Below, one piece after another: positions 1-57,877 of a stretch of DNA of 57,877 bases (positions within the stretch are counted from its first letter, which is position 1; every line of letters begins with the position of its first letter). The translations under genes were made by a program, and so were the position numbers. The stretch lies in the NCBI GenBank assembly GCA_944329385.1, contig CALVIE010000003.1, forward strand, positions 1-57,877, in the 5' to 3' direction. The DNA comes from an uncultured Bacilli bacterium. GTDB lineage: Bacteria > Bacillota_I > Bacilli_A > RF39 > UBA660. The notes below the pieces were generated by a model. That model worked only from the letters and a program-made list of their open reading frames with translations, had not been told where the DNA came from and searched no databases.

Positions 1-49
1 ATTATAGACACTTCCTTTCGTTGATTTTATTTTATCACTCTCTATATTT

Positions 50-361
50 TTGTGTCTATATATCTATACTAACACCAATATTATTGTAAATTATCCTAGA
101 AAAGAAAATGTTATTAAAGATAGATTATTTAATGATAGTTTAGATATTTTGTACTTAATTTATAAAGCTAATTATAGTAAAGATAGACGAAATATCCAAA
201 TTGAAATTCTAAGTAAAATTAGTATGCTTGATTTCTATTTAGAAAGAAGTTTAAAAAACAAATATATTAGTGAAAAACAATGCTTAAAAAAATCAAATCA
301 ACTACTTACTATCACTAAAATGGTACATGGATGGATTAAAAGTGATAAAAGTAAGTTATAA
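50..361 (+). CDS. Avd-like four-helix-bundle protein (DGR accessory variability determinant / 23S rRNA IVS protein family); N-terminus uncertain or shortened
   Basis: Helical pattern YPRKE..L..S.DILYLIYKAN...L..IS.LDFYLE..L...YIS......L......I.KM.HGWIKS is typical of Avd/IVS proteins. The 3' end overlaps the RT gene by 35 nt. The frame is open only from nt 8 and the start is TTG. Confidence 0.5.
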   Translation: MCLYIYTNTNIIVNYPRKENVIKDRLFNDSLDILYLIYKANYSKDRRNIQIEILSKISMLDFYLERSLKNKYISEKQCLKKSNQLLTITKMVHGWIKSDKSKL

Positions 362-1343
362 AGATTTATTAGATATTTATGAAAATGAAATATCCAAGAA
401 TGTTAAAAACAAGAAAAAGCTTTACAATTTTGAAAAATATAAAATCCAAAATATTACTAGAGCTATAAATAAAATAAACAATTTTGATAAAGAAGAATAT
501 AATATTTTCCTAATAAAAGAACCTAAAGAACGCATCGTCATGAGTTTAAATTTAGTAGATAAATTAATAAATCATTATATATCTAGAAAAATATTAATAC
601 CTAAATTAGAAAAATATTTAGATATTAGGAATGTTGCTACTAGAAAGAATATGGGCACTAGCTATGCCATTAAATTATTAAAAAAGTATTTAAACTTAAA
701 TAAAAAACATGGTGAATTTTATGCTTTAAAACTAGATATTTCTAAATATTTTTACAATATTGATCACACTAAATTAAAAAGTATGATTAAAGATAAATTA
801 AAAAGCGACGAATATAATTTGATATCTAAAATAATTGATAGTACAGACTATAAATATGTGAATGAAAAAATAAAAGTAATTAAAGAAAACAATAATGTAA
901 ATCATATACCTTACTATGCAAAAGGTAAAGGTCTGCCTATTGGGGGCTTATCCTTACAAATACTATCTACATATTATTTATCAGAAATAGATCACTTTAT
1001 TATTCATGATTTAAAAGTTAAATATTTCGTGCGTTATATGGATGATTTTATTTTAATAAATAATGATAAAGATTATTTAAAATACTGTTTAAAGCAAATA
1101 GAAAATAAATTAAAAGAATGTCATTTAAAATTAAATAACAAAAAAGTTCAAATAATAAATATTAAAAACGGTTTTACTTCTCTAGGCCACTATTTTATTT
1201 TAAAAAACAAATTAATAATAAAAAAATCAAATAGTGCGAAATATAAAATAAAAATAAATATCAAACTTAAAACAAAACTTTATAAACAAGAAAAAATTAC
1301 CTTTCAAAACTACTTCTGCTCTATAAATTCCTACAAAAACTAA
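327..1343 (+). CDS. Reverse transcriptase, diversity-generating-retroelement (DGR) type
   Basis: The motif series IKEPKERIV, ATRKNMGTSYA, LKLDISKYFYNIDH, GKGLPIGGLSLQ..YYLSEIDHF and RYMDDFILI matches the DGR RT pattern (EPK.R, SYA.R.G.G, LK.DI.KYF.SIDH, GLPIGNLTSQ, YMDD). Size is 338 aa and the Avd-like gene lies directly upstream. Confidence 0.8.
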   Translation: MDGLKVIKVSYKDLLDIYENEISKNVKNKKKLYNFEKYKIQNITRAINKINNFDKEEYNIFLIKEPKERIVMSLNLVDKLINHYISRKILIPKLEKYLDIRNVATRKNMGTSYAIKLLKKYLNLNKKHGEFYALKLDISKYFYNIDHTKLKSMIKDKLKSDEYNLISKIIDSTDYKYVNEKIKVIKENNNVNHIPYYAKGKGLPIGGLSLQILSTYYLSEIDHFIIHDLKVKYFVRYMDDFILINNDKDYLKYCLKQIENKLKECHLKLNNKKVQIINIKNGFTSLGHYFILKNKLIIKKSNSAKYKIKINIKLKTKLYKQEKITFQNYFCSINSYKN

Positions 1344-1353
1344 ACATAAATCA

Positions 1354-1382
1354 TTTACTTTTTTAATATATTTTGGTATAAT
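1354..1382 (+). promoter_or_regulatory. Putative sigma-A promoter of the rpsF operon (TTTACT-17-TATAAT), followed by a leader hairpin at 1410..1428
   Basis: The -35 and -10 hexamers have a 17-nt spacer. A GCTTTC-A7-GAAAGC hairpin lies in the leader before the strong SD GGAGGTG. Confidence 0.45.
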
Positions 1383-1456
1383 CATAGCCGAGTAATTAAT
1401 TTACTCCTTGCTTTCAAAAAAAGAAAGCCGAATTAGACCACAAGGAGGTGTAAAAA

Positions 1457-1747
1457 ATGAAAAACTATGAAATCATGTTTATTGTAAGACCAACATTAGG
1501 TGAAGATGAAGTAAAAAAAGTAGTAAATGATTTTAAAACAATCATCACTAAAAATGATGGTAAAGTAGCTAAAGAAGAAAACATGGGACAAAGAGAATTA
1601 GCTTATGAAATAAAGAATTTCAAAAGCGGTTATTACTTTGTTTTTGAAGTTGAAGCTGAAACAGATAAAGCGATTAAAGAATTTGACCGTTTAGCTCTTA
1701 TCAATAATGACATTGTTCGTCATTTAATTACAAAAATAGAAAAATAA
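1457..1747 (+). CDS. rpsF: 30S ribosomal protein S6
   Basis: MKNYEIMFIVRP start, 96 aa, in the classic rpsF-ssb-rpsR order. Confidence 0.95.
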   Translation: MKNYEIMFIVRPTLGEDEVKKVVNDFKTIITKNDGKVAKEENMGQRELAYEIKNFKSGYYFVFEVEAETDKAIKEFDRLALINNDIVRHLITKIEK

Positions 1748-1763
1748 GAAATGAGGTAGTTTT

Positions 1764-2222
1764 ATGAACAGAGTATGTTTAGTTGGTAGATTAACGGCAA
1801 AACCAGAATTGAGATATACAGGAAGCAATGTTCCTTATACAAGATTCTCACTCGCAGTAAATCGTACATTTAATAATGCCCAAGGAGAAAGACAAGCTGA
1901 CTTCATAAACATAGTAGTATGGCGTAGACAAGCTGAAAATGTCGCAAATTATTTAGACAAAGGTAGTCAAGTATCAATAGAAGGAAGAATCCAAACAGGA
2001 AGTTATACCGCTCAAGATGGAAGTAAAAGATATACTACAGATGTAGTTGCCGATAATGTTCAATTCTTAGATACAAAACGTCAAGCCGAAGCAAGAACAA
2101 ATAATCAATCACCTTATGATTATCAAGATGCTCCTGCTCCTATGAATGATGTTGATGTCGATAATGATCCTTTCGCAGATTTTGGAGATAACGTTTCAAT
2201 TGATGATAATTTCTTAGAATAG
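1764..2222 (+). CDS. ssb: Single-stranded DNA-binding protein
   Basis: MNRV.LVGRLT..PELRYT OB-fold start and an acidic C-terminal tail ending DDNFLE. Confidence 0.95.
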
Positions 2223-2231
2223 GAGGTAATT

Positions 2232-2447
2232 ATGGCAGAATTTCGTAGAAGAAAAAGAAAAGTATGTCAAATGTGTGCTGGTAAGCACGTAAGCTATAAA
2301 GACGATACTGTAAAAAAATATATTAGCTTAGATAAAGGTAAAATATTACCAAGAAGAATCACTGGTGCTTGTGCTAAACACCAAAGATATATTGCTAATG
2401 AAGTAAAAAAAGCTAGATTTATGGCTTTATTGCCATTTGTAAAATAA
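2232..2447 (+). CDS. rpsR: 30S ribosomal protein S18
   Basis: RRRKRKVC..C start, ILPRRITG and KHQR motifs, 71 aa. Confidence 0.95.
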
Positions 2448-2477
2448 ACATTTGCTCAAACAGTAAATGTTTTTTTC
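2446..2477 (+). terminator. Rho-independent terminator after rpsR
   Basis: AAACATTT ... AAATGTTT stem followed by a T-run. Confidence 0.7.
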
Positions 2478-2528
2478 TTAAAAATTTCACAAATTAATGT
2501 TATAATGAAACTAAAAGGAGGATAATAA

Positions 2529-3050
2529 GTGGAAGAAAAAGAAACATCATTAAAAGATATTGTAAAAAATGATTATCAAGAACAAACAATTCTAGATTTA
2601 AACGTACCAGACAATAAAATAGGAATTGCTAGTGACCATAGAGGTTATAATCTAAAACAAAAACTAACAAAATATTTAACCAAAAAAGGATATACTGTTA
2701 TTGACTATGGTTGTGATGATAAAACCAGTCATGACTATCCAAAATATGGATTTAAACTAGGAAAAGCCGTTCGTGATGGCAAAGTTGAAAAAGGTATCGC
2801 AATTTGTGGTAGCGGTATAGGAATAAGCATCGCTTGCAACAAAGTAAGCAAAGTAAGATGTGCAAAAATAGATAATATTAAAGAAGCTAAATACACAAGA
2901 AAAGATAACGATGCCAACATAATGGCCATAAATGGAAATATGCCATTAATTAGAGCTAAAGATATAACAGATGTATTTTTAAAAACCCCTTTTAGTAATG
3001 AAACTCGCCATAAAAATCGCATAAAAATGCTAGATGATTATAGAGAATAA
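2529..3050 (+). CDS. rpiB: Ribose-5-phosphate isomerase B (RpiB/LacA/LacB family)
   Basis: GIASDHRGY..K, DYP and GIAICGSGIGISIACNK motifs. GTG start after AGGAGG. Confidence 0.85.
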   Translation: MEEKETSLKDIVKNDYQEQTILDLNVPDNKIGIASDHRGYNLKQKLTKYLTKKGYTVIDYGCDDKTSHDYPKYGFKLGKAVRDGKVEKGIAICGSGIGISIACNKVSKVRCAKIDNIKEAKYTRKDNDANIMAINGNMPLIRAKDITDVFLKTPFSNETRHKNRIKMLDDYRE

Positions 3051-3247
3051 TGGCACTAAAAGGCTTCATATACATAATAACTACAATCATCACTATTTGG
3101 GCTTTAGAAAGTATAAATATATCCGGCATATTTAAAAAAAATAGATATTACTCATCAAGGGTATTATATCTAATAGTCGCTATGGCTTTATCATACTTAG
3201 TCACAAATTTTTTCTATGATTTTTTCGCAAGTACGAAATTCATATAG
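3050..3247 (+). CDS. Small integral membrane protein, DUF1146 / YwzB-like
   Basis: WALESINISGIFKK......R.L.LIVAMALSYLV.NFFYD resembles B. subtilis YwzB. The start overlaps the rpiB stop (TAATG). Confidence 0.6.
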   Translation: MALKGFIYIITTIITIWALESINISGIFKKNRYYSSRVLYLIVAMALSYLVTNFFYDFFASTKFI

Positions 3248-3259
3248 AAAGGACAAGTT

Positions 3260-4171
3260 ATGAAAAAGTTCATTATAACTGCACTATTAGTTATTATAAT
3301 CCCTTTTTTATTTACCAAAATTTTTATTCAAACTGATGAAATAAAATTTAAATATAAAACAAATAATATAATTAGAGTCAAAGATGAAAAAACAAATCAA
3401 ATAATGATAATCCCTTTTGAAAAATATATAAAAGGTGTTGTCGCTGGTGAAATGCCTGCAACTTTTGAATTAGAAGCCCTGAAAGCCCAAGCCGTTGCTT
3501 CAAGAAGCTACGCCATGTATCAAATGACTGCAACTAAAGATAAAGAATATGATGTATTAAATACAACTGCCAATCAAGTATATCTAACAGATGAACAATT
3601 AAAAACAAATTGGAAAGAAAATTATCAAGAAAAAATAAATAAAATAAATAAAGCTGTTCAAGAAACAAACGGTGAATATCTAACTTATAATAATGAAATA
3701 GTTAACGCCATGTTTTTCTCTACCTCAGTAGGTAAAACAGAAAATAGCGAAGAAGTATTTGTTTCAAAATTGCCATATCTAAGAAGTGTTGATAGTAAAT
3801 GGGATGAATTATCACCTGTTTTTAATGATACATATACCTTTGACCTAAAAGATTTTTATACAAAATTAAGCTTACCTTATAATGAAAAACTAACAATTGA
3901 AATAACACAAAAAACATCAACTGGTAGAATAAGAAAACTAAAAATAAATAGTCAAGAAATAAATGGTAGAGATTTAGCTACTAAATTATCACTCCGTTCA
4001 AACTATTTTACAATAACTCAAAATAATGAAAAAATAACCATCACTACTAAAGGATTTGGCCATGGTGTTGGCATGAGTCAATATGGAGCAAATGGCATGG
4101 CTAAAGAAGGATATAAATATGATCAAATATTAAAACACTATTATCAAAATACCGAAATAAAAAAAATTTAG
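3260..4171 (+). CDS. spoIID: SpoIID/LytB domain protein (stage II sporulation protein D-like)
   Basis: LEALKAQAVASRSYA, AMFFSTSVGKTE and GHGVGMSQYGANGMA motifs. Confidence 0.85.
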   Translation: MKKFIITALLVIIIPFLFTKIFIQTDEIKFKYKTNNIIRVKDEKTNQIMIIPFEKYIKGVVAGEMPATFELEALKAQAVASRSYAMYQMTATKDKEYDVLNTTANQVYLTDEQLKTNWKENYQEKINKINKAVQETNGEYLTYNNEIVNAMFFSTSVGKTENSEEVFVSKLPYLRSVDSKWDELSPVFNDTYTFDLKDFYTKLSLPYNEKLTIEITQKTSTGRIRKLKINSQEINGRDLATKLSLRSNYFTITQNNEKITITTKGFGHGVGMSQYGANGMAKEGYKYDQILKHYYQNTEIKKI

Positions 4172-4218
4172 TATAAAAAACCCAAAACTATCCAAAATGA
4201 TAGTGAGAGGTGAAAAAA

Positions 4219-4857
4219 ATGAAAAAATTAAAAATAAAAAAACCAGTCATTTATAGTGCCTGCATCGCCGCCAGTCTTGCCCTAATTGGTGGTCTAATGT
4301 ATGCCAATACATCAAAACAAGATCTAAAACCAGAAGAAGACCTAATCTATGTCTCTAGACTATTTGATGATAATGTAACATCTGTAGTAAGTACACCGCA
4401 TGTAATAGTAAAACCATATACTAACACAAATATTAAAGTATTAAACACATTCTATGATTATCGAAGTGATGAAAGTACCCAGCAAAAATCCATTATTAAC
4501 TATGATACAACATACATTCAAAATAGCGGTGCATCTTATGGTGGTATAAATGAAACATTCGACGTTGTAAGCGTTTTACCAGGTACCGTCACATCAGTTA
4601 AAGAAGATAAACTAATGGGTAAAATTGTTACAATTGAGCACGATTCAAACATCATAACAACATACAAAAGTTTAAGTGAAGTTACCGTTAAAGAAGGCGA
4701 TAATGTAGCTCAAAGCACAGTCATTGGTAAAGCTGGCGAATCAAACTTAGAAAAAGATTTAGGAAAACACGTTTTATTTGAAATAACTGTTGATGGTAAA
4801 TATGTTAATCCAGAAAACTGTTTTAATAAAACAATCGACCAATTAAAGAGTAATTAA
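4219..4857 (+). CDS. M23/LytM-domain membrane protein (SpoIIQ-like)
   Basis: N-terminal TM segment. C-terminal GKIVTIEHD..I.T.Y.SL..V.VKEGD.V....IGKAG LytM-type beta-barrel pattern. Located next to spoIID. Confidence 0.6.
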   Translation: MKKLKIKKPVIYSACIAASLALIGGLMYANTSKQDLKPEEDLIYVSRLFDDNVTSVVSTPHVIVKPYTNTNIKVLNTFYDYRSDESTQQKSIINYDTTYIQNSGASYGGINETFDVVSVLPGTVTSVKEDKLMGKIVTIEHDSNIITTYKSLSEVTVKEGDNVAQSTVIGKAGESNLEKDLGKHVLFEITVDGKYVNPENCFNKTIDQLKSN

Positions 4858-5012
4858 AACTCTTTTTTTATATACTAGAAATTTGCTTTGTAAAAACAAA
4901 TTTTAAATAATCAAAACATCTGTTCAAAAAAATCTTTACAAAATAAATAGTTAAAACTCAAAAATTCATTTTAAAACATATAAATTATGTTATAATAAAA
5001 AAGGAGAAGCTT

Positions 5013-6026
5013 ATGAAGAAATTATGTATTATATTTATTATAACATTTTTAATAATGATTCCATCAGTAAATGCTAGTTCCGAAGGAAACAGAATAGCCG
5101 ACGCTGGAGCAAAATTAGCTGTTGGACTAAATGGAAATTATTATGTTAGATCACCAGGTACAAGAGTATCCGATCCGGCTGCTCAAAAATACATTAATGC
5201 TAGAGATTCATTAATACCAATAAGATCTTATCTGGGTGGCGATTACGCTAGTTGTGATATAACAGTATCTACAATCATAAGATATTCTGGTGTTGATCCA
5301 AACTTTGAACCCTTTGCTGTTCCTAAACAATGGGATTATATGGTAGCATCAGGAAAGTGGGAAATAGTTGGAAGGGGATATCATATAGGAGATGATTCTA
5401 GCCGGTTACGTCCAGGAGATGTTTTAGTCGTTGACAGAACTGTAGGTAACCAAGAAGCTAATATGCACATTTGGATTTTCTTAGGTAACAAAGCAGTTCA
5501 AAAATATTGGCCGGGAAATGATAGTGATGCAATACAAGGATCATATTCTTACACTCCATATGAAGCTTTTTACCCTAGCCTTTTTAAAGCTGCCACCAGT
5601 TGGGAACCGCCAAATAGATCATACGTAATTTTTAGGTATGATGGAGAAGATTATGTAGGAAATATCACAAAATGGGTTGAACAACTACAAGGATCATTTG
5701 AATTAGAAAAAATAGATGTATGTAGTATAATTTCTGGCACATTAAAAGATACATTAAATACATTATTTCAATATATATCTTTAGCTGGGATAATACTTTT
5801 AATTATTTTAACAATAATAGATTTAATAAAAGTAATTACTGGCAATCCTACAGAAAACTTTGTAAAATTTGGCCAAAACATAAAGGCAAGAATTATAACA
5901 TTAATCATATTATTAATATTGCCATTTTTGATAACCCTTATTATAGATGGAATTAATAAAATTGCTTCAATTACAGGATATCAGTCAGATAATCCATTAT
6001 GTGCTGTTGTTGAAAATAAAGAGTAG
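5013..6026 (+). CDS. Secreted protein with a possible Cys/His peptidase-like N-domain and two C-terminal TM helices
   Basis: Signal peptide. ASCDITVSTIIRYSG and HIWIFLG could form a Cys/His pair of NlpC/P60 or CHAP type (weak). Hydrophobic hairpin at the C-terminus. Confidence 0.3.
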   Translation: MKKLCIIFIITFLIMIPSVNASSEGNRIADAGAKLAVGLNGNYYVRSPGTRVSDPAAQKYINARDSLIPIRSYLGGDYASCDITVSTIIRYSGVDPNFEPFAVPKQWDYMVASGKWEIVGRGYHIGDDSSRLRPGDVLVVDRTVGNQEANMHIWIFLGNKAVQKYWPGNDSDAIQGSYSYTPYEAFYPSLFKAATSWEPPNRSYVIFRYDGEDYVGNITKWVEQLQGSFELEKIDVCSIISGTLKDTLNTLFQYISLAGIILLIILTIIDLIKVITGNPTENFVKFGQNIKARIITLIILLILPFLITLIIDGINKIASITGYQSDNPLCAVVENKE

Positions 6027-6056
6027 ACCATGAAATAGATTTTTCATGGTCTATTC
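6025..6056 (+). terminator. Hairpin terminator
   Basis: AGACCATGAAA ... TTTCATGGTCT 11-bp stem with a weak T-run. Confidence 0.5.
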
Positions 6057-6140
6057 AGAAAAAAAGTAAAAAAAAAGCATTCTTCATACTCCAAATAAGG
6101 ATAGGTATGATATAATATTTTAAGAAAAAAGGTGATAAAT

Positions 6141-7148
6141 ATGTTTTCAAAAGATATCGGAATAGATTTAGGAACAGCTAATGTTCTTATTTATATTAAA
6201 GGTCAAGGAATAGTTTTAAATGAACCAAGTGTTGTTGCTATCGACGAAGAAACCAAAAGACCAGTCGCCGTAGGAACGGCTGCTAAAGAAATGTTGGGTC
6301 GAACTCCAGGACAAGTAAGAGCGATAAGACCAATGAAAGATGGAGTAATTGCTGATTTTGAAATAACCGAAATAATGTTAAATAGTTTCATCAGAAAAGT
6401 CAATGGTAAAAGTTTTTTTGGTAGACCTAGAATTTTAATTTGTTGTCCATCAAATATTACACAAGTTGAAAAAAATGCCATTAGAGAAGCAGCTGAAAAA
6501 ACTGGTGCAAGAAAAGTATATCTTGAAGAAGAACCAAAAGTAGCTGCTGTTGGAGCTGGAATGGATATTTCTAAGCCAAGTGGCAATATGGTTATCGATA
6601 TTGGTGGAGGAACAACCGATGTTGCTGTTTTATCATTAGGTGGGATTGTTACATCATCATCAATTAAAATAGCCGGAAATGTTTTTGATAATGATATAAT
6701 AAAATATATTAGAGAAAAATATAAATTATTAATTGGTGATAGAACAGCTGAAGAAATAAAATTTGAAATTGGAACTGTCTTTCCAGGTGCTAGAAATGAA
6801 AAAATGGAAGTTAGAGGTAGAGATTTAGTCACAGGCTTGCCACATACTATAACTTTAACATCAGATGAAGTAGAAGAAGCTTTAAGAGAAAGCGCCTATA
6901 TTATTGTAAACACTGCTAAATCAGTCTTAGAACAAACACCTCCAGAACTATCAGCTGATATAATTGATAAAGGTATCGTTATAACTGGCGGCGGAGCTTT
7001 ATTAAATGGTATTGATCAATTGCTTTCTCATGAGTTAAAAGTACCTGTATTTGTAGCTGAAAGCCCATTAACTTGTGTAGTTGAAGGAACCGGTGTTTTA
7101 CTAGAAAATATTCCTTTACTAGAAAGTGGTTTAAATAAACGTTATTAG
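6141..7148 (+). CDS. mreB: Rod-shape-determining actin homolog MreB/Mbl
   Basis: DIGIDLGTANVL, DGVIAD, VIDIGGGTTDVAV and ITGGGALL motifs. ATG at 6141 follows AAGGTGA. Confidence 0.93.
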   Translation: MFSKDIGIDLGTANVLIYIKGQGIVLNEPSVVAIDEETKRPVAVGTAAKEMLGRTPGQVRAIRPMKDGVIADFEITEIMLNSFIRKVNGKSFFGRPRILICCPSNITQVEKNAIREAAEKTGARKVYLEEEPKVAAVGAGMDISKPSGNMVIDIGGGTTDVAVLSLGGIVTSSSIKIAGNVFDNDIIKYIREKYKLLIGDRTAEEIKFEIGTVFPGARNEKMEVRGRDLVTGLPHTITLTSDEVEEALRESAYIIVNTAKSVLEQTPPELSADIIDKGIVITGGGALLNGIDQLLSHELKVPVFVAESPLTCVVEGTGVLLENIPLLESGLNKRY

Positions 7149-7179
7149 TCCATAATAAAAAAATAGAAAGGGGATTTCT

Positions 7180-8583
7180 ATGGAACATACAAAAAACTTA
7201 AAAGAAAAACTATTTAGAAAAAAACAAAATGGTTGGGAAATGAATATAGACAAAGAAGAAATACAAAATTTTTCAAAAGAATATATATCATTTTTAAATA
7301 AAGCAAAAACTGAAAGAGAATGTGTTAAAGAATTTACAAAAATATTAGACGAAAATGGTTTCCAAAATATAAAAAACAAAGAAAATCTTAAAGCAGGAGA
7401 TAAAATATATTATATTAATAGACAAAAAAACATCTATGCCGCTGTTATTGGACAAGAAGATTTAAAAAATGGATTTAATATAATAGGAGCTCACATTGAT
7501 AGCCCAAGACTTGATTTAAAGCCTAATCCATTATATGAATCTGAAGATCTCGCTCTGTTCAAAACCCATTACTATGGAGGTATAAAAAAATATCAATGGG
7601 TCAACATTCCATTAAGCATGCATGGAGTAATTGTTACAAAAGATAATCAAAAAATTGAGATAAATATTGGAGAAAAAGACGATGAGCCAATATTTACTAT
7701 TGCTGATTTATTACCTCATTTGTCTAAACAGCAAGATAAAAAGAAATTAGAAGAAGCCATAAGTGGTGAAGATTTAAATATCTTAGTTGGAAGTATACCT
7801 TATGAAACAGATGAAGAAATATCAGAAAAAGTAAAATTAAATATCTTAAATATTTTGAATAAAAAATATGGTATAGTTGAAAGAGATTTTGTTAGTAGTG
7901 AAATTGAATTTACCCCAGCTATGAAAGCTAAAAGCTTAGGTTTTGATCAAAGTCTAGTTGCTGGATATGGCCAAGATGATAGAGTGTGTGCCTATACAAG
8001 TATCAGAGCTTTATTAAATGTAAATAATCCTAAAAAAACTGCAATTTGTCTTTTAGCCGATAAAGAAGAAATTGGTAGTATGGGAAATACTGGAATGTCT
8101 TCAAGAACATTTGAATATTTTATAAATGAAATATTAAATAAAACTATTGGCAATAAACCAGGATTATTAGATGAAATATTTCAAAACACTAAAGTTTTAT
8201 CTGCTGATGTTACTGGAGCCTATAATCCAAATTATCCAAGCACTTATGAAAAAAATAATGAATCTTATATTGGATATGGAATTTCCATTATCAAATATAC
8301 CGGTAGTGCCTCTAAAGGTGGTGCCTCAGATGCCAATGCTGAATACGTTGGATATATTAGAAATTTATTTGAAAAAAATAATATTGCCTATCAAAATAGC
8401 GAAATGGGTAAAATCGGGATTGGCGGCGGCGGAACAATTGCCTATATCTTAGCTGATAAAGGAACTGATGTTATCGACTGTGGTGTTCCTGTTCTATCAA
8501 TGCACTCACCTTATGAAATCACTAGTAAATTTGATATATATAATGCCTATAAAGCTTATGAAGTTTTCTATAAAGACGAGTAA
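7180..8583 (+). CDS. M18-family aminopeptidase
   Basis: IGAHIDSPRLDLKPNP, GYGQDDRVC, DKEEIGS and SMHSPYE motifs. Confidence 0.8.
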   Translation: MEHTKNLKEKLFRKKQNGWEMNIDKEEIQNFSKEYISFLNKAKTERECVKEFTKILDENGFQNIKNKENLKAGDKIYYINRQKNIYAAVIGQEDLKNGFNIIGAHIDSPRLDLKPNPLYESEDLALFKTHYYGGIKKYQWVNIPLSMHGVIVTKDNQKIEINIGEKDDEPIFTIADLLPHLSKQQDKKKLEEAISGEDLNILVGSIPYETDEEISEKVKLNILNILNKKYGIVERDFVSSEIEFTPAMKAKSLGFDQSLVAGYGQDDRVCAYTSIRALLNVNNPKKTAICLLADKEEIGSMGNTGMSSRTFEYFINEILNKTIGNKPGLLDEIFQNTKVLSADVTGAYNPNYPSTYEKNNESYIGYGISIIKYTGSASKGGASDANAEYVGYIRNLFEKNNIAYQNSEMGKIGIGGGGTIAYILADKGTDVIDCGVPVLSMHSPYEITSKFDIYNAYKAYEVFYKDE

Positions 8584-8595
8584 ATCGTCTTTTTG
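8572..8595 (+). terminator. Rho-independent terminator
   Basis: AAAGACGA-GTAAA-TCGTCTTT followed by Ts. Confidence 0.65.
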
Positions 8596-8623
8596 TGTGA
8601 TATAATATTGTTGGAGGGAAAAA

Positions 8624-9148
8624 ATGAATATAATTAATATCATAACAATAGTAATAGCTTTAGCCACTTGCTTTTTTGGTTATAAATTAAATAAAATATT
8701 AATATCGTTATTTGGTTTAATAATTGGTTTTAATTTAGGAGTAACATATTTACCAAATTTATTAACAGACCAAACAATCATATATATTATTTCAACAATA
8801 ATAGCCATAGCCGTTGGAATAATATCATACAAATTATATTTAATAGGAGTATTTCTATTATGCACCCTAACTGCATTCATATTAAGTGGCAATTTAAATC
8901 TATCAGAAAATTTACAAATAATAGTAAGTGTAGTAATTGGAATTGTAGCTGGAATATTAGGGGTCAAATTTACAAGACCAATAATGATAATATCAACCTC
9001 ATTAGCTGGTGCATCCGCTTTAATAGAAAATTTATTAACTTTATTTAATTTTCAAAATAACACAGTAGAAATCATATTGTTTATAATTATAACTATTTTA
9101 GGTATAATGTATCAATTTAAACAAAATGATGAAAATTCGCATTCTTAA
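8624..9148 (+). CDS. Multi-pass membrane protein (DUF4203-like)
   Basis: About 6 hydrophobic helices and no catalytic motif. Confidence 0.35.
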   Translation: MNIINIITIVIALATCFFGYKLNKILISLFGLIIGFNLGVTYLPNLLTDQTIIYIISTIIAIAVGIISYKLYLIGVFLLCTLTAFILSGNLNLSENLQIIVSVVIGIVAGILGVKFTRPIMIISTSLAGASALIENLLTLFNFQNNTVEIILFIIITILGIMYQFKQNDENSHS

Positions 9149-9190
9149 CAAAAATATGATAAAATATAATCCATTAGAGGTGAAATTTAT

Positions 9191-10249
9191 ATGACACAAA
9201 ACGAAATAGCCAATATTTTTCTCATGATTATTACAACATTTTTATTTGTTACTATTTTAATTCCATTTATAAAAAAAATAGCTATACACGTTGGAGCTTT
9301 AGATATTCCAAACAAAAGAAAAGTTCATAGTAAACCAATGCCAAGATTAGGTGGCCTTGCCATATTCTTCGGTTTCCTATTTGGATATATTCTATTTGGC
9401 GAACCTAGTAGTACCATGAACTCTATTTTAATCGGAAGCTTCATCATAGTATTAACCGGTGCTATTGACGATATTAAGCCATTAAAAGCTTCCGTAAAAT
9501 TTGTCGCTCAACTAATGGCTGCTATCGTTGTAACTTGCTATGGTAAACTTTTAATTCAAGATATTACAGCCTTTGGCTTTTACTTAGATTTAGGACTACT
9601 TGCCTACCCTATTACAATATTTTTTATCTTAGGTTGCCTAAACTGTATTAATCTAATTGATGGACTAGATGGCTTAGCTGCTGGTATTAGTTCAATTTAT
9701 TTTGCCACTATTGGAATCATTGCTATTATTATGGGAAAGACTGGATTAGACTTTATTTTAACATTCATTATGTTAGGTTCAGTTTTAGGATTTTTAGTTC
9801 ATAATTTCCACCCTGCTAGTATCTTTGCTGGTGATTCAGGATCATTATTCATGGGGTTTATGATAGCAGTTATCGCCCTACTTGGTTTTAAAAGTGTAAC
9901 CTTAACATCCCTAATAATTCCCCTACTTATACTAGCTATTCCTATCTTAGATACTATATTTGCTATTATAAGAAGATTATTAAAAGGTGAAAAAATATCT
10001 AAACCAGATAAATCTCATCTTCACCATCAACTTTTAAATAAAAACTTTTCCCACAAAGCAACCGTTTTGATTATCTATGGAATTGATATATTATTTGCCG
10101 CTGCCTCTATCATCTATGCTCTTCATGACCAAAAATTAGGTTATATTATATATACTATATTAACCATAATAGTTATTATATTCGTATTAAAAACCGACAT
10201 AATAGTAGATCAAGCAGCTTTCCATAAAAAACATAATAAAGAAAAATAA
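9191..10249 (+). CDS. tagO: Glycosyltransferase family 4, undecaprenyl-phosphate GlcNAc-1-phosphate transferase (TagO/WecA-like)
   Basis: P.KRKVH..P.PRLGGLAIF, DDIKPL, NLIDGLDGLAAG and FAGDSGSLF.GF motifs. Confidence 0.8.
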   Translation: MTQNEIANIFLMIITTFLFVTILIPFIKKIAIHVGALDIPNKRKVHSKPMPRLGGLAIFFGFLFGYILFGEPSSTMNSILIGSFIIVLTGAIDDIKPLKASVKFVAQLMAAIVVTCYGKLLIQDITAFGFYLDLGLLAYPITIFFILGCLNCINLIDGLDGLAAGISSIYFATIGIIAIIMGKTGLDFILTFIMLGSVLGFLVHNFHPASIFAGDSGSLFMGFMIAVIALLGFKSVTLTSLIIPLLILAIPILDTIFAIIRRLLKGEKISKPDKSHLHHQLLNKNFSHKATVLIIYGIDILFAAASIIYALHDQKLGYIIYTILTIIVIIFVLKTDIIVDQAAFHKKHNKEK

Positions 10250-10302
10250 TTATCAAAAAGTATAATTATTTTTTTTATTATCATAATATTAATGGTGATT
10301 AT

Positions 10303-11022
10303 ATGTCAAAGGAAATAATGGAAATATTGGATGTAATATTAAGATGTTTAATATCTTTAGTAACCTTGTTTTTTGTAACTAAAATGATTGGGAAAAAACA
10401 AGTATCGCAGTTTAGTCTATTTGATTATGTCATTGGAATTTCAATTGGCAACTTTGCTGCAGAAATGGCTTTAAACCTTGATTCTGATTATATGCATGGA
10501 ACCATTGCCGTTATAGTCTTTGGAATAGTTGCATATTTAGTTTCAATCATCACCTTAAAAAACTTAAAATTAAGAAGATTTTTTATTGGTGATCCAACAA
10601 TTCTTATAGAAGATGGAAAAATATTATATAAAAATCTAAAAAAAACAAAATTTGATATTAATGATCTTTTAGAAGAATGTCGCATCAATGGCTACTTTGA
10701 TATTCAAGAAATAGACTATGCTTTAATGGAAGCAAATGGAAAAATAAGCATTCTTGCTAAACCTGATTTTCAAAAACCAACAAATAAAGATTTAAAAATC
10801 AATAAAGAAAAAACAGGATTATGTGCCAATATAATTATCGACGGAAAAATCATTTATGAATCACTGAAAATAATGCATAAAGATGAAAAATGGTTAAAAC
10901 ATGAAATAAAAGTAAAAGGTTATAAACTAAACGATATTATTTTGGCTACCCTTGATTTAAAAGAAAACTTTATAGTTTACGGAAAAAACGTCAATTCTAA
11001 AACTTATGACATCTTAAACTAG
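10303..11022 (+). CDS. DUF421 (YetF-like) membrane protein
   Basis: The TKMIGKKQVSQFSLFDYVIGISIGN pattern is typical of DUF421. Confidence 0.7.
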   Translation: MSKEIMEILDVILRCLISLVTLFFVTKMIGKKQVSQFSLFDYVIGISIGNFAAEMALNLDSDYMHGTIAVIVFGIVAYLVSIITLKNLKLRRFFIGDPTILIEDGKILYKNLKKTKFDINDLLEECRINGYFDIQEIDYALMEANGKISILAKPDFQKPTNKDLKINKEKTGLCANIIIDGKIIYESLKIMHKDEKWLKHEIKVKGYKLNDIILATLDLKENFIVYGKNVNSKTYDILN

Positions 11023-11064
11023 AAATTATCTGTAATAACTGCTATAATGACAAAGGTGATAAAA

Positions 11065-11508
11065 ATGAGGCATTTTTGTGCATCCGCATATATAATTAAC
11101 CCAATTAATAAAAAATTATTATTAGTAAGACATAAAAAATATAATAAATGGCTTCAACCTGGTGGACATATTGAAGATAACGAAACTCCGGAAGAAGCTG
11201 CTACTAGAGAAGTTTATGAAGAAACAGGTATAAAAACTACTTTAATTGGTGAGCACTTTCCAAGAGAAGATGACCTAGTAAGACCTTTAGGTATTCAGTA
11301 TAATAGAAAAGAAAATGGTGATAGAATGGTTGATATTGTTTATGTTGGAAAACCAAACAACCCAGAAGAACCATTAAAAATAAGTAATGAAAGTAATGAT
11401 ATTGGTTGGTTTTCAAGACATGACTTAGAAGAAATGCCAGTTTTTCCGGATGTAAAAATATCCTTTGATTATATATTGCGAAATTACTTTGGTGGAATTG
11501 ATGTTTAA
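11065..11508 (+). CDS. NUDIX hydrolase (canonical Nudix box)
   Basis: GGHIEDNETPEEAATREVYEETGI fits GX5EX7REUXEEXGU. ATG at 11065 follows AAGGTGA. Confidence 0.8.
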   Translation: MRHFCASAYIINPINKKLLLVRHKKYNKWLQPGGHIEDNETPEEAATREVYEETGIKTTLIGEHFPREDDLVRPLGIQYNRKENGDRMVDIVYVGKPNNPEEPLKISNESNDIGWFSRHDLEEMPVFPDVKISFDYILRNYFGGIDV

Positions 11509-12091
11509 GGTAATTGAAATAAAAGACAAAAAAGCTCTAGATAAATTTTATCGAAAGCTCTTTTTTTATAAATCATTTATTTTTAAAAAAATATATTTTA
11601 AAGTAAAAACAGACTATAAAGAAATAAAACCAATCATTACCGCCTTAAATATTAAAAAAAGAAAAGAAAGAATAACCTATATTTATGATGAAGCATGCAC
11701 CCAAATAGATAACCATTATAATAATAAAAATATCTGTGGTTTTAAAAATAATAAGTGCTACGTCCAGCAAAAATTAAACAATGGTACCATAAATGGGTGC
11801 TGTAGAATGTGCAAATATCAAAGTAAAAAAGGATGCAAAACCAAAAACCTAACTTGTAAACTATTCACTTGCTCAGAAGTTGAAAAAAGATGCCAAATAA
11901 TTACCTTTGATGATTTAAAAATATTAAATCTTCTCTCACTTAGAAATAAAATGATTTTAAAATCAGATTACTTTTCTAAAAGAGAAGATGTTATTAATGA
12001 TTTATATATTGGAAGTTTCTTTGTATGGACTATTAGAATAATAATTAGATTAATAAATAACTTTTCCACACTAAAACGCAAACAATCTTAA
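11501..12091 (+). CDS. Cys-rich hypothetical protein, translationally coupled to the NUDIX gene
   Basis: ATGTTTAA overlap with the NUDIX stop. Cys cluster C..NNKC......GCCRMC......GC.....C....C. Confidence 0.4.
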   Translation: MFKVIEIKDKKALDKFYRKLFFYKSFIFKKIYFKVKTDYKEIKPIITALNIKKRKERITYIYDEACTQIDNHYNNKNICGFKNNKCYVQQKLNNGTINGCCRMCKYQSKKGCKTKNLTCKLFTCSEVEKRCQIITFDDLKILNLLSLRNKMILKSDYFSKREDVINDLYIGSFFVWTIRIIIRLINNFSTLKRKQS

Positions 12092-12160
12092 AACAAAAAT
12101 TTATTTACAATTAAATACATAAGTGTTATAATTGTTCCTAGTGTGAAAAGAGGGATTTGT

Positions 12161-13978
12161 ATGAAACAGAGAAATATTGCAATAATTGCCCATGTCGATC
12201 ATGGTAAAACAACACTCGTCGATCAATTATTAAAACAGTCAGGAACATTTAGAGAAAACGAAGAAATAGGAAAAAGAGTCATGGATTCAAATGCCCTAGA
12301 AAAAGAACGCGGAATAACCATTTTAGCAAAAACAACCGCCATTAATTATAAAGGATATAAAATAAACATCTTAGATACTCCAGGACATGCTGACTTTGGC
12401 GGTGAAGTTGAAAGAATAATGAATATGGTTGATGGTGTTTTATTAGTTGTTGATGCCTATGAAGGAACCATGCCTCAAACTAGATTTGTACTAAAAAAAG
12501 CTCTAGCTGCTGGCGTAACTCCAATAGTAGTTGTCAATAAAATCGATAAACCATCTGCTAGACCAGAAAAAGTTGTCGATGAAGTCATGGATTTATTCAT
12601 TGAATTAGGCGCTTCCATTGAACAATTAGACTTCCCAGTATTATATGCATCTGCCCTAAATGGAACCTCTTCTACATCTTCTGATTTAAATACTCAAGCC
12701 AAGACCATGGATCCAATATTAGATGCCGTTATTGAAAATATACCAGAGCCAAATGTTGATGAAAATGGACCTTTCCAATTTCAACCTGCCCTACTTGATT
12801 ATAATGATTTTGTAGGAAGAATCGGTATCGGTGTCGTTAAAAGAGGACATATCAAAGTAAATTCTACAGTAACATGTATGCGTTTAGATGGTACAAAAAA
12901 ACAGTTTAGAATTCAAAAAATATTTGGTTATCTAGGACTAAATAAAATAGAAGTTGAAGAAGCTCATGCTGGAGACATTGTCGCTATAGCTGGTTTACCT
13001 GATATATCAGTTGGTGAAACAGTATGTGAAGTTGGACACGAAGAAGCACTTGAACCACTTAGAATTGATGAACCAACCTTACAAATGACCTTTGGTGTAA
13101 ATACCAGTCCATTTAATGGTAGGGATGGTAAATTTCTAACTGCAAGACAGATAGAAGATAGACTAATCAAAGAAACTGAAAAAGATGTATCCTTAAAAGT
13201 AAAACAAATAGACTCTGAGTCATGGATGGTATCTGGTAGAGGCGAACTTCACCTATCAATATTAATTGAAACAATGCGAAGAGAAGGATATGAATTAGAA
13301 GTATCTAAACCACAAATCATTGTTAAAGAAATAGATGGCATAAAATGTGAACCATTTGAAGACGTTGAAATCGAAGTCCCAGAAGAATATGTTGGACCAG
13401 TCATTGAATCATTAGGTAACCGTGGTGGAACAATGGAAAATATGACTCCTTTTGATAATCAGACAAAACTTTTATATACCATTCCATCAAGAGGATTAAT
13501 TGGCTTTACAACTGAATTTATGACCTTAACTAAAGGTTATGGGATATTATCTCATGCTTTTAAATCTTATGAACCAATTACTGTAAGTAATATTGGCGAA
13601 AGAAAAGCCGGAGTCTTAGTTTCTATTGATAATGGCAAAGCTACCGCCTATGCCCTAGGTTCCCTAGAAGATAGAGGCGTTATGTTTATTGAACCAGGAA
13701 CAGATGTTTATGAAGGTATGATAGTTGGTGAAAATAACCATGAAAACGACCTAGCTGTTAATGTTACTAAAGGTAAACAACTAACAAACACTAGAAGTGC
13801 GAATAAAGATCATACTGTAGTCTTAAAAAGGCCAAGAGAAATGAGTTTAGAAGTTTGCCTAGACTATATCAATGAAGATGAATTAGTCGAAGTAACCCCT
13901 GCAACCTATAGATTAAGAAAGAAAATTCTAAACACCAATGAAAGAAAAAAATACGAAAATAAGAAAAATCCTAAATAA
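12161..13978 (+). CDS. typA: Translational GTPase TypA/BipA
   Basis: [32 protein letters not shown] and NKIDK motifs. About 605 aa. Confidence 0.95.
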
Positions 13979-14009
13979 ACTTTCCAATAAAAAGGAAAGT
14001 TTTATTTTA
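13977..14009 (+). terminator. Rho-independent terminator after typA
   Basis: AAACTTTCC-AATAAAA-GGAAAGTTT followed by a T-rich run. Confidence 0.75.
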
Positions 14010-14228
14010 TGTAGGTTCTGTTATACTTTATGACTTATGGGCAATATCATTGAAATTTTGTATGATTATATTAAAATTATCATTATATTTATTGCTATAT
14101 ATTGCTATGCTTTTTTATTCGTCACTTTATTTAACACTTCTATCTAAAAAAATAGAATCTCAAAAAAAAAATAATTGTAAAAAAGTAGAAAAAAGGGTAT
14201 ACTTAATTATAGAGAGGAGTGTAGAAAA

Positions 14229-15983
14229 ATGAAAAAGAAAATATTTTCTTTAGGGTTTATTGCATTGTTTATTACTTTGCCATTTGCCGTAAAAGCAGCC
14301 ACATCTTTCGACGGTATGCAAAGTGGTAATGTAATCAAACTAACTGAAGACGTAACTTTATCAAAAAGGCACGTCATTAATGAAGGCGAAAGCCTTACAA
14401 TTGACCTAAATGGTCATACCTTAACAGGACCAACTGATGATTATCTTGTTGATAATAGAGGTACTGTTAAAATAATCGATACCGGAAGCAATAAAGGTAA
14501 AATAAGTTGTCCATCAAATACTTCATCTTGCCTTAGAAACTTAGGCACAATGGAAGTAGATGGCATAACAGCTGAAAGTGCTTTTGCTACTATTAAAAAT
14601 GATGCAACTAGTAGTAAAGATGAAGAAGGAGAACATTATGGTAATTTAACTGTTAAAAATTCAACTATTATTTCTACTCATGTGGGAAACTCTTTGGACA
14701 AAGAAATCGGTTTTACTGGTGCTATTCAAAACTGGGGAACTGCTAAAGTAGATAATACAAAAGTTGTTGCCGAAAAAGACTATGCCATATTCGCACGAAG
14801 CGGTGCTAGTGCTAATAAAAATTCAGATATTACTATTAAAAATTCAACAATTACAGGGCTTTATTTTCTAGGAACTGAAAGACTTAACAGTACAACAACT
14901 ACGCAAACAGTTAATATTAGTGATTCAACTATTACTGGTAAAACATCTACAGGAAATAATAATGGAACAGTTCAATCTTATAGTGGAGAAATAACTGCTA
15001 AAACTAATCACAATAACACAAACGGTTCAATTATTGCTAATAGTGTTAAAGGAACTAAAGTGATTATTGATGTTGACTATAGTAGTGCTTTAATAATACC
15101 TGAAGGCATTACAGTAGTAATTCCTAAAGAAAGAACTTTAACTGTTGGAACTGGTGGAGTTAAAATTGGAAATGGCCAATTAGATTTAAAAGGTGAAATG
15201 AAAAATGCTAATGTCTATGTAGAATCAACAAATTCATATTGGACGAATTTAAAAAATGCCCTTAATAGTGTACCTTTAGATTCTAAAGGCATTAACGTTA
15301 AATTATTAGCTGACACTAATGAAACTAGTAGCATTTCAATTAGCCGAAAAGAAATTAACATTGATTTAAATGGACACACTATTAACAGTACCAAAGGTAT
15401 TAGTATTGCTAATAGCTCAGATATTACTATCAATGATACAAGTAAAGACCAAACTGGAAAAGTTAATACAAATATTAAAAATTCTGGTAAATTAACAATT
15501 AAAGGTGGTACTTATCAAACAATACCAACAACTAACACAGGTGCTACAACAACCGTTGAAGGCGGAACATTCCCTAAAGAAATATTAGATCAAGTTACTG
15601 TAAATGAAGATCAAATAGTAACTACAAATGAAGATGGAACTGTCACAATAGCTTATAAAAAAGCTGATTATAGCAAAGTAGAAGAAGCTATTGATAAAGC
15701 AAACAAATTAAATAAAAATGACTACAAAAACTTTAGTTTAGTAGAAGATGCAATCAACAAAGTTGATTGGAATAAAAACATTACTGAACAAAAAGAGGTT
15801 GATCAATATGCTGAAGACATTTTAAAAGCGATTGATAGTTTAGAGTTAAAAGATCAAGAAGATATTAAAGATGAAGCAACTAACCCAAAAACATCAGATA
15901 GTATAATTTTAGTCGCTGTAATCGGTGGTGTTGCTGTAATTGTTGCGGTTACTGCATTCATTGTTTTAAAGAAAAAAGCATAA
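14229..15983 (+). CDS. Cell-surface protein with signal peptide and a C-terminal NPKTS-type sorting signal
   Basis: Signal peptide ...AVKA. Repeated IDLNGHT(L/I) segments. C-terminus is NPKTS, then a hydrophobic stretch, then KKKA, which resembles class-B sortase signals NPX[TS][NGS]. Confidence 0.55.
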   Translation: MKKKIFSLGFIALFITLPFAVKAATSFDGMQSGNVIKLTEDVTLSKRHVINEGESLTIDLNGHTLTGPTDDYLVDNRGTVKIIDTGSNKGKISCPSNTSSCLRNLGTMEVDGITAESAFATIKNDATSSKDEEGEHYGNLTVKNSTIISTHVGNSLDKEIGFTGAIQNWGTAKVDNTKVVAEKDYAIFARSGASANKNSDITIKNSTITGLYFLGTERLNSTTTTQTVNISDSTITGKTSTGNNNGTVQSYSGEITAKTNHNNTNGSIIANSVKGTKVIIDVDYSSALIIPEGITVVIPKERTLTVGTGGVKIGNGQLDLKGEMKNANVYVESTNSYWTNLKNALNSVPLDSKGINVKLLADTNETSSISISRKEINIDLNGHTINSTKGISIANSSDITINDTSKDQTGKVNTNIKNSGKLTIKGGTYQTIPTTNTGATTTVEGGTFPKEILDQVTVNEDQIVTTNEDGTVTIAYKKADYSKVEEAIDKANKLNKNDYKNFSLVEDAINKVDWNKNITEQKEVDQYAEDILKAIDSLELKDQEDIKDEATNPKTSDSIILVAVIGGVAVIVAVTAFIVLKKKA

Positions 15984-16010
15984 ACCAAGTAAATAAAACT
16001 TGGTTTTTTT
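15983..16010 (+). terminator. Rho-independent terminator
   Basis: AACCAAGT-loop-ACTTGGTT followed by T7. Confidence 0.8.
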
Positions 16011-16075
16011 GAACCTTGATAAAAGGTTAACTTATAACTTTATTAACAGTTTAATAAAACCTCATATAAGAGGTT

Positions 16076-16750
16076 TTATTTTGCCCTAAAAGTAGTTTTA
16101 AATTCTACATTATCCTTATTGCCATTATAAATAGGAATAATTGAAACCACATATCCATACTTATTTTCAAAAGAAATTCTAATATCTGGACTTTCATAAT
16201 TAATACTTTTCCTTATAATGACCTTACTCTCATCTACATCATCTAAACTATAAAGTAAATCAATATCCATATACTTGTCATTTTTAAATTCTATTTCATT
16301 AATTTTCAAATTATTTACCTTTTCACCAAAATTTATAATAATATAATTAGAAGTCTTATCAAGTAAAATTGTTTTATCATCATTAGTCGCTTCATAATTT
16401 TTCATATAATCTATTGCATAGAAATTCTTATCTGTATACTTTTTAGTCAAACTTTGTAAATAACTGTTAAGCTTTGTATTACTTGCCACTTTTCCGTCAT
16501 ATTTTAACTCATCATCACTCAAAGAAAAATAATATATATCATCAGTCGTTTTAATTGTTAGCTTATTTGCTAAATCCTTATCCTCATTTTTATCATAAGT
16601 AATATTAATTAATTCCTTAACTTTGTTAAAATCAGTTTTATTAATATAAATGTCATTGTATTTAATTTCTGTAATATTACCATGAATATCCAGTGTTTTT
16701 GAACATCCTAAAATCAATATTGAAATCAATAAAAATAATACTTTCCGCAT
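16076..16750 (-). CDS. Lipoprotein, function unknown
   Basis: MRKVLFLLISILILGCSK lipobox. ATG at 16750 is preceded by AGGTGA. Confidence 0.6.
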   Translation of the reverse strand: MRKVLFLLISILILGCSKTLDIHGNITEIKYNDIYINKTDFNKVKELINITYDKNEDKDLANKLTIKTTDDIYYFSLSDDELKYDGKVASNTKLNSYLQSLTKKYTDKNFYAIDYMKNYEATNDDKTILLDKTSNYIIINFGEKVNNLKINEIEFKNDKYMDIDLLYSLDDVDESKVIIRKSINYESPDIRISFENKYGYVVSIIPIYNGNKDNVEFKTTFRAK

Positions 16751-16780
16751 AATAATCACCTATCATTATTATGCTTTTTT

Positions 16781-16810
16781 TATAAAAAAAAATACTTGTA
16801 AAAACAAGTA
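16781..16810 (-). terminator. Minus-strand terminator downstream of cotJC
   Basis: TACTTGT-TTTTT-ACAAGTA followed by a T9 run on the minus strand. Confidence 0.55.
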
Positions 16811-16850
16811 TAAAAAACATTAAATAACATATATTTTTTTAGATAATTTT

Positions 16851-17420
16851 TTATTTTAAACTTTGATTTTTAATTTTTAAATAATAATCTCTTAACTCTT
16901 TAAACCTCTGATAATGTACTATTTCTCTTTCCCTTAAAAACGATAGCGGACCTAAAATATCAGGATCGTCAGTCAAATCCATCAAATGCTCATAAGTAGC
17001 TCTCGCCCTTTGTTCTGCACCCATATCACTTTCAATATCCGCAATATAATCACCAGCAACCTTTATATATGTCATGTTAAATGGATTACCAAAAGCATCT
17101 GATGGGAATAAATCCATACCAAACTGTGCATACTGACTATCTAAACCAGCTTCTTTTAACTCTTCTTTAGTTGCCCCCTTCATAAGCTGATAAAGCATAG
17201 CTGATATAATCTCAACGTGGGCAAGCTCTTCTGTTCCAATATCAGTAAGTAATGCTTTTCCCCTATCATCAGGCATAATATATCTTTGGTCTAAATATTG
17301 CCATGCAGCTGCGAGCTCTCCAGCTGGACCGCCATATTGTGTCAAAATACATTTTGCCATCTTTAAATTTTTCTTCTTAATATTTACAGGATACTGTAAT
17401 TTTTTCTCATATTTCCACAT
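16851..17420 (-). CDS. cotJC: Manganese-catalase-family spore coat protein CotJC
   Basis: YGGPAGELAAAWQYLDQRY, EELAHVE and the reading through YQRF are typical of CotJC. Confidence 0.85.
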   Translation of the reverse strand: MWKYEKKLQYPVNIKKKNLKMAKCILTQYGGPAGELAAAWQYLDQRYIMPDDRGKALLTDIGTEELAHVEIISAMLYQLMKGATKEELKEAGLDSQYAQFGMDLFPSDAFGNPFNMTYIKVAGDYIADIESDMGAEQRARATYEHLMDLTDDPDILGPLSFLREREIVHYQRFKELRDYYLKIKNQSLK

Positions 17421-17429
17421 ATAAACCTC

Positions 17430-17954
17430 CTATTTATTCTCCCATGGCCAAGGTGTATTATTCCAAGTCCAAGGATACCCTTCATTAGAATTTACAAAAA
17501 GTGGTCCAAACTTACTTTCATATTCATTTTTTGCTGTCCATGCATCCGCACTATACTGATTATATAAATCAATCATTGGCTTGTCTTCTGGATGAGTATC
17601 TAAATATAAATTAATATCGTGAGCCGCAAAACAGTATGCATCTACCTTAGTCAAAAGTTCAGCTTGTTCATTCATCCCTTTCACATCATAAGGTCTAGAA
17701 AGTTTATATTGGTTAAATAAATCTGGAAACATATTGCCTCTAATAAAACCATTATAAACATCGTATAATTGATTTGGATTACTCTTGCCGTCATATCCAC
17801 ATTTATTAAAATTCATATTGTCACCTGCTTGTTTACTAAGCTTTTTACTAAGTTCAACATCTTGAGGTTTCATTTTGTTTTTAGGCATAGCTTCTGGATA
17901 AGCCATCATAAACTCATTTGGAAACATATCTTTCATATTCATATAATTATTCAT
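17430..17954 (-). CDS. CotJB-domain spore coat protein with an N-terminal CotJA-like extension (apparent CotJA-CotJB fusion)
   Basis: LL.KV....FAAHDINLYLDTHPED is the CotJB signature. Upstream, YDVYNGFIRGNMFPDLFNQY resembles the CotJA motif. The ATG for MNNYMNM follows AAAGGGGA. Confidence 0.6.
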   Translation of the reverse strand: MNNYMNMKDMFPNEFMMAYPEAMPKNKMKPQDVELSKKLSKQAGDNMNFNKCGYDGKSNPNQLYDVYNGFIRGNMFPDLFNQYKLSRPYDVKGMNEQAELLTKVDAYCFAAHDINLYLDTHPEDKPMIDLYNQYSADAWTAKNEYESKFGPLFVNSNEGYPWTWNNTPWPWENK

Positions 17955-18062
17955 TGTTTTTCCCCTTTCGTGATATCTTATGAAATAAAAGGTAGTAAGT
18001 ATGGGCAAATAACTTGTAATAAAAGGAAAAATTTAGTATCATAAACAAATGAGGTGATATGC

Positions 18063-21000
18063 ATGCGTCTATATGATAAAGTAATTAGAATCTGTGGAAC
18101 AACCGATTTTATGAAAGGTTTAAATTATCAGGCAAACAAAGTTAAATTAACAAAAATCGAAGATGAGGATAATTTTCGTGAAGCTTATTTTAGTGTAACT
18201 TCTGAGAGAATAAACTTTGATTATCATGTTTATTTGCTTTTAAATAAGGAAACTGAAGAATTACACGATTATAAATGTACCTGTCCACAATATGAAAAAA
18301 TGGACACATGTAAACATATAGCTGCCTGCATTTTAAAATACGAAAATGCATTATTTAATGATGAAGAAACTGATCCATTGGAATACCAGTTAAATCTCGG
18401 CTCACAAATATTAGATAAATTTTATGAGCCAAAAAAATCCACCATAAAAAAGAAATTAAACCTCGAAATAGAACTTGAACCTACTGATAGTTATTACTAT
18501 GATAACTACATTAAAGTAAAATATAAAATAGGTTTAGATAGACTATATACCTTAAATAATAAATATCATAATTTCATGTATGCTTATTCACAAAAAAGAT
18601 CATATAAATTATCTACAAAATTAACTTATGATCCAAATGAACACTATTTTGATAAAATAGATAAAGAAATATTAGATTATAATGTTCACATATTTCAAAG
18701 AGGCTACTATGAATGTGTTATTAGAAAAAATGACTTAGATAGTTTTATGGACCTTTTAAAAGATAAAGATTTTACTTTAAATCATAATAAATATATTGGA
18801 TATATTAAAGAAAATCCTTTTAATATCAATCTTACAAAAGAAAATAATAACTATACCCTAACCATCGATAATTTAAAAGATTATGAGCAATTGCTTGAAG
18901 GTGCCCCATATTTTTATGATAATAAAAAAATATATAAAGTAGATGATAACATATATAAACTATATAGATTACTTGTAGATAACGATTTAGATAGTTTCAT
19001 GTTCTCTAAAAAAGACTTAGGCAAATTTACTGGTGGCCTACTTTCCTTATTAAAAGAAAATATCCATTTAGATGAAAACATAACTGAAATAACCATACCA
19101 ACCGCCCCTAAAGCCAAACTATACTTTGACTTTTACTATAGTGCCATTGAGTGTCAAATCAAGTTAACCTATGGTAACAAAGAACTTGACTACTTTTCGA
19201 AAGACCCAGGAGTTCCAAGAGATACCGAATATGAAAGTAATATTCTCCAAAGATTATCAGATTTTGGCTTCACTGTAAATCAAACGCATATAACGCTAGA
19301 AGACATTGATGAAATCGGCGAATTTCTAGAAAAAGGAATCTATGAAATAAGTGAAGAATACGAAGTATTTACCTCTAAAAAAATAAAAGATACAAATATT
19401 GTCAAGCAAAGTCAAAATAGTGTCACCTTCTCTATTGGTAAAGATAATATCCTATCTTATAACTTCAATCTAGATGGCATCGAACAAACCGAACTGACTG
19501 ACATTCTATCATCACTCAAAGCCAAAAAGCACTACCACCGTTTAAAAAATGGATCAATTATTGACCTAAATGCGGACAAAAACCTGCAAAACCTAGGAGA
19601 ACTCACAGATGAATTAGACCTAACAAAAAAAGAAATAACTGAAGGTCTTGGAACTATCCCCAAATATCGCGCACTCTATCTAGATAGCTTAAAAAATAGT
19701 TACCATAGCCTAATATCAACTAATGATAATTTTGATAACCTTATAAAACAATTTAAAACTTATAAAGATAAAGACATCCCATTAGATAAAAAAGAATTAA
19801 AAATATTAAGAGATTATCAAGTAACAGGTGTCAAATGGCTATATAATGTCTATAAATCAGGTTTTGGTGGAATCTTAGCCGATGAAATGGGCTTAGGAAA
19901 ATCAATTCAATTAATCTATTTAACTAAACTAATAATCAAAGAAAATCCCAAAGCCAAAATTCTAATCGTTACCCCTACTTCCCTAGTCTACAACTGGCAA
20001 AAAGAATTTGATAAATTTGGCTCAGAACTGAAATATAAAGTTTTTGCCGAAAATAAAACCCAAAGATTAAATGAACTAGATAACATAGATAACATAAACA
20101 TCATGATAACATCTTATGGTTTAATCAGAAACGACTTAGAAAAATATGAACAAATGTCCTTTGAACTAATTGCCATCGATGAAGCTCAAAACATTAAAAA
20201 CCCAAATACTGGTATAGCTAAAGCTGTTAAGAGTTTGAATGCCAAAGTAAAATTTGCCCTAACAGGTACCCCTATTGAAAATAGCTTACTTGAACTTTGG
20301 AGTATCTTTGATTTCATCATGCCAGGTTATTTAGCTAACCGTGATAAATTTCAAACCTTATATAATGTCAAAGAATTAGATAAAGAAAATAGTAACTTAA
20401 ATAGATTAAATACGCAAATAAAATATTTTATCCTAAGAAGAAAGAAAAAAGATGTTGTCAAAGACTTACCTGATAAATTAGAAAATAACATTTATATTGA
20501 CTTAGGCAAAACCCAGAAAAAAGTATATATGGCTGAAGTTCAAAAAACTAAAGAAGAACTAGATGAACTTATCAAACAAGAAGGCTGGACTAAAGAAAGA
20601 TTTAAAATTTTACAGTTACTAACCAAACTAAGGCAAATATGTATTGATCCATCAATCATCTTTGATAATTATAAAGGTGAGAGTGCTAAAATAGAAGAGC
20701 TTTTAAAAATAGTAGAAGAAACCAAAGCCAATGGTCATAAAATGTTGATATTCACAACCTATAAAAAAGCTTTAGATTTAATAATACCTAAACTAAACAA
20801 TATAGGCATATCATCATATTATATAGATGGCTCAGTATCTTCTAAAAAACGTATGGAATTAGTTGAAAAATTTAACCATGATGATACAGATGTCTTTATT
20901 ATAACATTAAAAGCTGGAGGTACAGGATTAAACTTAACTTCTGCCACCGTAGTAATTCATTTAGATTTATGGTGGAACCCGCAAGTCGAAAATCAAGCAA

Positions 21001-21212
21001 CCGATAGAGCCCACCGTATTGGTCAAAAAAACACTGTCGAAGTTATTAGACTAATTACTAAAGGAACTATCGAAGAAAGAATTCTAGAACTTCAAAACAA
21101 AAAAAGAAAACTTGCTGAATTATTAATTGATAATGAAAATAGTAACGAAAATAACTTTTCTAAACTTACCGAAGATGATATTAAAATGTTGCTATCTATG
21201 GATAATGAGTAA
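18063..21212 (+). CDS. SNF2-family helicase with N-terminal SWIM zinc finger (YwqA/RapA-like)
   Basis: SWIM motif CTCPQYEKMDTCKH. Helicase motifs LADEMGLGKS, DEAQNIKN, LTGTPIEN, GGTGLNLT and QATDRAHRIGQ. Confidence 0.85.
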   Translation: MRLYDKVIRICGTTDFMKGLNYQANKVKLTKIEDEDNFREAYFSVTSERINFDYHVYLLLNKETEELHDYKCTCPQYEKMDTCKHIAACILKYENALFNDEETDPLEYQLNLGSQILDKFYEPKKSTIKKKLNLEIELEPTDSYYYDNYIKVKYKIGLDRLYTLNNKYHNFMYAYSQKRSYKLSTKLTYDPNEHYFDKIDKEILDYNVHIFQRGYYECVIRKNDLDSFMDLLKDKDFTLNHNKYIGYIKENPFNINLTKENNNYTLTIDNLKDYEQLLEGAPYFYDNKKIYKVDDNIYKLYRLLVDNDLDSFMFSKKDLGKFTGGLLSLLKENIHLDENITEITIPTAPKAKLYFDFYYSAIECQIKLTYGNKELDYFSKDPGVPRDTEYESNILQRLSDFGFTVNQTHITLEDIDEIGEFLEKGIYEISEEYEVFTSKKIKDTNIVKQSQNSVTFSIGKDNILSYNFNLDGIEQTELTDILSSLKAKKHYHRLKNGSIIDLNADKNLQNLGELTDELDLTKKEITEGLGTIPKYRALYLDSLKNSYHSLISTNDNFDNLIKQFKTYKDKDIPLDKKELKILRDYQVTGVKWLYNVYKSGFGGILADEMGLGKSIQLIYLTKLIIKENPKAKILIVTPTSLVYNWQKEFDKFGSELKYKVFAENKTQRLNELDNIDNINIMITSYGLIRNDLEKYEQMSFELIAIDEAQNIKNPNTGIAKAVKSLNAKVKFALTGTPIENSLLELWSIFDFIMPGYLANRDKFQTLYNVKELDKENSNLNRLNTQIKYFILRRKKKDVVKDLPDKLENNIYIDLGKTQKKVYMAEVQKTKEELDELIKQEGWTKERFKILQLLTKLRQICIDPSIIFDNYKGESAKIEELLKIVEETKANGHKMLIFTTYKKALDLIIPKLNNIGISSYYIDGSVSSKKRMELVEKFNHDDTDVFIITLKAGGTGLNLTSATVVIHLDLWWNPQVENQATDRAHRIGQKNTVEVIRLITKGTIEERILELQNKKRKLAELLIDNENSNENNFSKLTEDDIKMLLSMDNE

Positions 21213-21286
21213 TATTTTGGATAAATCATACAAAATAACTTGAAAAAAGACAGATTTATTGATAAAATATATTTGTCTTTTCAAAT

Positions 21287-21363
21287 GGCGGAATTGGTGA
21301 AGTGGTTAACACGGCGGATTGTGGTTCCGTTATGCATCGGTTCGATCCCGATATTCCGCCCCA
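21287..21363 (+). tRNA. tRNA-His (anticodon GTG) with encoded G-1 and CCA
   Basis: Hand-folded cloverleaf. Acceptor stem is GCGGAAT/ATTCCGC with an extra 5' G opposite C73. Anticodon loop is TTGTGGT and the T-arm is ATCGG-TTCGATC-CCGAT. Confidence 0.9.
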
Positions 21364-21374
21364 TTTTTGACTTT

Positions 21375-21407
21375 AAACTAGCTGTCATTAAGACAGTTTG
21401 TTTTTTT
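21375..21407 (+). terminator. Terminator after tRNA-His
   Basis: CTGTC-ATTAA-GACAG stem with flanking AAAC/GTTT, followed by T7. Confidence 0.55.
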
Positions 21408-21445
21408 ATATATTATATAAAAAAATGAAAAGGAAGGTAACCTAT

Positions 21446-22423
21446 ATGAAAACTGCAGATAGAAATATTAGTTTAAAAAAGTATAAAAGCCAAATTATGA
21501 AAAAAGTATTTTTTTTAATTTTAATTATGATAATATCCATGAGTAATGGGACTAGTGTAAAAGCAACATCTGGATTTTTAAGAAAAGATAGTATTGTTAC
21601 TTGTAATGGAGTTACTTATGGACAGCATGGTGATGGGCACTGGCATATAGCAATTAAAAACAGTGATGGTAGATATAATGCTTCAGGAAACCCTATCACA
21701 TCTAATCCGTGTGCTAATTCAAATAATATTAAAAATAATCAAAATAATATATCAAACAGTTTATCTAGCTCACAGAACAATCAAACAAGTAGAACTATGA
21801 GCAAAAGTAGTGATAATACTTTAAAATCGATAAAAATAGATAATGAAAATATAAATATAAGTGAAACAATGACATATAAAACAAATCAAGAAATTGTAAG
21901 TATAGAGGCAATACCTAACAATGACAAAGCAACCTTAGAATATGATCAACAAGTTGACTTATTGATGGGAAATAATGAAGTTATCATTGTAGTAGTAGCA
22001 GAAAATGGAAATAAAAAAGAATATAAAATAAATATAATTAGGGAAAGAGAATTAAGCGATAATACAAATATTATAGTAAAAGTAGATGGAACACAAATAA
22101 TTTTTTTACAATTTGAAAATAATGATTTAACTATTTCATCAGATAAAAGCAAATTAAATATTACTTATGAATTAGAAGATAAAAACGCTAAAGCAGAAAT
22201 AATTGGTAATCAAAACTTAAAAGTAGGAGAAAATGAAATTGTAATAAAAGTAATTGCTGAAAATGGAAAAGAACAGAATTATAAATTGATTGTAACAAAA
22301 ACCAGCAAAACCGAAGAAATAATTAGTGTTATTGTAACTATTGTAGTTATAATTGCCATTGTATACTACATTAAAAACCGTAAAAATTTAAAAAACAACA
22401 AAAAAAAAAGGGTAATATTATGA
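21446..22423 (+). CDS. Membrane-anchored surface protein: His-rich N-module plus two cadherin-like beta-sandwich repeats
   Basis: Signal peptide. C..GVTYGQHGDGHWHIA...C module. Two repeats begin SDNTLKSIKIDNE and LSDNTNIIVKVDG, which is the cadherin-like domain pattern. C-terminal TM plus basic tail. Paralog of 38499..39365. Confidence 0.55.
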   Translation: MKTADRNISLKKYKSQIMKKVFFLILIMIISMSNGTSVKATSGFLRKDSIVTCNGVTYGQHGDGHWHIAIKNSDGRYNASGNPITSNPCANSNNIKNNQNNISNSLSSSQNNQTSRTMSKSSDNTLKSIKIDNENINISETMTYKTNQEIVSIEAIPNNDKATLEYDQQVDLLMGNNEVIIVVVAENGNKKEYKINIIRERELSDNTNIIVKVDGTQIIFLQFENNDLTISSDKSKLNITYELEDKNAKAEIIGNQNLKVGENEIVIKVIAENGKEQNYKLIVTKTSKTEEIISVIVTIVVIIAIVYYIKNRKNLKNNKKKRVIL

Positions 22424-23256
22424 GTGAAAAAGATTTAGATTCTAGTATGAATCCCTATCAAGAAAAACAAAAACCTAAAGGTTATATAAAAAAGTTACAA
22501 TGGGATATGGCTATAGGATTACAACAAGTAGATAATTTAAAACCATCTAAATATTTAGAAAAAATAAAAGAAAAAAATATCTTAGGTGAATTAACAATCA
22601 AAGAAGTAGAACAAAGTTTAAGAGAATATTACATCACAAAAGAAAAACAACAAGACATTAATCATGATGAATTAGAATGTGATTTTGTGTCTATGAGAAT
22701 TGTTGAATTATTAAATCAAGATAATTTTGAATTATCAGTAGATTATCTAAAAAATATTCATAAATATTTATTTCAAGATGTTTATGAATTTGCAGGAGAG
22801 TTTAGAAAAATAGATTTTTCGAAACATGAAAAAATATTAAATAATGATTCAGTTGCCTATGGAGACTCTAAAACATTAAATGAATCATTGGAGTATGATA
22901 TTAGTCTAGAAAAAGAAAAGAATTATAAAGATATGTCTATTGTAGAAGTTATAAAAAATATTACTGATTTTACATCTAATATCTGGCAAGTACACCCCTT
23001 TAGAGAAGGTAACACTAGAACAACCGCAGTATTCATAGAAAAATATTTAATTAGTTTAGGATACAATGTAGATAATTCATTATTTAAAGATAAATCAGTA
23101 TATTTTAGAAATGCATTAGTTAGAAGTAATTACTTTAATAATTATTTAAATATAAAAGAGGATAAAAGTTATTTAATTAAGTTTTATGAGAATTTATTAT
23201 TAGGTAAAAATAATAATTTACACTCTGAAAATTTAATTTTGAAAGAACTATTTTAG
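22420..23256 (+). CDS. Fic/DOC-family protein with a degenerate Fic motif
   Basis: HPFREGNTRTTA versus canonical HxFx(D/E)GNGRxxR. The start overlaps the upstream stop (ATGA). Confidence 0.8.
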   Translation: MSEKDLDSSMNPYQEKQKPKGYIKKLQWDMAIGLQQVDNLKPSKYLEKIKEKNILGELTIKEVEQSLREYYITKEKQQDINHDELECDFVSMRIVELLNQDNFELSVDYLKNIHKYLFQDVYEFAGEFRKIDFSKHEKILNNDSVAYGDSKTLNESLEYDISLEKEKNYKDMSIVEVIKNITDFTSNIWQVHPFREGNTRTTAVFIEKYLISLGYNVDNSLFKDKSVYFRNALVRSNYFNNYLNIKEDKSYLIKFYENLLLGKNNNLHSENLILKELF

Positions 23257-23265
23257 GAGGGTACT

Positions 23266-23633
23266 ATGCAAGAGTTAACAAAAAAATTAAAGAGTTTAAT
23301 GAAGAACGTGACTGGGATTAATTTCATAGTCCTGAAAATTTGGCAAAATCAATATCAATAGAAGCGGGGGAATTATTGGAATGTTTTCAATGGAATTCTA
23401 ATTATAATATTGAAGAAGTAAAATCAGAACTTGCAGATGTAATTAACTATGCATTATTGCTGGCAGATAAATTAGGAGCGAATCCTAAGAAAATTGTTTT
23501 GGATAAAATTATGTTTGGTAGGTGGCATTATAATAAAAAAAAATCAGAGTATAAAGAATTAAAAAAATTTTATAATAGATGTGTTGACTATGTTGAAAAT
23601 TTTTGCCAAGAAAAAAATTTCAAGTACATATAA
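23266..23633 (+). pseudogene. MazG-like nucleotide pyrophosphohydrolase, disrupted (poly-A frameshift plus in-frame TAA)
   Basis: ATG at 23266 reads MQELTKK and then leaves the frame at the A7 run 23080-style position 23280..23286. The other frame reads KKIKEFNEERDWD-TAA(23319..23321)-FHSPENLAKSISIEAGELLECFQW...ELADVINYALLLADKLG, the typical MazG-like core. Confidence 0.6.
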
Positions 23634-23649
23634 AAAATAAAACAAAAAG

Positions 23650-23678
23650 TTGAAAATAATTTGATAAATATATATAAT
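23650..23678 (+). promoter_or_regulatory. Putative sigma-A promoter upstream of the 660-aa gene (TTGAAA-17-TATAAT)
   Basis: Near-consensus hexamers with a 17-nt spacer, about 85 nt upstream of the ATG at 23762. Confidence 0.4.
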
Positions 23679-23761
23679 ATATTAAAGAAAAGGCGCTAGT
23701 ATAGGCTTTATAGTTTGTATTGCGTTTTTTTGTTAATGTAGTGAAAGTGTGGTAGTATAGT

Positions 23762-25744
23762 ATGATTAAAAGTGATAAAACAAAATTAGAATTAATTAGG
23801 CTTGAAGGTATACGAAGCTTAATAGTTAATAAAATTAATGAGGAACAATTAATTGAAATTATAAAACAGGAATTTAATTTCGATTCAAAAAAGTGCTATG
23901 AAATATTAAAAAAATTAAATAGAAGCCAGTTAATAAAAATAATTGATAAAAGCAATACTATTAGTTCAAATGATATTGATGAAACATATGAACAATATAG
24001 GTATGGCCTAAAGCCAGGATTTACTATTTTTACTTTTTTAAATTGTGAGTTAAGTGAAATAAATAGTAATGAAATGACTAAAAAAATAGAGAATAAATTA
24101 GTTAACCTTCACTATTTTGAAGATTCTAAATTCAAATCTCTTACTTTAAAGAATATAATGAAAATAAGAGATAATACATTTGAGTTTTCTTTTACGTATT
24201 TAAGTAAATACACATATATTAATGATTCCGATGAACCCGATTATATATATGAATTAAAAGATTGTTTTGTGTGGATAAATTTAAAAAATAATTTTTTAGC
24301 AATAAAAAATTGCCCGAATGATATTCAAAATAAACTTTTAAACTTATTTTCTAATATTTTAAATGTATCTTTATATAATATAAAAATTACCAAAAAGTTA
24401 ATTAGTGAAGTGTTTAATGGGAAAATAAAAAAGGGGACTTTTATAAAACCAGATGCGACTGATGAAGAAGTTACTAAAATAATAATTGCAGATGAAGAAT
24501 TGACTAAAAAAAGGATATATCAAGATAGTGTAAGCAGTTACGATATGTCCAATACTTTTTTGGATGAACAATTAGATGATAGTACTAAAAGCACACTAGG
24601 AATAAATTGTAAATCAGGTAAAATTTATTTAACAAAAAATGTAAATGCAACACAATTTAGAAACTGGAGTATAAATAACATAAATAAAATTATAAATTAT
24701 CTTAATGATATTAATAATTGTAAAGAAAAAGAAATTTTTCAATCAAGAAATATATTATCAAATACGAATTATAGTAGTGATGAGAAAAACATTATTGAGA
24801 ATATTTGTTACAATATATTCATGTATATAAATTCAGGAGAAACCTCCTTCTTAATGCAAAAAGATGTTATGATTATCAAAAACAAATTAAGGAGTAAGTT
24901 TTACACCACTTTATTTGGTTTCTGCGATGTTTGTAAAGAAGAAACACAATTATTTTGCCCAAAATGTAATAGAAGTAATTTGAAGTTAATAAAGAATGGC
25001 ATTTATTGTATGGAATGTGATGAAAATATTCTTACTTTTTTGTGTGATGAAGGTCATAATATATATGGTAATAATTTAGTTGATATAATAAGACTAATTC
25101 CACATCGAGAATTTATAGATGAAATCAATGGTTATCTTTTGACTAACTTTGGAGTAAGATTAGAAGGAAGTTTTGTTTTAGAAAAAAATCATTTAAGCAT
25201 TCATAAATATTCATCAGGAGAGATTCTTGATTATACAAAAATAGAGGAATTTAAAAAAATTCATGAAATTAATAGTGTAAATATTAAAGACCAACTAGAT
25301 AAATATAATAAAATCAAAGAAAAATGTAAGAAGTGTAGTAATGATGAGTGCTCTATATGCATTAACAATACAAATTTATGTATAATGAAGTTATTTATAG
25401 GTTTTGGTAATTATAGGCCAAGCCCACATCAAGGTCAAGAGTTCGGAGATGTTAATTTTAAAATTACATATGAAGGAAAAGAATATAATTTTGTCGGAAT
25501 TGCGAAAAGCAAACCTAAGTCAGGTATTTTAAATTTGTCGAATCAAGCCAGTAGGGAAATGATACAGCAAATATTGATGATGAGTAGGGATAAAAGAGTT
25601 GATGCGATAGGTGCAATATGTCCTGCAAAATTTCATGATCAATTGATACAAGAATTATATTATTTAGCTAGAATAACACAGGTAAAAATTATAATTTTGG
25701 ATGATATTTTTATGAGTAAACTTTTAACTTATCGAAATATATAA
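23762..25744 (+). CDS. Large uncharacterised protein with central CxxC zinc-ribbon clusters
   Basis: 660-aa ORF. Cys clusters are CDVCKEETQLFCPKCN, CMECDE and CKKCSNDECSIC. I recognise no family and see no obvious SD. Confidence 0.55.
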   Translation: MIKSDKTKLELIRLEGIRSLIVNKINEEQLIEIIKQEFNFDSKKCYEILKKLNRSQLIKIIDKSNTISSNDIDETYEQYRYGLKPGFTIFTFLNCELSEINSNEMTKKIENKLVNLHYFEDSKFKSLTLKNIMKIRDNTFEFSFTYLSKYTYINDSDEPDYIYELKDCFVWINLKNNFLAIKNCPNDIQNKLLNLFSNILNVSLYNIKITKKLISEVFNGKIKKGTFIKPDATDEEVTKIIIADEELTKKRIYQDSVSSYDMSNTFLDEQLDDSTKSTLGINCKSGKIYLTKNVNATQFRNWSINNINKIINYLNDINNCKEKEIFQSRNILSNTNYSSDEKNIIENICYNIFMYINSGETSFLMQKDVMIIKNKLRSKFYTTLFGFCDVCKEETQLFCPKCNRSNLKLIKNGIYCMECDENILTFLCDEGHNIYGNNLVDIIRLIPHREFIDEINGYLLTNFGVRLEGSFVLEKNHLSIHKYSSGEILDYTKIEEFKKIHEINSVNIKDQLDKYNKIKEKCKKCSNDECSICINNTNLCIMKLFIGFGNYRPSPHQGQEFGDVNFKITYEGKEYNFVGIAKSKPKSGILNLSNQASREMIQQILMMSRDKRVDAIGAICPAKFHDQLIQELYYLARITQVKIIILDDIFMSKLLTYRNI

Positions 25745-25961
25745 TAATTAAAATAAAAAAATACTTGCAATCCTCCTCAATCAGAGCTAACATACACTAC
25801 AAGGAATCGATTTTTACCTTATATTTTTAAAAGATGACACTCATCGCCCAATATTACAAAAATCGAAAATTCCACTGATGCAATATATTAATTACAAAAA
25901 GCAAACAAAAAATCGAAATAAAATTTTTCTTTATAATTGTTGTATATGCAAGAAAAAATAA

Positions 25962-26097
25962 ATCATTAAAATTAGGAATTAAAGATATAGATTTATTTTA
26001 AAAAATGGATTCATTTTTATAAAATAAAAGACATCCCAGAAATACAAAATGTTTTTAAATGAAGCTATAAAACTTCAAAAAAAATGAACATGCACTT
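25962..26097 (+). pseudogene. Decayed copy of the 3' end of gene 29453..30229
   Basis: Alignable by eye to 30085..30229 (…ATTAGGAATT…AAAGATATAGATTTATTTT…AAATGGATT…GAAGCTATAAAACT…GAACATGC) with indels and stops. Confidence 0.6.
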
Positions 26098-26314
26098 AAA
26101 TAAAAAAGTAAATGCAAACTTTATTATTTTTAGAGTTGCATTTAGTTTTACAAGTAAGGCTTTAATAAATTATTATAAATTAATTACAAATAGATATTAT
26201 CATTTTCAATATTTAACATTAATTTGATATTATTATTATGAGTCATTCAATCAGATTCTTTCGATATTTATCCAATTAATATTTTATCATGAGTTTCTGG
26301 TCGTGATTCGTTTT

Positions 26315-26359
26315 TTATATAAAAAATAGTATTAGTGATTTTTACTCACCAACACTATT
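26315..26359 (-). terminator. Minus-strand terminator after the methyltransferase gene
   Basis: 14-bp imperfect stem AATAGTGTTGGTGA/TCACTAATACTATT (G-U pairs), followed by Ts on the minus strand. Confidence 0.5.
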
Positions 26360-26385
26360 TATTATAGAATCAAAATTTCACACAC

Positions 26386-27621
26386 CTATTCTTCATTTTC
26401 CACAATATTTTCGATTTCTTTACCAATCTTTTCAATAACCCCTACCACTAAAGCATTCCCCATCATAAAATACCTTTTTTTATCACTCATACCAGTATTA
26501 GTCCAATTATCAGGAAAACCATTAATTCTCTCACATTCTTTAGGTGTTAGCAAACGCAATTTTTTAGTTTTTAAATCTTCAATAACATGAGTTGTCCTGC
26601 TAATACCACTTTCACTAGTAAGCATAGTTCTAGCTGGCATATCTAAATTATCAGGAAAAGACATTGCCCCTTCTGAATAATAGTAAGGCTCTCCGTTAGG
26701 CTTAACTCTAGGAATTCGTTTACTTCCTTTTAAAAATTCAAATTTTTTAATTTGTTCTTCGTTTAAAAAATATTTCTCATCTACATCATGTTTTTCTCTT
26801 ATTTTTCTTAAAGGATAAATAAGATTACAGTCAGCTTTAACTTTTATCGTATATATTCCACCGTTAGACATAATTCCAGCATTATAAAATTGACATTTAA
26901 ACATTTTGCTTACCTCAACTAAATCTTTATATTCAGAAATATCGGCTTTATTTATAGCAAAATATTCAGATTGGATAGGGAATTCTTTAGAAAATATACC
27001 TTTTTCAAAAATAATATTTCTATCATCTAACTCATGCATTTTTTTATAATAATTAGTAGATTTATGATAAGCAAATATATAAGTTCTTCTACGCTTTTGA
27101 GGAAGACCATATTCTCCAGCATTAATAACTCGCCATTGCACATCATAACCATTTTCATAAAAACTTCGAAGCATCATCCCAAAATCTCTGCCACGTTGCT
27201 TTGCAGGAGATAATAATAATCTATCCACATTTTCAAGTAAAACAAAAGGTGGTTTTTTAATAAATAAAGTCTCTTCAATTGCCCACCATAAAACCCCTTT
27301 TTTACCTTCAATGCCTTTACTGTTAGATAGCGTTTGAGCAACTGAATAATCTTGACAAGGAAAACCACCGACTAATAAAGTATGGTCTGGAATTTTATGC
27401 TTATCAACCTCAAAAATATCAACGTTTGAAATATCACCACCAAATCTTTTTTTATAGCATTCATATGCTTCTTGACTTTTTGTGGCAGGTTCCCATTGAT
27501 TAGCCCATAAAAATTTCCAATTTCCATTTTCTATAACTTTATTATTTGTAAGTGTTACGTGATTTAACCCACATCTAAATCCTCCGACACCTGCAAACAA
27601 TTCTATAGCTGTTTTTTCCAT
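26386..27621 (-). CDS. DNA (cytosine-5)-methyltransferase, M.Sau3AI-like
   Basis: ELFAGVGGF (motif I), GGFPCQDYS (motif IV), LLENV, QKRRR and GNALVV motifs. 411 aa. Divergent from a Sau3AI-family endonuclease gene. Confidence 0.9.
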   Translation of the reverse strand: MEKTAIELFAGVGGFRCGLNHVTLTNNKVIENGNWKFLWANQWEPATKSQEAYECYKKRFGGDISNVDIFEVDKHKIPDHTLLVGGFPCQDYSVAQTLSNSKGIEGKKGVLWWAIEETLFIKKPPFVLLENVDRLLLSPAKQRGRDFGMMLRSFYENGYDVQWRVINAGEYGLPQKRRRTYIFAYHKSTNYYKKMHELDDRNIIFEKGIFSKEFPIQSEYFAINKADISEYKDLVEVSKMFKCQFYNAGIMSNGGIYTIKVKADCNLIYPLRKIREKHDVDEKYFLNEEQIKKFEFLKGSKRIPRVKPNGEPYYYSEGAMSFPDNLDMPARTMLTSESGISRTTHVIEDLKTKKLRLLTPKECERINGFPDNWTNTGMSDKKRYFMMGNALVVGVIEKIGKEIENIVENEE

Positions 27622-27672
27622 AAATAACCATCTCCTATTGTTATAACAAAATAATTATATTATAATTAAATA

Positions 27673-27774
27673 AAAAGATCAACCTTTTCTAATTATATTA
27701 TAAATGAATTTATAAAAAAGATCAACTTTTAGATAATTATTATTGTAAAATAAAATTAGAAAAATAACAAGATC
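27673..27774. promoter_or_regulatory. Divergent R-M promoter region with three GATC sites, two inside a 12-nt direct repeat
   Basis: AAAAAGATCAAC occurs at 27673..27684 and 27716..27727. A third GATC lies at 27771..27774, next to the SD of the endonuclease gene. Confidence 0.3.
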
Positions 27775-27787
27775 GAAAGGAGTGTTT

Positions 27788-29173
27788 ATGAAAAAAGGTA
27801 GAAGATATAGTAGGGAAGAAATAGAAATAATTTCCAAATCAGTATTAAATAAATCTTTAAATGATATTTTAAATTTAGAACTTATTACAATTGAAGATAA
27901 AAAAACTAACAAAGGTGGTCTAGGACAATTAATAGAAACATATTTGTTTGGTATAGAAAACAATAGTGATTCAGAACCAGACTTTATGCCTGCTGGCATT
28001 GAATTAAAAGTTACACCATACAAAAAAATAAAAAATGGTAAACTTTCAGCTAAAGAAAGATTAGTTCTAAACATTATTGATTTTGAAAATGAATATAAAA
28101 ATGAATTTAAAAGTAGTCATTTTTGGTTTAAAAATAGTAAAATAGAACTTTTGTGGTACTTATGGGAACCACATAAAGATAAAAAAGATTATAAAATAAC
28201 TCATGAAAAATTATTGGAATTAGCTAAAAGTGATGATTTAAATCAAATAGAAAAAGATTGGAATACAATTATTACTAAAATAAAAGAAGGAAAAGCTCAT
28301 GAAATCTCAGAAGCAGATACTATGTACTTAGGTGCCTGCACTAAAGGAGCAAATTCTAAATCATTAAGAAATCAGCCATTTTCTAATATAAAAGCTAAAC
28401 AAAGAGCTTTCTGCTTTAAAACGTCTTATATGACGCAACTTGTAAGAAAATATATTGGAAATTATGAAAATGTTGAAAAAATTCTTAAAGATGAAAAAGA
28501 AACATTTGATATTTTTATAGACAAAGTAATAGAAAAATATAAAGGAAAAACTCAAAACGAATTAATGAAAGAATTTAATATAGAATCCACAGCCAAAAAT
28601 ATTTTCAGCATGATAATCAGTAGAATGTTTAATGTAAAATCAAAATTAAAATCAACAGAAGAATTTCAAAAAGCTAAAATTATTCCTAAAACAATTAGAG
28701 TAGAAGAAAATGGCAACATCATAGAATCAATGTCTTTCCCACATTTTGATTTTAAAAACATATTAGAAACTTCCTTTGAAGATTCAGAATTTAGAGAGGA
28801 ATTAGAAACAACTAAATATATGTTTTTTATCTTTAAAAAAGAAGAAAACGAATATATTTTTAAAGGAATTAAACTATGGAATATGCCTGAAAATGTAATT
28901 GATAGTAAAGTAAAAGATATGTATAACAAAACAAGAAATATTATAAAAACTGGAAAAATAGTAAATCATATTGATAAAAATGGTCGTAGAATTACTAATT
29001 TTCCAGGAATAAGCGATAATGGTGTTTGTCATGTAAGACCTCATGGAAGAAATGCTAAAGATACTTTGCCATTGCCAGTAACTGATAAAATAACAGGCTT
29101 AAATCATTACACTAAACAATGTTTTTGGATTAATAATAGTTACCTAAAAGAAATAATTAAAAATTTGATTTAA
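27788..29173 (+). CDS. Type II restriction endonuclease, MutH/Sau3AI family (predicted GATC specificity)
   Basis: NKGGLGQLIE...SEPDF..AGIELKVTPYKKIKNGKLSAKERLVLNII closely resembles the N-terminal MutH-like catalytic core of Sau3AI as I remember it. The size is similar. Confidence 0.85.
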   Translation: MKKGRRYSREEIEIISKSVLNKSLNDILNLELITIEDKKTNKGGLGQLIETYLFGIENNSDSEPDFMPAGIELKVTPYKKIKNGKLSAKERLVLNIIDFENEYKNEFKSSHFWFKNSKIELLWYLWEPHKDKKDYKITHEKLLELAKSDDLNQIEKDWNTIITKIKEGKAHEISEADTMYLGACTKGANSKSLRNQPFSNIKAKQRAFCFKTSYMTQLVRKYIGNYENVEKILKDEKETFDIFIDKVIEKYKGKTQNELMKEFNIESTAKNIFSMIISRMFNVKSKLKSTEEFQKAKIIPKTIRVEENGNIIESMSFPHFDFKNILETSFEDSEFREELETTKYMFFIFKKEENEYIFKGIKLWNMPENVIDSKVKDMYNKTRNIIKTGKIVNHIDKNGRRITNFPGISDNGVCHVRPHGRNAKDTLPLPVTDKITGLNHYTKQCFWINNSYLKEIIKNLI

Positions 29174-29212
29174 ATTTAATTTCACATAATTACAAAAAGC
29201 TTAATGAAAAGC

Positions 29213-29313
29213 TTGAATTAAAATCTTCATTTATGATATATTATCTCTGCAAGGAAAAAATGCCAAATCATTTTTGTAAGGGGTCTATTTTAGGATAGAG
29301 CCCTATTTTTTTT
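29213..29313 (+). ncRNA. Orphan promoter-to-terminator unit (candidate small RNA or 12-codon ORF)
   Basis: TTGAAT-18-TG-n-TATATT promoter, then an RNA of roughly 55-65 nt, then the GGGTCTAT/ATAGAGCCC hairpin and a T-run. Confidence 0.3.
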
Positions 29314-29452
29314 AAATAATTAATTTAGAAAAAAATTTATTTTTTGAGTAACATAAAAATAAATCTGAAACTTTAACTAAAAAAAGCAAAGTAACTAGCC
29401 CAAGAACTAATCATAAAATAATTAAAATAAAACTATATAAAGGATGATAAAA

Positions 29453-30229
29453 ATGAACCAAACTTTAAATAAAAACAAAATTAAACAAATTATTAATCAA
29501 ACACCATCAGACAAACTTGAAGAAATCACAAATATTTTAATAGATGAAATTCCAGTATGTCATTATGAAAAAATAATATGTAAAATCAAAAACATAAATG
29601 GAACACTCAAAATTGATAAAAAATCACTAAAAGAAACAGAAGACTATATAACAAATGCTTTTAAAGAAATAGAAGAAGGTAATATTTGCTTTAACTGTTA
29701 TTCTTATCAAAATGGAAGTTATTCATATTATGGTGAAGACTATGACATTCATTATTATAGTAATGAAGAAATGGATGAAATTTTAGATAAAACATTTGAA
29801 TTTGGAAAAAGTCTGATTTACCATAAAGAATATCATAAAGCAATTAAAATACTTGAAAAAATTTTAAATGCAAAATATTGGTGTGAAGAAGTAATTGGTC
29901 CTGAATATGCCGATAACGGTGAAGTAATAGATACCTTTGAAACAGATATTGAAAACCTAAACGATTCTTTAGATTTTGATTTAAATATAGTTAAATTATT
30001 TATAGTCTATGGACTTCTTGTAACACAAAACTATGATAACTTTCAAAAAATATATGATTATTTAAGTTATTATCACTTAAAAGATTCATTAAAGTTAGGG
30101 ATTGAAGAAATTAAAGACATAGATTTATTTTTAAAAAAATGGATTGAATTTTTAAAAACAAAAGGCACACAAAAATCAGAAAGACTTTTAAACGAAGCCA
30201 TAAAACTGCAAGAAAGTGAACATGCCTAA
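29453..30229 (+). CDS. Hypothetical protein
   Basis: ORF with SD AAAGGA before the ATG at 29453. No recognised motif. Its 3' end is duplicated in decayed form at 25962..26097. Confidence 0.5.
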   Translation: MNQTLNKNKIKQIINQTPSDKLEEITNILIDEIPVCHYEKIICKIKNINGTLKIDKKSLKETEDYITNAFKEIEEGNICFNCYSYQNGSYSYYGEDYDIHYYSNEEMDEILDKTFEFGKSLIYHKEYHKAIKILEKILNAKYWCEEVIGPEYADNGEVIDTFETDIENLNDSLDFDLNIVKLFIVYGLLVTQNYDNFQKIYDYLSYYHLKDSLKLGIEEIKDIDLFLKKWIEFLKTKGTQKSERLLNEAIKLQESEHA

Positions 30230-30295
30230 AAGCATGTTTTTAAATACTTTGTAATAATAACAATCTATGATATACTATAGCCAAAGAGGTGTACT

Positions 30296-30475
30296 ATGAA
30301 AAAAATTGATGAAAACTATGATTTTGCTATATTTTTAAAAGCAAATGCTGATGATCAAGAATTAGATGAAGATTTCAAAAGATTACATAAAAAATATTTT
30401 GCCAACTATGACTGTTCAAAATGTAGAAAATGTTGTAAAAAATTATATGCAAAATTTCAAGAAAATGAAATGTAA
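30296..30475 (+). pseudogene. Short ORF resembling the N-terminal fragment of a CxxCxxCC (YkgJ-type) cysteine-cluster protein
   Basis: 59 codons ending soon after DCSKCRKCCKK. Proteins of this family are normally much longer. Confidence 0.3.
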
Positions 30476-30576
30476 AAAACATCAATAAATAGTCGGAATT
30501 TTGTGATTTTCAGACTATAAATATCTGGAATTTGGTGATAACATATTAGATATCAATAATAATTAAGGAGAAAACT

Positions 30577-31062
30577 ATGGAATACCGTGATTTGTATGAT
30601 AAAAATAGAAAACTAACAGGGAAAATAATATCAAAAGACAAGCCAATACCAAAAGGTTATTATATATTGGTTGTAGTATGCTTCATGGAAAATAGTGAAG
30701 GAAAATTTCTCATGCAAAAAAGATCAGTTATAAAAGATGGTAAATGGGCATCAACCGGCGGTCACCCAAAAACCGGTGAAGATTCACTAACCGGAATGCA
30801 TACAGAAATCAAAGAAGAACTTGGATTAGATATAAATAAAGATGAGTTAAAATTAATAACTACTATGCAAGATGACAAAATTATATGTGATCTTTATTAT
30901 CTAAATAAAGATATAGACCTTAATGATATAACTATGCAAAAAAGTGAAGTATCAGATGTTAAGTATCTTACATTAGATGAAATAGAAAACTTATATCAAA
31001 AAGGTAAATTTAAAAAATCACATTACCACATGTTTAAACACTGCTTAGAAAAACTAAAATAG
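30577..31062 (+). CDS. NUDIX hydrolase with a variant Nudix box (Arg replaced by Thr)
   Basis: GGHPKTGEDSLTGMHTEIKEELGL fits GX5EX7-T-EUXEEXGU. Confidence 0.75.
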   Translation: MEYRDLYDKNRKLTGKIISKDKPIPKGYYILVVVCFMENSEGKFLMQKRSVIKDGKWASTGGHPKTGEDSLTGMHTEIKEELGLDINKDELKLITTMQDDKIICDLYYLNKDIDLNDITMQKSEVSDVKYLTLDEIENLYQKGKFKKSHYHMFKHCLEKLK

Positions 31063-31075
31063 AAAGGATGATATC

Positions 31076-31867
31076 ATGATCCCTAAATTAAAACAAATAG
31101 ATGACCTAACCCACTATGAATTTAATGAAACAATTAAACAAAGAGGCTTAGATTATTTTGAAAAAGGTAATGTCATTTCCTGCTTAAAAAATAAAAACAC
31201 ATACTTTGCCAAAGTAAAAGGAAAAGTTGAATATAAAGTTAAAATAGAATTCTTCAAAAATAATTTAATAATGTCATGCACCTGCCCATGTGACTTTAAT
31301 TGTAAACATGAATTTGCCACCATCCTATCTATATTTACTAACAATTATAAAAATATAACTCTAAAAAGAAAAATTCCAAAGAAAACCCAAAGCATAAGAA
31401 AAACTATCAGTCAAATACCAGCCGAGGAATTAAAACAATATCTTTTAAAAAAGCCATATTTTAATAAAACAGAGTTTGAACAACATTTCATCAAATATAT
31501 GCCATCACAGAGCTATAACTATTACTATAATAATCTTTATAATAATCTTACTTTAGATAACAATTATTTAGAAACATTAGCTGATTTTATTAATGATTTA
31601 AAAATAAAAATAAAGAGTAAAAATTATTCAAATTCATTTATAATAATTAAAGCCATTATTAACGCTCTAAAAGATACAGATAACCTAGATAATAATAAAC
31701 TAATCAATATTTATTATTGGTTAAATCTTATTCTAAAAATAACTTATAAAAAATCCAATCAAACAATTAAAAATGCTATAACATCATGGCTTAACTACAT
31801 TAAACAAAATAACTATTTTGAAAGTTTATGCCTAGAAAATATGATAGGAGAAATACTAAATGTATAA
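31076..31867 (+). CDS. SWIM zinc-finger protein
   Basis: CTCPCDFNCKH (CxCxnCxH) follows a beta-rich N-terminal region. It starts 13 nt after the NUDIX stop. Confidence 0.7.
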   Translation: MIPKLKQIDDLTHYEFNETIKQRGLDYFEKGNVISCLKNKNTYFAKVKGKVEYKVKIEFFKNNLIMSCTCPCDFNCKHEFATILSIFTNNYKNITLKRKIPKKTQSIRKTISQIPAEELKQYLLKKPYFNKTEFEQHFIKYMPSQSYNYYYNNLYNNLTLDNNYLETLADFINDLKIKIKSKNYSNSFIIIKAIINALKDTDNLDNNKLINIYYWLNLILKITYKKSNQTIKNAITSWLNYIKQNNYFESLCLENMIGEILNV

Positions 31868-32888
31868 AAAATTAGAATTTGAAATGTCAGATGGCTTAAT
31901 AATTAAAGGACAAATAGAAGGAAATATAGACTCAGATAACCTAATAGTCATGCTTCATAGTGGTGGATATGATAGACATGAAAGAGGTATCAAAGAAATA
32001 AAAAATCAACAAAAGATATATTTTAATCCTTTAGGTAACTATGATTATCTAACAAATCTCTTAAAACATGATTATGCTATTTTAAGAATTGATCAAAGAA
32101 ACCATGGAGAAAGTGGAAAAAATATTGATATAGATCCATTAATAAAAACATTAAATTCATTAGATATTCCTAGTAAAGATATAAACATAATAATTAAAGC
32201 CGAGTTAGCTAGAGATAAACAAACCCTAAATAAATTAATAAATAAATATCCTAAAATAAAAGATATAGTAAATAGACCTCCAATTCAAGATTTATCTTTT
32301 ATTAAAATGAAAGATGACTTAGAAGAAGTCATGAAAAAATTACCAAAAAAAATCAAAAAAGAATTTCACACAATTGACTACGTAGGAACATGTATGGGTA
32401 CCGTTGTCCTAGGTCTATATTTAAAAGAAAACAAAGAAAAAGCAAATTCCTTAACCTTATTTTCCCCACTTTATACCTTTGAATATTCATTTATTAATCC
32501 TCCAAAAGAAGCAGAATTTTTAATAAATAAGAAAAATGCTGTGGAAAACGGAAAACAATTTAGATTAGGCAATGCCGTTGAGGGACCATCAACATTAAAA
32601 GAAGTCAAAGAATTTTCTAAAAACTTCTTAACTAACATTGCCTCTTTAGATATTCCTATATTTTGTATTCAAGGCCAAAACGATGTCCTAGTTCCTCAAA
32701 AAATGCAAACTCAAATCTTTAAACAGCTAGAAAACTATAGAATAGCTAATAATCTAAGTGAAATATATTATGCCGAAAATAAAGGAGTACACTGCTTATA
32801 TGATGCCATATTTCCATCAGTATTAGATGCCTATTGGTTCATCGAATCAAATAAAAAACCAGTAAAAACAAAAACCAAACCATTATAA
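31860..32888 (+). CDS. Alpha/beta-hydrolase-fold protein with a GxCxG nucleophile elbow
   Basis: HSGG...DQRNHGESG, VGTCMGT, QGQNDVLVP and GVHCLYD motifs. It overlaps the SWIM gene by 8 nt. Confidence 0.7.
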   Translation: MYKKLEFEMSDGLIIKGQIEGNIDSDNLIVMLHSGGYDRHERGIKEIKNQQKIYFNPLGNYDYLTNLLKHDYAILRIDQRNHGESGKNIDIDPLIKTLNSLDIPSKDINIIIKAELARDKQTLNKLINKYPKIKDIVNRPPIQDLSFIKMKDDLEEVMKKLPKKIKKEFHTIDYVGTCMGTVVLGLYLKENKEKANSLTLFSPLYTFEYSFINPPKEAEFLINKKNAVENGKQFRLGNAVEGPSTLKEVKEFSKNFLTNIASLDIPIFCIQGQNDVLVPQKMQTQIFKQLENYRIANNLSEIYYAENKGVHCLYDAIFPSVLDAYWFIESNKKPVKTKTKPL

Positions 32889-33223
32889 AGTTTGGTTTTT
32901 AAATCTAATAAATGCATAATTTTTACAATCATCTTGAATATAAAATGTAACTGTGATAACATAAAACCAAAAGGAGTATTTATGCAGTTAGAAACATTAA
33001 AAGAAAAAATAAAGAAATCACCATAAATCAATTAGAGATTGAAGATCTATTCAAACTTTCCGAAGGACGCTTTATTAATAACGCTTTAAAAGAGGAATTT
33101 AATCTAAATCAAAAGCAAATAAATAAATTTCGAAAAGAAAAAAACTTTACTAATTTTAACCTTGAAAATCTTATAAGAAACTTAATAGTTTTATATGACT
33201 ATATCCAAGATAACTATCCAGAA

Positions 33224-33847
33224 ATGTTAAAATATTATATTGATATGATTCCAACAATTGCAAGTTCACTTGGCCAACTAAATGGAAAAAAAGAATTTTT
33301 TGAAAGAAAAACAAACGATATTGATTGGAATCATTTAAATCCTAAATTAGAAATAAAAACAAGAAAAATAGATGTTGGCTATAGACTAGAAAAACTAAAA
33401 AAAATAATATTTGCTCTTGAAACAAATTATTTAAAATATAAAGAAAATGAAATGATTATGCAAGATATAAAAAAAGAAAATTCTTCATCTAATAAAATAA
33501 TCTATAAACCTAAAAAGAAAACAAACACTAAAACCAAACAAACATTAAAACAAACATCAAGAGATGCCTTAGTCAAAAAAAGAGCCTTAGAAAAAGCTAA
33601 CTATAAATGTGAACTAAATCCAAATCATCAAACTTTTATAAATAAATCAAATGGTAAACCATATATTTTGGGACACCATTTAATCCCCTTAGAATTTGAA
33701 TATCTATTTCCATATAGTTTAGATATTGAAGCAAACATCGTTTCACTTTGTAGTTTGTGTCATGATGAAATACACCACGGTATAAATTATAAAGAGCTAA
33801 TTGATAAATTATATAATCAAAGAAAAGAAAACTTAAAAGAATGTTGA
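33224..33847 (+). CDS. HNH endonuclease domain protein (N-terminal part apparently frameshifted, see findings)
   Basis: GHHLIPLEF...NIVSLCSLCHDEIHHG HNH motif. The frame stays open upstream to 32960, but the only good SD and ATG (32982) are in another frame. Confidence 0.7.
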   Translation: MLKYYIDMIPTIASSLGQLNGKKEFFERKTNDIDWNHLNPKLEIKTRKIDVGYRLEKLKKIIFALETNYLKYKENEMIMQDIKKENSSSNKIIYKPKKKTNTKTKQTLKQTSRDALVKKRALEKANYKCELNPNHQTFINKSNGKPYILGHHLIPLEFEYLFPYSLDIEANIVSLCSLCHDEIHHGINYKELIDKLYNQRKENLKEC

Positions 33848-33931
33848 ATCGAAATAGACGATATTCAATACTTGTATGACATGTATGATAGAGTAAGATT
33901 AGACAAAATATTTAATGAAAAGGAGTAAAAT

Positions 33932-35476
33932 ATGAAAATATTTGAAGAAATTAATCACTACCGCAAAGAATTTGTCTTTGATATATATACAAGAGTAGTA
34001 GAAAACTTTAAAGACTATGAAAAAATAACCAAAAAGCAAATGATAAAAGAAATATATAAAGTATATGAAAATCCTCAAAACATCATTGATATATGTACAT
34101 TTAGAGAATTAAAATATCTTCAAATGTATTTAAATAACGATAAAGAATATCTAGAAAACAAATACGACTGGGAAAGAACAACATTACATAAGAAATTCTT
34201 AATTAACTATGAAATAACCAATGATATAGAAATATATGAAGAAGCCTTAGAAAACATCAAAAAAGCTCTATCCATGGTAAAATGGACAGAAGTTAAACAT
34301 AAAACAAAAATTAATGAAATTCTAGTTAGCTTTTGTAAAATTCAAGGAACATTTCTCGTGCCACCAGTCATCGAACTTTTTCCTACACTTTTACAAGAAA
34401 CAAATGAAACAATATATAATCATATACATAATGATAGAGTATTTAAATATTATGTTACCATTGAACCAGAATATATTGAATCATTAAATCAATATGTAGA
34501 AATGCTAATATTCAATGATTACTATCACCTAAAAGATGAACTAGCCAAAGCTAGACAAAAGCAAGGTGTCGGAGCTTTCCCAAAATTAACCACAAAAGAC
34601 TATATATCAAATTTTTATAATGAATTTAATTTGAATAATAAAACCATAAAAAAATTTCATGACGAATTATATAAACTACCATTCTTCTCTTTCTCAGCTA
34701 TTGAACCTATCAATGAATATGCCTTGTTAAATTTAGATAGAAAATCTCTAAAAAATGCAATTACAGATATTCCAGCCTTAAAAAATATTGACCTCACAAA
34801 TTTCTTTAAATTAATGGATAAAGCCATGGACGAAATGCCCTCAGGGGCATTAAATGGTCTAACTCCAAATGAACTTAAAGAATATAAAAAAATTCAATTT
34901 CAAAATGAAATAAAAAAACAAAAAAGATATGTTAAACAAACAAACGCTCATATTAATCTAAAAGATGCAAAATTATTTTATAAACTATATTTTTCATTAT
35001 TAAATTATACAAATAAAAAATATCAAATAGATTCAAAATATAACGTTATAAAGCAAAAAGGTAAAAACACCAAAGTCATGAGTCAAATTATCGAAAAACT
35101 TTGGGAAAATAAAGATACCATTATTGATAAATTCACTAAAGACAATCCCTATAAATTTAATCAAGATGAAATAAAACTTGTTTTAGAATTTAAAAAAGGC
35201 ATAAGAACTAATTTTATCATAGACCGCTTTGAAGAAGAATATACCCCATTAATGACTAACGATAAAACATATATGGTCAAAGGATTATATGACAACATTG
35301 ACCAAGTAATTTCATATAGTAAATTCCCAATATTTGTCACAACAACCATCATTCCATTTAAAGAAAATCTAATTTACGATGGACTAATTCAAACAGTAAA
35401 CATATCCTTTGGACCAGAATTTTCAAACTTAGCCGACAAACAATATAATGAACTAATGAAATACTATCACTTATAA
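33932..35476 (+). CDS. Hypothetical protein (514 aa)
   Basis: Long ORF with a good SD (AAGGAG). No recognised motif. Confidence 0.55.
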   Translation: MKIFEEINHYRKEFVFDIYTRVVENFKDYEKITKKQMIKEIYKVYENPQNIIDICTFRELKYLQMYLNNDKEYLENKYDWERTTLHKKFLINYEITNDIEIYEEALENIKKALSMVKWTEVKHKTKINEILVSFCKIQGTFLVPPVIELFPTLLQETNETIYNHIHNDRVFKYYVTIEPEYIESLNQYVEMLIFNDYYHLKDELAKARQKQGVGAFPKLTTKDYISNFYNEFNLNNKTIKKFHDELYKLPFFSFSAIEPINEYALLNLDRKSLKNAITDIPALKNIDLTNFFKLMDKAMDEMPSGALNGLTPNELKEYKKIQFQNEIKKQKRYVKQTNAHINLKDAKLFYKLYFSLLNYTNKKYQIDSKYNVIKQKGKNTKVMSQIIEKLWENKDTIIDKFTKDNPYKFNQDEIKLVLEFKKGIRTNFIIDRFEEEYTPLMTNDKTYMVKGLYDNIDQVISYSKFPIFVTTTIIPFKENLIYDGLIQTVNISFGPEFSNLADKQYNELMKYYHL

Positions 35477-35486
35477 GGAGAAAAAC

Positions 35487-35921
35487 ATGGATGATTATGA
35501 AAAATATGAAAAAAATGTTCAAAAAAACATTAAAAGAAATGAAAGATTTTTAAAAGAATTCAAAAACGAAATGAACAAACAAAAACTTTCACAAAAAACC
35601 ATAAATAAGCATTTAAATAATATTAAATTTTACTTAAATACCTATTTAAACTATTTTGACGTCATCAAAATGGAAGATGGTGCCCAAAAAATAGACTTAT
35701 TCCTAGGTGATTGGTTTATTCATAAATGCTTATGGGCAAGTATAACATCAATTAAAGAAAATGCCACAAGCATAAAAAAATTTTATAAATGTATGTATGA
35801 ATTAAATCACATAGATAAAGATACTTATGATGATTTATGTCTATCTATTAAAGAAAATATGGAAGATTGGTTAGAAGAATTGACAGCCTTTGATAACATG
35901 GACTTTGATGATTTTTTCTAA
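35487..35921 (+). CDS. Hypothetical helical protein (possible recombinase core-binding/SAM-like domain only)
   Basis: LSQKTINKHLNNIKFYLNTYL ... TSIKENATSIKKFYKCMYE is loosely like integrase N-terminal SAM-like domains. There is no catalytic domain. The C-terminus is acidic. Confidence 0.35.
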   Translation: MDDYEKYEKNVQKNIKRNERFLKEFKNEMNKQKLSQKTINKHLNNIKFYLNTYLNYFDVIKMEDGAQKIDLFLGDWFIHKCLWASITSIKENATSIKKFYKCMYELNHIDKDTYDDLCLSIKENMEDWLEELTAFDNMDFDDFF

Positions 35922-35963
35922 AAACAAACACAAAATAAAAAATCAATGATATAATATATTTGA

Positions 35964-36078
35964 AACCTTATAAAGAGTGATGGAGGGACTGGCCCTATGA
36001 AATCACAGCAACCTATTTAAGTTAGGTGCTAAAGCCGGACGATAAGGAACTATAGCAAGTTCCTCGCTTGTTTTTTTC
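35964..36078 (+). promoter_or_regulatory. SAM-I (S-box) riboswitch with terminator
   Basis: CTTATAAAGAGTGATGGAGGGACTGGCCCTATGAAATCACAGCAACC...GGTGCTAAAGCCGGACGATAAGG matches the S-box core. It is followed by the AGGAAC/GTTCCT hairpin and T7, and precedes metK. Confidence 0.88.
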
Positions 36079-36107
36079 TTTATAAAGGTTTAAAGAAGGA
36101 GGAATTT

Positions 36108-37130
36108 ATGAAACTATATTCAAATGAAATAGTATTTCGTGGTCATCCAGATAAAGTCTGTGACCAAATCAGTGATGCCCTTTTAGATGCTTACCTAAAA
36201 GAAGATAAACATTCAAGATGTGGCATCGAAGTAATGGGCGGTAAAGGAAAAATTTTTATCACAGGAGAAGTTACATCCAAAGCTAATATAAATATAGAAA
36301 AAATTACAAAACGTGTTTTAAAAGATATTGGTTACCACACAAATTATCAAATAATAAATAACTTAGGTAAACAAAGTGAGGATATTGCCCTTGGAACAAA
36401 CGATGAAATCGGTGGAGCTGGTGATCAAGGTATGATGTTTGGCTATGCCACAAACGAAACCAAAGAAATGCTTCCACTTGCTCAAGTAATACTTCAAAAA
36501 TTAAGTAAATGGTATGATAAAAAAAGAAAAGAATGTTCATATCTACTTCCAGATGGAAAAGCTCAAATCACTGGATACTATGATGAAAATATGAGATTAC
36601 AAAAAATAAAATATTTTACTGTATCCTATCAAAATGATGAAAAGCATAGAGATTATACCGATAACTTAATTAAAGAAAAATGCCTAGAACTATGTCAAAA
36701 CTATAACATCGAAATAGAAAATTTTCTAATTAATCCAACCGGTAAATTTTTAATTGGTGGCTTTGATGGCGATGCTGGCTTAACTGGAAGAAAAATTGTT
36801 ATTGATAGTTACCACTCATTTGCTAAAGTAGGTGGAGGAGCTTTCAGTGGAAAAGATCCATCTAAAGTAGATAGATCTGGCGCATATAAAGCAAGAGAAA
36901 TAGCTAAAGAATATTTAAAAAAACATAACCTAAAATGGTGCCAAGTTCAAATAAGCTATGCTATTGGTCTAGATAACCCCTTGGCCATATATATAAATAG
37001 CGATAAAGGAAACATTGAACCATCATTCAAATTATATAATGAATGCACTCCAAAAAACATCATCAAAGACTTAAATCTATATCAAACAATCTATGAAGAA
37101 AAAGCAAAATTTGGCCATTTCACAAACTAA
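36108..37130 (+). CDS. metK: S-adenosylmethionine synthetase (compact, divergent form, 340 aa)
   Basis: GHPDKVCDQISDALLDA, GAGDQGMMFGYA, DGDAGLTGRK and GGGAFSGKDPSKVDRSGAY motifs. Confidence 0.85.
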   Translation: MKLYSNEIVFRGHPDKVCDQISDALLDAYLKEDKHSRCGIEVMGGKGKIFITGEVTSKANINIEKITKRVLKDIGYHTNYQIINNLGKQSEDIALGTNDEIGGAGDQGMMFGYATNETKEMLPLAQVILQKLSKWYDKKRKECSYLLPDGKAQITGYYDENMRLQKIKYFTVSYQNDEKHRDYTDNLIKEKCLELCQNYNIEIENFLINPTGKFLIGGFDGDAGLTGRKIVIDSYHSFAKVGGGAFSGKDPSKVDRSGAYKAREIAKEYLKKHNLKWCQVQISYAIGLDNPLAIYINSDKGNIEPSFKLYNECTPKNIIKDLNLYQTIYEEKAKFGHFTN

Positions 37131-37153
37131 AAATGAGGACTAAAAACCTCATT

Positions 37154-38113
37154 TTATTTCCAAAATTTTTTGCTTTTAACTAAAGAATGACCTTTCGCAT
37201 ACTTCCCATTTTTAATATATTGTTTCAAAAAATCTAACTTATCTCTATTGTTATCATATATTAAATCAGCTAAAGATAAAGCTTTATCTAAATTAATATG
37301 ACCATACTCTAAAATTAAATCATTATAGTAATCACGCTCACTAATCAAAAAATATAAGTCAAGTAAATTTAAATCATCTCTAACCGAAGCCTTAATCAAA
37401 CTCCCAAAAAAATTAACATTATTTTGCCAAATAACCTCCTCTAACGTTCCATTTGGACACCTTATTTCAATAGTATTTTTATCTAAACTTTCATTTGCAC
37501 GAAAAGCATAATAATTATTAAAATTAATACCTAAATTTCTAGTAATATTTTTAAATGTTCCTAAAAAATAATCTGTACTTTTAAAATATTCATCATCATC
37601 AATAAAATGTCTAAATGTCCAAGAAGCTGGTCTAGCCCAAGTATTCGCCGAAAACCTTGTGTTTAACATCTCGCCATTTCCAAACCTATATATTATATCT
37701 TCATAAGCCATCCATAAATATACTAAATTCTTTAAATAATTGCAGTTATCTTTAAAAACATCCGCCCCAAAATGAATATGTCCAGCACATCTTTCATTAC
37801 AAGAGCCAAATAACTTCAAATAATCACACGTATTTTTTAAAATAATCCAGCTAAATTCATTATCATATAATATAGGACTTTGAAGCTCATAACCATTAAC
37901 CCTATCAACAGAATCTTCACATGCTAAACTAAACGGTGTATAATTAGAATAATCATCCATATCATCAGAGCCTAGAAACTCCATCTCAAGCCCAAAACTC
38001 AAATTACCAAGCTTTAAATAAGGTTTATATTCAATATAATATTCTTTTAAAAATTTAAGCAAATCCTTTTTTTCTTTCTTATTCATCCCACTAAATAAAT
38101 CATTTTCATTCAT
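37154..38113 (-). CDS. Putative amidoligase (Amidoligase_2 / carboxylate-amine ligase fold)
   Basis: FGLEMEF, GYELQSP, CAGHIHFG and IEIRCPNGT follow the GxExE / ExxSP / GxHxH / ExR pattern of this fold. Confidence 0.5.
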   Translation of the reverse strand: MNENDLFSGMNKKEKKDLLKFLKEYYIEYKPYLKLGNLSFGLEMEFLGSDDMDDYSNYTPFSLACEDSVDRVNGYELQSPILYDNEFSWIILKNTCDYLKLFGSCNERCAGHIHFGADVFKDNCNYLKNLVYLWMAYEDIIYRFGNGEMLNTRFSANTWARPASWTFRHFIDDDEYFKSTDYFLGTFKNITRNLGINFNNYYAFRANESLDKNTIEIRCPNGTLEEVIWQNNVNFFGSLIKASVRDDLNLLDLYFLISERDYYNDLILEYGHINLDKALSLADLIYDNNRDKLDFLKQYIKNGKYAKGHSLVKSKKFWK

Positions 38114-38230
38114 AGTTCATTCACCTTGATCATTTATTATAATAATAAAAAAAAGAATGTCAAATCCATAGTAAAAAAAATTTATACGTGATATAATATA
38201 GAACAAAATTATAAAAAAGGAGTAATTAAA

Positions 38231-38449
38231 ATGACTAATAAAATAGAATATATAGAATACTTAATAAATGAATTAAAAAAATATAAAGCGTTAATAGCAG
38301 ATTTAAAAAAAGAAGAATTATATACACATTATATAGATTATGATTGGGACGAAAATGCATTTATTGATTATGAACTATTTGACTTAGATGAATATATTGA
38401 TGATTGGATGTGCCAATATAATCAAAATCAAAAAAAGAAAACTAAATAA
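38231..38449 (+). CDS. Small acidic protein, unknown
   Basis: 72-aa ORF with SD AAGGAG, divergent from the amidoligase gene. Confidence 0.4.
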   Translation: MTNKIEYIEYLINELKKYKALIADLKKEELYTHYIDYDWDENAFIDYELFDLDEYIDDWMCQYNQNQKKKTK

Positions 38450-38498
38450 AATTTATTCATATCTTTAAAAACTTGTTGTATACTATAAGAAAGAAAAA

Positions 38499-39365
38499 GT
38501 GGGTGGTAGTTTGAAAAAATTGAAAACTTTCTTTTTAATACTATGTGTATCATTTGCCTCTATAAGTATGGTCAAAGCCGATGAAGGCGTAGTCTATAGC
38601 CCAAGAACGTGTTTTGGCATAACTTATGGTATTCATAATAATCACTGGCACCAAGCTATATTACAAAATGGGCAGTATATCGCCCAAGGACAGCCAATAT
38701 ATACCTACCCATGTACCCCATCAAATGACCCAACCTTAAAATCATTAACCGTTAATAATAACCAAATTCAAATATCTGATAAAATGGAATTCAAAACCTA
38801 TGATGAACAAGTAACCATCATTGCTACCCCTACATATCAGGGTGCAAAAATAGAATACGAACAAAACAAAAAACTAAAAATTGGAAATAATAATGTACAA
38901 ATTAAAATAACAGGAATGGCTGGCCTTTCTAAAACTTACGAATTAAATATTATTAGACAAAAAATCTTAAGTACCAATAATAACATAAAAAAAATAACCA
39001 TTGATAACAAAGAATATAAATTCAAAAATAATACCATCAATAATCTTTTTGTCACTTCAAATCAAAAATCATTAAATATAAAAGTAACTCCAGAAGATAA
39101 AAATGCCCAAATAACCATTAAAAATAATGAAAACCTTAAATCAGGTGATAACAAAGTAACAATAATTGTCGAAGCTGAAAATGGCACATCTCAAGAATAT
39201 TATATTAATTATCATAAAACCATGGCTATATCAGACATCATCGGTACTATCATTGGCGTGCTAATACTATTATCCCCATTAATAATCATTATAATAATTA
39301 TATCCTTAAAAAATAAAAAGAAATACATAAACAACACAAAACATTACAAAAAATATAAACTATAA
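38499..39365 (+). CDS. Membrane-anchored surface protein, paralog of 21446..22423 (His-rich module plus cadherin-like repeats)
   Basis: C.GITYGIHNNHWHQAI...C, then PTLKSLTVNNNQI and NNNIKKITIDNKE repeats, then a C-terminal TM. The start may be the TTG at 38511. Confidence 0.55.
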   Translation: MGGSLKKLKTFFLILCVSFASISMVKADEGVVYSPRTCFGITYGIHNNHWHQAILQNGQYIAQGQPIYTYPCTPSNDPTLKSLTVNNNQIQISDKMEFKTYDEQVTIIATPTYQGAKIEYEQNKKLKIGNNNVQIKITGMAGLSKTYELNIIRQKILSTNNNIKKITIDNKEYKFKNNTINNLFVTSNQKSLNIKVTPEDKNAQITIKNNENLKSGDNKVTIIVEAENGTSQEYYINYHKTMAISDIIGTIIGVLILLSPLIIIIIIISLKNKKKYINNTKHYKKYKL

Positions 39366-39467
39366 AACTCATAATTTGCTATATGAGTTTTTTAAAATAT
39401 ATTGTATATTTTAAAAGATAATGATAAAATTGATATAGTAGGAAACTACTTAGAAGGAGGGGCTAAA

Positions 39468-40730
39468 GTGAAAGAAAAAACAGCCAAAAAAAGAAATAGT
39501 GCGATTGAATTATGGCGTTTTCTAATAGCTATTGCTATCGTTGGATTTCATATTGGATTCATCATTGCCAATACTTGTAAAGGTGCTAACGGCTATTATC
39601 TAGAAACATCAAACTGGTTCTTCGGCTCAAGTGAAGTACTATGGATTTTTACAATAACCGCTGGATATTTCATGGTATCTCATTTCAAAAAAAGAAATAT
39701 TTATAAAGATTATAAAGAAAGAAGTGCTTCATCAAAAGCTTGGGAATACACCTGGTCAAGAATAAAAGCCTTAATTCCAGTTTTAATTATTGGCTACATT
39801 CTTGGTGTTATCATTTGTACTAGTTTCTATTATCCAGACTATAATTTCCAACAAATATGTACTATGATTATTAATAGTTTATGGGAATTCTTAGGTTTTC
39901 ATGCCGCTGGACTTAGAAGCTTAGGCAATGAATTTTTCAACCTAAATGGACCTCTTTGGTTTATCTCAGCCATAATTATCGTTGGTTATTTCCTTTATTG
40001 GGGACTATGTAAAAATGAAGATTTCCTATCAGGAATAATCGCACCATTTATCTTTATTTTCTTAGGTGGATGGTGGAGCTTTACTGATACCAGAGCTTCA
40101 CAAACTGCTTGGTCTACATTTGGTACGCAAACCGCTTCAACTAATGGTACTGGTGGCTCTGCAACTGATGCAACTGCCATATTTGGTATGAATAACGGTT
40201 TAATCTTCGTTTTAATGGGTATGCTTGCTGGAATAATGCTATATTATCTAATCCAAAAAGTAAAAGATCATAAATTTACCTCAGCTGGTAAATTTGGACT
40301 AACAATTTTAAACCTTGTCGCCGGCGGATTACTTTTATGGTATACCATATATCCACCAACTTGGTTCGGTTTAGAAAGATGGACTGTTGCCTTATTATGT
40401 ATAATTGTTATTGGACTAACTTTATTAAATAAAGATAGCCTAACAAACGCTTTAAATAATAAATATACAAATGGCATTCTAAGTTATTTAGGTAGTATTT
40501 CATTACATATCTATATGCTTCACTACCCAATTGCTATATTTATCTTGCAAATGCTTGGACCAAACACTGCAGCTACAACTTATTCATTCTGGGCAATATA
40601 TATCCCAGCCGTTCTATTTACAATTGTCCTAAGTGCACTATTAAAAGAACTAATGGATATATTTAAAGAAAATAAAGAAGCTGCAAAATTAGAAAAGAAA
40701 ACAACTAAAAAAACCGTAAAACAAAGTTAA
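39468..40730 (+). CDS. Acyltransferase family 3 membrane protein
   Basis: R.SAIELWRFLIAIAIVGFH start and about 10 TM segments. GTG at 39468 follows GAAGGAGGGG. Confidence 0.75.
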   Translation: MKEKTAKKRNSAIELWRFLIAIAIVGFHIGFIIANTCKGANGYYLETSNWFFGSSEVLWIFTITAGYFMVSHFKKRNIYKDYKERSASSKAWEYTWSRIKALIPVLIIGYILGVIICTSFYYPDYNFQQICTMIINSLWEFLGFHAAGLRSLGNEFFNLNGPLWFISAIIIVGYFLYWGLCKNEDFLSGIIAPFIFIFLGGWWSFTDTRASQTAWSTFGTQTASTNGTGGSATDATAIFGMNNGLIFVLMGMLAGIMLYYLIQKVKDHKFTSAGKFGLTILNLVAGGLLLWYTIYPPTWFGLERWTVALLCIIVIGLTLLNKDSLTNALNNKYTNGILSYLGSISLHIYMLHYPIAIFILQMLGPNTAATTYSFWAIYIPAVLFTIVLSALLKELMDIFKENKEAAKLEKKTTKKTVKQS

Positions 40731-40793
40731 AATTAGCTTTGTTTTTTTCTTTATAAACTAAAAAAAATGTGTTAAGATAATAATGGTGAGAAT

Positions 40794-42353
40794 ATGAGAA
40801 TAATAAAAAAAAGGGACTTAAGAAATTTAATACATGATCGTGACACCGTAGCCATCAGTGGCTCTGGAGGTTCTGGATCAGCCGAAGCCATCATCAAGGG
40901 TATTAGCGATAGCTTTGTTAAAACAGGCCACCCTAAAAATCTAACCGTAACCTGTGGCATCAGCCCAGGAAACCTTACAGAAGATGAAGTAGGTATGAAT
41001 ATGCTTGCTAAAAAAGGATTAGTTGCTAAAGCAATATGTGCTCATCTAGGTATGGGAAGAGTATTCGGAAATGCTATCGGAAATAATCAATTTCCAGCTT
41101 TCGCCTTGCCACTTGGTGTCATAAATCATCTTTATAGAGCCATTGCCGGTCATGAATTAGGTGTCATCACCAAAGTTGGTTTAAATACTTTTGCCGACCC
41201 TAGAATAGAAGGATGCTGCGCCAATGAAAAAGCAAAAAAATTAAAACCAATTGTTGAACTTCTAAATATAGATGGTCATGAACAATTATTATATAAATCA
41301 TTTCCAATCAATGTCGCCGTCATCAAAGCAACCTATGCTGACGAAGAAGGTAATATATCCTTAGAACATGAAGCTGTAATTGGTGAACAATATAATATGG
41401 CTATTGCCGCTCATAATAGTGGTGGTATCGTCATCGTCCAGGTTGAACAAATAGTTCCCAAAAATTCATTAAAAGCCAGAAATGTTTTAATTCATTCATC
41501 TCTAGTCGATTATGTGTTAGTCGAAAAACCAGATTTATCACTAGGTGAATATAACATTCCGTTATACCGTCCAGAAGTAACTGGTGATAAAAAAATTGCT
41601 TTAAAAAGTATTAAAATAAGACCATTAGATAATCGAAAAGTTTGCGGAAGAAGAAGTACCATGGAACTTAGAAAAGGCTATGTTGTCAATCTAGGAGTTG
41701 GTATGCCAGATTCAGTTGCCAATGCTTGCGCTGAAGAGGGAATAAGTGATGATATATTTCTATCAGTCGAATCAGGCCCAACCGGTGGTATTCCAATTGG
41801 TGGAGTTGCCTTTGGTGGTGCAATTAACCCAGACTCAGTCATTCCAACTGCCGAACAATTCGATGCGTATAATGGTGGATCACTAGATATGGCTATACTA
41901 GGTCTTGCCGAAGTAGATAAAGAAGGTAACGTCAATGTTAGTAAATTTGGCACAAGAGTAACTGGACCAGGTGGATTTATTAATATAACTCAAAATACTA
42001 AAAAAGTTATATTTATGGGCACATTTACAGCCGGCAACTTAAAAGAAGAAATAAAAGATGGCAAAGTAAATATCTTAAATGAAGGAACTAATAAAAAATT
42101 TGTGAAAAAAGTTCAGCAAATAACTTTCTCTGCTAAAAACGCCATCAAAAATAAACAAGAAATTCTTTATGTAACCGAAAGAGCTGTCTTTAAACTAACA
42201 GTAAAAGGCCCAGAACTAATAGAAATAGCTCCAGGCATCGACTTAGAAAAAGATGTTTTAAATCAAATGGAATTTAAACCACAAATATCCCAAAATCTAA
42301 AAATAATGGATAAACGTATCTTCCAAGATAAAAAAATGAATTTAAAAATATAA
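40794..42353 (+). CDS. Acyl-CoA:acetate/propionate CoA-transferase family protein
   Basis: DTVAISGSGGSGSAEA, the EHEA region and GPGGFINI are typical of the COG4670 fused CoA-transferases. Confidence 0.8.
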   Translation: MRIIKKRDLRNLIHDRDTVAISGSGGSGSAEAIIKGISDSFVKTGHPKNLTVTCGISPGNLTEDEVGMNMLAKKGLVAKAICAHLGMGRVFGNAIGNNQFPAFALPLGVINHLYRAIAGHELGVITKVGLNTFADPRIEGCCANEKAKKLKPIVELLNIDGHEQLLYKSFPINVAVIKATYADEEGNISLEHEAVIGEQYNMAIAAHNSGGIVIVQVEQIVPKNSLKARNVLIHSSLVDYVLVEKPDLSLGEYNIPLYRPEVTGDKKIALKSIKIRPLDNRKVCGRRSTMELRKGYVVNLGVGMPDSVANACAEEGISDDIFLSVESGPTGGIPIGGVAFGGAINPDSVIPTAEQFDAYNGGSLDMAILGLAEVDKEGNVNVSKFGTRVTGPGGFINITQNTKKVIFMGTFTAGNLKEEIKDGKVNILNEGTNKKFVKKVQQITFSAKNAIKNKQEILYVTERAVFKLTVKGPELIEIAPGIDLEKDVLNQMEFKPQISQNLKIMDKRIFQDKKMNLKI

Positions 42354-42357
42354 AGGG

Positions 42358-42392
42358 CTAGTACAGACTTTATTGTTTTGTACTAGTTTTTT
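42358..42392 (+). terminator. Rho-independent terminator
   Basis: CTAGTACA ... TGTACTAG followed by T6. Confidence 0.75.
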
Positions 42393-42430
42393 CTTCAAAA
42401 AAATAACAATGTGTGATATGATTAAATCAG

Positions 42431-42628
42431 AAAACAAAAAAAAGATGCCAACGCATCATCTTAATTAAATAAGTATTTAGGGTTAAACCTTTATTTTAAC
42501 TCTCTATGTCATCTTAAATAGTACTAAAAAAGACGATTTCAAATGGCAAACCAAATAGAATTGGCGTCATTTTAAATAAATCGTCTTTTCTAACAAACAC
42601 TCTACCACATTCTCCAGCCAAAAGTCAA
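42431..42628 (-). ncRNA. Candidate minus-strand small transcript (promoter, long hairpin, terminator) with an 18-codon hydrophobic ORF
   Basis: Minus-strand TTGACT(42628..42623)-18-TAGAGT(42604..42599). 12-bp stem 42578..42589 / 42527..42539. GATGC-loop-GCATC terminator followed by T8 and TGTTTT (12 T in 13 nt) at 42431..42462. The ORF MTPILFGLPFEIVFFSTI lies at 42570..42514. Confidence 0.3.
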
Positions 42629-42687
42629 ACCAAATTTGACCAAATAAAAAAAATAATGTAATATATAACCACAAAGAAAGGGATAAT

Positions 42688-43512
42688 ATGACAACATATA
42701 ATCAAATATCAGAAGAACTAATAAATAATGAAGCTAAAGAATTTTATAGATTTCAAGGACATAATAGTTTTGAATGTTATGACATTAGAAATAATAGATT
42801 CAATAATGACTCTCATTATGTTTATGTTTCAAACTCAAAAGATCACCATTACTATTTTACTGTAAAAAGAATAAAACAATTAATTAATACTATTGTTTTA
42901 AATGGGACAGATTACCAAATAACAAAAAAACAAATAACAAATAATGAAAATTATAAAAACATAAAAAAAATTATTTTTAACTCAGATAAAGTAAGGAATT
43001 TAAATAGCATATCCCTAGTATGTGACCAAGTTTATTATGCCCTATTAAAAGAAAATTGTATAAACAGTTATCAAAAAACAAAAGATAGCGGTATTGAAAG
43101 AGTAGATAGAAAAGTTTTTGGTGGTGGTTATGGCGTAACAGATGCTTGGCTTGATTTATTTAATGACCTAACATACTTCTCATCACATCTTAAAATATCA
43201 ACTATTGATGTTTTAAATTTACTAAAAAAGATGAAAAACAAAGGTATTCAAGCAAGCCCACAGTTAATCCAAGATATCCTAGAAACTAAGCAGCGCAATT
43301 ACATCATATCACCAAACCTTTATGATGACTTTCATAAATACACCATTATGAATGATTTAGAACGCATTTGTCAAAACGGTTTATACTTAGAAGGCAGTAG
43401 CTTTTACACCCACCCTTCAAAAACTATCAAAGAAGTCCTAAACTCATATAAAAGAAAGCGTGAAAAAATATTAACTAAAATAGATAGACAGTACTATCAT
43501 TTAAGCAGATAA
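42688..43512 (+). CDS. Hypothetical protein (274 aa)
   Basis: ORF with SD AAAGGGA. No recognised motif. Confidence 0.5.
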   Translation: MTTYNQISEELINNEAKEFYRFQGHNSFECYDIRNNRFNNDSHYVYVSNSKDHHYYFTVKRIKQLINTIVLNGTDYQITKKQITNNENYKNIKKIIFNSDKVRNLNSISLVCDQVYYALLKENCINSYQKTKDSGIERVDRKVFGGGYGVTDAWLDLFNDLTYFSSHLKISTIDVLNLLKKMKNKGIQASPQLIQDILETKQRNYIISPNLYDDFHKYTIMNDLERICQNGLYLEGSSFYTHPSKTIKEVLNSYKRKREKILTKIDRQYYHLSR

Positions 43513-43528
43513 AATTTCTGCTTTTTTC
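43503..43528 (+). terminator. Rho-independent terminator
   Basis: AAGCAGA-TAAAATT-TCTGCTT followed by Ts. Confidence 0.7.
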
Positions 43529-43592
43529 TTTGTCTAAAAAGTCCAACACCCACAATTGCATGTTATAATAAATAAAGAAAAGAGGTATCAGT

Positions 43593-45875
43593 ATGCTTAA
43601 TATAAAAGAAGGCCTTGTTATTGCTCCAAACTATATCAAAGAAAATATTCTAAAACAAATATCCAAAGAAAAAAAACTAATTAACATAAAATTTATGACC
43701 AAAGAAGAATTTATTAAAAATTACTATGGCTCTTTAAAACCAGAAAGCCTATATTTTTTAATGAAAAATTTTAATCTAAACTACCACACCGCCATTAAAT
43801 ATTTAAATAACATTTTTATAAATAGTAAAGAAATAACACCATACTTCTTAAAACTAAAAGAAGCAAACCTTATAGAAATAAATCCCTATTTCAAACAAAA
43901 TTTAAAAAATATCACTGTCATTTCTTATGAACTTGATCCATATTTAATAAAGTCCTTAAAAAAATATAACCTTAATATCATCAAAAATGAAATAGGTAAC
44001 CTAAACCCAGTAATTCATGAATTTCAATCACAAACAGATGAAATAATATATACCGCTCAGTCTATCATTAATAAATTAAATAATAATATCGATATAAATA
44101 ATATATATATATCAGGCCTTACTGAAGATTATAAAAGTGAATTCATAAGAATCTTTAACCTCTTTAATATTCCATTTAACCATAAACCTTATACACTTTA
44201 TAGCTCAAAAGTAGTCCAGATATTTATTAAAACACTAATAAAAACCAAAGACCTTCAAACCTCATTAGATGCTTTAAAAGATTCAGAATTAAAAAATAAA
44301 ATAATTAATGTATTAAATACATTAAGACTTCCAATTATCGATGATATATCATTAGAAATAATAACAAACAAGCTAAAAGAAATTACTATAGAAACCAAAG
44401 TAAACAACGCGGTTCAAACAATCGACATAAACCAAATAAACGATAAAACAAATCACTATTATATCTTAGGCTTTAATCAAGGAATTATTCCACACATAAA
44501 CAAAGATGATGACATCATCACCGATAAAGAAAAAGAAAAACTTGGAATTTTAACTTCCTTAGATAAAAACAAAATAAACCAAAAACAAATAGAATATATC
44601 ATCAAAACATTTCCACATCTAACAATTTCTTATAAATTAAAAGACACCTTTAATACTTACTATCCTTCCGCCATCATAAATAAACTAAACTTAAACGTTC
44701 AAAAAGACCATCAAATAAATCTTACATACTCAAATAAATTTAACCAATTATATCTAGGTACTATGTTAGACGATTACTTTAAATATAACGAAAAAAATAC
44801 TAACCTAAATAAACTTCTAGCTACATATCCAAATATAAACTATGCCTCATACTCAAATGAATATCATCACATCGAAAAAAATCTTCTCAAAGAATACTTA
44901 AATAATAACCTAACCCTATCCTATACAAGTTTAAATAATTATGCATTATGCCCATTTAAATTCTATGCTAAACACATATTAAAATTAGAACCTTTCGAAG
45001 AAACCTTCGCCCTTTTAATAGGAAACCTCTTCCACGAAGTCCTATCTCAAATGTATAATGACAACTTTAATCCAAAAGAAATGTACTATGATTTTCTAAA
45101 AGATAAACAAATAACCCCAAAAGAAACTTTCTATTTAGATAAACTATTTAAAACTTTAAATAAAGATATTGAAATAATTAAAAATCAAGAAAAACATAGT
45201 ACATATAAACACCATTTAACCGAAACACCAATCGAAATAGATAAATCAAAAGATATTAAAATCACATTTAAAGGAAAAATAGATAAACTCTCATATAATG
45301 ATAAAAATGCTATCATTATCGATTATAAAACAGGAAGTATAAAAGCCACCCTAGATAATATCAATTATGGATTAAACATGCAGCTTCCAACCTATATTTA
45401 CCTTGCCCAAAATGGCCTAAACAAATATAAAATAAATGGCTTTTACCTTCAAACTCTCTTAACAAATAAAACCCTAGATAGTAAAGATAGTGAAAAAGAC
45501 ATCAAACAAAATTTAAAACTAAAAGGTTATACTATAAACGATGAAAATATCATTAGCCAAATAGACGATACCTATCAAAATAGTGAAGTTATAAGCTCTC
45601 TAAAAACCACAAAAAACGGTTTTTATGTAAATGCTAAACTAATTGATAGAAAAGGAATCGATAAACTAAGTGACCTTACCAATAAAAATATCGAAAATGC
45701 TATTAATAATATTCTAAACACTAACTTTAAAATAAACCCAAAAAGAATAGATAACGACAACATCAGCTGTAAATATTGCCCATTCAAAGATTTGTGCTTT
45801 GTAACCGAAAATGACATTACCGATTTAAAAACCGTAAAATTCAAAGATATTATAGGAGGTGAAAAAAATGCCTAA
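43593..45875 (+). CDS. addB: Helicase-nuclease complex subunit B (AddB/RexB-like, compact 760 aa)
   Basis: C-terminal PD-(D/E)xK nuclease region (IDKLS...IIIDYKTG) and Cys motifs C.F..Y...CKYCPFKDLC. It overlaps addA by 8 nt. Confidence 0.75.
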   Translation: MLNIKEGLVIAPNYIKENILKQISKEKKLINIKFMTKEEFIKNYYGSLKPESLYFLMKNFNLNYHTAIKYLNNIFINSKEITPYFLKLKEANLIEINPYFKQNLKNITVISYELDPYLIKSLKKYNLNIIKNEIGNLNPVIHEFQSQTDEIIYTAQSIINKLNNNIDINNIYISGLTEDYKSEFIRIFNLFNIPFNHKPYTLYSSKVVQIFIKTLIKTKDLQTSLDALKDSELKNKIINVLNTLRLPIIDDISLEIITNKLKEITIETKVNNAVQTIDINQINDKTNHYYILGFNQGIIPHINKDDDIITDKEKEKLGILTSLDKNKINQKQIEYIIKTFPHLTISYKLKDTFNTYYPSAIINKLNLNVQKDHQINLTYSNKFNQLYLGTMLDDYFKYNEKNTNLNKLLATYPNINYASYSNEYHHIEKNLLKEYLNNNLTLSYTSLNNYALCPFKFYAKHILKLEPFEETFALLIGNLFHEVLSQMYNDNFNPKEMYYDFLKDKQITPKETFYLDKLFKTLNKDIEIIKNQEKHSTYKHHLTETPIEIDKSKDIKITFKGKIDKLSYNDKNAIIIDYKTGSIKATLDNINYGLNMQLPTYIYLAQNGLNKYKINGFYLQTLLTNKTLDSKDSEKDIKQNLKLKGYTINDENIISQIDDTYQNSEVISSLKTTKNGFYVNAKLIDRKGIDKLSDLTNKNIENAINNILNTNFKINPKRIDNDNISCKYCPFKDLCFVTENDITDLKTVKFKDIIGGEKNA

Positions 45876-48800
45876 ATGGACTAAGGAACAACAACTAGCC
45901 ATCGATAAATCAGGACAAAATATCATCGTTTCAGCCAGTGCTGGTAGTGGTAAAACCGCGGTCTTATCAGAAAGAGTTCTAACTAAAATCAAACAAGGTA
46001 TCAGTGTTGATAACTTATTAATTCTTACATTCACCAACGCCGCCGCTGCTGAGATGAAAGAGAGAATAAGAAAAAAGATAATCGAAGCTAATATCCAAAG
46101 TGAAGCGGATAAAGTAGATACCGCCGATATTACAACCTTTGACGCTTATGCCCTAAGTCTAGTTAAAAAATATAGTCATTACTTAAACATCTCACCAAAC
46201 CTTTCAATCGTTGACGCAAGCATCATGTCCTTAGAAAAAAAACATATCATAGGTGACATCTTTGACCATTACTATGAAATAAAAGATCAAAAATTTCTAA
46301 ACCTCATTGCAAATTTTACTGTAAAAGATGACTCATCAATAATAAAAAATATTTTAAAACTAGATGATAGTCTAAATAACCTATATAATAAAGATGAATA
46401 TTTAAATAACTATTTAACTAATTATTATAATGAAAATCAAATAAATAAGTATATAGACGAGTACCTAAATCTTATCAAAGAAAAACAAAAAAGCATTAAA
46501 AACATCATCAAAAGCCTAAGCTATTATACAGACGGAACCTATATAGAAAAACTAGAAACCGTATTAAATACATTAATACATACCAGTAATTATGATGAAA
46601 TTCAAAAATCATTTCCAAATAGACTACCAAATCTACCTAAAAATAGTTCAGAAGAAGCAAAAAACCTAAAAACATCCTTATCAAACATCATTAAAGAACT
46701 TAAAGAATTAACCGAAGAAAATCTCCAAAACATCAAACAAAATATTTATAAAACAAAAGCCTATGCTGAAGTAATAATAGATATTATTTTAAAACTAGAT
46801 AAAAGATTAAATAAATTTAAAAAAGAAAAAAACGTCTATGAATTTATTGATATTTCAAGGCTTGCCATTAATCTATTAAAAAATAACCAAGAAATTAGAG
46901 AAAACCTAAAAAATAAATATCATGAAATTTTAATTGATGAATACCAAGATACCAACGACATTCAAGAAACATTTATCTCTTATATTGAAAAAAATAATGT
47001 TTATATGGTGGGTGACATCAAGCAGTCCATTTACCGTTTTAGACACACAAATCCAGAGCTTTTTAAAACAAAATATGAAAATTATAGTCAAAATAAAAAT
47101 GGTTTAAAAATCGACTTAAATAAAAACTTTAGATCAAGAAAAGAAGTCTTAAATAATATCAATGAAATGTTTAATCAAATAATGAATTCAAACATCGGTG
47201 GAGCAGACTATATTGAAAGCCATCAAATGATTTTCGGAAATACTGCCTATGAAGAAATAAATAAAGAAAACTATAACATGGAAATATTAAACTATGAAAA
47301 ACCAGAAGATAAAACCTATACCCAAACTGAAATAGAAATATTTATTATCGCAAACGATATTAAACAAAAAATAAAAAATAATTTTCAAATCATGGATAAA
47401 GAAACTAATAAACCAAAAGACTTAGAATATAAAGACTGTGCCATCTTAATAGATCGCTCATCAAGTTTCGAACTTTATAAAAAAATATTTGAATACTTAA
47501 ATATCCCTATAACTATATACCGTGACAAAGCCATAAATAACTCTGATGAAATAATAATTTTTAAACACATTTATAACCTTTTATTATCACCCAAAAAAGA
47601 TACAAATTATAAATACTCATATACATCTATCGCAAGAAGTTATCTCTTTCAAATGAGTGATAATGAAATACTAACCCATATAAAAAATAATGACTATGAT
47701 AAAACCGAAATAATAGATAAAATAAATAAACTAAAAGAAAATTTATCATTAAAAACTAATGAAATATTAATGAGAGAAATCATTGATACCTTTGACATTT
47801 ACCAAAAAATAATAACTGCCAAAGACATCCACCAAAGAATTACCATCATCGACTCCTTAATAAAAGTTTCCCAAAACTGTGATAAATTAGGCTATGACTT
47901 AAAAGACTTTTATAATTATTTAAATGAAGTATTAGAAGATGGATTAGATATCAAACTCGCACTCAATAAAGAAGATTCAAACTCTGTAAAAATCATGACC
48001 ATTCACGCCTCAAAAGGACTAGAATTTCCAATATGTTATTTTAGTTCATTAAATAAAAAATTCAATATCGATGATTTAAAAAGCCTCTTTTACTTCCAAG
48101 ATAAATATGGATTAGTCATTCCTTACTGCGATGAAACTCCAAAAAGCACAATCTTAAAAACTCTTCTTAAAAATAATTATATCAAAGAAGAAATATCCGA
48201 AAGAATTAGACTATTCTATGTCGCCTTAACTAGAGCTAGAGAAAAAATGATTCTAATCACTAATATGAATCAAACCATAACCTATAAAGATGATGGAGTT
48301 ATAGATGATAATATCAGATTAAAATATATGTCTTTCCAGCACCTCTTAAACTCAATCTATCCCTCATTAGAAAAATATCTAACTCAAATAGATTTAGATA
48401 AAATAAACCTAACTAAAGAATATAACCTGCCAGTCAAAATAAAAAATATAGACGAAGACAAAACAACTCCTCTCATCATCAAAGAATTAAATATCCAAAA
48501 AGAAATACTAACTCAAAATAAATTTTCTAAACAAACAAACACATTATATACAAAAGATGAACAGCAAAACATTGATCTAGGCTTAAAAATGCATAGTATC
48601 TTAGAAAACATTGACTTTAACAACCTAGACTTCACTTATCTAAATAACTTTGAAAAACAAAAAGTGATTTCATTTCTAAATACTAAAATACTAAATAGTG
48701 CCAAAAAAATATATAAAGAATATGAATTTTTCTATGAAGAAAATAATGAAAATTATCATGGTATCATCGACTTACTTATAGAAAAAGAAAATGAAAACAT

Positions 48801-48951
48801 AATTATTGATTATAAATTAAAAAACACACAAGATGATGCATACTTAAAACAATTAAATGGTTATAAAAACTATATTGAAAATATAACAAACAAAAAAACA
48901 AAAATATATTTGTATTCCATCCTTGATGAACAATTAATAGACTTAAATTGA
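45868..48951 (+). CDS. addA: ATP-dependent helicase/nuclease subunit A (UvrD/AddA family)
   Basis: VSASAGSGKTAVL, ILTFTNAAAAEM, IDEYQDTN, MTIHASKGLEF, ALTRAR and the C-terminal nuclease GIIDLL...IIDYK. Confidence 0.88.
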   Translation: MPKWTKEQQLAIDKSGQNIIVSASAGSGKTAVLSERVLTKIKQGISVDNLLILTFTNAAAAEMKERIRKKIIEANIQSEADKVDTADITTFDAYALSLVKKYSHYLNISPNLSIVDASIMSLEKKHIIGDIFDHYYEIKDQKFLNLIANFTVKDDSSIIKNILKLDDSLNNLYNKDEYLNNYLTNYYNENQINKYIDEYLNLIKEKQKSIKNIIKSLSYYTDGTYIEKLETVLNTLIHTSNYDEIQKSFPNRLPNLPKNSSEEAKNLKTSLSNIIKELKELTEENLQNIKQNIYKTKAYAEVIIDIILKLDKRLNKFKKEKNVYEFIDISRLAINLLKNNQEIRENLKNKYHEILIDEYQDTNDIQETFISYIEKNNVYMVGDIKQSIYRFRHTNPELFKTKYENYSQNKNGLKIDLNKNFRSRKEVLNNINEMFNQIMNSNIGGADYIESHQMIFGNTAYEEINKENYNMEILNYEKPEDKTYTQTEIEIFIIANDIKQKIKNNFQIMDKETNKPKDLEYKDCAILIDRSSSFELYKKIFEYLNIPITIYRDKAINNSDEIIIFKHIYNLLLSPKKDTNYKYSYTSIARSYLFQMSDNEILTHIKNNDYDKTEIIDKINKLKENLSLKTNEILMREIIDTFDIYQKIITAKDIHQRITIIDSLIKVSQNCDKLGYDLKDFYNYLNEVLEDGLDIKLALNKEDSNSVKIMTIHASKGLEFPICYFSSLNKKFNIDDLKSLFYFQDKYGLVIPYCDETPKSTILKTLLKNNYIKEEISERIRLFYVALTRAREKMILITNMNQTITYKDDGVIDDNIRLKYMSFQHLLNSIYPSLEKYLTQIDLDKINLTKEYNLPVKIKNIDEDKTTPLIIKELNIQKEILTQNKFSKQTNTLYTKDEQQNIDLGLKMHSILENIDFNNLDFTYLNNFEKQKVISFLNTKILNSAKKIYKEYEFFYEENNENYHGIIDLLIEKENENIIIDYKLKNTQDDAYLKQLNGYKNYIENITNKKTKIYLYSILDEQLIDLN

Positions 48952-48995
48952 ATAAATAAAAACATAAATCACCATAATAATTATAAGGTGAAACT

Positions 48996-49520
48996 ATGTC
49001 TAAAAAAGAAAAAAGAAAAATAGCTAGAATGATTTTAAATCAAAACTTAGAAAAACAAGATAAAGAAGATATTATAGATCTGCTTGCCGACTCATCAATA
49101 GCCATTGATGTAGATAAAGAAGAAGAACAAAATCTAACATTTTCAGAAAAAATGGCCGATAAAATATCGGAAATAGCCGGTAGTTGGACTTTTATCTTTA
49201 TATCGGTTATATTCCTAATAACTTGGATGATTGTAAACACCATTCTTTTAAAAGAAAATCAAATCGATCCATACCCATTCATATTATTAAACTTAATTTT
49301 ATCATGTATATCAGCTCTTCAAGCCCCAATCATTATGATGAGTCAAAATAGAGCTTCTAAAAAAGATAGCCTAAGAAATCAAAATGACTATAAAATAGAT
49401 TTAAAAAGCGAATTACTCTTAGAAGATTTACACCATAAAATAGAAGTTTTATTAAATAATCAAAATAGACTATTAAATATCTTAGAAAAATCCATTTTAA
49501 ATGATGAAAACCAAAAATAA
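48996..49520 (+). CDS. DUF1003 membrane protein
   Basis: GSWTFIFI...W...N, two TM segments and a following coiled region are typical of DUF1003. Confidence 0.6.
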   Translation: MSKKEKRKIARMILNQNLEKQDKEDIIDLLADSSIAIDVDKEEEQNLTFSEKMADKISEIAGSWTFIFISVIFLITWMIVNTILLKENQIDPYPFILLNLILSCISALQAPIIMMSQNRASKKDSLRNQNDYKIDLKSELLLEDLHHKIEVLLNNQNRLLNILEKSILNDENQK

Positions 49521-49551
49521 AGAAGCAATATAAACTAAAAATTGCTTCTTT

Positions 49552-50475
49552 TTACATTGAAATTTCAAATGGAATTTCTTTTGAACCATCTCCTGAAACT
49601 ATTTGTACTTTACTAGACAAATATAAAGATGGGCGAACTGCAAACGGATTGATAACGCTGTAGATGTCGACGAAGCCGTCTGAATACACGAAGAACACAT
49701 TACTAGAGTCACCGGCATAAGGCGACAACGTCCACCAATTAGTATTATTCTGCATCCATGTTGTATTTTTACAAATATCATTATTATCTTGATTTAACGC
49801 ATGCGTTCCACAACTACTTTGATTACTATTACTTCTTATATATTCGCTCATTGTTATTAAGGCTACTTTACCATTCCATTTCTTACTATTTTCATCATTT
49901 ATTTGATTTGCCAAATCATTATTACCCCATGTTGCTGAACCTATGCTCCAATCTTTTGTAACAATCTGTCCTTGAACTGCAGAGTTTAGTGTTTCTGTCA
50001 AATAGCTTTCATTTAAATACGTATTTAAATTGACTGGTCGTGCCCAATTATTTGAATATGATGAGTCCCACACTCTATTTCCTATACTTGCATCCCTCAT
50101 TATTTTTATTGTCTTATCTGGCTCTATCGATACTATTCTCCATGTTTCATTATTGAACGTTATATAATTATTTACATTTTTCCCTTTATAAAAATATCTT
50201 CCTTCTTCATAGTTATCTTTGTATAATCCATCACCAGAATCAACTACAGGATTTTTTTCTAATATTATATCTCCTCCTGTTTTTGGCGGAAAACAAGCAC
50301 TATAAAGTTCATCTATTGCTCCTTGTACGTCAGTACTTTTTAAACCACTTATTCCATTATTATAAGTAACTTGATTGCTTGGAAAAAGTGTAGTTGCAAA
50401 AACGCCTATACCACTAAATAAAAATGCAGTTGCTATAAATATAAACAATCTATTTTTAAGAATTTTTTTAAACAT
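49552..50475 (-). CDS. Secreted/anchored protein with C-terminal WW..SP...V...G....VRP.LYL domain (candidate DGR target)
   Basis: N-terminal TM or signal segment. VQGAIDELY motif. The C-terminal region carries an anomalous A-poor, NNC-rich patch. ATG at 50475 follows AGGAAGGTG. Confidence 0.6.
   Translation of the reverse strand: MFKKILKNRLFIFIATAFLFSGIGVFATTLFPSNQVTYNNGISGLKSTDVQGAIDELYSACFPPKTGGDIILEKNPVVDSGDGLYKDNYEEGRYFYKGKNVNNYITFNNETWRIVSIEPDKTIKIMRDASIGNRVWDSSYSNNWARPVNLNTYLNESYLTETLNSAVQGQIVTKDWSIGSATWGNNDLANQINDENSKKWNGKVALITMSEYIRSNSNQSSCGTHALNQDNNDICKNTTWMQNNTNWWTLSPYAGDSSNVFFVYSDGFVDIYSVINPFAVRPSLYLSSKVQIVSGDGSKEIPFEISM
49630..49737 (-). repeat. Candidate DGR variable region (VR)
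   Basis: Hand counts on the coding strand give 18 A and 54 G+C in 108 nt. The 60 nt just upstream have 28 A and 15 G+C. 14 of 36 codons are NNC, including 8 consecutive. No matching TR is present in the window. Confidence 0.45.
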
Positions 50476-50524
50476 CAACCTTATCACCTTCCTATATAAT
50501 TAATTTAAAAATATTATATCACAA

Positions 50525-50545
50525 ATGTTGCCAATCTAGCAACAT
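50525..50545. promoter_or_regulatory. Inverted repeat ATGTTGC-N7-GCAACAT in a divergent promoter region (possible XRE operator)
   Basis: Perfect 7-bp arms between the divergently transcribed genes 49552..50475 and 50591..50845. Confidence 0.25.
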
Positions 50546-50590
50546 ACTTTTCATATAAAAAATGAGAAAATAAATTACAAGGTGATACAA

Positions 50591-50845
50591 ATGAAAATAG
50601 ATAAAAATAGTGATGATTTTTGTTTTTATCAAGCGAGAATTAATATAAAAAAATACCGAAAAAAGTTAGGAATAACTGCCCAAGAACTTGCTGACAAAGC
50701 TGATCTTTCTCACCAATTTATAAGGAGTTTAGAGGCCTTAAAAATAGTTAAAAGGCCAAGACTAGATACCTTATCAAGAATAGCCAAAGCTCTAAACATA
50801 GAATTAAGACAACTATTTGACGATATTAAAATAGATGACAAATAA
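50591..50845 (+). CDS. XRE-family helix-turn-helix transcriptional regulator
   Basis: I.KYRKKLGITAQELADKADLSHQFIRSLE HTH_3 pattern. Confidence 0.8.
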   Translation: MKIDKNSDDFCFYQARINIKKYRKKLGITAQELADKADLSHQFIRSLEALKIVKRPRLDTLSRIAKALNIELRQLFDDIKIDDK

Positions 50846-50922
50846 AGGCCTCTGAAAAAGGCGTTTTTTCTTGATATAAAAATTGGTATAGTATATAATT
50901 AAAATAAAGGAGAGTGAAATAA

Positions 50923-52080
50923 ATGGGTTTAATAAAAGCCGTAACTAGTTCAGTATCTTCTGGACTTGGAGATCAATTTAAAGAGTTTATTGAATGTCCT
51001 CAAATTGCAAATAACGTTCTAATTCAAAGAGGAAAAGTAAATCATGGAGAGGGAAATAAAAATCCCGAAGAAGGAATAATTACTAAAGGAAGTCAGATAG
51101 TCGTCCCAGAAGGAATGGCTATGATGATTATTGATAATGGTGCCATTGCTGACTTTTCAGCAGAACCAGGTATATATACTTATGAACAAAGCACTGAACC
51201 AACAGTTTTTGATGGTGGTTTCTTTAAAGGTGTAAAAGAAACAATAAAAAATATCGGAAGGCGTATAACTTATGGCGGACAGCCTGCTCACGACCAAAGA
51301 GTGTATTATGTTAATACTAAAAATATGTTAGGTAATAAATTTGGCAGTCCTCAGCCTAAAAAAATAACCGATGAAAAATATGGAACTTTAGAAGTAACAT
51401 TCTTTGGAGAATATGCCGTTAGAGTTGTTGACCCAGCTATTTTAATAGCTAGTGTTATTGGTACAAACCCAAAAGATACCATAACATTTGATGAAGTAGT
51501 AGGAAGTCAATTAAAAACAAAATTCATTGAAAAAGTTACTCAAGCAATTTCTAACGTCATGAGAAACAAAAAAGTTTCATTTGGAGATATGGGACTTTAT
51601 GGCAGTGACATTTCAGATGAAATGAATAAATGCCTAGATGAATCCTGGAAAAAACAATATGGACTAATGGTTACTGATGTTGCCATGGGAGATATTAATT
51701 TAACAGAAGAGTCAATGAATAGAGTATCACGTATTGATGACGCGAAAATCTTCTCAGATCCTACCTTACAATCAGGACTCATGGCAAGTGCCTCTGCACA
51801 GGCTATGGAAAAAGCTGCATCTAATGAAGCTGGATCTATGATGGGATTTATGGGGATGGGCTTGGCTAACCAAACAGGAGCCAATATGATTAATGCCGTT
51901 AACCAAAATATGCAAAATGCTCAAATGACAAACCAAAATATCAATCAAACCCAAAACCAAGTTCCAACCCAATCTGTAGCAGCTGTAACACAAGATGACC
52001 AAGCTCCAAAATTCTGTAGTAACTGCGGAGCTAAATTAACTGGAAAATTCTGCAGTAACTGTGGTAAGGAAGCTAAATAA
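50923..52080 (+). CDS. SPFH/Band-7-like protein with C-terminal double zinc ribbon (COG4260, YdjI-like)
   Basis: MGLIKAV....GDQFKEFIE....N.L..R........I..GS.IVV.EG..A......G pattern, a Q/N-rich linker, and FCSNCGAKLTGKFCSNCG. Confidence 0.7.
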   Translation: MGLIKAVTSSVSSGLGDQFKEFIECPQIANNVLIQRGKVNHGEGNKNPEEGIITKGSQIVVPEGMAMMIIDNGAIADFSAEPGIYTYEQSTEPTVFDGGFFKGVKETIKNIGRRITYGGQPAHDQRVYYVNTKNMLGNKFGSPQPKKITDEKYGTLEVTFFGEYAVRVVDPAILIASVIGTNPKDTITFDEVVGSQLKTKFIEKVTQAISNVMRNKKVSFGDMGLYGSDISDEMNKCLDESWKKQYGLMVTDVAMGDINLTEESMNRVSRIDDAKIFSDPTLQSGLMASASAQAMEKAASNEAGSMMGFMGMGLANQTGANMINAVNQNMQNAQMTNQNINQTQNQVPTQSVAAVTQDDQAPKFCSNCGAKLTGKFCSNCGKEAK

Positions 52081-52613
52081 TGAATGAAATATTAAAATAT
52101 GATAAAGAATTTTCTGAAAGCAAATTCAAAACATATGCTGATAATGTTTTCATTCAGCTTCATTTGGCTGTAGTCACCAAAGAACTAGAAAATATCAGAC
52201 ATTTCTTATCAGATGAAGTTTATAATAAATATCAAAAGATAGTGGATGAATTAACTAAAAAACACTTAATTCAAATGTATGATGAAATAAATGTTGCTCA
52301 AACAGAAATTTTAAATTACACTGTAACTGATAAAGATATGATAATTAAAATATATATACTATCAAGATACTTAGATTATCTTATGGATGAAGATGGAAAT
52401 TATATAAGTGGTGATACTGACATAAGAAGTGAAAAATCAAACTATCTAACATTTACTAAAAAAATCAATTTTCAAACTACAGGTTCAGTCAAAAAATGCC
52501 CAGGCTGCGGTGCTTCTATTGATGTCAACGCAAATGGCAAATGCGCATACTGCGGAACAATTTATAATTTAGATGACAAAGATTGGGTATTAACATCAAT
52601 TGAAACCAAATAA
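52080..52613 (+). CDS. Tim44-like domain protein with C-terminal zinc ribbon
   Basis: F.ESKFKTYADNVFIQL......ELENIRHFLSDEVY Tim44-like pattern and CPGCGA...CAYCG. The start overlaps the upstream stop. Confidence 0.55.
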   Translation: MNEILKYDKEFSESKFKTYADNVFIQLHLAVVTKELENIRHFLSDEVYNKYQKIVDELTKKHLIQMYDEINVAQTEILNYTVTDKDMIIKIYILSRYLDYLMDEDGNYISGDTDIRSEKSNYLTFTKKINFQTTGSVKKCPGCGASIDVNANGKCAYCGTIYNLDDKDWVLTSIETK

Positions 52614-52625
52614 AAGGAGAGGCCT

Positions 52626-53486
52626 ATGAATAAAAAGATAAAAAATATATTTTTAATTCTTATCGCATTTTTTCTTTTTATAATACCAATCTATCATCCT
52701 GGGGCAGACTCTGGATTTGATGGGAGCTATTCTGGTGGCTCATCAGGAAGCTTTGGAGGTGGTTTTTCATCGGGCTCTAGCTGGAGTTCATCTTACCATG
52801 GAAGCTACTCTAGTGGACCAGTAGATCCTATAACAGCCTTTATTAGCCTCGCATTTGTTCTCACAATTACAGCCATAATAATTATAAATGCCAAAAAGCA
52901 AACCCTACAAGGCCCTAGAACATCATTAAAAAATGTTTCACCTTATAACAAAGAAAAATTTAAACAATATATTAAAGATTTCGATGAAATAAAATTTAAA
53001 CAAGAAGCCTTTGAAATATATAAAAATATTCAAATTGCTTGGATGAACTTTGATTATGAAACACTTAGAAAAAATGTCACTGATGAAATGTATAACATGT
53101 ATAAATCACAGTTAACTACGCTAAAAGTCAAAAAGCAGAAAAACATCATGGAAGATTTCAACCTATTAGGCTTTAATATTATTGGTATGGAAATAAAAGA
53201 AGAATTTGTATCATTAACAGTAACTATGCAAATAGAATGTTACGACTACATTACCAATAAAGATAATAAAGTAGTTAGAGGAACTAAAAAAAGAAAAGTT
53301 CTTTATAATTATGCTATGACCTTCAATAAAGGTATTAGTAATAAAAATAATAGATGTCCAAATTGCGGTGCACCTTTAGAAAATACTAATTCAAGTAAAT
53401 GTCCGTATTGTGACTCAGTAATCATAAGTAAAAACTATGACTGGGTTTTAGCCAAAAAACAAGTTTTATCACAAAGATGCAAATAA
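52626..53486 (+). CDS. Membrane protein with G/S-rich region, Tim44-like domain and C-terminal zinc ribbon
   Basis: N-terminal TM, GSYSGGSSGSFGGGFSSGSS low-complexity region, second TM, FKQEAFEIYKNIQIAW...LRKNVTDEMY and CPNCGA...CPYCDS. Confidence 0.55.
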   Translation: MNKKIKNIFLILIAFFLFIIPIYHPGADSGFDGSYSGGSSGSFGGGFSSGSSWSSSYHGSYSSGPVDPITAFISLAFVLTITAIIIINAKKQTLQGPRTSLKNVSPYNKEKFKQYIKDFDEIKFKQEAFEIYKNIQIAWMNFDYETLRKNVTDEMYNMYKSQLTTLKVKKQKNIMEDFNLLGFNIIGMEIKEEFVSLTVTMQIECYDYITNKDNKVVRGTKKRKVLYNYAMTFNKGISNKNNRCPNCGAPLENTNSSKCPYCDSVIISKNYDWVLAKKQVLSQRCK

Positions 53487-53515
53487 AATAGGAATTATAT
53501 AACAATTCCTATTTT
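53485..53515. terminator. Bidirectional hairpin terminator between convergent genes
   Basis: AAAATAGGAATT-ATATAAC-AATTCCTATTTT 12-bp stem that overlaps the clpB stop. Confidence 0.6.
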
Positions 53516-55620
53516 ATTATAAAATGACCATTTTTAACATCGATTGTCACAGTAGAATTAAACTTAACATCTTCATTTATAATAGCCCTCGCAATTAAAG
53601 TTTCAATATTCCTGCTGACAAACCTTTTAATTGGTCTAGCTCCATATTTTTCATCGTAAGAATTTTCTATTATAAATTTTTTAGCTGCATCAGTAACTAA
53701 TAAAGAAAGCTTCTTATCACGCAATCTATATTCAATCTCAGATATAATTTTATCTAAAATTTCATAAACAACATTTTTAGACAAAGCATTAAAAATAATA
53801 ATTTCATCAATACGATTAATAAACTCAGGCTTAAACGTTCTTCTAAGCTCACTCATAACCATTTCATCACTATCATCATGACCCTCTAAAATATAATCAC
53901 TACCTAAATTAGACGTCATAATAATAATTGTATTTTTAAAATCAACAGTCCTACCTTGTGAATCTGTAATTCTACCATCGTCAAGTATTTGAAGCAAAAT
54001 GTTAAAAACATCCTTGTGAGCTTTTTCAATCTCATCAAACAAAACAATACTATAAGGATTTCTTCTAACGGCCTCAGTTAACTGTCCACCATCATCATAA
54101 CCGACATATCCAGGAGGCGAACCAATAAGTCTAGATACCGAATGAGCTTCCATATACTCACTCATATCAATTCTAACAATATGTCTTTCATCATCAAAAA
54201 GTTCATAAGCTAAAGACTTAGCCACCTCTGTCTTACCAACCCCAGTTGGACCTAAAAAGATAAATGAACCAATTGGCCTATTAGGATCTTTAATACCTGC
54301 ACGTGCTCTTATAATAGCTTCACTTACTAAATGTAAAGCTTTATCTTGGCCTTTAACTCTCTTTTTCAAATTATCCTCTAAATGAAGTAGTTTCTCTTTC
54401 TCAGTACCTACTAATTTACTAATTGGAATATTTGTCCACTTAGAAATAATAGAAGCAATAGACTCATCATCAACAACATCACTTAAAATAGAATTTTTAT
54501 TGTTTTTCTTTAACTCTTCAAGTTCCTTTTCTAAAGAAGGAATAACTCCATGACGAAGTCTAGCTGCTGACTCTAAATCATACTTAGATTCCGCATATTC
54601 CAAATCACGTTGGGCTTTTTCAATCTCCTCTTTTTTATGATTAATTGAGCTGTTAATTTCTTTCTCGTGTTCCCAAGCATTTCTAAGCTCCTTTTCCTTA
54701 TCTTTTAAAGAAATAAGTTTCTCATCTATTTCCTTAATTCTATTCTTAGAAAATTCATCTTTCTCTTTTTTTAATGCTTGTTTTTCAATCTCTAACTGCA
54801 TAATTTTACGTGTTAAACTGTCCAAAGAAGTTGGAACTGACTCTAACTGAACTTTAATAGTCGCACATGCCTCATCAACTAAATCAATAGCCTTATCAGG
54901 TAAAAATCTGTCAGTAATATATCTGTCAGATAAACTAGCTGCCGCAACTAAAGCTCTATCTTTAATAGTAACCCCGTGATAAACCTCAAAACGAGATTTT
55001 AAACCACGTAATATAGTAATTGTATCAAGTACAGTAGGTTCAGTTACTAAGACTTTTTGAAAACGTCTTTCTAAAGCTCCATCTTTTTCAATATATTTTC
55101 TGTATTCATTTAAAGTTGTTGCCCCAATACAGTGAATCTCACCACGTGCAAGCATTGGCTTAAGCATATTTCCAGCATCCATTGCTCCCTCTAAAGCCCC
55201 TGCACCAACAATCATGTGTATCTCATCAATAAACATAATAATTTCACCATCAGAGTCCTTAACTTCTTTTAATACTGCTTTTAATCTATCTTCAAACTCA
55301 CCACGGTACTTTGCTCCGGCAATTAAAGAACCCATATCAAGCTCCCAAATACGTTTGTCTTTTAAACTATTTGGGACATCTCCTTTAATAATTCTTTGAG
55401 CTAAACCTTCAACAATCGCCGTTTTACCAACACCAGGTTCACCAATTAAAACCGGATTGTTCTTAGTCTTACGAGATAAAATACGCGTAATAGAACGTAT
55501 CTCATCATCACGGCCAATAACTGGATCTACTTTTCCATCCTTAACCGCTTCAGTAATATCGCGTCCATATTTCTCTAAAACATTTTGTAATCCATCTTGA
55601 TAAGCTTGTGCTTCGTTCAT
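53509..55620 (-). CDS. clpB: AAA+ disaggregase ClpB lacking the N-terminal domain (703 aa)
   Basis: The protein starts at ...[29 protein letters not shown]. It has two Walker A motifs ([18 protein letters not shown]), a long coiled-coil M-domain and GARPIKR. A strong SD (AAGGAGGTG) precedes the ATG. Confidence 0.9.
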
Positions 55621-55679
55621 ACTAACACCTCCTTAAAATTAATCTTATGCAAGACCACATTATAACTATACCACCACTT

Positions 55680-55706
55680 TTAGCACTTGTCAAGTGAGAG
55701 TGCTAA
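55680..55706. promoter_or_regulatory. CIRCE operator (HrcA binding site) overlapping the clpB promoter
   Basis: TTAGCACTT-N9-GAGTGCTAA versus the consensus TTAGCACTC-N9-GAGTGCTAA. Minus-strand -35 TTGACA (55693..55688), 17-nt spacer, -10 TATAGT (55670..55665). Confidence 0.85.
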
Positions 55707-55747
55707 AAAATAATATGTATAAGAGTGCTAAAAAATAATATGTATAA
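55698..55747. repeat. 25-bp tandem direct repeat (2 full copies plus a partial third), each starting with the CIRCE right half-site
   Basis: GAGTGCTAAAAAATAATATGTATAA occurs twice and is followed by GAGTGATGAAAAAG. Confidence 0.85.
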
Positions 55748-55870
55748 GAGTGATGAAAAAGTGGTAAATATATAGAGTAATAAAAGTAAAATAATGTTTA
55801 AGAGTAACAAAATACTTCATATATAATTGCTAAAAAAGTAATAAACTGCTAAAATAAAAATGGTGAGAAT

Positions 55871-56938
55871 ATGAAAAAAATATCACTTTGTATGATTGTT
55901 AAAAATGAAAGTCTTGTTTTAGAAAAGTGCCTAAATAGTATCAAAGGTTTAGTCGATGAAATAATTATTGTAGATACTGGAAGTACTGACAACACCAAAG
56001 AAATCGCCAAAAAATATACAGACAAAATTTATGATTTTAAATGGGTTGATGACTTTTCAAAAGCTAGAAATTATTCTTTTTCTAAAGCTACTAAAGACTA
56101 TATTTTATGGCTAGATGCTGATGATTATTTACCAAAAGAAGAAATATCAAAATTTCAAAAATTAAAAGAATCATTAGATGGCACTATAGATATGTATACT
56201 ATGAAATACATATATAGCCAAGATAAAAATGGCATGCCCACTTATGTTCAAAGAAAATATAGACTATTAAAAAGAGAAAATAATTATATTTGGGAAAGTC
56301 CCATTCATGAATTTATAAAACCTAAAGGAAAAATTGTTCAAACAGAAATTACAATTATTCATAATAAAATACATATAAACGATTCTAATCGTAACAGACG
56401 CATATTTGAAAAGATGATCAAAGAAAATCATCCTTTCACCATTAGAGAAAAATACTGCTATGCCGATTGCCTATATCGAAGTAGAGAATATCAAAATGCT
56501 ATCGACAAATTTGAAAAATTTGTTGAAGAAACCATACAAAATTATAACGAAAATAAACATTATCTATATATGGCCTTAATTGAACTAGCTGATTGTTATA
56601 AAGCTGTAAATGATTCAAAAAAAGAAATAGACACCTTATTTTTAATCTTAAAAAATCAAATTCCAACTAGAACGTGTCTTTATAAAATTGGTGATTGTTT
56701 TCGTAGACAAAAAAATTATCAATTAGCTGTTTATTATCTTGAACTTGCTTTAAATATAGAAGATGATTCAAATAATCCAGAATATGAAAAATATCTTTGC
56801 TATCTCGATTTGGGCTTTTGCTATTACTATCTAAAAGAATATCAAAAAGCTTATGATGCTAACGAAGAAGCTGGAAAAATAAATAAAAAAGATAATACAT
56901 ATCTTAAAAATAAAAATATATACCAAAAGTTTATATAA
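55871..56938 (+). CDS. Family-2 glycosyltransferase with C-terminal TPR-like repeats
   Basis: ISLCMIVKNE, IIIVDTGSTDNT and WLDADD (DxD) motifs, followed by Y/A-rich TPR-like helices. Confidence 0.75.
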   Translation: MKKISLCMIVKNESLVLEKCLNSIKGLVDEIIIVDTGSTDNTKEIAKKYTDKIYDFKWVDDFSKARNYSFSKATKDYILWLDADDYLPKEEISKFQKLKESLDGTIDMYTMKYIYSQDKNGMPTYVQRKYRLLKRENNYIWESPIHEFIKPKGKIVQTEITIIHNKIHINDSNRNRRIFEKMIKENHPFTIREKYCYADCLYRSREYQNAIDKFEKFVEETIQNYNENKHYLYMALIELADCYKAVNDSKKEIDTLFLILKNQIPTRTCLYKIGDCFRRQKNYQLAVYYLELALNIEDDSNNPEYEKYLCYLDLGFCYYYLKEYQKAYDANEEAGKINKKDNTYLKNKNIYQKFI

Positions 56939-57001
56939 ATATTCCAAATTACTTATAACCGTGTTATACTACATAAGTAATTAAAAAGAAAGGAATAAAA
57001 T

Positions 57002-57625
57002 ATGTCTAAATTAAGTAATAGAACCATTGTTATAATAGCTTTCATTGCTATAATTGGTGGAATTTTAATAATATCTGCAGATTATCTAGAAGGAAAAAAA
57101 GAAAAAGCCTATCAAAAGGTTAGTATTTCACTATATAGCGAAATAAATAATAAAAAACAAGACAATACCCCACAAAATATTGAAACCACTGAAGAAGAGT
57201 ATATCCCAACACCAAATCCTAATGGATACCTAGGAATTTTAACTATTGATAAAATCAACCTACAGCAAGGATTTTATGATAAAACTAACGAAAATAACAA
57301 TGTAAGTAAAAATCTTACATTTCTAAGTCCTTCGAACTACCCTGATGAAAAAAACGGCAATGTTATTTTAGTTGCTCATTCTGGTGTTACTCACATTGCA
57401 TACTTTAAAAACTTATATCAATTAAAAGTAGGGGACATTGCTAAAATAGAATATAAAGGACATTTATATACCTATAAAATAGATAACATTTATAATGAAA
57501 CAAAAGATGGCAATGTTACAGTATATAGAGATACTAGTCGTCAAACCTTAACTATGATTACTTGTACTAAAAACGATGACACAAAACAAACAATATATAT
57601 TGCTTATTTAGAAAGTGTGAAATAA
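57002..57625 (+). CDS. Sortase-family transpeptidase
   Basis: N-terminal TM, G.L.I.KI.L, ILVAHSG (His) and TLTMITC (TLxTC Cys). Confidence 0.75.
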   Translation: MSKLSNRTIVIIAFIAIIGGILIISADYLEGKKEKAYQKVSISLYSEINNKKQDNTPQNIETTEEEYIPTPNPNGYLGILTIDKINLQQGFYDKTNENNNVSKNLTFLSPSNYPDEKNGNVILVAHSGVTHIAYFKNLYQLKVGDIAKIEYKGHLYTYKIDNIYNETKDGNVTVYRDTSRQTLTMITCTKNDDTKQTIYIAYLESVK

Positions 57626-57677
57626 AAAACATTTTGTTAAAAAAACTTATATTAGAAATCAAAAATATATTAAAAAG

Positions 57678-57704
57678 CTTAGAAATTCTCATTCTAAGTT
57701 TTTT
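57678..57704 (+). terminator. Rho-independent terminator after the sortase gene
   Basis: CTTAGAA-loop-TTCTAAG followed by T6. Confidence 0.6.
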
Positions 57705-57763
57705 ATTAGTAATTTTTATAGACATCTGTAAAACTTGTAAATTTTAGTAATTATCAATAATTA

Positions 57764-57877
57764 CTATAAGGTATATGGATTATTTTGGCTTCCATCTCCT
57801 CCAGTGATTTTTACTTCTGATGAAAGATATACCGCAGGACGAACACCCGTACTTCCAGAAGAACTACCATAATTAAA
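57764..57877 (-). CDS. 3' end (partial, runs off the window) of a paralog of 49552..50475
   Basis: The minus strand reads FNYGSSSGSTGVRPAVYLSSEVKITGGDGSQNNPYTL*. The paralog reads ...AVRPSLYLSSKVQIVSGDGSKEIP. Confidence 0.6.
   Translation of the reverse strand, partial: FNYGSSSGSTGVRPAVYLSSEVKITGGDGSQNNPYTL

What the first reader, a model, noticed from the sequence alone, without database searches (positions are those of the whole stretch)
50..1343. DGR-type RT overlapping an Avd-like gene, with no template repeat visible and a variant SQ motif, directly upstream of rpsF-ssb-rpsR
The RT shows the DGR motif series. The fidelity-linked (I/L)GxxxSQ motif reads IGGLSLQ, so Ser is replaced by Leu.

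The Avd-like ORF overlaps the RT by 35 nt, so the usual avd-TR-RT spacing is absent. The 113 nt downstream of the RT carry the rpsF promoter and leader, are too short for a typical TR, and show no similarity to the VR candidate. The Avd-like ORF also seems to lack its first helix, because its frame opens only at nt 8.

Either the TR and primary target lie just left of the window, or this is a degenerate or retargeted cassette.
Basis: partly seen in the sequence, partly recalled or inferred. Interest (0 to 1): 0.65.

Follow-up and report, generated by a model that had tools for sequence, protein, structure and literature searches.

The report
DGR cassette broken by an insertion sequence
This is a real diversity-generating retroelement (reverse transcriptase plus Avd helper) from a chicken-gut bacterium; its template repeat is missing because a mobile IS3-type element has inserted into the helper gene and the assembled contig stops inside that element, which makes it an ordinary, probably disabled copy.

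Summary

Relatives with 50-96% RT identity all share one order: target(VR), small ORF, TR, MutS-domain-I-like ORF (MSL), avd, RT. In them avd also overlaps the RT and the TR lies about 0.6 kb upstream of avd. This matches the MSL+avd "Architecture D" of Wu et al.

TR/VR mismatches in relatives fall on TR adenines (13/13 and 17/19).

Window nt 1-77 are not avd. They are the left terminal repeat of an IS3-family insertion sequence, ending TG at nt 77, with orfA reading leftwards. It sits after nt 55 of avd. In run X1 this stretch is about 6x deeper than the RT, and the contig breaks in it.

Seven other runs carry an intact avd. Ser-to-Leu (T955) is specific to this lineage: 0 of 117 homologues have Leu. 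So is Y265C.

The cassette has lost the first 18 Avd codons and its direct link to MSL, TR and targets, so it is probably inactive. It is a new member of a known kind, of low interest.

The parts
1..77 (-). Left end (IRL side) of an IS3-family insertion sequence. The terminal TG is at nt 77-76 on the minus strand. The start of transposase orfA (GTG-TCT-ATA-AT..) is at nt 11-1, reading leftwards off the contig.
   Evidence: The reverse complement of nt 1-77 aligns with L010:4508-4584, the start of a 1,275-bp IS with orfA (HTH_Tnp_1, E=8.7e-12) and orfB (rve, E=2.6e-25; HTH_21). The 30-mer at nt 48-77 occurs in 51 stretches of species-representative genomes, mostly 24-55 nt from contig ends. Depth is 64x against 10.7x for the RT in run X1, with many different flanks behind nt 77/78.
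78..361 (+). 5'-truncated avd. It runs from the second base of codon 19 to the stop; the first 55 nt of the gene are missing.
   Evidence: Homology to the intact avd of L007, L008, L009 and L002 starts exactly at nt 78. tblastn gives 93% identity to L002 Avd residues 13-113. The bAvd profile is covered only at positions 16-106/107 here, against 2-106/107 in L007. The intact L007 Avd matches PHROG 'Avd protein of DGR' at E=1.6e-15.
327..1343 (+). DGR-clade reverse transcriptase, full length (338 aa). An alternative start at GTG 342, preceded by GGATGG, is possible.
   Evidence: dN/dS against the closest relatives is 0.09-0.18. Relatives are flanked by TR/VR pairs with adenine-specific mismatches.
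939..959 (+). RT motif 4, IGGLSLQ. The Leu210 codon TTA is at 954-956; relatives have TCA (Ser).
   Evidence: T955 is seen in runs X1 and X2. C955 is seen in X3, X5, X6, X7 and X8.
1035..1046 (+). Catalytic YMDD, intact.
   Evidence: Read directly from the sequence. M238, D239 and D240 are invariant and Y237 is nearly invariant in alignment A3.
1119..1121 (+). Cys265 codon (TGT). This is the second lineage-specific change at a conserved site; 111 of 117 homologues have Tyr.
   Evidence: nt 1120 is G here and A in L007.
1344..1456 (+). RT-rpsF intergenic region with a promoter-like site at 1354-1382. Not part of the DGR and contains no TR.
49552..50487 (-). 311-aa DUF6273 protein, a paralogue of the DGR targets of relatives. 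It has a 50% GC island (49631-49730) where relatives carry the VR. No cognate TR is in the window. Whether it belongs to this DGR is not established.
   Evidence: tblastn against L002 target 2 gives 36% identity, E=2e-42. DUF6273 E=2.4e-12. GC island. A-tolerant TR scans were negative.
57767..57877 (-). 3' end of another gene of the same target-type family. Its conserved tail is multicopy, which explains the right-hand contig break.
   Evidence: tblastn gives 72% identity to the last 29 aa of L002 target 2. Depth reaches 309x against 12.9x for the flank, with many flanks. It does not match the relatives' TR at non-A positions, read directly.

Best explanation
The window starts inside an IS3-family insertion sequence that has transposed into the avd gene of a chromosomal DGR.

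The DGR belongs to a low-GC (27.7%) bacterium found in chicken-gut metagenomes, probably one of the uncultured Bacilli. The ancestral cassette, still intact in related strains, has this order: DUF6273-type target gene(s) with a C-terminal VR, a 93-97 aa ORF, the TR, about 250 nt of conserved non-coding RNA, a MutS-domain-I-like accessory gene (MSL, 116-121 aa), avd, then the RT. avd overlaps the RT by 11-35 nt.

Shown: in this copy the IS sits after nt 55 of avd. Only codons 19 onward of avd and the whole RT remain next to rpsF-ssb-rpsR. The contig ends inside the IS.

Inferred: the other half of the cassette (avd 5' end, MSL, TR, targets) lies beyond the IS on another contig. It was not recovered.

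Inferred, from bRT needing Avd for any cDNA synthesis: the Avd remnant lacks its start codon and the first 18 codons, and I saw no ribosome-binding site by eye upstream of the in-frame TTG at nt 50. The DGR is therefore most likely switched off in this lineage.

Inferred: the Ser210Leu and Tyr265Cys changes at otherwise conserved RT positions fit recent relaxed constraint. They could also be neutral polymorphisms.
For: - Breakpoint: the window aligns with the intact avd of four relatives only from nt 78.
- IS identity: nt 1-77 match the first 77 nt of a 1,275-bp element that begins TG and ends CA and carries HTH_Tnp_1 and rve ORFs. The junction falls exactly at the element's terminal TG.
- Multicopy: depth is 64x against 10.7x, with many flanks. 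The terminal 30-mer lies near the contig ends of many MAGs.
- Intact allele: a sequence identical to window nt 78 onward, preceded by the normal avd 5' part, is seen in X4, X5, X6, X7, X8 and X14. X3's contig also runs 122 nt upstream of nt 78.
- Architecture and activity in relatives: L002 has 13 of 13 TR-VR mismatches at TR adenines and L006 has 17 of 19. L068, at 50% RT identity, has the same gene order and a TR/VR pair.
- Synteny: L008, at 91% RT identity, has MSL-avd-RT-rpsF with the TR at its left end.
- MSL identity: homologues of the 116-aa ORF pass Pfam MutS_I at 26-35 bits against a 20.6-bit cut-off.
- Avd requirement: stated in bioRxiv 10.1101/2023.10.23.563531.
- Lineage-specific RT changes: S210L and Y265C, against a background dN/dS of 0.09-0.18.
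Against: - Only 77 nt of the IS are in the window. The other junction and the upstream half of the cassette were not recovered.
- The best-matching run, X1 (contig L001), carries the identical RT but not this junction. Its avd is cut at nt 99/100 by a different repeat end. The exact state in the source sample is therefore not fully settled.
- The RT ORF is intact and YMDD is present.
- LQ resembles the AQ and VQ variants reported in apparently functional DGRs (PMC3521204).
- Loss of activity was not measured.
Confidence: 0.75

Rival explanations
1. The DGR is intact and working. The contig simply ends in it, and nt 1-77 are an assembly artefact joined on at the contig end.
For: Contig ends are error-prone. 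X1 and X2 have no Logan contig over nt 89-96. L001 shows a different left flank.
Against: The join falls exactly at the terminal TG of the IS and exactly where homology to avd starts. The same IS end sits at many other MAG contig ends, as expected for a true repeat boundary. The alternative state in X1 also truncates avd. No assembly of this lineage, defined by T955, shows an intact avd.
Confidence: 0.07
2. The DGR is split but still works. The RT is translated from its own start (GTG 342 with GGATGG upstream). A shortened Avd is made from TTG at nt 50 or supplied by another locus. The TR RNA acts in trans from the far side of the IS.
For: The RT ORF and YMDD are intact. DGR components can lie in separate transcription units (PMC5758913). 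Target-type paralogues with a VR-like GC island exist in the window.
Against: bRT needs Avd, and 18 N-terminal codons of Avd are gone. I saw no ribosome-binding site by eye upstream of nt 50 in the sequence. Promoter-like hits in nt 1-1500 are no more frequent than in shuffles, 13 against 14.0 +/- 3.9. No cognate TR/VR is visible.
Confidence: 0.13
3. The RT is not a DGR enzyme here. It would be a group II intron, retron or defence-type (UG/Abi/DRT) RT, or an RT co-opted for a function linked to the neighbouring ssb and ribosomal genes.
For: NCBIfam's best hit is group_II_RT_mat, and PADLOC lists many weak DRT/UG hits. The SQ motif deviates.
Against: Those hits are far below their cut-offs, for example 69 bits against 300. 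No group II intron or other RNA family is found in nt 1-3000. The best solved-structure match is bRT. Close relatives sit in complete DGRs with adenine-specific TR/VR pairs. The rpsF neighbourhood is not conserved in L002, L006, L067 or L068.
Confidence: 0.03

Closest known systems
MSL-containing DGRs ('Architecture D' of Wu et al. 2018, NAR 46:11, PMC5758913)
   Same: Relatives carry a small MutS-domain-I-like accessory gene together with avd, a TR and an RT, with all components on one strand.
   Different: The window keeps only the avd 3' part and the RT. The exact sub-architecture (target, 93-97 aa ORF, TR, MSL, avd, RT) was not compared with the paper's supplementary list. The MSL protein here is basic (pI 9.35), whereas the paper reports a mean of 7.2.
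Bordetella phage BPP-1 DGR (bRT, Avd, TR, Mtd; PDB 8ub7)
   Same: It is the best solved-structure match of the RT (E=2.2e-22). Both have an Avd partner, a YMDD motif and motif 4 of the form IGxxx-Q. Relatives show adenine-specific TR-to-VR differences.
   Different: The gene order differs: BPP-1 is avd-TR-RT, here it is TR-MSL-avd-RT with avd overlapping the RT. This element is chromosomal, not on a phage. The targets are DUF6273 proteins, not Mtd. Motif 4 ends LQ instead of SQ. avd is interrupted.
IS3-family insertion sequences
   Same: The full copy L010:4508-5782 has TG...CA ends, imperfect terminal repeats, orfA with HTH_Tnp_1 and orfB with HTH_21 + rve, and is 1,275 bp long.
   Different: Only the first 77 nt lie in the window. 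The target-site duplication and the frameshift signal were not examined. The element was not matched to a named IS.
DGR RTs with variant SQ motifs (SP, SH, NQ, PA, AQ, VQ; Schillinger et al. 2012, PMC3521204)
   Same: The change is at the Ser position and Gln is kept.
   Different: LQ is not among the listed variants. Here it is a change private to one lineage (0 of 117 homologues), not a clade trait.

Membership tests
Diversity-generating retroelement (DGR) | RT of the DGR clade | tested here: met
   The best PDB match is bRT 8ub7 at E=2.2e-22. Homologues at 50-96% identity sit in cassettes with Avd and TR/VR. No formal phylogeny was made.
Diversity-generating retroelement (DGR) | [I/V/L]GxxxSQ signature in RT motif 4 | tested here: not met
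   The motif reads IGGLSLQ. I, G and Q are kept and Ser is Leu. All 23 aligned relatives have SQ. The literature reports that about 10% of DGRs deviate from the motif.
Diversity-generating retroelement (DGR) | TR/VR pair differing at TR adenines | tested here: not met
   None is in the window. The best match to the relatives' TRs is 34 of 72 non-A positions, against 72/72 and 62/72 in controls. No long direct repeats were found. The feature is met in relatives: 13/13 and 17/19 mismatches at A. The rest of the genome could not be searched.
Diversity-generating retroelement (DGR) | Accessory protein Avd | tested here: inconclusive
   The gene is homologous to avd but truncated. The bAvd score is 38.7 bits, below the 40-bit cut-off, and covers profile positions 16-106. 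Full-length relatives score 40.8 bits and match PHROG Avd at E=1.6e-15.
Diversity-generating retroelement (DGR) | Target gene with the VR at its 3' end | tested here: inconclusive
   Two DUF6273 paralogues of the relatives' targets lie in the window, one with a VR-like GC island. Neither matches any known TR.
DGR Architecture D (MSL + avd) | MutS-like small accessory gene in the cassette | tested here: met
   This was tested in relatives, not in the window. The 116-121 aa ORF lies between TR and avd. The ORF itself has no Pfam hit. Its homologues, found at E from 1e-28 to 1e-06, pass the MutS_I gathering score. In the window the gene would lie beyond the IS.
IS3 family insertion sequence | Two ORFs: orfA with HTH_Tnp_1 and orfB with a DDE rve integrase | tested here: met
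   Shown on the full copy L010:4575-4856 and 4907-5740. The window holds only the orfA start.
IS3 family insertion sequence | Terminal inverted repeats ending 5'-TG...CA-3' | tested here: met
   L010 begins TGGTGTTAG and ends AAATCCA, with imperfect repeats. The window terminus TG is at nt 77-76.
IS3 family insertion sequence | 3-4 bp target-site duplication at the insertion | not testable with these tools
   The other junction is off the contig. Look-ups for a longer contig failed.
Group II intron RT / retron / defence RT (UG, Abi, DRT) | Family-level score, with an associated intron RNA, msr-msd or effector | tested here: not met
   group_II_RT_mat scores 69 bits against a 300-bit cut-off, and the Drt models score no more than 41 bits against cut-offs of 200-550. 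No Rfam family matches nt 1-3000.

The most novel reading that the evidence does not exclude
The DGR is being dismantled by selection rather than by accident. In one near-clonal lineage, with identical RT DNA that includes Leu210 and Cys265, avd is cut by two different mobile-element ends only 22 nt apart: the IS3 end at nt 77|78 in the window, and another repeat end at nt 99|100 in run X1. All other strains keep avd intact and keep Ser. This would mean repeated independent knock-outs of the helper gene while the RT ORF is retained, either to silence costly hypermutation or because the RT has taken on an Avd-independent role.
Probability: 0.1. Interest if true: 0.45.

Novelty: new member of a known kind. 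Interest (0 to 1): 0.2.

Why it matters
The practical lessons are the main value.

- A DGR RT with no visible TR at a contig edge need not be a new kind of retroelement. In this clade the TR normally lies upstream of MSL-avd-RT.
- Repeats such as IS copies, multicopy target-gene tails and TR/VR pairs break short-read assemblies exactly there.
- DGR surveys that demand a TR/VR pair on the same contig will miss such loci or misclassify them.

Biologically, the window gives a natural example of a DGR inactivated by an IS. It also provides an untested SQ-to-LQ variant next to the dNTP-contacting Gln.

Tried and rejected
- Repeat search over the whole window found only chance AT-rich matches.
- A-tolerant scans with four relatives' TRs, and the reverse scan with the VR-like island 49631-49730, found no partner.
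- Leftward extension by exact-protein look-up failed. The RT gave only the 1,285-nt L001. The chimeric Avd ORF is not on record. RpsF gave only short contigs.
A metagenome scan with that 24-mer gave three contigs. These show a repeat end of unknown nature.
- Runs labelled RNA-seq cover only related strains, at low and even depth. They say nothing about expression.
Only the homologue search linked it to MutS_I.
- No Rfam model matched the rpsF leader.
- I considered and rejected a circular joining of the two contig ends. The target-type gene at the right end is on the opposite strand and does not match the relatives' TRs.

Full report
**What is at the coordinates.**
- ORF 327-1343 (+) encodes a 338-aa reverse transcriptase.
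  - Pfam RVT_1 matches at E=3.4e-16.
  - The PHROG 'Reverse transcriptase' family matches at E=1.2e-60.
  - The best match among solved structures is the Bordetella phage DGR enzyme bRT (8ub7, E=2.2e-22). A group II intron RT follows at 9e-07.
- The ORF ending at 361 matches bAvd and NCBIfam DivGenRetAVD at E of about 1e-9 to 1e-11. Both scores are below the curated cut-offs, and the first 15 profile positions are missing.
- The two ORFs overlap by 35 nt.
- Motif 4 reads IGGLSLQ (nt 939-959), and YMDD is intact (nt 1035-1046).
- The 113 nt downstream hold a promoter-like site with an extended -10 (1354-1382). They are near-identical to the rpsF upstream region of a syntenic relative. They contain nothing like a TR.
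- The window is ordinary low-GC (27.7%) chromosome. It carries rpsF-ssb-rpsR, BipA, an SNF2 helicase, AddAB-like nucleases, a Clp ATPase and others.
- Matching public runs are mostly chicken-gut metagenomes.

**What relatives show.** The RT has thousands of homologues. I fetched loci for relatives at 96, 91, 81, 74 and 50% identity.
- All have the same order on one strand:
  - DUF6273-type target gene(s) with a VR near the 3' end;
  - a 93-97 aa ORF;
  - the TR in an intergenic gap;
  - about 250 nt of strongly conserved non-coding sequence ending in a hairpin;
  - a 116-121 aa ORF;
  - avd (110-114 aa);
  - the RT, which avd overlaps by 11-35 nt.
- The TR lies about 0.6 kb upstream of the avd start.
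- TR-VR differences are adenine-specific. In L002 all 13 mismatches fall on TR adenines, and in L006 17 of 19 do.
- L008, at 91% RT identity, is syntenic with the window (RT then rpsF) and has the TR at its left end.
- The avd/RT overlap and the absence of a TR between or after them are therefore the clade's normal state.
- The 116-aa ORF has no direct family hit. Its homologues include proteins that pass the Pfam MutS_I gathering score at 26-35 bits against 20.6. This identifies it with the 'MSL' accessory gene, and the clade with the MSL+avd 'Architecture D' of Wu et al. (PMC5758913).

**Why the TR is not visible here.**
- The window aligns with the intact avd of four relatives only from nt 78. 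Nt 1-77 are unrelated to avd.
- The reverse complement of nt 1-77 matches the first 77 nt of a 1,275-bp element in a complete MAG chromosome (L010:4508-5782).
  - That element begins TGGTGTTAG and ends AAATCCA.
  - It encodes a 93-aa HTH_Tnp_1 protein and a 277-aa HTH_21/rve protein, the IS3-family layout.
- The element's terminal TG is exactly at window nt 77-76. Its orfA start (GTG TCT ATA AT) is at nt 11-1, reading off the contig.
- In public runs nt 1-77 are about six-fold deeper than the RT (64x against 10.7x in X1). Several different sequences follow nt 77/78.
- The terminal 30-mer lies 24-55 nt from the ends of many MAG contigs. This is the signature of a multicopy repeat that breaks assemblies.
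- The window starts exactly 77 nt inside the IS. That fits a k=77 assembly-graph overlap, which is my inference.
- The IS therefore sits after nt 55 of avd, in codon 19. The in-frame residues encoded by nt 8-77 are IS sequence, not an Avd helix.
- The right end of the contig breaks in another repeat, the conserved 3' tail of a multicopy DUF6273-type gene family, at up to 309x against 12.9x.

**Population context.**
- Contigs identical to window nt 78 onward, but preceded by the normal avd 5' part, occur in runs X4, X5, X6, X7, X8 and X14. X3's contig also extends 122 nt upstream of nt 78.
- Leu210 (T955) is found only in the window and in X1/X2. X3, X5, X6, X7 and X8 have C955, which is Ser.
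- Of 117 full-length homologues, 112 have Ser, 5 have Asn and none has Leu.
- A second private change, Y265C, hits a site where 111 of 117 have Tyr.
- Background dN/dS against the nearest relatives is 0.09-0.18. The gene was therefore under purifying selection until recently.
- One point is unexplained.
  - The Logan contig L001 of run ERR4096284 encodes the identical RT but lacks the IS3 junction. Its avd is cut at nt 99/100 by another sequence, ...TTGACATTTACA.
  - The same sequence starts two metagenome contigs and looks like another repeat end.
  - Either way, avd is 5'-truncated in this lineage.

**Mechanism and likely state.**
- By homology, the intact relatives should work like the Bordetella DGR. 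In that system, a TR-containing RNA with downstream structured RNA is bound by RT-Avd. It is reverse-transcribed with misincorporation at adenines, and the cDNA replaces the VR.
- bRT has no activity without Avd (bioRxiv 10.1101/2023.10.23.563531).
- In the window the Avd gene has lost its start and 18 codons. I saw no ribosome-binding site by eye upstream of the in-frame TTG at nt 50. At least one IS separates the RT from the TR, MSL and targets.
- I therefore consider the cassette most likely inactive (inference).
- The effect of Ser-to-Leu is unknown.
  - The experimentally fidelity-linked residue is the first one of the motif, bRT I181.
  - Q187P left misincorporation unchanged.
  - The Ser position was not tested (PMC7826257).
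  - AQ, VQ and NQ variants exist in apparently active DGRs (PMC3521204).

**Other target-type genes in the window.**
- ORF 49552-50487 (-) is a DUF6273 protein, 36% identical to a relative's target. It has a 50% GC island where relatives carry the VR.
- Neither it nor the right-end fragment matches the relatives' TRs at non-A positions, and no TR for them is in the window. Whether they are or were diversified cannot be decided from this contig.

**Verdict.** The puzzling features have ordinary causes: a known MSL+avd architecture with the TR upstream, an IS3 insertion in avd, and a contig that ends in that repeat. This is a new member of a known kind, probably a recently disabled copy, and of low interest.

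Noticed in passing
L001:1-29 (abuts window nt 100); L062:1-37; L063:1-37; L061:2027-2063: A near-clonal assembly with the identical RT has avd cut at nt 99/100 by a different repeat end, TTTGACATAATTATAAACTTTTATGTTGACATTTACA. That makes a second, independent-looking truncation 22 nt from the IS3 junction. The nature of this repeat is unknown.
   Followed up: partly
window 57767-57877 (-), especially 57770-57830: The conserved 3' tail (KITGGDGSQNNPY..) of a DUF6273-type gene reaches 309x depth against 12.9x for its flank, with many different flanks. This points to a large multicopy family of target-type surface proteins and explains the right-hand contig break.
   Followed up: partly
window 49552-50487 (-), GC island 49631-49730: A 311-aa DUF6273 paralogue of DGR targets has a 50% GC island (genome 27.7%) exactly where relatives carry the VR, ending GCAGTTCGCCCATC. 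It looks like a VR, or a former VR, of a TR that is not in the window.
   Followed up: partly
L007:608-958, L008:353-703, L002:9339-9689, L006:2902-3267, L068:5308-5670: A conserved basic 116-121 aa ORF lies between the TR and avd. Its homologues pass Pfam MutS_I, so it is the MSL accessory gene of Wu et al. Its role in DGRs is unknown.
   Followed up: yes
L002:8702-8995, L007:3-236, L068:4578-4859 and 9414-9695: A 93-97 aa ORF with no family hit always sits between the target gene and the TR, and ends just before the TR. It may be a further conserved accessory gene of this clade.
   Followed up: no
L007:356-600, L008:103-345, L002:9116-9335, L006:2680-2900: About 250 nt directly after the TR are very strongly conserved across relatives and end in the hairpin AAAGCAGTATT...AATACTGCTTTT. 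This is a candidate spacer/priming RNA, analogous to the Bordetella Sp segment. It was not folded or tested for covariation.
   Followed up: no
L068:4869-4975 and 9705-9811: A relative from a Hadza gut metagenome, at 50% RT identity, carries two identical TR copies, one on each side of the RT. Each follows a target gene and a 93-aa ORF.
   Followed up: partly
L010:2500-3243 and 4508-5782: The complete MAG chromosome has a full IS3-family copy and, 2 kb upstream, a partial copy with the same orfA but an orfB replaced after 33 codons. This is evidence of IS-mediated rearrangement in these genomes.
   Followed up: no
window 1119-1121: RT Tyr265 is Cys here, whereas 111 of 117 homologues have Tyr. 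It is a second private substitution at a conserved site, alongside Ser210Leu.
   Followed up: partly

Follow-up and report, generated by a model that had tools for sequence, protein, structure and literature searches.

The window analysed here, a contig stretch of 57,877 nt taken at its full length, contains a target-type gene on its minus strand (49552-50487) with an ORF of 311 amino acids from a GTG start (307 if the ATG start of the database gene calls is used). The gene is chromosomal, with addAB, DUF1003 and Band_7 as housekeeping neighbours. It encodes a membrane-anchored DUF6273 lectin-like protein: an N-terminal hydrophobic helix is present, and residues 133-291 match Pfam DUF6273 with E=2.4e-12 and 47.5 bits (cut-off 23.5). 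In the AF2 model of the protein (mean pLDDT 72.6), the helix spans residues 2-34. The best Foldseek match of this model is 9qa6 (E=3.8e-6, TM 0.43), an IgA peptidase in which DUF6273 is annotated as the N-terminal domain (PMC12402451). The Lcl C-terminal domain and classical C-type lectins were matched only weakly by Foldseek (E ~0.7-5), and a PDB sequence-profile search with the protein returned nothing significant. The lectin-like assignment follows the literature (PMC10743442), in which DUF6273 is a C-lectin-like domain and published DGR variable regions (VRs) map to its C-terminus (PMC11792537, PMC10743442).

On the 3' side of the gene (49518..49551, minus strand), a short inverted repeat, AAAGAAGCAAT ... 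ATTGCTTCTTT, is followed by T's; this repeat abuts the convergent DUF1003 gene. Further DGR-related features lie at the two contig ends. An avd gene and an RT gene occupy the left end, and the 3' end of a second DUF6273 paralogue is found at the right end (57764..57877, minus strand; tblastn E=7e-5), where it ends ...FNYGSSSGSTGVRPAVYLSSEVKITGGDGSQNNPYTL before the stop. The contig end falls inside the VR of this second paralogue.

Composition of the patch

At the C-terminal end of the above-cut-off DUF6273 domain, a patch of 36 codons (49630..49737, minus strand; residues 251-286) encodes WWTLSPYAGDSSNVFFVYSDGFVDIYSVINPFAVRP and is assigned as a DGR-type VR from its composition, the variation in its family and its alignment to the template repeats (TRs) of relatives' loci L248, L242 and L227. 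Comparison with the homologous TRs of relatives places the templated part of the patch between TTGTCGCCT (49728) and about 49630. The 108 nt hold 18 A, 27 G, 27 C and 36 T. This composition of 17% A and 50% G+C compares with 41% A and 29% G+C in the remaining gene (A, 18/108 vs 338/825, p=5e-7; G+C, 54/108 vs 243/825, p=4e-5). Fourteen of the 36 codons are NNC, eight of them consecutive, relative to 13 NNC codons in the remaining gene, and the ratio of C-ending to T-ending codons is 14:11 in the patch and 13:112 outside it (Fisher p=1.7e-6). The 36 codons, sequence and translation recorded in the first-pass annotation of this DNA were reproduced, as were its counts of 18 A, 54 G+C and 14 NNC codons with eight in a row. 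The contrast it drew with the 60 nt immediately upstream also holds and is slightly stronger than reported; the hand counts of 28 A and 15 G+C for that segment were incorrect, the actual values being 30 A and 12 G+C.

To place these values in context, composition was scanned over 15,666 36-codon segments in the 47 long ORFs of the window. Across these ORFs the NNC frequency is 0.125, and the 8-codon NNC run is unique, the second-longest run being 5. An A count as low as 18 occurs in only 2 of the 15,666 segments. Fourteen or more NNC codons are not unique by themselves (50 segments), but the other high-NNC regions are A-rich, and the patch stands out by combining NNC codons with A depletion. 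Outside the patch the gene has an ordinary G+C of 0.29-0.30, so the gene as a whole is not foreign DNA, and the possibility raised earlier that its entire length has a foreign composition does not apply. Both the AAY-to-NNY codon footprint and the adenine depletion are limited to the VR. Even without an accompanying TR, an A-poor, NNC-rich patch of this type is recognisable as the footprint of a DGR.

Relatives, template repeats and strain variation

The target protein has 1606 homologues. In 27 of these, variation is limited to the residues of the patch, within a conserved frame, WWTLSPxAGxSxxVFxVxSxG(x12)AVRP. A target of the same family at L187/L248 has a TR/VR pair in which 17/19 mismatches fall at TR adenines; the cassette at L187 (type B) has the order target, TR, MutS_I-like ORF (Pfam MutS_I, 1.1e-7), avd and RT. 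The patch aligns to this L187/L248 TR family, with GGC TTC GTC GAC ATC TAC AGC lying over GGC AAC GTC AAC AAC AAC AAC. The patch is consequently homologous to a VR/TR family with demonstrable A-specific mutagenesis, and together with the confinement of family variation to its residues, this alignment supports the earlier proposal that it is a DGR VR. At its 3' end, the patch has GCAGTTCGCCCATCT where the relatives' TRs and the VRs matching them have GCGGTCCGYCCN, a difference that is suggestive only.

The relatives also show how far a VR can be from its template. In BRZ_CL__bin38, the VR mismatches that fall at TR adenines are 20/21 for L242, 18/19 for L253 and 18/18 for L249 by global alignment (20/21, 21/24 and 19/19, respectively, by local blastn). 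The flanks of L249 contain neither a TR nor an RT (3.3 kb upstream and 10 kb downstream), and the TR located next to the RT of this genome has no adjacent target, which indicates that trans-targeting occurs in this system. At L227, L242, L248 and L253, a TR copy, either complete or truncated, begins about 130-145 nt past the end of the target gene. Such a copy is absent 3' of the target gene of the window (49518..49551 flank).

When compared with the TRs of the L248, L242 and L227 family, the window VR differs at 19-21 A positions and at 15-18 non-A positions, 11 of the latter differences being GC-to-AT. The non-A mismatches were considered as a sign of decay, a reading that was rejected after calibration: VRs of other genomes, although they agree with the TR of their own genome, have 9-16 such mismatches when compared with the same foreign TRs. 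Since the two ranges are comparable, a cognate TR may exist elsewhere in the genome.

No TR was found on the 57,877-nt contig, where the best ungapped match was 33/60 and a repeat finder returned nothing, and the relatives' TRs matched only the VR itself. The central feature of a DGR, a TR that shares the genome of the VR and deviates from it almost only at TR adenines, was accordingly not seen in the 57.9 kb examined. Scaffold-only VR/TR patterns for the species had 0 matches in genome, metagenome and viral contig collections; the VR itself was also unmatched there, so the species is not represented and the absence of a TR from these collections is uninformative. A generic B-type TR pattern gave 0 matches in the viral and metagenome collections, and a protein search with the hypothetical TR-encoded peptide gave one unrelated 61-aa match. 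A pattern beginning at TGGTGGACG matched only two VRs of OZ007022.1; the family TRs begin at GTTGTCGCC, so this pattern is blind to TRs. A fully degenerate pattern, in which each position was either the VR base or A, matched poly-A runs and was dropped. A search of the literature on RF39, Tenericutes or Erysipelotrichaceae for DGRs found nothing relevant.

The target gene is a member of a large dispersed paralogue family and is itself an orphan or remote copy, with no adjoining TR or RT. An RT lies within 10 kb at only 1/76 paralogue loci, so orphan status is the norm in this family. Genomes carry at least 16-19 paralogues of this DUF6273 family, most of which no longer match a TR. The NNC fraction is 0.46-0.54 in VRs that differ only at A from a TR of their own genome and falls as low as 0.03 in paralogue VRs. 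With an NNC fraction of 0.39 and a G+C of 0.50, the window VR is just below the range of the VRs that match their own TR.

Among the 9 members of the 90% cluster, 0/36 patch residues vary, relative to about 13 variable positions elsewhere in the protein. Similarly, 0/108 patch nucleotides vary in 4 strains, and all 11 variable sites of the gene are located outside the patch. The hypervariability between strains that would be expected of an active VR, and whose absence the first-pass annotation had named as evidence against its proposal, is absent from these 9 protein variants and 4 nucleotide sequences. The strains are close: the 936-nt gene has just 11 variable sites, of which chance alone would place 1.3 in the patch. 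The invariance shows a lack of hypervariation rather than long-term fixity. As a control, the type-A target of OZ007022.1 shows 9 residue differences between P0161 and P0162, all within the VR. The relatives' B-type VRs with A-only mismatches to their TR are likewise identical between two sampled variants, and slow or episodic activity would therefore look the same as a static VR.

The RT/avd cassette at the left contig end

The DGR-type RT and Avd-like gene reported earlier at 50-1343 are real. The RT (327..1343, plus strand), 48 kb from the patch, belongs to the DGR clade and to cassette type A (RVT_1, 60 bits), and the bAvd-like avd gene (78..361, plus strand) scores 39.1 bits, just under the Pfam cut-off of 40. 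A DGR-clade RT is thereby present in the same genome as the patch. TR/VR pairs with A-specific mismatches were found in 50/89 sequences scanned, nearly all of them loci around relatives of this RT.

The cassette is incomplete, as the contig has no TR, no MSL-like gene and no avd 5' end. About 18 N-terminal codons of avd are missing: homology to L121, L122 and L124 begins at nt 77-78, and in the same alignment nt 1-77 have no homology to the relatives' cassette. Neither the window nor any of the more than 200 loci fetched contains a sequence similar to nt 1-77, which were considered as a possible IS end. The RT has IGGLSLQ and GFTSLG at sites where S and F, respectively, are present in 6/6 aligned relatives; the first of these motifs reads ..S/T-S-Q in the six. 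The RT ORF is intact and its dN/dS against L121 is 0.115. Broad decay of the RT was rejected, because this value is similar to those of neighbouring housekeeping genes and only two substitutions affect invariant sites. The full set of an adjacent TR, an intact accessory gene and conserved RT motifs is not found at 50-1343.

The window RT shares 44-47% identity with the RT of the L187-type (B) cassette. Its closest relatives with detectable TR/VR pairs, L121-L124 (RT identity of 80-93%), all have TR/VRs of a different type, EWLQAP...AVRPVLYL (4/4), and the L121 TR gives chance matches only in the window. The earlier assumption that the patch is served by this RT is not borne out by these results, and the sequence comparisons make the window RT an unlikely partner for the patch. 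A nearby DGR RT should not be assumed to be the partner of a VR. Two relatives illustrate how the types can be combined. BRZ_EQ__bin60 carries both a type-A RT (L122) and a type-B RT (L187). The complete relative OZ007022.1 has fresh-looking B-type VRs, and the RT retrieved from this genome was of type A alone, with B-type TRs occurring as truncated remnants only in the ~350 kb fetched; a type-A RT may consequently act on B-type templates.

Origin of the patch and comparison with known systems

On balance, the patch is best explained as a remote or orphan VR that was written by a DGR and is currently static, a reading in which we place somewhat more than even confidence. To generate this VR, an AAY-rich B-type TR would have been transcribed, reading TTG TCG CCT AAT .. 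.. AAC TCT AAC AAC GTG TTC AAY GTG ... and continuing GGC AAC GTC AAC AAC AAC AAC ... GCG GTC CGY CC. Reverse transcription of this RNA, with errors specific to adenines, would have yielded a mutated cDNA to be copied into the C-terminal face of the membrane-anchored DUF6273 lectin-like protein. The template of the patch would differ from that of the left-end RT and avd, which belong to another cassette (type A) that is incomplete on the contig. We infer that DGR writing happened in this lineage and that writing of the patch is no longer ongoing. Since all sampled strains share one fixed allele, the VR is either dormant, recently fossilised or, at most, subject to rare rewriting.

A possible but rather less probable scenario is that the patch is a live remote target, which a B-type cassette or a dispersed TR copy elsewhere in the genome rewrites in trans, if rarely. 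The cassette so envisaged would have an RT about 44% identical to the window RT, plus MSL and avd. Remote VRs of relatives with A-only mismatches (L249, 19/19 local and 18/18 global; L223, 11/11) agree with this scenario, as do the type-B RTs also carried by relatives of the type-A RT, such as BRZ_EQ__bin60. The NNC and G+C values just under the range of own-TR-matching VRs, and a number of non-A mismatches to foreign TRs comparable with that of other genomes' own-TR VRs, are likewise consistent with it. Evidence against this scenario comes from the lack of variation in the 9 proteins and 4 nucleotide sequences, when the type-A control varies in its VR only, and from the lack of a TR on the 57.9-kb contig. 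In addition, from the AVRP codons onward the patch reads GCA GTT CGC CCA TCT TTA, which is AT-shifted relative to the GC-rich GCG GTC CGY CCN common to TRs and their matching VRs.

It is unlikely that the patch was imported, that is, not written in place but acquired by recombination or gene conversion from a DGR-diversified paralogue or allele. The family is mosaic: P0002 and the window protein are identical for roughly the first 110 residues, after which P0002 has a C-terminal half shared with P0006 and P0012, P0140 has a wholly different C-terminal cassette inside a 90% cluster, and P0158 and P0159 differ in a mid-protein block. A whole-codon CAG-to-TTT change lies 4 codons upstream of the patch, and the target gene is missing at the syntenic site in L260. 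Despite these signs of exchange, no donor with this VR is present among the 1606 homologues, the VR sequence being specific to the 90% cluster of the window protein, and an imported composition would ultimately still stem from a DGR.

Still more doubtful is the arrangement originally proposed, in which the patch is the VR of the avd/RT at 50-1343 and the TR lies just left of coordinate 1. The RT clade is one with A-specific TR/VR pairs (50/89 scanned sequences), the TR is upstream of avd in relatives of the cassette, DGR targets tens of kb from their RT are documented (PMC5758913), and OZ007022.1 combines fresh-looking B-type VRs with a type-A RT as the only one retrieved. The TR of this cassette, however, encodes APNASNSSNAAKLNSSGYVNG...AVRP in 4/4 close relatives with detectable pairs and aligns to the patch at the 3' AVRP codons only. 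Moreover, the avd gene on the contig is about 18 codons short, the cassette has no counterpart of nt 1-77, and two residues that do not vary among 6 relatives are replaced in the RT, S by L in the conserved ...SQ motif and F by S in GFTFLG. Finally, ordinary diversifying selection on a binding loop with C-ending codons by chance is extremely improbable: surface lectins often have binding loops with many Y, S, D, G and N residues, and a TR was not seen for this VR, but amino-acid selection leaves the synonymous choice unexplained (C3:T3 of 13:112 elsewhere, p=1.7e-6; GAC x3 vs GAT 0, TTC x3 vs TTT 1, ATC x2 vs ATT 0), and the non-variable nucleotides of the patch match the relatives' TRs.

A wider and tentative proposal concerns the family of the target gene: these small-genome (about 1.5 Mb) uncultured gut Bacilli might keep at least 16-19 dispersed, membrane-anchored DUF6273 lectin-like paralogues that are written by DGRs in trans and cycle between live, dormant and fossil states. 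In this cycle, one or two DGR cassettes would write the dispersed paralogues in trans by way of dispersed TR copies. Live copies would have A-only mismatches to a TR and an NNC fraction around 0.5, fossil copies would have decayed to an NNC fraction of 0.03, and dormant copies would form a third state. The window VR would be among the copies that were written recently or can still be written. If this proposal is correct, the codon composition of a VR would serve as a clock for the time since its last homing event. Taken alone, the patch adds a further DGR-type VR to those of an already described target domain, here in an uncultured gut bacterium. The relatives' paralogues, numbering dozens per 1.5-Mb genome, together with their remote VRs, RT-less TR copies and gradient from fresh to eroded VRs bear on the birth, trans servicing and abandonment of DGR targets.

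The mechanism inferred here is the same as that of BPP-1 Mtd/bRT/Avd, with A-specific mutagenesis in reverse transcription and homing into a C-terminal lectin-fold VR. The protein families of the two systems are unrelated at the sequence level, and with the TR of the window VR missing, no IMH or hairpin is definable. The L187 cassette resembles the DGRs of Architecture D (MSL + avd + RT), a group to which the Legionella DGR belongs (PMC5758913); the window retains the avd-RT part of a related cassette. As its target, the Legionella DGR has a lipoprotein whose lectin-type domain is another one (PMC5758913).

The closest likeness in domain is to the targets of Faecalibacterium prophages Lelie, Roos and Pioen and of the 'tentaclin' phages nd4 and nd12, which have the same Pfam domain, DUF6273, as a C-lectin-like scaffold; the AAY-to-NNY footprint is common to these phage targets and the window patch, and the VR of the Faecalibacterium prophage targets lies at the C-terminal end of DUF6273, as in the window (PMC11792537, PMC10743442). 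The phage targets are tail or decoration proteins with a TR and an RT in the same cassette (PMC11792537, PMC10743442). In contrast, the window gene is chromosomal and membrane-anchored, belongs to a family of which at least 16 copies were detected in one genome, and has no local TR or RT.

In Treponema denticola and other cellular DGRs with remote targets, one cassette serves several non-adjacent lectin-fold surface proteins in trans (PMC4891356, PMC5758913). This pattern is similar to that of the relatives' L249, L242 and L253 with respect to the TR at L188. Unlike these remote-target DGRs, the window VR has no known TR, and whereas the Treponema cassette uses HRDC (PMC4891356, PMC5758913), the cassettes described here have a MutS-I-like gene and avd. 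The maximum in a published survey is 7 non-adjacent targets (PMC4891356, PMC5758913), as compared with the at least 16-19 paralogues per genome of this family.

Composition and context of the patch

Reading of the minus strand bears out the 36 codons and the peptide WWTLSPYAGDSSNVFFVYSDGFVDIYSVINPFAVRP that the first-pass annotation had placed at 49630-49737 (−) as a candidate DGR variable region (VR). The patch contains 18 A, 27 G, 27 C and 36 T, and its footprint of 14 NNC codons, eight of them consecutive, is likewise as first described. For the contrast with the 60 nt immediately upstream, the direction holds and the hand counts of 28 A and 15 G+C do not; the actual values are 30 A and 12 G+C, a slight error in the conservative direction. 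Relative to the remainder of the gene, the patch is poor in A (18/108 versus 338/825, p = 5e-7) and is shifted toward C-ending codons (C-ending to T-ending 14:11 versus 13:112 elsewhere, p = 1.7e-6). Across 15,666 36-codon windows from the 47 long ORFs of the contig, in which the overall NNC frequency is 0.125, a run of eight NNC codons is unique to the patch (the runner-up has five), and only two windows have an A content as low. The observation of an A-poor, NNC-rich patch is confirmed. An alternative raised with it, that the entire gene is foreign in composition, does not hold because the gene outside the patch has the normal G+C of 0.29-0.30.

The patch lies at the 3′ end of a DUF6273 gene (49552-50487, −), an ORF that runs to 311 aa when read from GTG and to 307 aa from the ATG of database entries. 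The encoded protein has a hydrophobic helix at its N-terminus and matches Pfam DUF6273 over residues 133-291 (47.5 bits). Its AF2 model, which is of moderate confidence (mean pLDDT 72.6), best matches structure 9qa6 (E = 3.8e-6), an IgA peptidase of Thomasclavelia ramosa whose N-terminal domain is annotated as DUF6273 (PMC12402451); weak matches to Lcl of Legionella and to classical C-type lectins rank after it. The genomic setting consists of ordinary chromosomal genes: a convergent DUF1003 gene followed by addA-like and addB-like genes on one side, and HTH, Band_7 and Tim44-like genes upstream. Syntenic copies of the gene in two relatives (L255 and L243) are 53-56% identical to it, and the flanking genes there are 87-98% identical. 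At the site of E0_DP__bin178 that is syntenic to window 49520-50582 (L260 ~630-750), the DUF6273 gene is missing, as the DUF1003 and HTH genes are only ~120 nt apart.

Paralogues, template repeats and remote targets

The window protein has 1606 homologues. In an alignment of 27 homologues (56-78% identity), variability is limited to the stretch WWTLSPxAGxSxxVFxVxSxG(x12)AVRP, and the remainder is well conserved. The 27 proteins share the frame of this stretch, and the residues at its x positions are essentially random, as would be expected if it were a DGR VR. With the family alignment as query, 523 relatives were retrieved from a small number of genomes. Of the 80 best of these 523, at least 16 are paralogues in OZ007022.1, a 1.52-Mb HiFi genome, and at least 19 are in BRZ_EQ__bin60. 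In both genomes the paralogues are dispersed amid housekeeping genes, and an RT lies within 10 kb at only one of 76 paralogue loci. Another DUF6273 paralogue is represented in the window by its 3′ end (...FNYGSSSGSTGVRPAVYLSSEVKITGGDGSQNNPYTL*; 57764-57877, −), with neither a TR nor an RT downstream of it. The contig stops inside the VR of this paralogue, the kind of break that repeated or heterogeneous VRs cause in assemblies.

The 57,877-nt contig contains no TR-like counterpart of the patch. The patch can be aligned to the TRs of type B, the kind of cassette in relatives whose TR and VR are kin to it. Over 84 aligned nt of the L242 TR, 18 of 27 mismatches fall at TR adenines, with GGC AAC GTC AAC AAC AAC AAC of the TR lying under GGC TTC GTC GAC ATC TAC AGC of the window. 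The L242 TR is from BRZ_CL__bin38. In this genome, no target adjoins the RT-proximal TR (L188 8318-8980), and a TnpB-like fragment is fused to that TR. Two targets on other contigs are each followed by a copy of the L188 TR that lacks an RT (L242 11043-11229 and L253 11058-11242); the L242 copy equals the L188 TR over the 112 nt compared, and the L253 copy is 98.9% identical to the L242 copy. Three VRs of this genome (in L242, L253 and L249) have 20/21, 18/19 and 18/18 of their mismatches to the L188 TR at adenines (20/21, 21/24 and 19/19 by local blastn). The flanks fetched for L249, which cover 3.3 kb upstream and 10 kb downstream, contain neither a TR nor an RT. In ~350 kb of fetched OZ007022.1 loci, type-B TRs are present only as truncated remnants: one of 62 nt downstream of a paralogue (L227 11071-11132), after which come two tyrosine-recombinase (Phage_integrase) genes (L227 11821-13450), and a shorter one in L245. 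The mismatches of several OZ007022.1 VRs to the 62-nt remnant are mostly A-specific (e.g., 11/11 in L223). The best explanation of the patch is that it is a type-B DGR VR in an orphan or remote DUF6273 paralogue, and its origin from a DGR is considered highly probable.

Strain-level variation and compositional drift

A check for hypervariability among strains, proposed in the first-pass annotation, revealed none in the patch. In the nine-member 90%-identity cluster of the window protein, 0 of the 36 patch residues and ~13 positions outside the patch differ; at the nucleotide level, 11 sites of the gene vary among four sequences, which come from different samples, and none of the 11 is in the patch. 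Because only ~1.3-1.7 changes would be expected there by chance, the patch is not significantly conserved, just not hypervariable. P0161, the type-A target of OZ007022.1, served as a positive control: it differs from P0162 of its cluster at nine residues, all in the VR, and the contig of a third member of this cluster breaks at the VR. For two type-B remote targets of BRZ_CL__bin38, the VR is identical between their two sampled variants, so type B may typically have low or episodic activity. The strain data lend no support to current activity at the patch, although its VR may still be rewritten. Strains L209 and L210 have TTT in place of CAG (Q to F, window 49750-49752), a change of an entire codon four codons upstream of the opening WW of the patch; it looks like the edge of a recombination or conversion tract rather than a point mutation.

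Across 50 paralogue VRs, the NNC fraction ranges from 0.56 down to 0.03 and G+C from 0.68 to 0.29, and NNT rises as NNC falls, as would be expected from drift in a 28% G+C genome after rewriting of a VR has ceased. Those VRs labelled, per locus from local alignments, as having A-only mismatches to their own genome's TR show NNC fractions of 0.46-0.54. The window VR (NNC 0.39, NNT 0.31, G+C 0.50) falls just under this range. Non-A mismatches of relatives' VRs number 0-2 to their own TR and 9-16 to the TR of another genome. The 15-18 non-A mismatches of the window VR to foreign TRs, 11 of them GC-to-AT, are no proof of decay since VRs with their own TR also show 9-16 to foreign ones; they give only a hint of some AT drift. 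From the AVRP codons onward, the window is AT-shifted (GCA GTT CGC CCA TCT TTA); a GC-rich GCG GTC CGY CCN is common to TRs and their matching VRs. Of more interest than the patch itself are by-products of the analysis that concern this clade: its expansion of paralogues, its scattered TR copies and its gradient of VR composition.

Cassettes of the window and its relatives

The window's RT (327-1343, +) was used as a query and returned 80 loci. In a self-comparison scan of 89 sequences (these 80, eight loci around target homologues and the window), 50 contain a repeat pair with mismatches at the adenines of one copy. The nearest RTs are 93% (L121, from OZ007022.1), 90% (L122 and L124) and 80% (L123) identical to the window's. 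Their cassettes, of type A, have the order target, TR, 116-aa ORF, avd, RT; next comes rpsF-ssb-rpsR, just as it does after the window's RT. The type-A TR and VR encode EWLQAP...AVRPVLYL, a sequence type other than that of the patch. The patch had been paired with the RT that shares its contig, 48 kb away; this RT is of type A, and the type-A TR of L121 matches the window by chance only. A partnership between the patch and this RT is judged unlikely.

The cassette at the left end of the contig is incomplete, with its upstream ORF, TR and target not on the contig. Because homology to the L121, L122 and L124 cassettes starts at window nt 77-78, the avd gene (78-361, +) lacks ~18 N-terminal codons; window 1-77 is unrelated to the cassette of relatives. 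An independent Logan contig with an identical RT (L001) ends within ~20 nt of the same point, and the break could have arisen by insertion, by rearrangement or as an artefact of assembly. The ORF of the RT is intact; it has L in IGGLS-L-Q (residue ~209) and S in GFT-S-LG (~286), where all six aligned relatives (47-93% identical, type-B RT included) have S and F. The RT is otherwise under purifying selection (dN/dS of 0.115 against L121). In the comparison of window 78-1343 with L121 9752-11017, identity to the OZ007022.1 cassette is 100% over window 78-418, the RT differences are patchy and the flanking housekeeping DNA is only ~85% identical. This pattern suggests that the DGR cassette has recently passed between species by exchange or by mosaic recombination.

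A type-B cassette is seen in BRZ_EQ__bin60, at a locus with two designations (L187 and L248); identity of its RT to the window's is just 44-47%. The target of this cassette, 300 aa long, belongs to the family of the window gene, has the VR peptide WWWTLSPYSGTSSYVFDVSDYNGSFSYNDAYFTFAVRP, and is followed by a TR (19 mismatches to the VR, 17 at A), a MutS-I-like ORF, avd and the RT. The accessory ORF between TR and avd (L187 9242-9652) matches Pfam MutS_I at 1.1e-7; for its type-A equivalent, the 116-aa ORF (L121 9354-9704), there is no significant Pfam match. In its order of target, TR, MutS-I-like ORF, avd and RT, the L187 cassette is of 'architecture D' as described in PMC5758913, and its accessory ORF matches the 'MSL' accessory class of the same study.
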